A program made the translations under genes and the position numbers. A stretch of 64,000 nucleotides of DNA from Adineta vaga. Its lineage: Eukaryota; Animalia; Rotifera. The first letter of the stretch is position 1; every line of letters starts with the position of its first letter. Where the stretch lies: assembly GCA_021613535.1 (NCBI GenBank), contig CP075494.1, forward strand, positions 14,508,001-14,572,000, in the 5' to 3' direction. The notes beneath the pieces are model-generated. The model was not told the DNA's origin, did not search any database, and was given only the letters and a program-made list of their open reading frames with translations. This document shows positions 1 through 64,000 of the stretch, in pieces.

Positions 1-3000
1 AAGAAAAGGAAAAAAAGGAGGACGACGAGAACAGGAACAAGAAGAGGATGAAGAGTAGTAGACGAAGAGAGTGTGAGAAAGAAAGAAAATCGTTCGGGCG
101 TTGGTATTCAACACAACATTGCCATCAACATCATTCGTTGCAATAGTTGCTTGTTGATGAAATGGGAGTCCGCAGGCATGCTACCCATCCGGCCTAAACC
201 ATCTTTCATGCATTATTTTCTTCTTTTTTTTCTTCTCGTCGGTTCTTCGTATACTAAAGAATATAGGAAAACATTGGTATTTGAATGGGTCAGGCTATAT
301 CTCACTTAGAAAATTAGCAAAATACGAACCGATCAAATGTCAACTCAATTAAAACACATCTATTATATCAATCGAAAGAAAACGAACAGATGATTTATAT
401 GATTGCTGACGAGACATAGTATCTATGTTATCGGGTCAGATGTTGATGTGACTTAGCGAGACAGAAATTGTATATTACATACTTAAAACACATTTATTTG
501 AATAATGCAATCGTAGTCGTTGTCGGCAATGAAATATATATGTATATATATAAATATTATATGTGTATATTTGATGGGTGAAGTGACCGTTAATGACGAC
601 GTTCTTTCTTTTATACTCTCTTGTCCTCTACTCTCTTATTTTGTTATGTCCTTGCACACTGATTGTGTGCGTGTGTATGCATGTGCGCGGAAAGAGAGAG
701 AGAGACAAAGACAGAGCGCGAGCCGAGAGCAGCGAACGGGCGAAGACGAAGTGAGGGGCAAGCAAGCGCGAGCGAGAAAGAGAGTAAAAAGGACAGGACA
801 GCACAAGGATAGAAAGAACGAGAGAAAAAAAATGCATTACAATGAAACGGACGATTATTTGATGTTTTACCGTTGGTCGTTGTTCGAGTGTTAGTTGGTG
901 ATGGTGACGACGTTCTCTTCTTCCTTTCTCGCATTACATTTGTTTCTCTCGCTCTCTTTCTCTTTCTTTTTTGCGTTGCATGCAACATCTGGTTTGTCCA
1001 GCCACATGATGTTGCCTGTTCTTCTTACTAGCACTCGATTTTTTTTCTGCTGTTCTTCTTTTTCTCTTATGAAAAGACCAACGACAGCGACACACAATGT
1101 AACAACAACCTATTTTCCTTCATCATCATCATCATCATCATTGTCGTCAGAGGATTTTCGAGAGCAGTATAACACGTCCATCTCTAACGTGCCATGTGTG
1201 CACTATTAAATATGTACTTTATATCTAGGACGTTCCTATACAAGTTTTTGATATTGTTTTCTGAAAGAATTTTTTTAATGATGCTGTCGCCAATGTCAAA
1301 ATGACCAGCAAAATCATAGCGAAAAAATTGCTTTTGCAATATTCAATTCAAGAGTACCATCGATGATTATTGGGAAAAGAAATGACGAAGAAAAACGCTT
1401 CAACGAACGGACATAATAATAATGATGATGAAAGAGAAATTACCTTCTCCTTCGATTTATTGTTTGATTGGCCTTGTTGCCCGATCTTGTTGGCCTTTTG
1501 TATATGCAACTCGTGCTCTTTTTCTTCTTATTCTCATTCTTTCCTTTTTGCTTCAACCATGCCGATGGTCGATAGTAATGGTGAAGTAATCCATGTAGAT
1601 TAAATCAACATGAGTCGAGCGAGCGAACGAAGGAACGCGTGAGTGAGAGAGAGAGGGAGAGGGAGAAAAAAAAGAAGACTCGACCAACACAAGCGAAGAA
1701 AGATAGAGAGAAAGAGAAATATCAAGACCGAGCAATGTAACTAAGCGCGTGTGCACGACGGGGGACACCTTCTATAGCCTTGCTTTGCATGTCTGTCTCG
1801 GTTTTCTCTTCTTTCTTTTTTTTTTCTTACTTTACCCAATGCCTTTCGGTCTTCGATGACGACGACAACATACACATAACACATCACAGTCGCCCAGTGT
1901 CTTGAACGCAATAAGAGTCTAAGCAGTGGCGGACGAGCGAAACTTTTTTTCTCTCGGTTTTTTCTTTTCATACTGATCTACTCGTCCGACGTTGACACAC
2001 AAATGCGAAGGACAACTCAACAAACACACACACGCATGCATCGGATATAGTGAGAGGATAGAGACAGAAGCAAAGTAATCACGTAATCTACGCCAAATGC
2101 AAGCGCACTCGTGCGGGTATTACACTGAACGCCAATGGCCTTTCACAAGCACAAGAGAGAGAGAAAAATCTAGAGAAATTGAGTAGCAGCCTGTTGGTTT
2201 CGATTACAACTGAATATAAAAAGAGACTGAAGAAGAATGAGAGAGAGAGAGAATATGAGAGTGAACAAATGTCGACTTCATATAGTTATATATAGGTGAA
2301 GTCAAGGACATGATCGTTCTTTTTTGTAATGAACTCTTTCTCCTATATATACTTCAGTATTGACCATCACTTAACATGGTTCAATGTAAAATAAAGAAAT
2401 CAAATATTCTATGTCAGTATGTTTGAACAAGATATGATCTAATATGGACATTGCCCATTAAAATGATTGATCAGAAAGAATAAATCAATATTGAATGACA
2501 TCATCATATATATATGTTTATAATATCAAGAAAAATCGTCGAATAGTGATTCATAAATATATAAAGAATTACCTTAAAAAGCTCATTAAATATTATTATC
2601 GATGAGTTTCAAACGTTCGATCGAAAAGAGAATCTGAAACCTATAGAAAATATATTGTTGAAAATAATAGTAAAGATTTATTCGAAAAGTTTCAGAATGA
2701 TTCAAAATAATGTTGCATTGTATATCCAATATGTACAAGAATAATCGATTGAATGTTGAGTGAGAGATACGCACGCTTACTCTTGAAAACCAATTGAACT
2801 CAGTAGTCTATCCGTAGATACTAAAAATTGACAGATGGTGTCATTTAACAATATGATTGATTAATTCAGTATTGATGATATGAATGAACTTGTTCAACTT
2901 CCTACGTTTTAAAGAAAAGAGATATGATCATTTTGTATTTCTGAATAAATGACAAAGACTTTGATCCGACCACAAGATAAAAGATATTTACAGATAATTT

Positions 3001-3505
3001 TTGGTATATTTAGTCTTTCAAAACTGTAAAAAATGTTCTCTGTCACAATCGATTATTTTTACCATATGAATTACTACAACTCGCAATTACGCATTTGAAT
3101 ACGTCGAGAATCATTCCTTCTTTCGAAAAAAAAAAGAAGTTATTATTAAACTGCTTCATTATTATTACAAAGCACAAGAAATGAATAAGTGCTTTTAATG
3201 ATATCGTTCTATCTATAATGGCAAGTACTTGGAGAACTGCAACTTGTATGCTCTCTTTTTCTTATGACTTTATTTCGTTGTATTTAAATTGATATATAAA
3301 GTCTTATGCATTTGATTAACATCGACTATTTTCGTTGAAAAAAAAAACAATTTCGTTCTTTTCTGTCTATATTGAATTAATATAATATATATATATATAT
3401 ATGTTTATATTTATTTAACACAAAAAATAAGCTATACAACATATTTTCATTCGTTAGAAATGATTCGAAAAAAAAACGGCAATATATGACAAGAATAATC
3501 ATCCA

Positions 3506-5061
3506 TTAAACGGCAGTTGTACGAGGTTCAAATGAACCTGAAGCACGTTTTTTTATTTGATTGAATACTCGTTCAGTGATGTTACCTACACTAGGTAAAT
3601 GTGACATGGATGCATGTAAAGATCGTAGTGTTATTGAACTTGATAAGGGTCGTGATTTTTGTTGATTTAATTCATTTCCAACATGATTAACATGTTCGAA
3701 ATTAATTGGTCCTGAGATATCTGATTTTTTTACTGTTCGAATTTTTGATAAACTTCGACAACGACGTAATTCAAATTCTTGTTGTTCTTGTTCTTTATCT
3801 TGTTTACTTGATATTGTTCGTAAACGTGAATATCGACGTGGAATATCTTTATTTGTTGTTTGTTGTCCATTATGGTTTTCCGCTGGTAATGGTGGTGGAT
3901 TCGCTAAATTCATTCGTCGTTCATATTCTAAGATTTCATAATAATGTCGAAAAAATAATCGACAAGCATCATTACGTTCAAATTTAAATACAGCAAGCAT
4001 ATTAGATTCTGGTAACCAACATGTAATATAATTTTCTTTTGGTAACCGTAGTTCAGCTTGATTTGAAATTACATTTGACCAAACAGCAAAACAACTTTCA
4101 TGTTGAGCAAGCATCAATTGAACTTGTCGTGTTCGTTTCAGATTTGCTCCCTAAATTAAAAGATAGAAGAAAACATTTTGTTTGTTTTTTTTTGAAAAAT
4201 ACAAACGGTATTATAGATCCAGACAGGTACACCAAGTTGTTGACAGGACCAATCTTCAAAATTGGCTAATTGTCGTGTTGTTGTAATGTAAAGACGAGCA
4301 ATTGAACGAGCTGATTTGACTAATGTTCCAACACTTCCATAGAACATTTCAAGACGTTTAACATCAACAATAATTGTATTTTCATCATTTTGTTGTTCAG
4401 TTTCATGTGAAGATATACGCGACGAAAGTTCATTAATACCAACAATTGATGATGATGTTGATGTTGTTCTTGATGAACGATGAGATGATGTACGTTTATC
4501 CGTACTTATTGAAGAATATCGTCGTGGTGCAATAGGTGGTTGACTATTTAAATTAGTAGCTGATGCTATTGGACGTGTGCGATACATGACAGAAGATGTT
4601 GCCATCGGTGGTGGATTGATCGCATGAGATGAGTTTGTTAGTGTTATATCAGGAAGTCTATTATCATAAGAAGTATTATTTAAATGACTGTAGGAACGTT
4701 GATGAAGCATTGGTTTAACAATACCAACTCTTGCGTTGGATTCATAACGTTGTCGAAGATCATTAACATGATATGTTGAAGGACTTTGTGAAATTGAATC
4801 ACAGATAATTGTCGATTTCGGACGATCATAAGTTGATGAATATTTAAATGATGGTTGATAACAATTTATATAATCCGGTGTATGTACTTGTTTCAATTGT
4901 TGTGAATGAGGAAAATAAACTGAAGATGAAAGTACAGCAACAGGTTCATGTGAAGATATTTTAACATTTGTCGGTGTATCGAGTGACCAACAACTATGAT
5001 CAACACGAAATGGACGTGCTGTTCTGTTCGTATAAGGAGTTACACGAGAATTATTATACAT
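3506..5061 (-). CDS. WH1/EVH1-like + CRIB (PBD) domain protein, Cdc42/Rac effector-like; 2 exons (5061-4207, 4150-3506)
   Basis: A 56-nt GTTTGT..TTTAG intron (4206-4151) joins the two ORFs in frame (..GVPVWIYNT|GANLKRTRQVQLMLAQHESCFAVW..). There is a canonical CRIB, KKSDISGPINFEHVNHVG, a Ser/Pro-rich N-terminus and a C-terminal TTAV. Confidence 0.75.
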
Positions 5062-7546
5062 GATACACTTGATAGATCTATAAAATCATAGTACATATGA
5101 ATAAAATTTCTCGTCGGAGTACTTCAAATGTATATAAATGAGAGTTCAACGATGTTGTCCTTTGATGAATTATATATATCTAGAAGCACAAAAAAAGAAG
5201 AAGAAGAGAACACACATACACATATGACACCAACCAAGGTATTATCATAGCAATCTGGTTGCAAGAAAAAGAAAGAGAGAGAGAGAGAGCTTCCTTGACA
5301 ATTCATCGTATACAATAGAAAAAAATGTATATAAAAGAAGATAATAGATTGAACAATAGCAAACTTTAGTCGTCTTTGTATATAAGCATACATATGTAGC
5401 AGATCATTATATAGAAAAGATGTTTATCACCCTTCTATCAAGAATGATTTACTCGATTATGTGACGTTCAGCGACGATTCGAAAGAAAAAAGAAGAATTA
5501 CTTTTTTTTATTAGTATAGCGTAAATAATAACCAGTTTTTGTTCGGTATATATTCGTAGAGCCATCATAACAATTCATCTACGGACTGATGAACATCAAC
5601 ATATCCATTGTGTTTCATTTGTCGTTTGTGCCTATGCAGACACAAAAACACGTTCGTATTCTATCAATTATTATTTAATGATAAATGTTAAACGAAGAAA
5701 TATGAAGAGAAAAAAGAGAGAGTAAAAAAGAAGGAAAGTAAGATGTAGATACTTGTTCATTCAATTAAATCGCTAACAAATATTTGAGTTCTCTAATTTC
5801 TTTCATTGGTTTGGTACTGATTTTTCTCATTTTGATTCTGTTCAGTTACGTAAACTGAGCATTCTTCGCTAACAATAACGTGAACGATTCAAATAAGCGA
5901 ATGATGTAAACGGTAACGTAATAGAAGGATTAACACATACATATTAAAAGTAGATTGAGAATGAATGGTTATCTTAAGAAGAAGAAGAAGACATTGAACA
6001 TTATTGTTTTGTGTTGTTTAATAATATCCTTCAGTTGAAAGTATACATACTCGATTTTTACAAACAAAGAAGAAATTAGCTCTGTTGTCGTCAACTTATT
6101 CTGATCAACCTTGACGCAGCAATGAACTGATAGAGAATACTTGCGTGTATGTCGCCGAGCTATTCGTCATCATTTTCTATCACCTCCCGACCTTGCCTAC
6201 GTCATCTGCATGAGAGTAGAGAATCAAACGACTGAGATTTGTATAAGAACATATGTGCATGTATATAGGATTGGACCGTGAAATATGTTCTTCTTTTTTC
6301 TCTGTATATAGATTTGTTTGCAGTCACCAATAGTGCTGAAGGGCATATGTACACTTTGCCTGTCTTACTTCCATCATCATCATCATCGTCGTCGTCATCT
6401 TTCTTTACCTGTATAATTAGTATGTTCGATCTACTTACTAATACCATCGTTATTCAAAAATGAACAGACAAACTATTATATCGTTCACCTATCGGCAAAA
6501 GAACGTTGCGTCCTTAAAATATACAAGTCGTTTTTAACGGATATCAAGAATTGGAAGAACCGAAAAGTTCTATTTTATAAAACAATCTCTATCATCGTTT
6601 TTTTTCTTCCGGTTTCCTACTGTGTATCATAATAGGAAGAAGAAAAAGAGGTCATGCATGTGGTCAATCAACACAATCTGTAGGGAGAAGGGAAAAGAAA
6701 AGAAAAGAAAAACGTTTTAGGTTTATCGATCATACAAAAGATAAAGAAGAAGCAAATGATAACTATTGATGTTGAACAGAAGAAAAGATTTTTACTTAAT
6801 GAAACGGCATACAAACATTCTTATATAAATGTGCCATGTAATTTTCTTTGCATTGTATGCTACTCGTTCATCAAATAGATATAGCTACAAGTATTGAATA
6901 TTGTCTTTCTGTTGCATGCCGTTAGCAACAGATAATGATAATAATAACTAAAAGGATGTTTACATTCTTTCGCTCATCGACGCATGCTTCATAATAATCA
7001 ATCCAAGAGCAAAAATCAACTTGGCAAAGATAAAAGAAGAAAAGAAAAACTTATAGAGAATTTGTCAAGATTATTATCCTTAAAAAAATGATATTATCAT
7101 TACAAGTGTCTGCACGAAGATATTGATCGTCAAGGTTATGACAGTAGAGTCAATTGGTGCCGACCTAATCAATTTGTTTGACGCCATTTTGGCAATCATA
7201 CAATTAGTTGTCCGTTTAGAATTAACCTTTTTCAATTCTATAGAAATTGCCAAAAGCAATGCACTTTATGATATAACACAGACACTAGAGTTTTTACTTT
7301 TATCTAGAATATTTGCTTTTATTGTCAAATAGAGTAACATACAACAAAACGAAGAACAAGCAGCAGAAGAAGAAGAAGAAAGGAATTACACCTATTAGCA
7401 CTTTGCTGTATGATGCTAGAAGATCAAAGAATAGTAAAAAAACGACTATTTTATGAAAGATTACATCATTGTTAGAGCAATCAAACGCAGAATAAGGAAA
7501 TTTGTTTGAATATAAATACCATTCAAAGAAACTAGAAATACTTTTT

Positions 7547-7549
<3 letters not shown>

Positions 7550-7577
<28 letters not shown>
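7550..7577. repeat. (CT)n microsatellite
   Basis: About 13 consecutive TC units. Confidence 0.9.
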
Positions 7578-7582
<5 letters not shown>

Positions 7583-9245
7583 CTTGCATCAGTTAAGGAA
7601 AAAACTTTGCAATAAGTATATACATATAAACAACCATGTAAGCCCTAGTTGACATTTAATAGTAGTCTATGTTTATTATCATTCGACGTGTTTCTGTTGA
7701 TATGCTTTATAAAATCTACATGAATTCAACCGAATACTTCCATCTATGTCAATAGATAGAAATCTTTTTTCTTGTATGAAAATAAAATAAATCTTTAAAA
7801 GAATGTTCATAACGATTCTTGTTGATTGTGTTAAACAAAGTTTGAGGAGAAGGAGAAAGCAAAAAGGACGAGGATAACGGAATGTTAGATGATCTAACTT
7901 CTTTTTTTCTAAGCCATTAGCACTCCCCCGCACGAACATAGTCCATCTGCCATTCATTCTTGTCTGATATCGTGAGTAATAATTAGAAGAAAGAATCTTC
8001 TAAGCGACCTTTACTGACAATATCAACTATAAATAATAATAATAATAATAATATACAAATTTTATTCACTTCTATCAGTTTCATAGACTATTGTATGATT
8101 AAAAACAAATTATAATCTATCCTATCTTTCGAAATATTACTGCGGCTTTCCTGCTCATACAAGATACTTACCACAATAATAAGAAAAAATGTTTTGGAAA
8201 GATTTAGAAAAGTCTGAGTGGGAAGAGACTTCTTTTGAACCAATCTCGAAATATTTATCGATGTGAAAGTAATTCTAACCTAATCTAGTATGAGATATTA
8301 ATTGCGTCGTCAGATGCTCGATGTTTCTTTTTTTCCATCGACGAGATTGATTGCTGATAGGCGCGATCGTCGTGTTTTATTATGAATTCATATTTCTAAT
8401 CTCAAGGATGATATATTCGAATGACATAAGATCGTTCTACTGGTATGTTGATGAGCTTGACAATATTTCTTATACCAAGAATTTCCCCAATGATTCCTAC
8501 AATCAATAAAAATGAACCTTCGATTATCATTCTAGATAAATAAGTGCATGTATGAATTTTGTCAGACATTTTTCTTTGCAGAACAATATTAACTGGAAAA
8601 ATGTTGTCACTTGTTGTTATACTACACTTATCAACACTATGATATTATCAAAAGCTATTCTGTATGTATTTTTAGGTTACTCATATTACGACAAGACATT
8701 TCATAAAACTTCTGATCGGCCTTCGCGTTAAATGTGTTGTTTGTATATTTAGAAAGCGTTTTGAATGTATTATATGCAAAAAGAAAACGATCTAGTAATT
8801 GAATGTTTGTACATTTCAAGATCGAATGATGAGATGAAGATGAATGTTTACAGTATTAATAATAATCTAATATTGATCACCAGTTTTAGTAATTCACTTT
8901 GTAAATATGGCTAAGAGAAAAACATGCATCTTTTATCATATAGATTGCTTATAGATGTAGTTGTCTGCGTATGCAAATGATGTTCATTTAATCTGATTGT
9001 TCAATTCTCAGATGACGTGACAATTTATTGTTTTGTCAAAGTGTTTAGACATTGAGTTAGTTCTATCGTAAACAAGAATGAATCGTACAGTAAACAACAA
9101 GCGAATAAATAAATACGACGCACATATAATTTCAACGATTTTCATAGAAGTGAGAAATACAAAAAAGAAAAAGAAATTAGAACATTTTCAGTAGAATAAA
9201 TGAGTATTTGAATGGAATAACAAGAGTTCTTCTTTTCCTTTCGAT

Positions 9246-10259
9246 TTAGAGACGACCTAGATCGACAGGTAGATTTGCTAAAGCTTCTTCTTCTGTTGCT
9301 TCATCGAATGTGCCTTTTCGTTTTTTACTACAAAAGAAAAAGGCAAATGATGAACCAAGTAATTGAATAAACACCACCCAAGCCAGTACATAACAAACAG
9401 CAAATGAATGTTTACTATCTCGTGGATAAACTTCCGGTAGTTGTTCACTTGCATGACGAAATATGGTACTTAAAACTTCAATACAAACAAGAAGAGAAGC
9501 CGCTAAAGAACAAATATATAAATATCAACAGAATTCGAATAAATGTTATTTTCGATTTACCAGCTAGAATATAAATCATTCCTGTTAATCGTTTGTATGT
9601 ATAACGATATTCACGAATACTATATAAACCACAAATAAATGCAATAATAACGAGAAGAATATGAATTGCACTGAAAGAAAGCATCGTGCGAACCATTCCT
9701 ATAAACACAGAAGAATTTATATGAATGATTTTTCTATAACGATAAAAAGCAAATCATTCCTACCAACAAGTGTTCTTTCAGCTGATGAAGATGCATTGTA
9801 TACTTGATTTTGATGATAATCACATCGGTTTTCTAAATGAAATAGTATTATAAACCTTGTATCTTTATATCTATTCTTAACAACATATTCTCCATTTGGC
9901 TATATGCAATAGAAACGTGTCAACAACATCTTTTTGGTAACAGCTGAATAATGAAAAACTACTTATCTATACTTACCATACATAGAAACTTTTGTTCGTT
10001 GACCGAGTACGCATTCCCATATTACGCCATACGTTGCACGAACAATATATAGATTGTGTTGGATTGAGTAGAAACCCGTTGGATAGGTAACAATAACCCA
10101 ATAACTTGATGTTAATGCGATTGAAAAAGTAATAAAAGAAAGAACGGTTAAAGCTAGTATAATACGCATTATCTGGAGATTTCGTTGTACAACTGCTGTC
10201 GCAGCCGAGACAGTTGTTACCGTTGTTATCATACTGTTTTTACCCTGACGATTATTCAT
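9246..10259 (-). CDS. Claudin/PMP22-superfamily four-TM protein (invertebrate septate-junction claudin-like); 4 exons
   Basis: The spliced product has TM1 ending in ..ALTSSYW, a first loop with YGVIWEC..C (W..GLW..C..C-like signature), three more hydrophobic helices and a C-tail ending NLPVDLGRL*. GT-AG introns at about 9976-9833, 9763-9699 and 9560-9503. Confidence 0.8.
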
Positions 10260-11200
10260 AATGACACTGATTATTATGGTCACAAAGATATATTCTATGT
10301 TGATTTTGTATATTCAATGAGAATAATAATTATTCAGCTAGAAAGTCTTTTCAACGTTGAAATAGTTATGATAATGTTAGAACATTGACATGGAAAATCT
10401 CGATGTTATTTACATCAAGAAAATATAAAGAACAAAATATGATCTTAAACAAACAAACATGTATTTATTTAATGTTCTGTTTTAACAATAATAATTGAAA
10501 ATAAACACATGAACATACGCTTTACTTTTACCTTTTATAGATGTACAATCGAGCCAAAATTGTCCGTCAATTTCCGACGTACAAATGATGTCGACAATAG
10601 CAATATGTTAGGACATAACTATATAAAAAATATCGGGCTAAGAATGCTTCGCTAGCGTGTTGTCTTCGACCAGTAGAATGTAAAAGGAAAAGAAAGAAGC
10701 AATCATCAGATATGGAGAAAAACTTTTTCTCTCTGTTTCTCTTTTGCTCTCGTTTTCTTCGATTTCCTCTTAGAGAACGACTAACAAGACATACTGAGTA
10801 AAATCACATAGAAAAAGAAAAAGAACACGATAGATGATGATGATGCAAATGCCCAGTATGTTTTAGGGTAGCATAGTTAAGATTAATAATGCGCAAAATG
10901 CTTTTACGAAACCTGATAAATGTTCCCATCTTGCAGCTAATATTTCTGTATTTATGAGCTAAAACAAATCTTGTCAAATACAAAAAACAATATAAAACAA
11001 TTCCAGTTAAATTAGATTGTCCTCTATATGTTCTAATTCCGCTCTCAATTGTCGGAATGATTATTGTCATTTGTTGGAGGCAATCGCTTGTTTACTTGTA
11101 TTAGGTCTTCGACTGCTCAGATATTTCGTTTAATATATTGACAAAACTCGAGCTATTGCGTTGATACTTATGCGTTCACTAAATAAAGATATGTCCTTTT

Positions 11201-11213
11201 TGACCTTTGACTT
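11201..11213. promoter_or_regulatory. Possible DR1 nuclear-receptor element (TGACCT-T-TGACTT)
   Basis: Near-perfect AGGTCA direct repeat with a 1-nt spacer, about 0.95 kb upstream of the claudin-like ATG. Motif match only. Confidence 0.2.
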
Positions 11214-12000
11214 TTTCTCCTTTTCTTAACCTATATAGTTCTTATTAAACTCAACATTCATTATAACTTGTTTTCTATTGAATAGGAAAATCGTCAAATC
11301 GTATTAATAGATTTTTGGTAAGCGTGTTGTCGTTTGAGATGTTGAAATATAGACATATAACATTAACATAACGATAATTGAAATGAGACGCTAGATATTT
11401 GCCACCAGGACATCAATACTTATAGAAATAAAGCAGAAATTCGTATGAAAGACAAAGTTAGTAATCGAATTGTATAAGAAATCTGTTACTACAGCTGTTC
11501 TTTGACCTTCAGAAAAAGTAAAATAAAGTTTTTTTCCCTCAATAATAATATAACTCATACTCTTCTGAAAGTTCAACTATAACGATATTCCTCGATGCGA
11601 AGAATCAATATGGAAATTCTTAATTTAAGTGAAAATCTAATTAATCCTTTCTTTGTATCATTTAAATTTTGTAAAAATAATTTCTTCTAATGAATGTAAT
11701 TGATATTTTGATGACAGATATGAAAGACGAAGGACAGTTCGACAGATACAAAGATCTAAGAACATATCTCTAGAAAATATCATTCAATCTATTCTCTTGA
11801 AGATATTCATCGGTAGAATTGACATGCTTACGAAGACTAAAAAGTTTGATTTATTGATTGATTTATAATATAGGCTTGGAATATGAAATATAATGAAATT
11901 TTAGTGACAATAGATACATTTAATGAGAAAGAAAAAAATATAAAAATGAAATAAAAAGATCAGATCGTCTAAAAGTTTATTTACATACTGGAATAGAGAT

Positions 12001-13498
12001 TCATACTTCCGTATGAACTTCCGTCGTAGAACATGATTTTCGACCCAATAGAAAATATGTACGCATTAATCCTTTGCCTTTAATATCAATTTCACCTCGT
12101 TCTTCGAAAATATATTGTTCAGGATTTTTCAATCGTTTATATGTTTCGATACTTAAATGAATGCGTTCTGGTAAACCAGTCGATTCCATTCGATTGGCAA
12201 CATTCACTGTATCACCAAACATACAATATCGAGGCATTTTTGAACCAATAACAGCAGCACACACAGGTCCTTTCAAAATGAAACTATTGTAAAGCAACAA
12301 TCGATCGAATGAAACAATCAAACACACCTGTATGAATTCCAATACGTAATTTCAGTTCAGCAAATGTACGTGGTACACGAACTTGTTGTTTACCACGAAT
12401 TAAACTTAATGACATGTTAATAATTTCATTTGGATGCTTGAATTAATAGAAAAATTCTGTTCATTATTAAATTATCAGATACATAAACTTACTCTATCAT
12501 CATTTCTTTCGGGTGCTCCTGAAACTACCATATAAGCATCTCCAATTGTTTCAACTTTATACACATCAAAGTTTTCCAAAAGAGAATCAAATATAGAATA
12601 TAATTGATTTAACATATCACAAGTTTCATTAGCTGAACACATACTAAATAGAAACATGTGTTAAGACTAGTTTTTTGCTTTCTTGTTTACTAATTCAAAA
12701 TTCATCACACCTAGCTATATGAGTAAATCCAACAATATCAGAAAAATATACAGTTACTGAATCATAATATTCTGCTGGTGCTTGTCGTCCATTGATTAAA
12801 TCTTTTGCAACACATGGTGGTAAAATTTGATGAAGTAATTTTTGTGTTAAACATTTCTCTTTTTCTAATTCAACAGTTTTAAGTTCCAGTGAACGTGTAT
12901 GACGTCGTGCACGTGTATATAATGTTAATATCGTATAACATAGTAATAGAGTTATACTAATAAATACAATTACTACAATACTTTTAATAATACATATTTT
13001 TGGATACTGGGTACATAATGAAATTTGTTCCATCATGATTTCATTTTGAATTATATTGGATATAATATCATTTAAATAGATAAAATCCAAATAGATCATA
13101 AGAATGAGAAGAAATGCACTGACAATGGTGATAGATAATGTGAAAAGAACATGACGAAGTTCGATACGAAGTGTGGAATGAAAGTTTTCTGATATGAATG
13201 AATCATTGGTAATAGTACTGTCCTGAGAAATACGCGCTCGTCGATGTCGAAATGAACTACGCATCAAATAGAAATGACGAAATAATGGATATGATGTTGA
13301 CGAAGAAGTATTTATTGTATCTCGACGAAATGGTGATTGAAATCGACGAAGACTAGCATTGAATAAACTTGTCTGTCGTCTCCATTTCATATTCTCGTGT
13401 GTATTTGTTTTCTTCATTGATGTTCGTGAAATTGAATTGATTTTCTTTCGATCAATCGATAATGAAGAATCAATACTTTGATAATCTACATAGTTCAT
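12001..13498 (-). CDS. Membrane guanylyl cyclase with two TM helices, no large extracellular or kinase-homology domain; 4 exons
   Basis: Signalling helix ([21 protein letters not shown]) followed by class III cyclase motifs: [50 protein letters not shown]. Glu and Cys at the purine-specificity positions indicate GTP. Two hydrophobic segments precede the helix. Confidence 0.9.
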
Positions 13499-14516
13499 CT
13501 GTAAAATATACTAAGAACTATATGCCGTAATCTGAAGAAAAAAAACGACAAAAAACAATGCAAATAGATATTCTACAAAAAGATTTACATGTCGACTAAT
13601 GATTTGTCTTTTCTTCGATCGATTATATACAAATATCGTTCTTCATTTTTGTCGAATATTCTTTGCACCTCTATATATTAACGATTGTAGCGTACGAATA
13701 ACATCTGTCTATATATATAGCTAAAAATATGTTATCGGTATTTTGCTCATTCATAGATTAAGAATAGGTCATATATATTAAAATAACATCAGATATCTAG
13801 GAATATCTGTCTGGGATGTCGAAATGTAAAAGAAACGGTTTATGTCTATACACATATACAAATAGTTTTTAAGATTTCTTGACTAATTTGTCCTTCGAGA
13901 TAGATATCCATATGAAACAAACAATTTGGGGAAAGTCGATGTCTTTATATCATCAATAAATAGTAAATGATGTGCACAATTGATTGATATCAGACATGAC
14001 TGCCACCTTTTTGAAGGTCATATATTCACTAGAAAGGATTAATTTAACTGTATTTCATGTCTTTAAATTCTTATTTGTATATGACAAACAAACTTGAAAT
14101 GTTTAAAGTCTAATAATATGATAACAATTATCTACATTAAAACATTACGAACGATAAGAACGGAAAAGTGAGAAGAAAAAAAAACGAAGAACTTAGAGGT
14201 CAACATACGAATTAAATAAGTTATTCGAAAATGTGTATCTTACGTGATTCATAGAAGGATGGAAACATGCTACGAAGTAGAAAATCTATTCTTCTTTTCT
14301 GTTATTGTTTTCGTTGTTGATAAGAGAAATAGACATCGTCGTCATATGCTGTGAGGTATAGTGAGCAAAGACATCGTTTACTCAAACAAAATAAATATGA
14401 ATTCAAACGGTTCTTCAAAGGTAATCGAAATAATATTTTAGATAAATTTTTTCTTTTATCAATTAATTTGATTTTAGCCATTGACATTTTCAATTAGTAA
14501 TTATCATTACAATAAA

Positions 14517-16452
14517 ATGAATCAATCATTAACCACTGAAGATGATTTTGAATGTGTCAAAGTCGAGGTGAGAAGAACGTTCGAACCGACTTTACCGAAT
14601 TGGCATGAATTACGTCAGGTTCGAGTAGTGCGAGCTTGAAGATAGATTGATTAATTAATAATTATATGAATATTGTACATAACGCTACATATTTTTGTTT
14701 CATCTAGATTTCTGACTTGGATAACAGTTCTCCAAATCAAACAACTGTCAGTTTAATGAGATGCAAAAAACAAATCATACATCCTTTTCGTAATCTTTTA
14801 TGTTTAGTAAGTCATTGCAAAAATGTATTCTTTTCCATCGATAATATTTTCTGTTTTGTTTGTTCAGATTGGTTGGAGACCATTTGGTGCTGATAGTTCA
14901 AAACGTTCATCAATTTTAATGAAAATTTTTAATATTATTTATCCTATTTTCATTTTAATCTTATTATTATTTAATTATACATACGAAATTATTGTCTGTC
15001 AAGGAAAACTGAATGTTGTCACTGATACCAAAGTATTAAAAAAATTTCTTTCTCTTCGATCATAAAAAATTCATTATTTTATTAGACTACAACATCTACA
15101 ACAAGTACTTCTACATATTCTCCAAAAGAAAATCATACAATGTTAAATTGGAGTTCATTAATACCACCAAAACCGATTCATATTGTAAATGTCAGTAGTT
15201 TGTCTTCACCGGTTTGTGGTCATATATTTACTACGTATATTTTACCTGATATTTTACATATTGTTGCCTTTATTATTGGTTTTATGTATTTTCGTATTAC
15301 TGAAGGTGAACCTATGTATTCTCTTATGGAAAAAGTATGAAGAATGATAATAGAATGAACTTCTTCTTTTTTACTATAGTTTGATAAATAGGTATTTATT
15401 TGTGCTGATCAAAATATGCGTAAATTCAGTCCAAATCGAGTTATCCGACGTTTAAAGTATACATTTTTGGAAAAAATCTCACTTCGCATACCTTTTTTTC
15501 TTTCTCTAATTAGATTATTCTTGTTGATTGGAAGTATTTGGGTACTTGCATCTGTTGCTACACATGCACTTTCGAATGCCATGAATGATTTTGCTCATCC
15601 ATTGATATTCAATCGACAAGTTCAACAGCAAAGGTTTCGTTATTAGTTTCTTTTACATGAGTAAAATATCGTTTAATCTATTTGTAGAACTTCGGTCAAA
15701 TACAGTCTGTTTATTCTTGATATTTTCTGTCTACTGGTTTCGAATTGTATTCATTTGGCAATTGTGATGAATTTTGTTTCGCATTGTGAATTGGTTGTAT
15801 TCTATTGTAAAGCGATTCGAACACGACTAGAAGAAAAATCGATACATCTTCTAGAAGCAATGAAACAAATCTTAGATCTTGGCTCTTCTATCAGTCAATT
15901 GAATGGTTCAGCTTCTCGAATGATGTCAATATTAATTGTTTATTTCCTCGAACGTACAATCTTAGGTAAAAAGTCTCCTTCAAACATCTATAAATTTTCA
16001 AAATAAATATCACTATAATGTTCTTCTAGGTCTCATTCTATTGATGCTCAATCAAATAAATAAACCATTGATGTATGTTTATCGAGGTCTTTATCCAATA
16101 GTATGGTTCTCTATTCTCATATTCTGTCTTGCACAAGTAAAGCTTATTCGATTTGTTGTACAATAGATGTATTATCGTTTGATTTTATTCTTAGGCAGCA
16201 CGAGTAACTTCGAAATGTGATAAATTTCATCGAATTAGTCTTTCCATGCGTGTCTATGGTTATCGCGCAGCAACTTCCAATGATCTTGATGGTTTTCTAC
16301 TCTTTCTCGCACAAGCTGAATTACGTTCGAAACTATTTGGATTAACTGTTCGACCCGGTAAAATTATTTCTATCATGGTTATAACTATTGTGTTATGTGT
16401 TATTCTCTTACAAACCAATATTATTAATACAACGAATTTTTTCTTCCAATAA
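14517..16452 (+). CDS. Gustatory-receptor-like (GRL / 7TM ion-channel superfamily) multipass membrane protein; about 9 exons
   Basis: Spliced exons give ..HPFRNLLCLIGWRPF.., multiple TM helices and a C-terminal LDGFLLFLAQAELRSKLFGLTV..IVLCVILLQT resembling the Gr/GRL TM7 region. Confidence 0.65.
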
Positions 16453-16554
16453 ATATATTGTTTTTCTTTAAATAACAAAAAACTATTCATATACACTTTC
16501 TATCTGTTAGGTTTTCTTTTTTCACATGATTTCGAGAAACGAGGCGAGGGTTTA

Positions 16555-17942
16555 TTAGCAAATGAACGAACAGAGATGATGTCGTTTAGTATTATTGATC
16601 GTTCTTGAATCTATATCATCATAAATAATTATTGATTTTGATCTTTCATTGATATATCTTGGAAGAAATCTTTCGATATAAAGACGTTGAGTAATTTCCG
16701 TTGCTACATAATCTGAACTATTTTCTTTAATTAATGATAGAATAAAGAAACCATCCGATTCAAGATAATCATTTGTAAATGCTCGAATTTTTGTTGGATC
16801 TTTGATATCACGTGTGGATGAATGCTTTTTTGTATGAAGACGTTTGCGAATAAAATCAAAACGATTTTGTTCAGTAATTGCATATAACCAATGGAAGAAA
16901 TCAAATATATTCAATGAAATAACCAGTACGTACCAAAAATAAAGTAAGGTAAACATTTGTTGATTGAATAGATTCAATGGTAGAACACAGGGTACTGTAT
17001 ATTCATGAGAAAGTTTTGGATGACCAAATTCTCGAATTGTAAAATCACATAGAGTTGTTTTGGGAAATAAATGTGATTCTGTATCCCAATGAATACCTAA
17101 ATATAGGAGATAAATTTCAAGTTTAGGTACGATAAAATTGTCATACCTCGAAAAAACCGATCTACAACTTGGATACCATAAAATGCAAAATTTGAACCTA
17201 ATATTAATCCTAACAGATATATTTGAAATAATGATACGCCTATATACATTAGTTTTGTTGTTAAATATAGAACAACAAGATAATTGCCAAGATATTTTCC
17301 TGTCAAACACCAACCACTTGTAAAACATTGGTGTAATACATTCAAATGAGTACGTGTATGATGTTGTCGACGATGATCATTACAATATTCATCAATAGTA
17401 TCAATAATATGATTGAAGCACGTTTTACGATGTTTTGAATCTGTTGTAGGTTGCTTACAATCATAAGATAATTCAATTAAATCACGTAGTTGTATGCCAC
17501 TTTTTAATCCTAATGTATTCCATGATAGACGTGGTATATAGAAAAGAAATGCTTTTACTAATAGAACAAATGGAATCCATTGATAATACATTATTTCACT
17601 TTTTCTTTTTAGAAGAGATGATTTAGGTATTTTATCGGTATGTTCAACATGGTAAGTATTCTGAACGAAACATATCGATCGAACATATTCATCATAGTTC
17701 GGTGTGAAAAATGCTGGAACCTAAGAAAGATTAGGCAAATCGTGCTGATTTACGATAACAAAGAAAGAAAACCTTACCCAACATTTGATCTGATCAGTGT
17801 AAAGACGATTCATATTAAGAATCGCAAAAGCAACTAAAATCGCTACTGTATATTGGTAATTAAGTCGATCCGATATGACATCATCATTACGTTTACCCAA
17901 CATCATAGTCGAAGCTCGACCCATAAGAGAGTGAAAATCCAT
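16555..17942 (-). CDS. Innexin (gap junction/pannexin family); 3 exons
   Basis: Motifs DDVISDRLNY, IKCWVPAFF..YVRSICFVQNTY, YYQWIPF, FPKTTLCDF, CVLPLNLFNQQMF..YFW and DGFFIL. Introns at 17777-17721 and 17146-17097 explain the apparent frame change. Confidence 0.95.
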
Positions 17943-19545
17943 TTTTTGAATGTTTTCAATAAAATTACAATACAGTCAAATGGAGTTTTTGCTTGTATGT
18001 TTCTGGCGATGATGTATATTAGAATGCAGACAACTAGTAACTTGCTGTCTGTACTAATCGATCATGCTACATAAACGATAGACTATTGCCTATCTCTGTA
18101 TATATCTCTCTAGAAAAGCCATCAGTATTATGTTAGTCTATCTATTCTATCGCCTAAGAGAAAACATCAATTACTTTTTTTTTCTTTCATATACTTGTGA
18201 GATGATATAATGAGAACGAGAAAGTGGCAAATATAACAATTCTTCTCGATGTATGTATAAGGAGAGTGATGCTTAATTTTCGTATCTATCATATAACTAA
18301 TCTAGAACGTTACAAGAATGATATATAACGATAGATTAACTCCAACTTTTCTTTCTTTCTTTCTCTCTCTCTATCTCAACAGATGGAAGTAAATATCACT
18401 ACCTATTGCCTCGTAGCTTCCCCGGTTATGTAGACGAGCACGATGGACGTAACAATCATGTAAAGGCAAGTGTATGACATATCATCTGTTAGTAATCATT
18501 GATATATTTAAGCTACATTCTATCGGATACGAGCGTATCTGTGCATGCAATCATAGCCGTATCAATATCAATATCATATTTGAAAAAAAATCAATCTTAT
18601 CCATTCTATTTTATTTTTTCTATTTGTGCAGTATTTGTCAAAGTCAAATAGTAATCTAATTCACAAGATCTTGATTTGCTATATTCGAAAAGAGTTGTTT
18701 AGTAAGACAATTGTAAGATTACAAGGCATTCTAGCATACCCTTATCATCCGTTAGTATGCATTATCGATGGTTAATGAACTACTATCATTCGAATTTATA
18801 TCTCTCATCTTCAGATCCCTGTACAACTGATGGTGTTGTTGCTGTCAGCTATTACATTAACCGATATACCGTTGTGAATTGATTCATTTTGTTCTTGATC
18901 CTATATGAAATTTAACATTGTACAACATCTTTCATTGTTTTCTGAAATATACAAGTATTGGTTTTATTGAAAGAAAACTCCTACTACCTGAACTATTCGT
19001 ATCATTTTGATTTCTCTTCTTCAGTTCAGAAAGCTAATTTTTCAAGCCAATTACGATTAAATGACTTTTTCTTGTATTTATTAAACAAAGACTAAACGAA
19101 AGAACGAAACTGCTTATTCAACGACCACTGATACAAATATAACAATATCACTAATATACGATTGCATTCGTATTGTTTATTTTCAGTAATAAATAATTTT
19201 GTTAATCATATTCTTTGTAGTAATGAAATTACAAATACTGAAACATCGTAGAGCAGATCAAATCATCTTTACAAAGCTGGAAGTTCAACTAACACAGTTA
19301 TGATTCTAAATACTACGAAGAATTCTTGAAGTTTGCACACAAAAATGATCAGATCTATTTATTACATTAAAATTATAGTTATTCATTCTCATTTGTTCCC
19401 GTGTGTTAAACAGAAGAAAAAAAAACATAGTTTTAATTTAAATGAATACAAGAATAAGGTCACAACAGACAACGAAAACACAAAGTGAGAGTATAATGTG
19501 TAAATTAGATACTGAATCTCACTGACATGTATAGTTAGTTAATAG

Positions 19546-22500
19546 CTAAGTACGACGTTTCAATGAGCTAGAATCAAATGTAATAAGAACAGGACTAGGT
19601 TGAACTGTACGTGAATAATGAGAAACAGGTAATGTTGGCTCAAAACTATATCGATTTGCTAAATCGAGTTCGTTCATTTCTGGAACAGCTTCAAGAGGAA
19701 GACGAGAAGCATTTTTGCGAGTATCTGTATCGACGTATGGTATAGGCGAAATGTTTCCAGATGAAATTGATTTGTTTTCATCAGCAGTTGTAAATGTAAG
19801 ATTAGATGTGACAATCGCATGTGGATTATCAATAGATTGAAAACCACGTGTTAATTGTGATGTAGCAATTGGATTAGAGATGACAGAATCACGACAACGT
19901 GGAACAGTTGCCACTTTAGCCATATATATTGTTGAATCAGTGTAAGAATCTTGTGGAGATGGTGGTCGAAGGCAAGATGGATTTGTTTGAGGTAGGATTC
20001 GGTTTTGAGGCATATATAATGGTGTTGTAGCCAGATCATTTGTTTTCAAAAGATTTGCATGATATCGATCAATTTTCAAATGAGAACAATCACCCAATCT
20101 ATATGAAACGCAATGAAATATTTTTTTTCGATTCAAAACGATTTATCTACGTACTTGTATCGACTAGAAGGAAAACGCCACCATTTCCATTTTTTATCTG
20201 AGAAAAAAAACAAACAAACGAATTTCACAAACTAGTTAGATCCATTTATCAATATTATCGTTTTCCTTACCACATTCAATATCTGTACAGTATGTTCGTC
20301 GATAATGATGATATTTGAATATACAAAATACACATACACATATTGATCCAATAGTTAATAAAATGAGAATACAAAGTAATAGAATTAATACTCGACTTGA
20401 TCCACTATAAGCAAGAATAGCATTGAATTCTAAAGAAAATAAAAGTATATTTTCATGGGAATAAAGTGAAAAAATCAAGACGTACGAATATCAATTTGTG
20501 ATTGAACAGGAAAACTATATGTACCAATATCTGAATAGGAAAAAACTTGTACAATATATTTCGTTTGTTTAACATCTTTGATCAGGTACGACCGGATTGG
20601 ATAATTAACAACAATAAATTGTTGTGATTGTCGATTATTAAAAAGAATTGTTGAACGCCATTGTATAACATAAGAAACAATATTTGTTGTTGATTCCATC
20701 GTAGTTGGATGATCCCACGTTATATAAAGATTTGATCTTGATTGAGATAAACGAAGATTTTTTGGTGATGTTGGACGAGAAAGATTTACTTGTTGTGGAT
20801 GATGTAAATAATCAATAGATACATTTTCAGTAGTATTTAATTCAATTGTTCTAATTGAAGTAAATGTACCGAGACCTAAATCATTTTCTGCAACAATTGT
20901 TATTTCATACATTTGTTGTAATTTTAAATCGAATAATGTAAATTCAGTTGTATTAGTAGGTAAGACACGAATTTGATGCCAATCTCTTTTCTTTCCATGT
21001 AATAGTCGATACCAAATTATAAAATATTGAGATCGTCCACCATCATAACCAGGTTCCCAAGAAATAATAAGATCAGATCCTAATTGTTTGTATTGAACAT
21101 TATGAGGTGCTTGTGGTGTCGTATCTAATAAATCATAATCAAATATTTTAATTGATAACTAGTCAAATATTTCAACTCACTTTCAACTATGAGCAATGTC
21201 GTGATGTTTGTAGTTGTATGTTCATTTGATGCTTGACATACATACAATCCATAATCTGTTTTATCAATTGATTCTAATGTTAAATTACCAGTAACTTCTT
21301 TTAATTCATTAGAATCCTAAAAATATTAATGAAAATAATTACTTAGATGATAAATAAGAGAATTGAATCTTACTTTAAACCATTTAATCATTGGTTGTGG
21401 ACTTCCAAAAGCAACACATGGTATTACTAATGGATCTCGTTCATTGATACGATAGATAGATTTTGGTTTTAGAAGAAATTTAATTGGTTCTAAAATAAAT
21501 ATTCATCCATGAAATATTTATGTCAATAACAATGAAGTCAAACCTTTTGTTTCTACAAAGAATGATAGACTATCACGTCCAAATCCTTCTGAATTTTGTG
21601 CTCGACAAAAATATTGACCATCATCAATACTATCCACAGATTTTATCACTAGACTATAATCTGAACTGATCGAATATGCACCATCTAATTAGAAAATATA
21701 CAATAAGAATTTCGATTTCAAACTATCTTTCTATTCATTACTTTTCGATTCAATACGTATCGATATACCATTTCGATACCAAGCGACAGATTGAATCGGT
21801 GGATATGCATTTAATAAACATGGACAGATACCAATTGAACCACGAATTAATGTGAGATTTTTTATCTGACGATTTCTTGTCGGCATTGGTGGATCTATAA
21901 ATTGAATATGAATCATTTATTTTATAGAATATTCAAGGAACTTACATTTAACTATAATTATTGCTGGTTTACTTCGAACATTGATTGTTTTCGATGCACT
22001 AATTATACATACATATGATCCATGATCCGAAGGTTCAATTCTTTGAATATTCAGCACACCGTCACTATATGTTCGTATACGATCTTGTGATGCAATTATA
22101 TCCGATATGGGAAGATCATCTTTCAACCTAATATATACAAAAAAATATATACATCGTTTGATAGGTGTTGTTATCTGATATTACAATCATACCAATAATA
22201 TTGTAATGGTTCACTACTTTCACCCTCACATTTTAAAATTAAACTTTCATTGATTTTAACTGTTTGACTTTGAGGAAATTGTCGCCAATAGATTGAACCT
22301 GTTTTTCAATTGAATAAAATAAATAAAAAGAATGTTATCTCTCTCTCTCCCTCTCGTTTCTTACCACGTATAAGAAGTTGAAAATCGTGTTGTATTATTC
22401 CCAATCGATTTTCTCCCATACATCGATAATGTCCAACCATTCGATCATCAACATTTTGAAGAGTCAATCTTTATATTAAAAGAATCAAGTCATATCGAAT

Positions 22501-23232
22501 AACAAATAACAAAAATACATACTGTTGAGTATTGTTTGAAATTAATTCTAAATCATCCTTTCCATTTATTTGTTTATTTCTCTCTAAAATCTTGTACCAT
22601 GTTACTATTGGAACTGGTACTCCATATATTTGACAAAGAAAATTAACTGTTGTATAATATGGAGCAATTTGTAATGGATTGGATAAATTGAGAAAACGTG
22701 GTTTCTCTAAAATTAAATGTTTATTATTGTACGATAAAAGAAATAAAGAATATTGAATAGAGAAAAAAACTTACCATTAACACGAAATATAATAAAATAT
22801 TTATCTTTAATATCAAGTAGACCACGATCAATTAAAATCAAACGACATTCAAATGTATCATTATCATTTAATTGTACATTATCGATATTTAATGAACCAT
22901 TTGATAGAAGAGTATATTTATGATGATAGAAGTCATCAATATGTACAGGATAATCATCAAATTGACTAGCAATTGGTTTAGTATAATTATTGTCTGATCG
23001 ATACCATTGAAGTATCGTTGGAAATGTCCATTTTGTTCGATCTATTGGACAAGGAATAATAACATTGATATCACCTATTTCACTATCGATGATTATTGAT
23101 GATGATGATGCTGTAAGAGATGGAATCACATACACTATAGAAATTGAATGAATTAATTCTTTTAAAAGACAATAGATTCTTACCAAAATAAAAAGTTAAA
23201 AAAATGTTGTTGATTGTTAGTAGAATCGACAT
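19546..23232 (-). CDS. Turtle/IGSF9-like cell adhesion molecule (signal peptide, 5 Ig, 2 FN3, TM, cytoplasmic tail)
   Basis: Five Cys-paired Ig domains (e.g. CPID..WY..DNDTFEC, DHGSYVC, DGQYFC, DYGLYVC), two FN3 repeats (ISWEPGYDGGRSQYF; ITWDHP..YVIQW), a TM segment LILLLCILILLTIGSICVCVFCI, and consistent short GT-AG introns. Confidence 0.8.
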
Positions 23233-25466
23233 AGAGTAATGACATAATTTAATCAAATGAACATTTCAATCACATTATTAAATCTAAAAATATACGTTCA
23301 GGTTTCATTACATCTATATGATTGATATATCTTGATTAGAATGACAACGAATGTATAATGTATATGTGAGATTCGATTTTTAAAATAAAGTTCAAACGAA
23401 ATCATATCAAATGAAAGAGAAAAAGAATATATAACACGGACAGACAAGACATATGCAATAAAGAAAAATGAAAGTGTTCTTATTGAAATTGAAACAAATT
23501 CTTTGATAAAAAATAGCAGACAACTACTTGTACATGCATATACAATTCATTCGATGACATTCAAAAGTGTGTGCTCGACTTCTGTTCATTCTTTCTCTAA
23601 CTAACAGCAACAACGTTATTTTTATTCTTCGAAATATGAAGAGTTCTCATCTTATTATTTCACTCATACCCACTCAGACTTATAACTGAACATCGAAATA
23701 AGATGTATCATCTATTGAGAAGAAGAAGAAGAAGAAGAAGAAAGAAAAGAATGACTTTATAACGTATTATATCAAAAGGTTCCGATAGCCTTGGTAAAAG
23801 AATAAGATAACGATCTTATTTTCTTGCTGATTAACAATAGCTAGAGCAGAGGTCAACAAAAAGAAATAATCATACGGCGAACGAGAACGAGTGTTTTACA
23901 TCAATCATATATGTTTAGAGTTACACCATCAGAATGATGACGATGATGTTCATTTATTCAATAATGTAACCACTTACTTATTCTCTAACAAAGAAAAGAG
24001 AAAATTACAAACTAATTCAGTTTAGAAGCGCTATGAGCATGGCAACATATATATATATAAAATACACACATACATCCACACAGATTAAATTGAAAGTAAG
24101 TTAGATGAAGCATACAATTCATATACTTTATATGTCGAAACAAGAATAATTGTCCTGTCAACTTGCTATCGAAGTGGAAGAGGAAAAAGACAGGCAGATG
24201 GACAGACACACTAATTATGTATTGTTAACGGAAGATATATGTAACTAAACACACTAGAAAGAGAAGATCACGTCACGCTATATGAACATTTAGAGATGAA
24301 ACAAAAGGTCTTTTTTTTACCAATTTATACTTTTACATGAAATAATGATAAATAGACAATCGATTATTCAATTACTCAGCAGAGTCTTTCTCTAATATAT
24401 CCATCAGAAATATGAACACAATAACGAGAATAATGGACAATAAGTCAAATAACATGTCTCTACTTTCTTTTCTCGCACATATGCATACAAAATTGTACAT
24501 ATTGATATGATTACATAGTCTCACGAATATCAGCCGGAAGGAAAAAGCTTGTAACAGCTCTGTTCAAACATCATTGTGAATGAACATCATCAACCAAAGA
24601 CAATAAATATACAACATAGCATCAATAATTCTCCAGGTTTATACATGTATATGCCATTAGAGAAGAAGAAAATGACCAGTGAGAGCGCGCAACAGAGAAA
24701 GTGTATATGGCGAGGTCAGCGAAAAAAGATAACATCATAGATTCTTTTCTATATGCCAATCAATCGATCTCCTACAGTAGTATGTCCTTCTCGGGTTTTT
24801 TTTTGTCTTCTCTTTTTGATCTTTTTTTGACATTATCTCTACATTCGATACCTTTTCAACGGGTAATATAATCATGATTCTTCACACAAAAAAAAAGAAA
24901 CTAATCAGATATCACTCGACAAAGAATCCACTCAATGTCCAATAGTCATTCAAAAGAATAGAAAGTCTTATCAATTTCTCTTGCTCTTTTATTCACATTG
25001 AAACACTTTTATAAAAGATAAAATGTAATAAAAATAATAACTACTCACTTGAATTAAACATAAACACATCTCGCTTGTTTCTCCTTGTTTTTCTATTCTC
25101 TTTCTTCATATCGAACAGGAAATTCATGAAACAATGCCTATCCTTATTCTATTCTGTTGGGTGAAGAGAAGAGCCAATGTTCGCATTTGACCATAGGCTA
25201 TTATAGAACGCGAAAAAGTGAAAACGCCATCTTCAAACGAAACGAACCAAATGTCCGTCAAGAAGTGAACAACACATTTTATTCCATAACGATTCATTTG
25301 TCTCGTTCATCTATATTTCACTTGACATATGTGTGCATAGATCATTTCTAGTTGGAAAGATTTGTTATATTAAAAACAAAATTCATCAGATGTATTCATA
25401 TGAAAAATGTGATTCCATCTCAATCATTTTTTTTTTGTAAAAATATATATCATTACAAAAGAGGTA

Positions 25467-28400
25467 TCATATTGATCTTTTTGTTTTCTTATCTTCGACA
25501 ACATGTCGAGCATAATCATATGTTGCAGCATGTTCAAAAGCTGTACATCGTTCTGTAAATTCTGGATCAATTGGTATCATTTCTATAAAAAAAAAAGAAC
25601 ACATCATCTTTATATCGTATATAAAAGATTTATATTATTGTTTTAAAACTTACTGAAAATACCAGATACATGATACTTGTCTTTTTCAATTTGACTTTTA
25701 TCTTTACAGCTTTGTTTCAATGTATACCATATCAATCGTAAAATAATGCCAATATAACAGATTATGATAAGAGGTGGAACAGGTATGATTGGTTTTTCGA
25801 AATACTCTTGTGTTATTGAATATCGTTGATAATAATAGAAATACTTCGAATTTGTTTCGACTTTGCTAATTGTTGTTCTAAAGGAAACAAAAGAAAGAAT
25901 TATTGTAGTTGGCAATTTAAACCATCATGGAAGTCTTAGAATTCTGTATATCTATTGTTCAATATGGATTCATATGTTGTTCTAGTGATATCGAAGGATA
26001 GTTTCATATTCTCTATACATACGCAAAGGCAGCGATAAGTAAATTGAGTAGAAGAATATTGAACAAGATCATATGAAATGCAAGTAATACATGAGTTACA
26101 GCAACTTCAGCATGTAAACCGGTACTACTATTACTAGCAGTCAAATCTGAAGGTAACAAAAAATAAATTGAAGTTCAATGAATATGTAAAAACTCAAACT
26201 ATCGATTGTTTCTCTTTCATCATCCGAATCCGCATATAAAAGCCAATAAGGTGCATGAAAAATATTTGCAAAAATACTATGTATAGTAAATTCCATTTTG
26301 CTTTGATTAATCATAGTTCGTGATACAACTCCATAAGCTGCAATACATATCAATACTACATATAAAAAACCCATTAGATCACGAAGCTATAAAATCAAAG
26401 AATTGTATTGAACCTATTGTGTATCGATTAACATGATTTTCTCTAATAGACTCACCATATTTCTCACCATGAATACTTTTGGACTAAGAATTTTGATAAT
26501 AGTAATAAATTTAAGAGACGATAAATACCAAAGTTCGAGATCGAGTGCTAAGATAATTCTACAAATTTTAATGATCTTATTATGAAATTAATCTTTTACT
26601 CTTTCTACCTGGCTGTTGTAAATAGTGAAGGTACACGTTGAGATCCATACCAAAGACCCATTCCTAGGAAGAATAAACTGAATGGAATTAATTTAAGGGC
26701 TTCAGTCAAAATTCGTAATATGAATAAACGTTGTCGACTTTCATGCATATATGTTATATGATAAAATATACTCTAGAATAGAATATCTTGTATATATGTA
26801 TATTCAAAAGATTTTTCTTACATACTCTTCGAATATATTCAATTAACATTGTAGAGATAGTCACTACCGTATAAATTTCTGTCCAATGATATTCATGTTT
26901 TTTATTCTTAATTGGAGGTACTAACTTAAATAGTACCATGTAACTGAATACTAGTAAAAGCCAAATATAAGCGATCTATAATGAAAATTAAATATCAAAT
27001 GTACGAAGAAGATTATCTTTGAATACTAACGAAATGATAGCCCATTTTTGTCATAGGACATTCATGAAAATCTTTGATTTTCTTTAAATATATTTGCCAT
27101 TTAAAACTACATGAATCATTATATTTCGTATAGTAATTAACACCTGCATTTGACAATTGACAACTAGAAAACAATGTCATTATGTATTGAAATGTGAAGT
27201 ATAATGAGTATTAATACCTAAGAAAGATCTTGTTGGTTATTGAATCGTTTTCGGATGATGTTTTTTGTTTTTTGCACTTGAAAAAAAAAACACATAACAT
27301 GACATGTAACTTTATCCGAATAACTACTTGATCGAAATAATCTTGTTGATGATCCGATGGTTTATGTATTCCAATAATTTCTGCCGAATAATAAGATATA
27401 AAACAAGGAGCAAGTAATCCAAGTGTAAAAAACGAGATGATAAATTTCAAAATCCAGAAAAATGAATTATCAGTACAGGAAATTTTATTGTACCAAATAC
27501 GCTTGAGTACTTGACTAAAACAGTCAGTATTGATAAAAAGTTTATTTTGTGATGAAATAGCCATCTAGAAATTCAAAATTGATTCCGAAGAATATAATCA
27601 AATATAAAAATTACCTGCATACAAGTTATTTTACCATATAATGGTTGTTCACGAATTAATAATTCACATGCTTTTTGTTCATTTTTCGAATAACAAATAT
27701 TTATACAATCGATAGCATAATTTTCAAAATCTTGTGCTTGTTGTTTATAGAAATGCCGGCGATCATTTGTTGCTGCTCTATTTGCTCGATGTTTCAAAAT
27801 TGCTGCACATGAAAGTGCAGCACATATACGAGTTCGAATATGTAAAATTAATACTTTTGCCATATCCATACGATCCGTAAATATTGACCAATACAAAAGA
27901 TCGCGTAACATCGCTTGTATTGATTCTTCAGCCAAGGTGCCATCTCGAATTTTTTCTTCAGTTAATCGTGGAATATGAACAACTGGAGATGTTTGTATAA
28001 TTTTTGCTAGTGTGCTGTAAGTAGATGTAGATTTGTTTCGATTTTGATTGAAAAAACGACATTTGCAACAGAAGAAATATTTGCCAAATTGATTAAATAT
28101 GGAGCAACATTCTTTCAACGATATTGTGAATGAACCAGAAGAATTTGTAAATATTGGCCACATAAAACTACCAATCCAACTGCTATATAATATATCTAAT
28201 TCAGTTCCTGATTGTGGTTTAATGAGTTGTAATTCACGTTTAAGAACTGAATCCTGTGAAAATCATAAAGAGTCGTTTTCAATCATCTTAATAATATTTA
28301 AGGAAAAAGGATTAATATGAAAATATTGATTAGTTGTTTTATTTCAAATGGTTAAACTAACTTGTATATTTGAGTGAAATGGTTTCTTGTATAATTCAAA

Positions 28401-30150
28401 GAGTAAATCCAGACCACGTTCATTCAATTGTAATTGATTCTGAAATTCTGCAAGAATATCTTTTTGTGTCAATGGTTGTGAATTATAAATATTATCAGAC
28501 TCAATTGGCACTGTTGAATCAGTCCGTTCAAATGACGATATTTGTTTTTCTTTCATCAAATCCAATGTACGACGTGGATCATAATTAACTCGAAGAAAAT
28601 AATCAATGAATGCAGGACGATTTTCTTTTAGAGCTTGTTGAAATAATTTGGCTAAAACATTTGGTTTCTAAAAACAAATTTCAAATGTATTGAGACAACA
28701 AATATCGTATACTAACCACCGTATATTGTATTTCAGATAATAAGTCAGCTGCTTGTTCAAAACAATTCCATTTTATTGCTAATTCAAGTAGATGTAATTT
28801 TTGAGGAATATCATAATTGCGATCTGATATATCCGTATTCGAATTCGTTTTGTACAGATCAAGTTGAGCAAAGTGAGCTAAAAGATACAACAAAGACTGG
28901 AACGAAGAAAACGAAGAAAATGATTTACCTTTGAAAATTGCATGAAAAATACTTTGTTTCATATTCAATTCGTTATGAATACGAAAAACGTTTAGATATC
29001 GACGTACACTTGGATGCATAATTTCGCTTATTTGATCAATTAATTTTCGATGTTCTTTTTCTGTTCGAGCACGCATTGGAAATCGTCGAAGATTATGTTC
29101 AATTTCATCTTGATCAGGTAATCTAGAAATTTAGATTTTTGAAGAATAGTGCAACTGAAAAATCTTCGATATCTAACTGTTTTCAAGATGATGATGATAA
29201 TAATAATAAACGAACCTTGGCGGAGTATGTTCATTTTTGGCTGTAAGTTCTATTAAACTAGCAATAACATCAGCAATTTTTCCACTACCCTAATAGCAAA
29301 TAAACACTGAAACAATGATTGATTTTATTTAGAAATGCTCAGAATACTTGAATGAATATAACCGGACGTTTTATTTGAATTTCATTCAAAACAGCTAAAC
29401 ATGTATTGATACCGCCTTCGACTATAATGGTCACCGCATGACCTATCAATAGAGAAAGAGTGGTGGTAAATCAAAACAGATATCTAATTATTTTCAAGAC
29501 ATACTCGCATCTACTTCACAGGCGTAATTAACAAAATCCGAACGTTGCATTTCTTTTGGATATTTTGTTGTTTCAGCAAAAGCTGCTTGTTGTTGTTTTA
29601 CAATTTCTTGTTCATTTATATCATTTAAAGTTTCTGAAAGATAAAAAGTACGTATGGATATAGAAAAAGTTTGTTAAATTGATATTGATCAAACCTTTCT
29701 GTAGTTGTTGTTGTTGTTGATCGTCACAAGAAATCATTCGTCGATATGTTTCAAAGTCATTCTTTATATATTGACTACGATATTTACCATCATCCAATAG
29801 AAGAAAATGAGTATGATTTTTTTCTAATGAATGACTATCTTTATCATCAAACGTAAAGAAACTATCTGTTAGAATCCGATTATGATCAGATGGTAAATCC
29901 TAAATGATTACATCGGGTTTCTTTTCTTGAAAACTGAAAATTTATGTAAATATTCACATCTTTTTGAAGATTTAATACCATTCTTCGAGTCTTTCTAGTT
30001 ATATTACCCCACCAAGATATGCCAAGAAGTGTTGACGATTTTTTCGTATCTGTTAAAGCTCGTAGACGACTAATACCTTCTCCAATCAATTTAGCAGCTC
30101 CATTATTTAATCCGGATGTTATAATCCAAGTTCCTACAATATGAATATTT

Positions 30151-30181
<31 letters not shown>

Positions 30182-30723
30182 TGAATTTGTTCAATAAAGT
30201 ATTCATTCACCTGGGGTAATAGCAACATCAGCTAAACTATCCATAAATTCTTTTTCTATATCTTCGCTCATGGTAAAATGCATACGACCACCATAAACAC
30301 TAATAATTAATTTTGGAATATCACAAGTACTTCTCATCAGTTCGTAAAGTGTAGCAATATCATCTTTACTTTCACAAGAACATCGTAGAAACTATTGGTA
30401 CACATGAAGTAATGATGCAAAGAATAAATAGACAAACTTACTTTACGTGTTGGAGTTGAATGGTAAATAAGACGTTCTAATTTTCTTGTATGATATTTTA
30501 CATTCCAATCTTTTGGATTGAGATCTTTTATGGATATATCACCATCGAAACTATGATGTCGAATAGGACGTTGACAGCCACATCGTTCAGTATTTGCTTT
30601 TATATAAGAATCTTTATTATAAACTATACATTGATGAGATGTTAGTCTTCCAGCTTTGAATAAGTCCTCTATCATTGTTACCCATTTATCTTCGTTTAGA
30701 TTCCCAATCATTTCGAGTGACAT
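25467..30723 (-). CDS. TRPM-family cation channel (multi-exon)
   Basis: Motifs RCGCQR, PKLIISVYGG, WIITSGLNNG, LEKNHTHFLLLDDG, IVEGG, GSGKIADV, LAIKWN and RDLLYWSIF, a six-TM region ending NILLLNLLIAAF, and a TRP-box region YYQRYSITQEYFEKP. Confidence 0.93.
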
Positions 30724-32034
30724 TCACTACCAATTTATGTAAATCTAAGATCTATAAATGCTGCTAAAGATATCTTTTCATAAAACAATACATTGTCTAA
30801 TAACAAAAATGATGTCATCGGATAGATACAATAAAGGTAATTAAGATCCTATCAATATCAGATAGTTTCTAGAAGGAATTGAAAATCAACTTACTACGAC
30901 TTATTTTAAGATGTGTGTCTATACAAAGGACACGATCTATTCCGTAAGTTCGTATCATAACAAAAAACATTCTCCAGTATTTTTTTTCTGACCGATAAAG
31001 AATAAATTCTTAATCACGTTTTAAACTAATGGGACTAATGATATGCGCGGACGGATATACGAAGCTATAGAAACGATATACAGGTGAAATTAAGGTTGTT
31101 TGAGAAGGCGATAAATGATTTCCAAGGCTTTTTCTATCAATAATTGCTTATATCTTTTGCGTCGTATGATTCTCAATCATTAAAACAAATTGAAACGAAA
31201 TGATCCTCGAAAAATATTACACTTTTGATAATCAAATCTATAATTAATTGAAAAAATCAAGTAGACGCTCTAGTTTTTTTACAAATTAATTTAATAGGAA
31301 AGCTGAAAGAAGGTGAGTCGGTATACTAATGTATTACAAAAAAGATTCATCGCGATCGAAAGGTTGAGATTGTACAAGTTTTTAATCGACGTCTTTCGTA
31401 CAGCTTATGATGAAGATGTATTGTTAATATTTTTCATCTACTTTGATACTTTTTATTCTTCCTGTCATGTGTACATAATAAAATTATTTTCATTTGGACG
31501 AACGATTTTTATTCAACAGAAGAAATTCAAACAAACCTTTCATTTTTTTCCTAGACTTTTTATGGCATAAATTATGTGTCAATTATTTTACACTTATCAT
31601 CATTGTAACTTTCGAATTATGCTTAATATAAATTATACCAACATGATTTTTATCGGTGAATGCCTATTTTTACAATATTTAATCATTTTACCATACACAC
31701 TATTTGCATATGGCCAAAAGCATCGGTAAATACTCATGGAAGTATTTTTATGATGAAATGATATACTATTCGTTCTATCACTTGATTTGAGCAAACATGT
31801 GAAAGAGTATTTAGAAACTGATGCGTACGTTCGACAATCAATACTGATCATATCTATATTCAATTGAATGATATGAAGCATGTTATTCTATCTTTTAAAT
31901 CAATCTAATTAATGTATTTATATCTAGTTATGTAATGTTCGTTTATTTTATTTGTGCTTAACACTAGCACAAAACTGATGTAGACAATACGTACATATTA
32001 CAAACATGAAACAATATTTTTATTTATTCTCTCT

Positions 32035-35000
32035 CTAATAATTCGGTCTATAAGAATTATATGAATTTTGTTGACGCGGTTGAAAAAAACCACGTGGTTG
32101 TCGTGGACGAAAATCATCATTGGGATGACGTGGACGAAAACCATCATTTGAATGACGTGGACGATAGCCGTCATTTGAATAACGTGGACGAAAACCATCG
32201 TTTGAATAACGTGGACGGTAGTCTCCATTTGAGTCTCGTTGACGATTATTATCATATTGTTGACGATTATTATAATATCCACCTGGTTGACGTTGTGAAG
32301 GAATAAAACCACCTGATTGATGTTGCTGCTGTTGTTCTTGTTGTTGTGAACCTAACGAATGACGAATTGTACGATGAGCAGGCGCAAAATCTCGTTGATA
32401 CTGTGGTCGTTGAGCAAAACCTAGATTTGGCCGATATGACTGTCTTTGATCGTAATCAAGTGGTCTTAATGTTGCCATTGGCATCTCAACATTTTCTAAT
32501 AGTTTCGCTGGAAATATATAATTATCATCGTAGGATAAATCTTGATATTTAACATTTATAACTTGATTATCAAAAATTTCTTCACAATTTGGTAATGGTG
32601 GTTTAATAATTTCTCCAATTCCTATAATTTTATCATCATCATCAGGCCATAAATATCCAGACATACCTCCACTTAATCTCGTTGGCATATCTAAAGGTTG
32701 TTTCCTTGTTATTTCATTTTCACCTGGAACATTTAATTTTTTTATATAATCATAACACAAATCACTTGAGTGAATGTATAAACGATCATAATCACGTTTA
32801 TTACGTCTTTCTTCTTCAACTGTTAATGTTGAATAAACATGCTCGAGTGTAGCATGTAAACGTTTTTCATCTACAAATGGTAATAAAGCAACACCTTGCC
32901 ATGCTTGTTGTTTACCATTAAGATCAATACAAAAATTTAATGGATAAAAATCAATAATTGGCGATTCTTTTTCTGTCATCAAAGGTTGCCATTCACTTGG
33001 TAGAAATTGTCGAGATTGAGATGGAAATACAGACATTAGTTGTTCTAATGGTTTGAATGGTTTTGTTTTCTTATCAAAAGTGACCGGTAAATCTCGAAGA
33101 TGAAGAAAATCCGATGCAAATGGTGCATAATGATATGGAAAATACCTAAATAAAAAGAAAAATATATAACTTCTTTTGTAATAATTTAGACATACCAATC
33201 CCATGCTGGTACACCTTGATAATAATATTGAAGAACCCAACATAAACCTCGTGCATAATGATGTGCAACTTCGACTCGAAATTGTTCGATTTCATTTTGA
33301 TCAACATTAAATTTATTTTTGTAATATCTTTCACGCCAACCATCTTCCCAAAGACGAACCGTATCATTTGGATCATTATCTTCTTCTTCATTATGAATTG
33401 AAGTTTGTCGATTAAATGTAGATGAATCAACTGCTTCACGTTCCATTTCATCAAATGTACGTTTTTTAGGTCGATTATTATTGGACGTATCATTTGCTGA
33501 AAAATCAACACGTTGCATATCACGTAATTGTGCATTGGCTTGACTTGGATTGCTAATACTTGCTGTAGGACGTTGACCAATAGGTTGTGGTTCTAATTGA
33601 GGAGCAGACATCCAAACAGGTAAATGTACAGCACTAGAATAAAATAATTTCGATATTCAAAAGAAAGGTTTCACTAGATGATTATTTTCATCTAATCAAA
33701 ATATAGTAGGTCATTTACCCTGCAGATTCTGTCATCGGTCTATGCCGTTTATTTGGTGGTTGATTATTATTCGATCGATTTCGTTCACGTTGTCGTTGAT
33801 CATTTTCATGTCGTCTAGCAAATATTTCATCTTCCATTCGTCCAATACTTGTTAAGATAATTTCTACACGCTCCATAACTGGTATACCATTTTCAGTTAA
33901 ATAACCTTGAAATTTTGAAACATTATTCTTATAAATATCTATTAAACGATCAATAGCATTTTCACGTATTTCAAGTGATGGTAAATGTGGTAGAAAATCA
34001 TTGCCAACAAAAAAACACATAAATACCCAATCATCAATGGCACGTTCAATATCCCATTCAAATGATAAATTACGACGTAAATCTAAATCTCGATAAAGAT
34101 ATTCTCGTAATACAGACAATCGAACAAATATATATTGTGTTTCTTGAACTTGTAGTGGTGCTAATTCATCATTTTTACCAAATTTTTCTTTGGCAATACC
34201 TTTACATTCTTTTAACGAATGTCCAAATTGTCCACATAATTCACATGGACGTGGTTTAAATGGTTTGAATTCTTCACGTATAATTGTAAAATAGGGTTCA
34301 TGAGTTGCTAATCCAAGCATAATTAAATCAGCATCAGCACCACATAAAACATGATGTGTATTGGGATCATGATCAGGTTGTGCACGTTGTCGACGAATAT
34401 AATCCATTATTTTATGTTCACCTTCACCGGGAACATTTGCATCGGATAAAATTACTTTGACTGATCGCCATGCTGGATTTGTATTCATACGATGTTTGAT
34501 ATAATAACGAAGACATTCAGCTAATTTCGACATAAATGGTGTACCAGGTGTAATACAATTCGTATCAAAATGTTCAGTTCTTTCTTCGGGTTTTTTATCT
34601 TCTGGTAAAAGACCACCATTTAAACGTATTTCATTCGAAATATGTTCTATCATTTGATTTTTATCTTGCGCATCTTTTGATGCTCGAAAACGTCTGGAAC
34701 GTTGTTGATTCATTTTTGCTCGTGGTGCAACACCATCAATGGCCATATAAAGTAATTTACGTGGACGAACAATAGAAAATAATCGATCGACACATTCAAA
34801 AATTAAGATCATCATTTCTTCTTCATTTTTAGGTGCTGGACGATCTTCAGGATGTGTACAAGGATGAATAATTCCATTCATGTCTAAATATAAGTTATCA
34901 AACTAAAAGAAAATATTTAAAAAATCTTTCAAAAAAACAAATTTTAAATTTACTTCATAACCATTTGGATTTGGTTTTGTTTCATCTAATGGATGATAAA

Positions 35001-35149
35001 CACCTTGTGCATCTGAATAAAAATATTTAATTATGGAATGAAAAATATCAATATTATCACTCACCTGTTGAAGGTTTATCTTCAATACAATGACAAACAA
35101 CTGAGGGATATTTTTTTGTTAACCAACGGAAAAATGCTGGTACTCCCAT
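32035..35149 (-). CDS. XRN2: 5'-3' exoribonuclease 2 (XRN2/Rat1); 5 exons
   Basis: [10 protein letters not shown] start, [56 protein letters not shown] knuckle [34 protein letters not shown] and WQGVALLPF. Confidence 0.97.
32102..32236 (-). repeat. 27-bp coding tandem repeat (5 units) in the XRN2 C-terminus
   Basis: Units of cgtggacg(a/g)..ttgaat(g/a)a on the + strand encode ND[GD][FY]RPR[YHQ][SP]. Confidence 0.9.
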
Positions 35150-36021
35150 ATTGAACAAAGAAACAGATAATAATCTACTATGAAAAAAATAGATCAGTTA
35201 GATACGAGAGGAAAAATGGTACAAACCTGTGAATAAAATTAGGAGAAATGAGAAAACGAAAAACAGAACTCAAACTAATAATATAATAACTATGAATATG
35301 AATGAAGAAATTTTCTTTTGAGTTTGACTGAGCAAGTAAAAAACGGTTGCGTTTTTGATAGGTTAACGAATAATGATAATATATGAAATAGATGTCAGTC
35401 ATATACATGTATGTGAAATGATGCAATTCATCGGTAAAAGAGATCGACTATAATTAATTCAATAAATGAAGACTTTACAGGAATAACAAGATATATATAT
35501 ATATATATATGAATTCGCGAATACGAAATAATACTTTTATACATTCTTGATTAGTGGAGATATATGTTTACCTTTATAGTTCGAATTTAAATTTAAAAAA
35601 ATAAACATTTACCTCGATATTGTCAGTAATCAAACACACTATTCAATATATTGATCATTATGAACATTTCTAAATCGCAACAAACTGATTCAATCTGGAA
35701 TTCTAAATATGATATCAAATACAACTGCATACTTACATAGAAGTTTTCAAGTAAATTTCTCAGACAAGGCAAAAAGCAAAAAATCGTCACTAGTATTTCT
35801 TCTATAAAATCCCATAGAGCTCAATGTGATTGACTTTATATAACTTTCTTTATAATGAATTTCACTAAACTCAATGTTATTAAGATCAAAGTCTGTCGTC
35901 TTTATTGAACAACAAAATAACATACTTTTTTTTATCTATTAAGATATAAACAAGAGGAGGAAGAAGAAGAAGAAGAAGAAGTAGAAGAAGATATCATTCT
36001 ATACAACATAAACACTTAGAA

Positions 36022-39000
36022 TTAATCACAATAAAAGATTCTCATAAATTGCTCAATTGAAATAAGATTTTTAGTCAGATTTTCATTTTGAACATCCGCT
36101 ACTGATCGCATTGTTTTCGGAGTATGATAAAAAGTTGTTGTTTGATTTAAAAGAGTCATTCGACGATTCGTTACTTTCGTTGATTGTTTTGGTGTTGATC
36201 GTACTTGTTGTTGTTGTCGTTGTTTATCATCTTCAATTGTAAGTTTATTGAAGATTCGTTTATAAATATATTCGATTGCTTCAGAAAATGATCGATTAGC
36301 TCGTAATTTCTTTCGAGCCATTTCATCTTTAGCAATTAATTGAAGTAAAAAGCAAATTTGTTCAAAGATATCATGACCATTATTTTGATAAAATTTCAAA
36401 AGAAGCATAGTAAAATCTTTGATATGTTCAGATTTGTCAATTAGTTTAAAAACAAGGTCTTCTTTTACAGTAAACAATTGCAAAATACTCAATACTTTAC
36501 TAAGTAAAATTGTTGATGGTCCACTTCGATTACAACATTTCATTAAGATAAAAAACAATCGTAATAGACCTTGTTGAGCTATTAAATAACGTATTTCTAC
36601 ACAACAAGCGATCACCGGTTCAATATCGCGTAAAAAATGTAAATAAGCAGTTAATGATAATGCTGATGCTTCAGAAAATTCTTGAACTATTTGCATCATA
36701 CGTTCACGAATGGTTAATGATGAATTCGATGTTGATTTTTGTAAACGAAGTTTTTCAAGAATAAAAACTACTGGATGATGATTAACTGCATTTGCCACAC
36801 GAACTTGATGTCCACGCCAATGAGCCTAAAGTTAACTTATAACGAATATTTTTCCAAAATCAAATTATTTACCTGAACAATTTCAACTGCATGTGTCTGT
36901 CGTTCTGATTCAGATCGTTGTTCATTTGTACGATTATTTTGATCAATTGATTCTTCATTTCTAAGTGTTTGTTGCTGTTGTTGTTGAGATAAGAATAATG
37001 TAAATGTTTCTTTAATCATTTTTGTATTGATTGGATCAACAAATGATGCCTTTATAAGAAAAAGAAATTAAAAAAAAAAGTATTTCAATTATTCTTTAAT
37101 TTACTTCATCTAATTTGTTTGATTCTACGCTGTCAATTTCTGAAATTGCTTCATCAATAAGACACAATGATGTGTTTGTTTTACTTTCTTCTTTTTCAAT
37201 TGTTTTTTCTAATTCAACAAAATCATCCAAAGAAAGTGATGCCATTGTAGCAGCAATTGATGTTCGATGATGATCAATTCTTGTTGAACTTGATCGAGCT
37301 GAATTAAATGATTCGTCTTCTTCTTCTTCTTCTTCTTCTTCGTTATTATCAACATCATCTGTAGGAAATTCAGATAATAAATCTAGACGATCAAGAATAT
37401 CATGATTCATTGTAGTCAAAACTGATTGTGATATATCATTAATATGCGTTATCGTCTTTTCGTCTTCGTTTTTAACTGGTACTGATATGGGTTCTGATTG
37501 AATAATTGGAATCAGATGAGTATTTTCTGTAGGATAAGTAAGCGAAAGTTTAACAATCATAAGTTCTTCAATTGGTGTTTCATTTGATAGAGAAATTTCA
37601 GGAGAATTCATTGAATTCTCTCGAAATATTGCAATCTCCTCTTTCTTCAATTCAGATGTTAATTCATCATTATTTGAATATTTTTCTTTAAATTCATCGA
37701 AAATTGTTTGATGACGAAAATCCATTTCCTTTGAATGATGATGATGATTTTCGAAAAGTATATCATGTGCAAGCATAGCTAAAATCACTATTGTGCATCG
37801 TTGATCGGGTAAATCTTTTGCATAATAATCATATTTAATTAAATCATATGACGATGATCCAAATTGTTTAATAGATTCTTCTAATAAACGAAAATTTGAT
37901 TTAACATTACGTTCATATAGATTAATCAAATGTTGTTGAGGTTGTTGACCAAGTTCAAGATTAAATTGAATATGTTCATCACGTGTTTGACATGTTGCTA
38001 ATGTTGTCAAATGTTTTATATCACGTTTATAATCACATAAAGATGGAAAATAATATGAAATTATATAAAGAAATGCACGACCATCAGCAAATGATTCTTG
38101 AAGGTCGTATAACCAAAATTTATAATGTGCACAAATCAATTGAACCCATTTGATTAATGAATGAATGATTGATGGAGTGTCTTTTTCCGAAGGAATCAAA
38201 TCAGTTGTTAGAAGACGTTGTTCTATAGGTGAACAAAGTTTTGTTAAATTTTGTGTAAGAATAGATATTTCTTGATTTAATTTTTCAATCGGTAATAAGT
38301 ATTTCGGTAAATAACAAGTAGTAAATATACGCCAAAGTAATTCAAGAGTACGTTGTTTATTTCCATTCATAATATCTTTATTTGAACTAAAGCAAAAAAA
38401 AAACGAGAATAAATCAATTTGTATTTCATTTTTCAAATGAACTTACATTCCAGTTAAATTTACATGTCCATATGTTTGAAGTAAATCAAAAGCTTGATCA
38501 ATATTTAATAATTTATGAACAAGATTAACAACTGGACATTTTAATTTTGTTGATAAATCAAATCTTGCGACTTGTTCATTCGTTGATGATAGTAATATTT
38601 GTGCACACCGTGTTAAACGTATTCCATCTTTTAGATCTTCAAATAATTTATTTTCTTCATCAGAAATTAAATAATTATATTCATCTAATGATGTTTGTTT
38701 ATATGTTGGTTCATATCCAGCTAATTTTAAACGACGTAATAGATTGGTATCTGAACTAATAAAATCACGTGAAAGAACATCAAGTGATTCTTTTGTCGAT
38801 TTAAATTTGGAATCACGATTATATAAACATGGATCATTATCAATTAAACGTAAGATTTTAACACGTTCAAGAAATACGATAATAATTAATAGATTTTTCA
38901 TTGTTAAACGAATTTGTGCTGAAGCAACTTTATTAGTAGTATTCATAGACATTTTCTTTGAATTCATTTCATTTGATAATAAAACATGATTTGAATTTGA

Positions 39001-40094
39001 TTGAAGAAGAAGATATTGATCAATAGCTATTTTCATTTGATGATAATTTTCGATAGTAATTGGAAAAAGAATTTCCATTGCTAATCGAAACCATACTCGA
39101 TTATAAGATGAAATATATTTCATGAACGCTTGTCGATTCACTGATCGTGCTGAAAATGTCAAATCAGATTTCGGATTTATTCGACAATGATCAATATCAA
39201 TATCAGCACTTATTTTCGCAGCAATTAATTGAATATCACGTGCAAATATTTCTCGAGCACGATCACGTACAGTATACCAACGATTTGATTCAATCGAAGA
39301 TTTAAATATATTCTTATTAGATAATTCTTCATGTGATACGGTTTGATTGACTGTCGTACTTGATAAGAAATCAACAGGAGTAAATAATGAATTTAACCAA
39401 ATGGTATATGCATGTGCTTGTTTATCGATGGTATTGATTGATGAAAGATTGAATGGAATACGAGCTCGAATAGCTGGTTGAAAGGAAATGATTGGAGAAC
39501 CTTAACAAAAAAAAATAAAAATAAAATAGACTATAAGAAGAGAAATTTACTTGGTGGAAGAAGTTCAGGAGATGGTTGCAATGATTCTGTACTTGCTTTT
39601 ATCATTGTCGATGATTTTGGAAATGAAACAGGCGCTTTCCAAGTTGATGGCGGAGCTGGTCTAGCTTTTCTTTGTATAAAGATAGGTAGAGAAACACTCT
39701 CATCATCGTCATCGATCATTGTAGACCGTGTTGGTTGAGAAGGACTGATACTAAACATACGATTTTCAACAATGGACAACGTTGATTGATCAGTTTTAAT
39801 TGAATCAACTTCTGTTGTTGATAAATGTATATATTTTGATTTTTCAAGACGAGCATTTTGATCAGAAAGAGGAGAAATAGTATTGAATACATCCATAGCA
39901 CGATCTCGCGAGAGTAATGGCCGTTTAGGAGTAATAGAAGATTCTTCTTCTTCATTATTTTCTAACTAATAAAGATAAATATTGATAAACTATGACTATC
40001 AAGTAGTGGAGTGAACATACTTTTTTCCAAAGAGTCTTTGATAGAAATCTCTCATAGCTGAGATCACCCTTTGGATATTGATTTTCTTGATTCA
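36022..40094 (-). CDS. ASPM: Abnormal spindle / ASPM-like protein (two CH domains, a single IQ motif, C-terminal helical repeat region); about 6 exons
   Basis: DKQAHAYTIWLNSLFTP, SYNRVWFRLAMEILF, RLIDNDPCLY, YKQTSLDEYNY, DLKDGIRLTR, DIMNGNKQRTLELLW, ESFADGRAFLYIISYYFP, IQ motif VQAHWRGHQVR and C-terminal LMKCCNRSGP. Confidence 0.88.
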
Positions 40095-40552
40095 TTGGAA
40101 TGAAAAAGATGAATGATCTTTTCTTATCAAGAAAAATAGAATTTGTCTTGTAAAGCAAATTAATATCTGTACCAGAAGAAGACGCAAAACAAAATATGCT
40201 TTTTGACTTGAATGTAATGCAATGAAGAATTTATCTTCTTTCTTTTTTGAAACAAAGATTTCATCCGATTTGCCAATAGAATTTGGAACGATATTGTACA
40301 TATACATGAACTGATGACAAGAGATGTCGCACTTAGTAACATTGTCAAAGAGTGAAGCAATAAATGTTTGGGTTCTGAATTTTTCAAAACTTTTGCAAAG
40401 AGCTGATGACTCTCTCGCAAAAAGTAATATTTCATACCTAAAACTTTCATATCAGTAGTGAAGACAATACAGTTATAGTTTACGAGATTATTCGTATATC
40501 TCAAAACGACGGTTAGAATGTGGATAATGTAAGAATTGACCGAAGTTCAGAA

Positions 40553-40590
40553 CAGCGGCAGATCCAGGATTTTCTTGAGGAGGTGACGGT
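40553..40590 (+). mobile_element. Possible relic terminus of a hAT-type DNA transposon/MITE
   Basis: GC-rich CAGCGGCAGATCCAGGATTTTCTTGAGGAGG resembles the CAG(T/G)GGCGGATCCAGGATTTT termini of invertebrate hAT-like elements. No matching inverted end, TSD or transposase was found. Confidence 0.3.
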
Positions 40591-42243
40591 TTACAAAATT
40601 TTTTGCAAAGCAGTAGTACTTTTCAGGAAAAATCTAGTATTACGCCGATGTGTTGTTTCTCATATTTCCATGCATCGTTTATTTGATTATTAATCGATAG
40701 TTTCATGCATAAAAACCTTTTATTTAGGAAAAAAATCAGTAAAATCTAAAAGTTCCTACGGCGACTAGATTTAGAAAATGCATCAATTATGGAATCAACA
40801 TTTATATCTAAATCTCTATACATATAAACCCGTCCCCTCCTCTCCCAGAATGGAAGGTCATCCTATATTAGAAGCCCATGGCTAATTAATATATTCCAAA
40901 AATATCGACCTTTTCATAAATATTAATTAATAATTATGGAAACATAACCGATTTTCTGTAAAATCCTTCCTATTATATCATAAATAGACCATTTCTTACG
41001 AAAAATTGTGGTTTCTCAGTAAAATCAACACCTAAAAACATTAATTAAGGTTATTAATTAACTATTTAAATTAATAATTGGCCAAAAGTTGCCCTCAATA
41101 GAAGGCCACTCCAAAACGAACGATGTGAAATTTCACAATAGATGAATAGATTTGTTTGAAAAACTATTAGGAGCTTCGATTGTTTGCAGGAATCTATTGA
41201 CACCGCTTTTTCCTTTTATCGATCAATATTTTTATGAGTATTTTCAATAGAGAACACGTAAGTATGCAAAGCGCATTGTATTGTTTAATTGAATTTTCCG
41301 CGCACTTCAAAATTTTCGAGAAAGTGTACAAAGTTTCTACTACACGTTACATAGAAAAATAGTAGATATAGTGATTTATATTCTATCTCAACTTTTTTCA
41401 TCTCAAAATTATTTAAGTAGAACTGCATGAAAAATATCATACAAAATGAATATTATAGTAAAATTAAAGAAAAGACTCACATAACAATAACAACATATAT
41501 TTGGCTAATAAGTGATTAGTCAAAGTTCATGATGGTTATAAGTAGGTGACTGAGCTTAATTTGCTTTCATTAAGTAAATTAATTAAAACATTTATTTATC
41601 ATAATGCTGAATATTAAGCTGATAAGTTGTTCAAAAATAAGTACTAAGTAAAAGCTTACCTAGCATTAGATGTTAAGGGCAAACGGCGATGCATGATCGA
41701 TACTTGTGCGCGCGCATATGCATTTGTGAAAATTTCTGGAAAAAATTGAGTATAAGACTTTTTAAAATGCAAAATCAAGAGGAGAATTTTTCATTTGCAT
41801 AGAAAAGGCTCTGCACTATTTGATAAAAACTTAACTCGATCTTAAATTATGCTAAATAACCATTCCTATACAAAGTGGAATCAGAATGTGTTTGAAAAGG
41901 AATAGATATTCTCTACACTCTTCTATATATGACGCACTCCATCATTAGATATACTTGTGGTACACTGATAAAAATTTGATTATCGACGGAAATAGCTCAT
42001 TCGTTCAAGAACAACATCTTAAGGAATAGAATAGTCAATGTCTATTTCTGCTTTAACTTTTATTCCTTGTGCAGTTATATTGGTGCTTTTCTTTGCTTTA
42101 TTCCAATTTTACTCATAAACTCATACGTATTCATTAAAAAAGTAAATAGAGTCTATCTATTTTTGAACAAAATCATAATTAGATAATATTTTCTTTCGAT
42201 ATAGCATTCAACGGAACAAGACCGCGTTTTTGTTGCTATCTTC

Positions 42244-43899
42244 ATGCTGTTGGAAAAGAATAACCGAATGAATTCATTCAACGGAGAAACTTCAAAAAAT
42301 ATTGCTAAAAATCAATCAGTATATTCTGATATGGATGGAATATTTGATTGTACTTTAATCAAAGTAAAACAATTCAAGGTCTAAATTATTCGGAAATAGT
42401 TAGTTTATACGTTACTTTTAGTACAATGATGATAATAGCGCAATTTTAGATGAAATTCAAATTAAGATTGTCAATGATTCTTTGAAATATTCTTTGTTAA
42501 TACTTAAGTAAGAATAATAATAGATTATTTATGATTAATTCAAGTCTATGCAATGATTATTATAGGTCGAGCGATGAAACAAGTATTGATATATCGGATA
42601 GTAATATTGAATCAGTGAAATCTAGATTCCATTCCATGTAAGTATGATACTTGAAATACTAAAAGCAGATTAATGCTTATTTTACTTTTTAGATTCCACA
42701 ATCTAACAGGAAACGTTTGGAAATACCGAGAGAGATTTCTGCAAGTTCCAGGTAATTATTATTTGTTGACAAATGATTTAAATTCATTGGTAAGAAAAAT
42801 GATTTTTCTACATAAATTATTTGATGAGGAAATTTTCCTTTTCATTTTAGTCAAGTTCTGAAGAACAACAAACGATATTAAACAAAATAAATGATATGCC
42901 AAGATTTTTTTTAAACGAACGAGCTTTCTTCAATATTCGAACAAATTCAATACAAGAAACGTATCCATATACTTTTAATGGTACAAATTGGACGATTATC
43001 ATTCCAGAAATCTCAAATGAAAATCAAATCAAATCATCATTGTTATCCATTAGATCATTTATTGTTAGAATTGGAGTCGTTTATGAAAATGACTCGTCGA
43101 TCTGTATGACATATGGAAGTGGTTTTCTTATCACAAGTAGTGAAATTCTAACCTGTGGTCACATATTTGACCCAATTACATGGGACAAAGAGAAAATATC
43201 ATATTCGAAAATTTACATTACATTTTGTGATCCAGCACCGAACAAAATTTTTTCTACATTACATAGAAATGAAACACTATATTCGGCGAAAGTTATTCGA
43301 CGTGGTTTATCAAATCAACATATCGATGAATTTAGTGAAATTAAACAAACCGATACTGATCTTGCTCTATTGCAGCTAGAGGATCAGTTACCAAATCTAT
43401 CGAAAGATACGTATTTTGATCCGAAAGTGAATGTAATTACAGGTGATATTCCAATTAATTCAAGATTGTATTTAGCTGGATATAATGGAGAATCGAAAAA
43501 AGAGTATGAGTTAAGTCCATACAAATATCTGAAAAATTTCCAAGGATTAACAATGGATAAATTAAATAAACATCATAATGGGAATTATAAATCAATTTCA
43601 ATTGGTAATTTTATAAAAAAATCAAGTGAAGATAATCCATATTCTTTTCATACATGTAGTACATTATCAGGTTCAAGTGGTTCGTTGATTCTTGATCTTT
43701 ATGGAAAATTAGCAGGGGTACACATCGGTATAAACAATTCCAGAAAAAAAAGAGCAGTGAAATGTTCTTTACCGATGAAACTTTTAATCAATATCTGTCA
43801 ATTAATTCTCATCAATTTCAACAATTTATTCATGAAACAATTTTACCAAATATAAAAGATAATAATGTTAAACAACAATGGTTATTTTCTTCTCGATAA
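42244..43899 (+). CDS. WGR-like domain + trypsin-like (Trypsin_2/V8-type) serine protease fusion; 5 exons; probable -1 frameshift at 43744-43751
   Basis: Exons 42244-42378, 42422-42507, 42566-42637, 42693-42789 and 42851-end splice in frame through GT-AG introns. The N-part has VYSDMDGIFDCTLIKV..SVKSRFHSIFHNLTGNVWKYRERFLQVPGNYYLL. The C-part has GSGFLI, ILTCGH, DLALL, HTCSTLSGSSGS and LAGVHIG. The zero frame stops at 43855; the -1 frame runs to 43899. Confidence 0.8.
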
Positions 43900-44649
43900 A
43901 AGATTTTTTTGTACATTGTATATTTCTTTTGGTCATTCAAATAAATACTCTTTATCATCGTTTATTGAAGAAAGATAAAATCGATTGTTATAGAAGTTAA
44001 TAATCATAAATTAAAAATCGAATATCATGTTTAAAACTTTGATTTTTTGTTCTTCATTTGTCATTGTTTGATGATTCTGAAAAAGAATATTTATAATATT
44101 CTGATGCCTTTGTTGATAGTCAAATATTCAATTTTGAAACTCTTTGCTCTTTCAAATAGAAGAAGATTTCGTCGCTTTTCAGCTAATGAATTTAACTAAT
44201 ATGAAAACTAATTTTGTTCTTGAACAAAAGATCATATGATGAAGAATAAATTAAAGTATTTTTATTCGAATATTCAATTGATAGTGATCATTGTGGCCAA
44301 GTAATGATCGATGCAACGTTTTGTTTAGGAAAGAATTTATGAAAATCTGTTGCATAGGTGAATGCTAATAGAGAATACGAAGTATTGATAAATTTAAAAT
44401 ACAAATAATAATAAGATATCGAATTCGTATGATTGATGAATGAATCAGTGAAATAGATTGATAAAAAGAAGAAAGATAGACTTTCTCTCTATATAGTTTT
44501 TGTAGGGATTAAATAATATCATTTCATTTTTCAACCCACGACTTTTGATTGATTACATAAATGGAAAAGAAAGAACTTTAATTATAAAAACTCACGATAT
44601 TAAGTGATTTATAGAGAAACAAGTGTTTCACGCAAAATAAAACTATACT

Positions 44650-46209
44650 TTAAATAATTGTTACTAGCAATCTACCTTTTGTTACTACTATTTGATTTGT
44701 TTTTGACGCAGGTGAATGGAATCGACGAGCATTATTTATATTTCTTGGTATGATTACAGATTTTGGTCGAATTATTGTTTGTTTTAACTGTTTTTGTCTC
44801 TTTTCTACCGCTGATTGTGGTCTTTTATTTACTAAAATAGGTTCGATTGATGTAGGCAGATTACAATGAGAATATTTTTTTTGCAATGCTAAAGCTTCTT
44901 CAACAAGAGATCGAAGTAATGGAAATTGATGTAAGAAATCTTTTGCTAATATTTGTGGTTTAGCAGTGAGTTTTGTTTGACAAACCGTGTCGGATGGTGA
45001 CGATGAGGGTAAATTAAATCGTACATTATTCATTGTTTTTCGTCTCATCGGTTGATGTTTTTTATTTTCATCATTATCTTCCACAATGGCTTCACGATCA
45101 TCGAAGTTTGCAATAGGAATCGATGCAATATAAGACAAACGATTTTCTTTTGCCTGTGAAATCATCTTTGTTGTTGATGGCGTCTTCATATGAAGAAAAT
45201 CCGAATCCGAATTGAAATATAATGCTGGTGGTTGATAGAAAGATATGGTAGGATCATCTAATGATGGATCTTCTATTGTACGTAAATAATGACTTTTCAA
45301 TTGATGATCATGATGTGTTCGTGTTTTGGTACTTGTCCAACGAGTCTGAATCGATTTGTGATTGTTTGATAATGATGATAGTGGCAGATCACTACGAGAT
45401 AATTGTAAACCGACATCTTTTTTTTCGTTAACAAAATGAATGTGTTTGACAATAGTATCCGATGTCGTTTGTGAAGGAACTACAGATTCAACAATTGGTT
45501 GTTTGACGATAGCTGGGACCCTAAGAATAAGGTGAAAATATGACAATTAGTTCTTCATATATCTTACTTTTTCTCAGTTTTTTTCATGGATTCTTCATCA
45601 AGTACAAACAACTGTGTTAAAAACGTTGTACCATAATGACAGAAACGCACGGCAATATCACAAGTACCAATTTTTGTACCCATTAAATTGAAAAGTGTAC
45701 AACAAAATGTTTGCTGTTCGACCAGTGGTATATCGGTTCCATTTTTCTGAATTGATTGATTCAATATTTCAATCAACTCATTCAATTTTACATTACAACT
45801 ACCAATAAAATGTGATGTATTCGTATTACTCGTATTAATTTGATCAATTAATAAAATAAAAAGTGGAACATTGAGTAAATGTGTGTATAAAGTTTTGAAA
45901 TGTTTTAAATAAACACGATTTTCCACGTTTAAAAGCAAATTTTCCCTTTGCTGTACGAAATTCATAAAATTGATCAGATAATAATTGTCGCCAAGAAATA
46001 TTGGGATATTCGTTTTTCTTCGTATGAAATTCATCTATTTGCCATTGATCAAAATATGGTATCGATACAGCTGGATAATCAAGTAACCGGAAAACAATAC
46101 AAGGTAGATGGCATTCAATATTTAAATCAATTTGAACTTGACTGATAAGTACTTCAATGGAAAGAAGACTCGGAAGATTATCCGACAATTCAGTCATCGT
46201 TCGCGGCAT
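44650..46209 (-). CDS. MAP10: MAP10 (KIAA1383)-like microtubule-associated protein, N-terminal C2-like domain; frameshifted at about 45903, 3' end uncertain
   Basis: LLSIEVLI..PCIVFRLLDYP..FKRGKSCLF / LYTHLLNVPLFILLID..FIGSC..LFNLMGTKIG..VRFCHYG, and later FPLLRSLVEE. There is a 47-nt intron at 45567-45521. The domain switches frame at TTT-AAA-A-CAT with no intron. Confidence 0.7.
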
Positions 46210-46431
46210 CTAAAAATACAATAAGCGAAAAAGAAAATGAAGATTGTTTTAAAATAGATTTAAAAGCAAATTAATTGCAAAAGAAAACAGAAATCGAGAT
46301 GAATACATTTGTTGCATTTAAAAAAATCATATCTTCAACTTATTAGTTATTGAAATCAAAAAATTTACACATTATGAACAATATCTATTGCAATAATAAA
46401 CTGAATACAAATGATTATAGAAGTTAAAATA

Positions 46432-47903
46432 TCACTGTGTTGTTCCTGACAAACGATTCGGACTAACGCCATTACCTACAATTACAAACTAAGAAATAAA
46501 TAATATAAAAATTTTAAATTACTTCGCGGAGTCCTGCTCGATAATCCTGTTTCGTTTTGCTGATTAAGACTAAATGTAAGAAGAGATATAAGTTTCCATT
46601 GTAAACGATCTTTAGTCGTAAAATTCTTAGTTGCATACCTTGAATTTTTGTTTTGTGAAGAAATTGCATTTGATTGGGATGTTAAGCCAACAGTTAAACT
46701 CGATTTTCCACTAGAAGTACTATTCCAAGATTGACTTAATTGCCGACCATAGGCATTCGTCGTTGCTGCTGATGGTACAGATGTTGATAATGGTTCATTC
46801 TCAGGAGTTCTAAATAAAATGAAAATGATCTTCGAAATTCTTCATCGTGAAAATCAAACCTGCGACGAGTAAGAATATCTAAACTATCCTGTAATGAAAT
46901 AATGCACGACTGAGAGATTGATCGAAGAAGTAACATCTCCTAATACAAGAAAAATCAATTAAAAGTTATATTAGTTGATTTTCTATTTACTTTAGACAAG
47001 GAATGTAGAGAAATATCTTCAGGTATTGCCTGAAAAAGAAAAGAATATATATGTCATAAATAATATGATTGTCACATACATCAATAGTGTCGACAAAAGC
47101 ATGTTGATTTACTTCAACACAACGTATAACTTCTTTTAATTCTTTAACTGTTTGTTGATGATGATGCATTCTAATGAATCGAAAAGAAAAATCTTATTTC
47201 AACGATATTCATTTTTCAAGTACCCTACTTTGAATTTCGTCGATTCGGCAATTGAGAACTTTTTTCACTTGGTGAATGTGCCAATGGTGAGACGTTTGTT
47301 TGATTTGTTTTTGGTATTGGCAATGATGAAACATGCTTAATAATAAAATCACTACATCTCATTCAAAGTAAACGAACCTTTCCTACTTACAACATTAGCA
47401 GCATTTGAACCTGAACATGCTCGTATTTTATCAATCCATTTTTGTCGACCTTTGGCATCCATTGCTGAAGCGACAGAGAATTTTACGAAATAGAAAAGTA
47501 CAAAGGAATATGTTTACCTCGAAATTTAAATAATTCACCATTACTAGTTTGTACCGTAAACGTCACATCATCTTCATTGGATGGTGATACCCAACAATCG
47601 GTTAATTCAATGATTCCTCTTGGACCTTTCTTACGAACTTCATCAGGCTACAAAAAGAAAAAAAAACCTTTTTTTTGTGATACTGATCCATTGAAATTAA
47701 TAAATCAATTTACGGTAAAATAAAGTAAAATTTTCGCTTGTGAATCAATAACAAAATATCTTGTTTGATATCCTTTGAATGCATTTGTATACTTGTTCAG
47801 AGGCCCTTGAAATCTGATATTTTTATCAAATAAATAATTATACATAAACAACTTGAAAAACTCACGTCGATTCATCAATTGAATTCCAATTGAAATTCAA
47901 CAT
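46432..47903 (-). CDS. ORP9/10/11-type PH domain + helical region protein lacking the oxysterol-binding domain; about 11 small exons
   Basis: Spliced: MLNFNWNSIDESTFQGPLNKYTNAFKGYQTRYFVID..KKGPRGIIEL..VSPSNEDDVTFTV..GELFKFRAMDAKGRQKWIDKIR, followed by EMLLLRSISQSCIISLQDSLDIL (like the ORP10/11 helical segment) and a Ser-rich tail. The last exon is ambiguous (stop at 46432 or 46472). Confidence 0.75.
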
Positions 47904-48037
47904 CTACAAAAAGGTATATTGAATAAACACATACATGAATTTTATCTGATATATCATAGATTTCATTTTATTTTAGAAAGAACAACAACAAAAAAAAGCA
48001 TAATATTATTTGACATTAAGATGGAATACAAAAGAAA

Positions 48038-48038
48038 A

Positions 48039-48070
<32 letters not shown>
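48038..48070. repeat. (ATT)n microsatellite in the PAK 3' region
   Basis: About 10 consecutive ATT units. Confidence 0.9.
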
Positions 48071-48071
<1 letters not shown>

Positions 48072-48305
48072 AACATGTTTATGTATGTATATGTATAGAA
48101 TCATTTGCGTCTTTGGTAGAAAAAGAAAATCACAGACTATAAGATGATCAAAGTTTTCGTTAGATGTATACGTTGATAAAAACTGAACGTACGAGGAATA
48201 TTTGCGTAGTTTAAACCATTAAAAAAAGAAAAGAATGAAATGCACATTAGAAAAATATGATAACATAAAAAGAAAATGAAAGAAAAAGTACATGTTGCGT
48301 TAGAA

Positions 48306-50907
<2,602 letters not shown>

Positions 50908-51903
50908 TGTAACACTAAAATAAAAATAAATTATCTACTTGAATTGGTCAACAACCAATGTAAATTGTATGTGTGTGAATATGAGTCATCATCGTAAAAA
51001 TTTACTTGAGTTTTTCTGTCTTTCTTATCTAAGTTTTTAATGTTGCTCAAGTCAAATCGCTTTATGATACAATTAATACACATATATTCAAATAAATACG
51101 TTTTTTCTTTTGTTCTATCGTGAAAAAAATAAGTCGAACTTGTGAACAAACAAGGACGTGAAGACAAGCACGAAGATTACATCAGGGACAAATGATGTCT
51201 AGGTATGTTATGGATGTCAAATAGACAAGAAAAGAAAGAAAGAAATAATTCTCTCCTATTTTGTTATTTCAATTTTTACTTTGAAAAATACTTTCACGCA
51301 ATATAGATCAATACAAAATCAATCAACCTTGAGAAAGTTTAAATGTAAGAAGTTAATTTACCTTAGAATATTATAAAAGATTTTCAACAATAATAATAAT
51401 ACGAAATAAATGAAAGACGTTGAAGTGGTTGGCAAAAGCCATTATACTAGAATTGAAGATACATACACATATATATATATATATATAGTGAGATAAACAA
51501 AGAAAAGTAACCATATACAAAGTGAAAGTGTTTATTAGAATTCTGAACATAAGAAGAAGAAGAAAAAAAAGAGAAGTCTAAGATAATTATTCCCCCTTGT
51601 GACAAATATATATATACACATATAAACGAAGATAATGATAAGCAAAAAGGAAATAAATAAAAAGTATGTTAATACTTTTAAATGATTCAATTTTCCTATT
51701 GCCGCTGATTGAGAACATGATTAAATATATGATAATATAAAGACAATAATTAAGAAGAAAAAGAAAAGATGCACCTATCGAAATGAAACGTATTCAGAAG
51801 AATTTTGTACAACAACAAACAAAAAAAATGTTAAGACTTGTAATTTGCTTGATTGAAACTATGAAATGAATTGTACAAATAAGAATAAAGATTTCCTTTT
51901 TTA

Positions 51904-52821
51904 TTAAAAACGATGCTGACGATGTTTATGTTGATTATTAACATCGATTGATGATGATGACGATGATGAAGATGATGCTTTACGTTTAACTGACAACGAT
52001 TTTGGTGAAGATAACTGTTGAATTTCTTCGATATCATCTTCAACTGGTGTATCTTCAGTTAAATCAATAGTATCCGATTGTTGTAAGATAGCAGGTCGAT
52101 AAGATGAATGGTAGTAATGTTTCGATGGTTTTTGTTGTTGTTGTGTTCGACTAGATGATCCCGTAGAACCACCATGTTCAATGGCTAACTGAGGAGCAGC
52201 CGATGGTTGATGAAGACGATGTGAAGTAAGTTGATGAGGTGGTTTTAAATGATAAGGATGATGTGAATGACGAAAACCACTGCTTTGATTTGATCGTTGT
52301 CGCCATTCTTTTTTAAAACTGTCTGTTTCTTCTTCATCCAGATTTTCTAATTCAACATTTTCCGATATCTGACCTGTTTCAACATTCATCTCACGTTCAA
52401 TAACATGTTTACGATCACCAATACGATGACCAATTTGTACTTTATTAATTCCACGTTCTGTATCTCGTATTGCTTGTCGTGTTTCTTCCATACCACCTGG
52501 TCCTCGATTTCTTGACGTTGTTTCTTGATAAACTTTTGGTCTACCATCTGGTCCATTAAATGACATAACTGTTGTTGATGTAAATGAATGAACTGGTGCA
52601 TTCGAAGTGTGATTAGTATCATGCATTAATCTATCCATCATTGCAAATGGTGATGAATTCATACCAAAATCTCCAAGTAAACCATTCATTCCAACAAATG
52701 GTGATGGAATCATTAATGAATTTCCAAATAACGATTGATGATGTGGTACTAATGCATTGTTATTCGTTCGACGATTATTACTGTTCGGAATACCGAATAG
52801 ATCTGTGGGAAAGCCAAACAT
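51904..52821 (-). CDS. MLF: Myeloid leukemia factor (MLF1/2-like)
   Basis: HSFTSTTVMSF..DGRPKVYQETTS..GPGGMEETRQAIRDTERGINKVQIGHRIGDRKHVIER..NLDEEETDSFKKEW matches the MLF core. Single coding exon. Confidence 0.92.
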   Translation of the reverse strand: MFGFPTDLFGIPNSNNRRTNNNALVPHHQSLFGNSLMIPSPFVGMNGLLGDFGMNSSPFAMMDRLMHDTNHTSNAPVHSFTSTTVMSFNGPDGRPKVYQETTSRNRGPGGMEETRQAIRDTERGINKVQIGHRIGDRKHVIEREMNVETGQISENVELENLDEEETDSFKKEWRQRSNQSSGFRHSHHPYHLKPPHQLTSHRLHQPSAAPQLAIEHGGSTGSSSRTQQQQKPSKHYYHSSYRPAILQQSDTIDLTEDTPVEDDIEEIQQLSSPKSLSVKRKASSSSSSSSSIDVNNQHKHRQHRF

Positions 52822-53019
52822 CTGAAAAGAAAACAGAAAGAAATTCTTTTATTTAAACAAACATACACAACGAAATCTTGTTCTTCTTTATACGTATATA
52901 TATATATGTATATACAATAGAAATTCATAAAGAGCATACAAACATCAGACATAAAGAATAGGTGATTAGACCACCAACAATGAGAAGAAGAAGAAGAAAA
53001 AACAGCAGCATCAATACAG

Positions 53020-55907
53020 TTAGATTTTAAGAAGAAATAAATCAAGATTAAGTATTTCTTGTTGTAAAATACTTTGAAGAAGAAAATCAATCGTTAAAAT
53101 TTTCATTGAAAAATCTGAAGTTGTATATTTATGTAAATCTTTTAATAAGAACTTATCATTATCACATGAAAGTATTAAACAATTAGGTAAATTTGTTTGT
53201 TCATTCAATGTATTCAATTGTTGAATGGTTGGAAAATCACGTCGTACATGTCCACCAACTGAATAGATAATTGATTTAATAATTGTTGATGATGGTTGAA
53301 TACTTGGTGTTAAAAAAAATGTATAATCAAGAAATAATAGACGATTTTGACGTTCAATACGTTTTGTTATTGATTGTTGAAAAAGATTTTGTGTTGGTTG
53401 AATTTCTTCATTAAGAATCCAATCTGTTTCTTCAATGGGAAGAAAACGTTTTTCTTCATTACATTTATCTAACCATGTTTTATTTAGTACATAACTCACA
53501 TAATTCAAACATTCATACAGTTTTTCTGTACGTAAATATCGATTCATGATTAAATGTGTTGTTGTATGAGGTAGAGTTGAAATTTTTCCACCTAATGATT
53601 TAATTATTGTTTCATAATGATTCAAAGTGTTTGCATTGAAACCACTAAGCATAAATGATAATGAATCATTCATTGGAATTGGAATTTCAACAGATGCATT
53701 CATTGGTTTTTGATAATGATAAGAATTCTTAAAATAATCATGATCAATATTCATATCTTGTGTATTGCTTGATACATTTTGTTGTTGTTCATTATGACGA
53801 CGAATGGATAAATTGAGCATTTCATCTGTAATACGAATTGGTTGTGACCATGGTAAAAGTAAATCATGAACAAAAATTTGATCAAATGAAAAATGATCAA
53901 TCGTTGGTGTACCTGTTAAACGTTTATAACGTTCTTCAAGTGGTTGTTTAAGTGCACATGTATTTCCTAGATATAATTCCGATAACCATAAACCATTGAC
54001 AATTGGTATTGACCATTGAGTAGCTTTTTTAAATTTATCAGTTTTACCATTTTCACGTGCTATTAAATGTGTATGCCATTTACTTAAATGTCCAGAATAT
54101 TTTCCACCTAATGAACGTATCATATATCGAAGACGAGCACGTTCAATTCCTTCAAAACCAGTCATTGTAAAATAATATTTCATTAATGGTAATTTTTCTG
54201 GATCATTAGGATTGAACGGTGATGGATAATGAATTGCTAGATTAGGTACAAATAATTTCTTTCGTTGTAAAACATCATTTAACCAATGTGCAGTAACCAT
54301 TCGAACATTTCCACGTTTACAAACTTGTCGAAAAAGTTCACTTGTACGATAAGCACAAACAAAATGTGTTAAATTAAGATCATTAACATCATCTATTAAT
54401 AAACCACCATGATCTATAATTGTTTTTGACCATGTTGTAAGATGATCTTTTGAAACAGTTGATGCATATTCATATTGATGAATATATATTATGCAACCAA
54501 CTAAACATTGCGAAGATGGAACTAATTCTTGTTTATCTTGTAGACAATAATTGAGTTCATAAGAAAGTGTTTCTGGTAGTGGATGACGTGATGTTTGAGA
54601 AATAGATTTATTATTCAATAAATTTGTTAAAACAGATGGACGAATCAATTTTTCTTCAATAGGCAATGTGGATTGATTTCCATCTTTCATCGATGATGAA
54701 TGACCATTTTGATTCGAATGTGAATTATTCTGAACTGTAGCATTGACTTTTGTATTACGTTGTCGTGGTGTACCAGCTGTTGCTCTTGCACGCGATCGTT
54801 TTGATGGAAATGATTTTGTTTGTGAAGTATCCTAAAAAATGATCAATGTAATATAAGATCATTCATAATAAACATATACAAAAGAAATCAGATACTCATC
54901 ATCGAGACAACATGTGTTGATGGATATCAATTCGATTGAAAATGATATTAACAAGGATTCGCAATTATTTTTATGACTTACAGATGAATCTTGAGGATTA
55001 CTTCCATCATTGATTCCAATTCCTGGTTCTGCAGATGGTGGTGGTGTAGTTTGATCAGCTTGATTAAAGAAATTTTTTGTTATTAATTGTGAACGATGTG
55101 TACCCGTTGTTGTCTTAGTTGGTGTTTGTTCATCTGTAGATTGATTTGGAAGATTTTCATTTGGTTGTTCATCATCTAAATCATCTTCATCCATATCCAT
55201 TGGATCATTTGGATCTCGTAATAAATCAGGATGATAATCCGTTTCTTCTAACAAACGATCAGCATTTAAACAATCAAGAATCCAATCTGGTGTAATCAAA
55301 TGAAGTTTTTCTGATTGAATTTCATAAGCATGTTGAAGACGTTCATTAATATGTGAAGATAATGTTTCATCTTCTAAATTTGATTTGATGAATGCTGATG
55401 CACATATCATATGTGTACAATTTGAATCATCCAAATCCGATGTCCATCGTCCACCATAATATGTAACTAATGCATATATTTTATTTTGATCTTCGTTTGA
55501 TAAATTTACATTAGCAAATGTACATGGCCGAAAGATATGTTCTGATTGATGACGATCATCATTTCGATATGGATCAATTGGTAATAGAGTATTACATTTT
55601 AAACATGCTGTTATCCAATTTGAATTCACAATTGGTGTTTGATAAATTTCAATTGCTTGTTCTAATTCACTTTTATTACTGTCAAAATCATCACAAATGA
55701 CATGAGTCGTTGTTCCAGTTAAATAAAATGATCGGATAGCACCATTTTGTTTGAATATTGTTTCAAGTGAAGAATCATCAAAGCCAGATGTAAAATATTT
55801 AATTGATGAAAATAATTTTAAATCATTTGTCGACATATCTAAAGACAAGAAACAAAAACTGATAAAAAAATATTTCAAAAAGAATTTAAACCAATGATAA
55901 TAGCCAT
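53020..55907 (-). CDS. PAXIP1: PAX-interacting protein 1 / PTIP (six BRCT domains)
   Basis: N-terminal BRCT pair (TTHVIC..WITAC; KIYALVTYYGG..CTHMIC..ITPDWILDC), a linker, then four BRCTs (CLVGCIIYI..VTAHWLNDVL; TGFEGIER..WSIPIVNGLWL; TTHLI..RTEKL; FFLTPSIQP..GG). Introns at 54981-54832 and probably 55891-55839; alternative start at 55836. Confidence 0.88.
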
Positions 55908-56894
55908 ATTGTTTATTTTTGACATTTTAAAACAATATGCATAGCAATGCACTTTGATATTCAAACGCTAAACATAGGGAAAAACATACTGAAGATGAAT
56001 TAGATTTGAGAAAATGAGATGAGACTTTGTTTTCTATATAATACCAATCATGTTCATTCTCATTTGTTTATTTATTTGTTAGCAATGACAATGATTCATT
56101 CAGTTCATATACTTCATTCTCATTGGTCTATTTATGATGTATCAGGAACTGGAAAAGAGAATAGAAAATGACTGAATCGAATTGTTTCTTTTTTTTTCAA
56201 TATTGCTATGATTTTTTAAGTGATACTTCGGTTATTAATGCTAAAATAATCAATAACGATTAAAAAAAATCAAATATTCATCATTTTCTTTTGAAATGAA
56301 ATTAGAATTAAATCCCATTATACACTATTGAATTGAAACAAGTGTCCATGCTTTGTCTACGAAAAGAAATTGAAGATAACGTATCATAGTTTGCATTAAC
56401 TATACCATTCTTTCTAACTTTATTGAAATCAAGAAGAAATGAATAAAAAAAAACGAAACACAATATTTATTTCTTCACATGCACTACTTTTTAACATAAC
56501 TATCACATCTTTATTATTGTTTGAGGTCGTAACACGATAACTTACGATGAGTATGAAAGTGATTATCAATAGGTGACATATACTTTTGAAAAGTTTCGAT
56601 TTACGTAATAGATTTATCGAGAATCCTCTTCATCAACATGTTAAAATATCTATCATATGATTGTTAACAATGAAAGCAAAACAAATAGTTACTGATAAGA
56701 AATATGTTGTGAATCGAAGAGAAAGAATAGATAGAGAAAAAAAGAATAAGTCTGCTCAAACACAAAGTTTTTTGCTTTACTTTTCGATTGTTCGTCACTT
56801 AAAATAAGTCATAGATAAGCAGTTATTCATTGCATTAGTTCAATCATTTTTTAATCTTTCGATTACTATGAATAATAACTCAAGTTTTTATAGA

Positions 56895-59383
56895 ATGTCG
56901 ACAACGGAAACAGTTACTACGACACCAGAAAATGAAACTGAACGTTCTGCATTTCGTCCACAACGACCACCACCACCGCCCCCATCCCCACCTATACTTG
57001 TACAATCTGAATCAGTACCTTCGAATGATTCAATAACAAACATTACTGAACGTAAAAAAATAATTTATAAAACACTTTTCAATATCATCTTAAAACTATG
57101 TTTCATTTTAGTTGAGACCAATTTTTCATTCGTGGATGAACTGGATGAAAATCTAGTCGAAGAAAAGCAACCATCACTTCTGTAATATAATAAATATTCC
57201 ACTATTTTAATCACATTTTGGTTTGATATTTAGTAGATTTGAATTTACTGACCTATTCGATTCATTTGATTATGAAACTATTCGTAATAGGATTCTAACT
57301 CGTCAATTAAAAACAAGTCCTTTTAGTACTGTTTTATGGCGAATATTTCTCCATTGTCTTCCACGTAATTCTTCTCATTGGAATCAAGTTATTGATGGAT
57401 CACGTGATGATTATAATGAACTTGTTAATAAATATTTATTAGATATTCAAAAAATTCGAGAGCATAATGGTAGTGCTAAGCATCTGAATCATCCACTTTC
57501 TCAAGAAGAAAATGTAATTCAATATTGAATGAAATTCATTTGTAACCATGTATGTCTATTTTCTAGAGTTTATGGAATCAATATTATGTTTATGAAGAAT
57601 TGAAAGAGAATATCTATCAAGATGTTATACGAACGTAATGTACTCAAATGAATTGATAACATATGAAAATTCTTGTATTTTAGTTGTCAAGAAATAGAAT
57701 TCTTTCGACAAAAACATATTCTCGATCTTTTATTAAAACTTCTCTATATTCATAGTCGACATCATGGTCATTCATGTCCATACCGACAAGTATAGATGAG
57801 AAATATTCCGATTTAGATTTCTTCATAACAAAATGTTCATTGTAGGGCATGCATGAAATACTTGCGGTAATTGTTTATACTATTCATTTGGAAAGTAATA
57901 TCATCAATGACTATCCTGAATCTAATGAAATGATGAAAAAACTCTACGATCCAGAATATCTTGCTCATGATGCTTAGTAACTATTTTCTTTCAATTAAAC
58001 TTCTATTTTTTTCTAATCTATTGAAATTTTATTAGTGCAATCTATGAAAAAATTATGCAACATTTACAACCATTTTATGATTTCAAAACAAATACTGTGG
58101 GAATACGTAAAGTAAAGAAATCTTCTTTCGCTTTAATTCATTGAATTAATGTTTCATTTCTTTCGATATAGAGTGCTCATTTAAATGATAATAAACAAAT
58201 CTTATTTCAACGATTTAATGATACACAAGTATATTTGAATGACACTGTTATGAGAGTAAATTCAATCTATGAACGTTTGAAAGATTATGATCGTTCACTC
58301 TATGAACAATTGCAAGATTTAAATATTGAACCAACAGTTTATGGCATGTAAGAAAGAAAGAAAGAAAGATTAAAACATAATAATCATCGATTTCTTCTTT
58401 GTTACTATTGATAGACGATGGCTTCGACTTCTATTCGGTCGTGAAATTCCATTTAGTTCAATTCCAAGTAAATGCATCTATGTTTGAAACAAGACAAATC
58501 TTTGTTTTTTTTAGTCCTTTGGACGGTAATCTTCTGTTATGATGAATGTTTTGCTTTTGTTGATTATTTCTTTCTGGCACTTCTAATGGAAATTGGACAA
58601 TTGTGTATGTTGTTGTTATTCTTTTCTGATGATGACATGAAGAAAAATAATATTTTGTTTAGTTAAGAAAGATGAGATATCTGAGTATAGTTTCTGTTTA
58701 CAATATCTCATGCAACCAAATAATATCTCGAATCTTGAAGTTGTTATTGAACAAGCATTAAATCTAGAAAAACGTGCAAAAACAATGGAATCACCTCAAC
58801 TTACAGCAAGTTATTCTGCTCAAAGTGTCGTCAATCGTTCACCGAAATCATCATCGCCGATGCAACGATTTTCACACAATCCATTGATGGATTCGACGAG
58901 AAATAGTACTTCAACACCCTCATTTCTATCTTCATTACAATTAGGAAAAAATAGTACTTCAAAAGCACCAATTGAATCTGAAATGAATGTATGAATATGC
59001 CATTTCTTTTCTTCCTACCTAATCAAAACAAATTCCTTATAGGATTATCCTGGAAGAGAAACACAACAACTGTATGATTCTAGTCTTCAAATACAAAAAT
59101 ATTGTGCTGAAATTATGAATAAATTTATTGAGAAAATAAGAAGTAATTTATGTAATCAACCTGATCTAAAAGAAGAAGTATTAATTCAATTGAATGGCTT
59201 GGAACAAGTATAGTCATGATACTTTTCCTAAATAAAATCTTTGTTTTTCACTCTCATATATTCAATTAGATTGCTAATGTACTTGAAGGCACACTCACAT
59301 TTGATGATACTACTCTTCAAGCTTTATCTAATTACAAAAAAAAAGAAATATCGGCTGCAGATGATCAAAATGATTTTACTTGA
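56895..59383 (+). CDS. TBC1D5: TBC1D5-like Rab7 GTPase-activating protein; multi-exon
   Basis: LWRIFLHCLP, LNHPLSQEENSLWNQYY, arginine finger IYQDVIRT, glutamine finger YRQGMHEILA, YLAHDAY, IEPTVYGIRWLRLLFGRE and a C-terminal helical region. Confidence 0.88.
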
Positions 59384-62300
59384 TTGTTTATATAGGAGTA
59401 AAAGAATTCTTGAGTGTATATGAATGATTTTTATTTATGTTATTTATAAAAAATTTCGTGGTTTCTTTTTTTTTTTCTTCTTTCTTATGTGAAATATAAT
59501 ACCGAGTGAAATCTGATTGTATCGAACATTTTATTTTTCTTCTTGATTGAACAAGACATTGTACTTCGCGTGATTGGATATATACATCATTAACATACTG
59601 ATTCCAACAATGACTATGCTTACTACTATGTACAGTAGTAATGTTCGGCTTGATTTGATGAATAAACATGTTCATTATGTTCTGTCTCACTTTCTCTTTT
59701 GTCTATGTTAATGAATGGCCTGTTGCACCAGTTGGAGAAGAAAAGAAGAGACAAAGAGAGCGAGAAAAAAGTTAGGTGTGAGAATTAATCAAATTAAATT
59801 AAATTGATGACATTTGATTTGTATATTCTTCCGAATAACTCCTATGATAATAGTATGTTGGTCATTTTTTATTTCTTGAAAATGTACCAATCAATGCTGT
59901 ACATAGTTGGGTTTTCTTTTTTTTGTCTTTTAACATACTTTCATCAAATGTATGTTGTTATTTTTACTTGTCATTGAATGAAGATATAGCCATATTGACG
60001 CAGTCTGTGTCGATTGTGTCTCGTTTGGTTTATTCAGTACAATGACAGATGGTGAGCCACTTGAGAACAAGAATGAGATTGAACACTCATATTTCTGTTC
60101 TTCTTCTTCTTCTTCTTCTACTTTCTGCGCCTGTTGTTTCCTTATTTGACCAATCTTTCATTTATATTTAACACCGACAATCATCATCGTTATCATTAAC
60201 TATAGTAGTCATAAATAAAGCAATGGAAAAAGTATGAATATTTATATATGTTGTCTCTTAATATAATTGTCTGCATAGTTTTGATTGCTTACCTAAAGAA
60301 AGAATCATTTGGACAAATGCTGACACTTCATTCACATTCTTTTCTATTGTAGAGATATGTATATATATAGAGAGTGATCAATCATATACTTCCGTGCTGT
60401 TTTGTTTTCTACGTACGATAATTACAAGTATTAAATTATAGTCTTATACACGCATATATGGTTCTCCTTTTTTTATGCATCTATTGTGTTGTTGATGATG
60501 ATGATGATCGTTCTAACAAAGTAAACGTACGTGCAATCTTATCACTATTACAGCGTTAACTGTATTGAATGAAAGAAAGCGTCGGCAATTGACTTCCATC
60601 TTGATAGAAGCAGTGTGCTGTTTTTCCATTAAAAAATCATCCAATTTTGCCGCACACAACGTCATTATCATCTCATCGACGAGTCATAAACCGCGGCAAC
60701 AGCAGTTGTGGCTTCTGTTTATGTATACCCTCTGTTTCTAGTCGCGTCTCTATGTATAAAAGAACAAGTCTTTGTTCATTTTCTTTTCTTCGTTTTTCCT
60801 CCTGTCATACATTCATCTCATTTATACATACATATATATATATATATATTGATTGAACATTGTTGGTACCGTCAAAGGAGAGAAAATGAAGATGTACAGT
60901 TTTATGTATGTATATATATTTCACCTATGACAAATATTGTACGACGATCGATCTTAAGGTTACTATATAACAGATAAATTATATTGATGAACATATCGAT
61001 ATACAAAAAGAAATCGGCTTAGCTTAAGCAAACATACGGAGAACATGGTCACAATTAAGTTCATAGTACGGGAGACAGAGAGAAGAAGGGAAAAAATGAG
61101 GTGATCGATTTTTTTTATATAGAACAATGTCCTTGTTTAACTGCACTTTTTTTCCCTTGCGGCCGAGAAAGAAAGAAAAAGATTATGTCGATGATTAAAA
61201 GATGAAGAATTGAGTAACTTGCATAACTAATATACGAGCTTAGAAAAGTGAAATAAGAGCATCTGGAGTCAGTCTTGAACTCGTTAACTATCGTTTCTTA
61301 ATAAATACATTTATACATGTATTTTCTTCTACACAAATATCCGATTGTTGTCAAAAAGAAGATGTTTGAATCACGGTTATTTTTCCTACTGTCCTAATAG
61401 AGAATACACATCTGGGTACAAAAGAGAAAACTGATCAGAGAAATCGATGATTCTTTAGGGAAATTCATCTCATATTTCCCTCTCACTCTATGTGTAACAT
61501 ATAGACTTAGATCATTATGGCAGTATTTATTCTTAGACAATTGTATGTAGGTGCAGTTCACCATGACTATCGTTAGAATCTTTCCTAGTGTGTGTCGACT
61601 ACTCATCAACGTATTGTTCTTCTTCTTCTTCTTCTTCTTTCATACTGATTTGTATTTTCTTTACGCGGCATGTCGTTTGGTTTGTATATATGTTATTGTT
61701 TAACTATTATTGCATCATCTAGTCACTGTATTGTATTCGAATCTCGATATGATATTATTAAAAGAGAAATCGAGAGAATGTAATCAACCAATTCCTTTTG
61801 TATACGTATGTATTGTCTAGGATATATGTCTGAAGTTGTGATAATTCAAAAACAATAGACGTCAACAATTGTCATAGTTCATGAAGAGTTTGTCATCTTC
61901 GACACTTATTACTTATTCTATTAACACATTGTTTGGTCAGTTTATATGTATATATATATATATTCATGAGAAGGTCGATGAACAATAATATTGTTTTACC
62001 TTTTTTTTTAGATTAGAATACATTATTATACTTAGATGTTGATTTTACTTTTTTACAATAATATTATTAATTATTTCTTTTTCCTCTAGTCTACCTTCAA
62101 TTTATATAGATCAAAGAAAAGTAGAATAACCATCAAAATTTGTTATGCTCTCTCATATGTATATACGCATATGTCCACATTATGTGTATGTGTATACGTA
62201 CGTATGTATTCCTCAATTGAGCCTTGACCGTATGCGTAGCGATATCTCTACTCATATGTTGACTAGTAATATTTCTCTCCTGACTAATTGTCAATTGCTT

Positions 62301-63122
62301 GATGTTTATGGTCATACTTACCTATCGACACGAGCACACGTCATCAACTGATTTGAAGAAGAAGAAAAGTTAGGTAAGAAGACAAGTAAGACATTTGAAA
62401 GATGAGGTGTGAAGGATGGTACAGAAACAGCACGTTATCATTGTATATATATATATGTATATATCAATACATATTGATAAGAAACAATAAATAGGTGTCT
62501 CAATACTCACGTATTGCATCATTGTTATAACCATATTGATAAAGATCTCGTACTGATGAGAAGGAAAGAAAGAGTCAATGTTCGATTATTTTTATTTCAC
62601 TTTCGGATGGTGATTTCAATGTGACAAATATTTCTTTTTTCTTTTCTTTATCGAATCTATCATCTTGTTATGGTCATTGTCGTTACGTTTCATTCTTTCT
62701 CCCTCTCTCTCTCTCCCTCTTTTCTTCTTCTTCCGGTTGTCCATCGTTCGTTCACTTTGTTGATATGTTTGCATGTCAAAAAGGAAAGACAACTATAAGC
62801 GGTTTTGTCATTCTGTCTTTTTTTGTCATAGGTACAAATTCTAATTGAGTTCGGAGTTTCTTTTACTTTTCTCTCATTTTAACTTCGGTACAAGTAGAAA
62901 AATAAGAGAAAGAGAGCGATCAATAAAAAAGGCATTCTTTCTTTTTTGTCGCTAAGAACTTCCTCTTCCCTTTTTTCTCTCTTTCTCTCTCCCTTTCCTA
63001 CTTGATTTCTAATTATTTCTCCTTTCTAGATGATAAATCGAGATCGGTTTCAGTCAAATAATGATAGTATTCTTTTACTTACTAATTAATAATAAACAGT
63101 GGATATTAAATAGACAATTATA

Positions 63123-64000
63123 ATGTTATTCTTACTTCTGACATTTTTCTCATGTATATCTTCACTCTATTCATTCAATTATCAGACTGTTGAACATTGG
63201 AGATATTTGAGACAGGATAAACCAACACAAAAAGCAGCTTATTTTGGTTATTCATTAGCTGTTCATCGATCAAGGTAGATAAACCGAATTCAACTGTACA
63301 GAAGAAAGAGATAATGAATATATTCTTTTGTTTTTTTTAGTTTACTAGTCGGAGCTCCACGTGATCATTCACCCCATGATATTATAGCACGACGAGGTAC
63401 AGTATGGAAATGTGAATTTCATCCTGAAAGTTATTGTCAACGTTTACCATTTCGTCGTGATGGTAAGAAGAGAAAAGAAAAGCAAAGTTGTATTCCATTT
63501 GCAACATATATTCTTTCCGTTTTCAGGTGAAGCTAATGTACGTGTTGGTACTTCATTTGATAATAAAACTGATCAATGGTTAGGTGCTTCATTAGCTGCA
63601 AATGATGGCAATATAATCGTAAATATTCATTTGATTAAAATTAATGTAATTACTTTACATTTAGGCTGGTGCACCATTTCTTAAACATCGTATAAACGAT
63701 GGACACAGCCTCGAGTATGAAATACCAGGTGGTGCACTTATTGGAAAATATGGTACATCATTATCAATGAAAGAGAGTACACAAATATTCTCTCCATCAT
63801 TTCTTAATTGGCGTATGTCTTGTCTACTACTTTAGGTTTTTTCCTTGATCTATTAAATAAATAAATATATTTTTAAATAGATTCTCGAAATTATAATCAA
63901 GAAGGTTATGGTGAATTTGGTTTTCAAGTAGCATTGAGTAACAAACCCAAACGAATTATTGTTACTGCACCGGGTTCATTTTATTTTCGAGGTAAAACAA
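63123..64000 (+). CDS. Integrin alpha subunit, 5' part (runs off the window)
   Basis: Signal peptide MLFLLLTFFSCISSLYS followed by mature FN.., and FG-GAP repeats YFGYSLA..LLVGAP, GTVWKC, KTDQWLGASL..AGAP, YGEFGFQV..TAPGSFYFRG, split by short GT-AG introns. Confidence 0.88.

What the first reader, a model, noticed from the sequence alone, without database searches (positions are those of the whole stretch)
42244..43899. PARP-type WGR-like domain fused to a bacterial-style trypsin-like serine protease: candidate nucleic-acid/DNA-break-sensing protease
Seen: four small exons, mostly missed by the ORF track, splice in frame to the 1-kb protease exon. They encode ..VYSDMDGIFDCTLIKV..IQIKIV....YSLLIL..SVKSRFHSIFHNLTGNVWKYRERFLQVPGNYYLLTND. 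Known: this matches the PARP1/2/3 WGR pattern (VY..YD..L..; F...F..KTGN.W..R..F...PGKY..L.D), and WGR is the DNA-break-binding domain that allosterically activates PARPs. The eponymous W-G-R triplet is not conserved here (LKSSDE). The protease triad is intact (TCGH, DLALL, STLSGSSG) and is of the Trypsin_2/V8 type common in bacteria and bacterial conflict systems, not the disulfide-rich GDSGG animal type. This gene model has no signal peptide. Inference: a chimeric intracellular sensor-protease, possibly a horizontally acquired intronless protease joined to a host intron-containing WGR. It could couple DNA damage or foreign nucleic acid to proteolysis, which would be attractive in a desiccation/radiation-tolerant animal. 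I know of no described WGR-protease architecture.
Basis: partly seen in the sequence, partly recalled or inferred. Interest (0 to 1): 0.85.

Follow-up and report, generated by a model that had tools for sequence, protein, structure and literature searches.

The report
Rotifer PARP2-WGR exons fused to protease
Bdelloid rotifers built a new gene by joining the four exons that encode the DNA-break-binding module of their own PARP2 repair enzyme to a microbe-type protease; the module has lost most of its DNA-gripping residues, and the copy in this genome is frameshifted.

Summary
The fusion is real. Five exons splice in frame in Adineta vaga, and full-length, triad-intact homologues (469-524 aa) exist in four Rotaria species. 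The N-terminal module is a WGR domain (human PARP2, E 5e-11; top Foldseek hits). All four of its introns match those of the rotifer's own PARP2-like gene in position and phase, so it is a DNA-level duplicate whose downstream PARP exons were replaced by an intronless Trypsin_2/V8-type protease. That protease's nearest identified non-rotifer kin are in amoebae and bacteria, and its S1 residues predict cleavage after Glu/Gln. An intronless retrocopy and one spliced contig support a joined transcript. (1) Seven of nine PARP2 DNA contacts are lost, including W151, R153 and K183, so DNA-break sensing is unlikely. (2) This copy is broken: a one-base frameshift at 43744-43751 removes the last strand and helix, the second haplotype is also frameshifted, and the three paralogues in the genome are dead. 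The family shows purifying selection, module swapping and frequent loss, which fits a dispensable regulated (possibly defence) protease.

The parts
42244..42363 (+). Exon 1: start (ATG 42244; homologous ATG 42268) and first strands of the WGR-like domain; ends phase 0
   Evidence: aligns without gaps to the PARP2-like exon that ends at the same site, 0/2000 shuffles as good
42364..42421 (+). Intron 1 (58 nt), same site and phase as the A. vaga PARP2-like intron
42422..42507 (+). Exon 2 (86 nt; 89 in PARP2-like): carries the equivalents of N127 (kept), K130 and Y132 (lost); ends phase 2 in Lys where PARP2 has the Trp of W-G-R
   Evidence: PMC6294510
42508..42565 (+). Intron 2 (58 nt), same site and phase as the intron in the WGR Trp codon
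42566..42637 (+). Exon 3 (72 nt; 84 in PARP2-like): W-G-R reads K-S-S and the DNA-binding hairpin is four residues shorter
42638..42692 (+). Intron 3 (55 nt), same site and phase as PARP2-like
42693..42789 (+). Exon 4 (97 nt, identical length to PARP2-like): C-terminal WGR helix and tail; K183 is Leu, W188 and Y201 kept
   Evidence: (hhalign prob 92.6, E 5e-7)
42790..42850 (+). Intron 4 (61 nt, phase 0): the fusion intron; in the PARP2-like gene it leads to the PARP regulatory and catalytic exons
   Evidence: spliced across in one contig of run X2
42851..43743 (+). Exon 5, in-frame part: Glu-rich linker (S-E-E), ERAF segment and Trypsin_2/V8-type protease with His 43160, Asp 43358, Ser 43676, S1 Thr190 and His213 (43721)
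43744..43751 (+). A8 run, one base short of homologues: frameshift; the shifted frame stops at 43853-43855
   Evidence: a DNA contig of run X4 at depth about 68 agrees with the window here
43752..43899 (+). Out-of-frame ancestral C-terminus (last beta-strand and helix of the protease), stop 43897-43899
43940..43945 (+). AATAAA, candidate poly(A) signal
   Evidence: sequence; not tested

Best explanation
SHOWN: a bdelloid gene family made by exon shuffling. The four WGR exons of the host WWE-WGR-PARP2-like gene were duplicated at DNA level and joined, at the phase-0 intron after WGR, to an intronless V8/Trypsin_2-type protease that has no identified animal relatives outside bdelloids. The family is under purifying selection, swaps modules between paralogues, moves between loci and is often pseudogenised; the window copy is one such damaged copy. 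INFERRED: the intact protein is an intracellular protease that cuts after Glu/Gln (His213 plus Thr/Ser190). The WGR fold no longer reads DNA ends but serves as a protein-binding regulatory module (bait, adaptor or inhibitor) that keeps the protease off until a partner or an invader's factor engages it; release may involve self-cleavage in the conserved S-E-E linker. The likeliest setting is a fast-turning-over defence or stress-signalling role rather than core DNA repair. The stated confidence is for this inferred mechanism; the anatomy and origin are about 0.95.
For: Four of four introns shared with the PARP2-like gene, exon 4 identical in length, chance about 2e-7 on a simple random-placement model. 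WGR fold. Intact five-exon genes in R. sordida, R. magnacalcarata, R. socialis and R. sp. Silwood1. Intronless full-length copy among intron-bearing neighbours. dN/dS 0.18-0.35 for the WGR exons against the three closest Rotaria copies and mostly 0.3-0.55 for the protease. Loss of 7 of 9 DNA contacts and a net charge of -4 to -9 against +1 and -3 in the host PARP2 WGRs. His213 in 40/40 and Thr/Ser190 in 37/40 bdelloid sequences (PMC5508998). S-[ED]-[ED] linker in 16 of 18. Discordant WGR and protease trees (AU p 0.037 and 0.0005). Lesions in the window, L002, L003, L004 and L027. No copy at the homoeologous site on C2 and different neighbours in Rotaria. Weak similarity to anti-phage retron proteases (E 3e-5).
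Against: No activity, partner, localisation or expression data. The AU groups were chosen after seeing the trees, so those p-values are optimistic. N127, W188 and Y201 equivalents are kept and one subgroup keeps Y132, so weak nucleic-acid binding is not excluded. Frequent loss fits neutral decay as well as an arms race. His213/Thr190 do not by themselves fix the specificity (PMC5508998). The full-length model is poor (pLDDT 53) and says nothing on domain contacts.
Confidence: 0.5

Rival explanations
1. DNA-break or foreign-nucleic-acid sensor protease: the WGR-like domain binds DNA ends and switches on the protease as WGR switches on PARP2.
For: The protease sits where PARP2's regulatory and catalytic domains sat; the fold is kept and selected; N127, W188 and Y201 equivalents remain.
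Against: W151, R153 and K183 are lost in every member aligned, and each is needed for a stable PARP2-DNA complex (PMC6294510); the hairpin is four residues shorter; the domain is acidic; all copies found in A. vaga are broken.
Confidence: 0.13
2. PARP-pathway or chromatin protease working like FAM111A: the WGR mimic docks on PARP domains or PARP-associated factors and the protease removes trapped PARP or other protein obstacles.
For: FAM111A is an intracellular Trypsin_2 protease with trapped PARPs among its proposed substrates (PMC9798293); ESM features list FAM111A-family clusters (14 of 30 hits, score 0.90).
Against: FAM111A scores far below amoebal and bacterial kin (E 0.73 and 0.007 in PDB searches); the N-terminus is a WGR fold, not UBL domains; patchy loss does not fit a core repair role.
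Confidence: 0.12
3. Passenger fusion: the WGR exons only supplied a start, introns and a folded leader for a foreign protease gene; the family is drifting to extinction.
For: Many dead copies; Didymodactylos and a metagenomic bdelloid-like copy show no WGR exons upstream, only a probable short first exon; an intact 469-codon retrocopy has Arg at the catalytic Ser.
Against: WGR exons show dN/dS as low as 0.18-0.35 at dS about 0.8-1.0, lower than the protease in the same pairs; intact fusions persist in four Rotaria species.
Confidence: 0.2
4. The protease is a vertically inherited, very divergent animal enzyme (for example of the FAM111 group), not a horizontal acquisition.
For: The tree does not resolve the sister of the bdelloid clade; ESM lead to FAM111A; only 30 of the 95 profile hits were looked up by cluster.
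Against: In 1.84 billion representatives the best identified non-bdelloid hits are Heterostelium (4e-8), Naegleria (2e-7), Acrasis and bacterial conflict-type proteases; no other animal among those identified; the exon is intronless; other A. vaga trypsin-fold genes score at E 5e-5 or worse.
Confidence: 0.08
5. The window copy is in fact functional: the A8 run is an assembly error, or slippage or -1 ribosomal frameshifting at A-AAA-AAA yields full-length protein.
For: Homopolymer errors are common in long-read assemblies (own knowledge); the run forms a slippery heptamer in the right frame; splice sites and triad are intact.
Against: An independent 2013 DNA run has a contig agreeing with A8 and a second haplotype with +2, +1, +1, +2 insertions, two of them inside the catalytic motif; no stimulatory structure downstream (z -0.4 and +0.7); homologues need no shift; nine RNA-guessed runs of the same species label held next to none of the words.
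Confidence: 0.12

Closest known systems
PARP2 (ARTD2) WGR domain and the A. vaga WWE-WGR-PARP2-like genes (G000 C1:6.206 Mb, C4:6.806 Mb)
   Same: Fold, four intron positions and phases, exon 4 length, W188/Y201/N127 equivalents, position N-terminal to an enzyme domain.
   Different: W-G-R reads K-S-S, hairpin shortened, K130/Y132/Q159/K179/K183 lost, acidic; followed by a protease instead of PARP_reg and PARP catalytic domains.
V8/glutamyl endopeptidases and bacterial conflict-system trypsin-like peptidases (PMC5508998, PMC7159879)
   Same: Chymotrypsin fold, Trypsin_2 hit, T-x-x-G-x-S-G motif, His213 and Thr190, best PDB match glutamyl endopeptidase (E 5e-11 with the wider profile).
   Different: No signal peptide, large insertions and an ERAF N-terminal segment shared in part with amoebal kin; fused to a eukaryotic module; no operon context.
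FAM111A/B (PMC9798293, PMC7067828)
   Same: Intracellular animal Trypsin_2 protease with N-terminal regulatory domains, tied to replication obstacles and antiviral defence.
   Different: Only distant sequence similarity; WGR-like module instead of PIP box and two UBL domains; an analogue, not an orthologue on present evidence.
Bdelloid N4CMT (PMC8885841)
   Same: Foreign enzyme fused to a eukaryotic chromatin-type module in bdelloids.
   Different: N4CMT is conserved across bdelloid families with an intact reader domain; this family is patchy, multi-copy, often broken, with a degenerate reader.
Fungal PARP1-peptidase fusions (bioRxiv 10.64898/2026.07.25.740670)
   Same: A peptidase domain joined to PARP-derived domains.
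   Different: Those keep the whole PARP1 and add S10 or M24 peptidases; here the PARP catalytic part is gone and only WGR remains.

Membership tests
WGR domain (PF05406), PARP2 type | Sequence homology over the domain | tested here: met
   Family profile vs human PARP2 WGR E 5e-11; P0009 hits PF05406 positions 1-78/79 at E 0.004, below the curated cut-off
WGR domain (PF05406), PARP2 type | WGR fold | tested here: met
   Rotaria homologue model, pLDDT 79; Foldseek top hits PARP2 WGR, TM 0.61-0.66, E 0.005 and weaker; VIA-align top four PARP1/3 WGR, Z 7.3-8.6
WGR domain (PF05406), PARP2 type | Descent from the host PARP2-like gene (shared introns) | tested here: met
   4/4 positions and phases; the PARP3-like gene has other sites
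WGR domain (PF05406), PARP2 type | W-G-R motif and DNA-contact residues | tested here: not met
   7 of 9 contacts named in PMC6294510 lost
WGR domain (PF05406), PARP2 type | DNA-break binding and allosteric activation | not testable with these tools
   needs binding and activity assays
PARP enzymes | PARP regulatory and catalytic domains | tested here: not met
   none in the window ORFs or full-length homologues
Trypsin_2 / V8-type serine proteases (PF13365) | Pfam hit above cut-off and His-Asp-Ser triad | tested here: met
   43.9 bits against a cut-off of 27.6; triad in window and most homologues
Trypsin_2 / V8-type serine proteases (PF13365) | Complete two-barrel domain in the window copy | tested here: not met
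   frameshift at 43744-43751 removes the last strand and C-terminal helix
Glutamyl endopeptidase-like S1 pocket | His213 and Thr/Ser190 | tested here: met
   40/40 and 37/40; alignment to V8-like chain 4jcn
Glutamyl endopeptidase-like S1 pocket | Cleavage after Glu/Gln | not testable with these tools
   needs a substrate library
FAM111 | Close protease homology, with UBL domains in most members | tested here: not met
   E 0.73 and 0.007; N-terminus is WGR fold; FAM111 was not available for the tree
Horizontally acquired bdelloid gene | Nearest relatives non-metazoan, nested with support | tested here: inconclusive
   identified hits are amoebal and bacterial only; bdelloid clade 97/86 but sister unresolved; no viral relative found

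The most novel reading that the evidence does not exclude
In species with intact copies, the remodelled WGR domain still senses a damage or invader signal (unusual nucleic-acid ends, or a PARP-directed pathogen factor for which it is an integrated decoy) and directly switches on a Glu/Gln-specific protease: an animal one-protein damage-to-proteolysis switch built from a DNA-repair sensor and a microbial conflict effector.
Probability: 0.2. Interest if true: 0.85.

Novelty: new variant of a known kind. Interest (0 to 1): 0.6.

Why it matters
It is an unusually clean record of how a foreign enzyme was wired to a host module: four shared introns name the donor gene and the fusion intron. It shows a WGR fold kept under selection after losing its DNA-reading residues, which points to a second, protein-facing use of the domain. 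Intact Rotaria genes make the function directly testable. It should not be cited as a candidate for A. vaga's radiation tolerance, since every copy found in this genome is damaged.

Tried and rejected
Pfam on single window exons: no WGR hit, too short and diverged. As the operators' note requires, the joined spliced model of the window was not searched or folded; exons were handled one by one and natural full-length homologues stood in for the whole protein. NCBI's own 240-aa model of this locus (P0005) skips exon 4 and the catalytic His and conflicts with all homologues; rejected. Full-length AlphaFold model too poor (pLDDT 53) for domain contacts; its fold searches gave only generic trypsin folds. 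No relative in viral contigs; no NCBIfam family. No WGR exons upstream of the Didymodactylos or metagenomic copies. No remnant at the C2 homoeologous site, which holds a homeobox gene. The start of exon 5 is not significantly like PARP2 exon 5 (148/2000 shuffles), so the junction is placed in the intron. No frameshift-stimulating structure. Paper searches for bdelloid plus WGR, and WGR plus peptidase or trypsin, found no such architecture; the library lacks most subscription papers. The His count came from a faulty pattern and was redone and one search were slips.

Full report
Source. The window lies on contig C5 of a 100.8-Mb, six-contig genome. An NCBI protein of Adineta vaga, I4U23_026609, is a partial model of this very locus, so the organism is the bdelloid rotifer A. 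vaga.

Observation. The four small exons and the protease exon are there, with canonical introns of 55-61 nt and phases 0, 2, 2, 0 that keep the frame. The protease exon hits Trypsin_2 above its cut-off and has His, Asp and Ser in place. One thing was missed. The open frame leaves the family alignment at an 8-A run (43744-43751) and stops at 43855, while the homologous C-terminus continues in another frame to 43899. By alignment to a V8-type structure the lost part is the last beta-strand and the C-terminal helix. A 2013 DNA run holds a contig that agrees with the window across this site, and a second haplotype about 9% different with insertions at 43510, 43674-5 (in the catalytic motif) and 43743. 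These are assembled contigs, not raw reads, and I take the second haplotype for the other allele from its equal depth. The three paralogues in the genome carry stops or are fragments and keep at most the tail of exon 4. The locus is therefore most likely a young pseudogene.

The family is real. Full-length proteins of 467-524 aa with the same two parts are annotated in Rotaria sordida, R. magnacalcarata, R. socialis and R. sp. Silwood1 and 2, and a damaged-looking model in A. ricciae. Four loci that I read have the same five exons and an intact triad. Two lines support a joined transcript. A contig of run X2 (RNA by guess only, a close relative, depth 3.8) enters exon 5 with 13 letters that match the end of exon 4 at 12 of 13 and not the intron. 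An intronless 469-codon copy sits among intron-bearing neighbours in two public runs, which is what a retrocopy of the spliced message looks like.

The N-terminal half. A profile of the Rotaria domains matches the human PARP2 WGR end to end (E 5e-11; PARP3 2e-5), and a model of one of them returns PARP2 WGR chains first. The strongest evidence is gene structure. The host's WWE-WGR-PARP_reg-PARP gene on C1, and its counterpart on C4, have four introns in the WGR at the same aligned sites and phases; exons 2-4 are 89, 84 and 97 nt against 86, 72 and 97 here. The PARP3-like gene has other sites. So the module is a DNA-level duplicate of the host PARP2-like exons, and the protease replaced the regulatory and catalytic exons at the phase-0 intron after WGR. 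The intron in the Trp codon fixes the register: W-G-R reads K-S-S. Of the nine DNA contacts named for PARP2 (PMC6294510), only N127 and Y201 are kept in the window; W151, R153 and K183, each needed for a stable DNA complex, are lost in every member aligned. The domain is also more acidic than the host WGRs. Yet it is under purifying selection (dN/dS 0.18-0.35 against the closest Rotaria copies).

The protease half. Among 1.84 billion representatives the strong hits are bdelloid-like; the best identified outside hits are from Heterostelium, Naegleria and Acrasis, then bacterial proteases annotated with endonuclease G, death-like domains or V8. I looked up 30 of the 95 hits; none was another animal. 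The bdelloid sequences form one group (97/86) with Didymodactylos copies at its base, but the sister group is unresolved. Didymodactylos copies show no WGR exons and seem to have a short first exon before a phase-0 intron, which suggests that the protease came first and was fused later by recombination in that intron; loss of WGR in that lineage is the alternative. Horizontal origin is likely but the donor is not shown. FAM111A appears as a language-model lead but scores far lower by sequence. His213 is invariant and Thr/Ser190 nearly so, as in Glu- and Gln-specific proteases (PMC5508998), and a Glu-rich S-E-E linker is conserved just before the protease.

Evolutionary behaviour. Copies sit in different neighbourhoods, the homoeologous interval on C2 has none, trees of the two modules disagree (groups chosen after seeing the trees), and lesions are common, including a stop in one R. 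magnacalcarata locus, a Gly193-to-Asp copy and Arg at the catalytic Ser in the retrocopy. This is birth-and-death behaviour, more typical of defence or signalling families than of core repair genes (inference).

Mechanism. Shown: architecture, origin of the WGR half, loss of DNA contacts, selection, damage to this copy. Inferred (0.5): an intracellular Glu/Gln-cutting protease held in check or aimed by a WGR-fold protein-binding module, perhaps released by self-cleavage in the linker, in a dispensable defence or stress role. Rivals: passenger fusion (0.2), nucleic-acid sensor (0.13), FAM111A-like PARP or chromatin protease (0.12). On separate questions: a vertical origin of the protease 0.08, and a functional window copy 0.12.

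Comparison and novelty. It works, at most, like sensor-plus-protease proteins of bacterial conflict systems (PMC7159879) or like FAM111A (PMC9798293), and it arose like bdelloid N4CMT (PMC8885841). It is not a PARP and not a FAM111 member. UniRef's automatic names already call some members WGR-containing, but I found no paper on the architecture; the closest are fungal whole-PARP1 fusions to other peptidases.

Noticed in passing
L017 (G000 C1:11.858 Mb) and L018 (C4:14.323 Mb): Both PARP1-like genes split the Trp codon of W-G-R with a non-canonical intron that reads AT..AA or AT..AC, at the same site and phase as the GT..AG intron of the PARP2-like genes.
   Followed up: partly
L029:1392-2801 and L030:1017-2426: Intronless full-length copy of the fusion with Arg at the catalytic Ser but an intact 469-codon frame, in an unnamed animal's genomic contigs; possibly a retained pseudo-enzyme.
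   Followed up: partly
L005, L006, L007 (G000 C1:8.99, C4:3.35, C5:2.73 Mb): Three large PARP genes with intronless WGR domains and upstream ankyrin-like stretches.
   Followed up: no
L013 (G000 C2:15.2256 Mb): A short bacterial-style WGR followed by a basic tail and a stop, with no PARP domain in the stretch read; perhaps the gene of scan note s1-494518.
   Followed up: no
L068:454-1047: The A. vaga PARP2-like gene carries an upstream WWE domain.
   Followed up: no
window 37096-40504 and 44650-46209, minus strand: Flanking genes: a calponin-homology gene that looks ASPM-like (from memory) and a second conserved gene; both have homoeologues at C2:2.776-2.782 Mb, where a homeobox gene lies between them instead of this locus.
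   Followed up: partly
L036, L040, L043, L044, L051 (G000): Several long intronless frames for secreted, bacterial-looking trypsin-fold proteases unrelated to this family.
   Followed up: no
P0071, P0083, P0072, P0099 and related metagenomic proteins: An apparently unnamed group of intracellular Trypsin_2 proteases in amoebae (Heterostelium has a tandem two-domain form) sharing the insert after the G-Y-P strand with the rotifer enzyme.
   Followed up: partly
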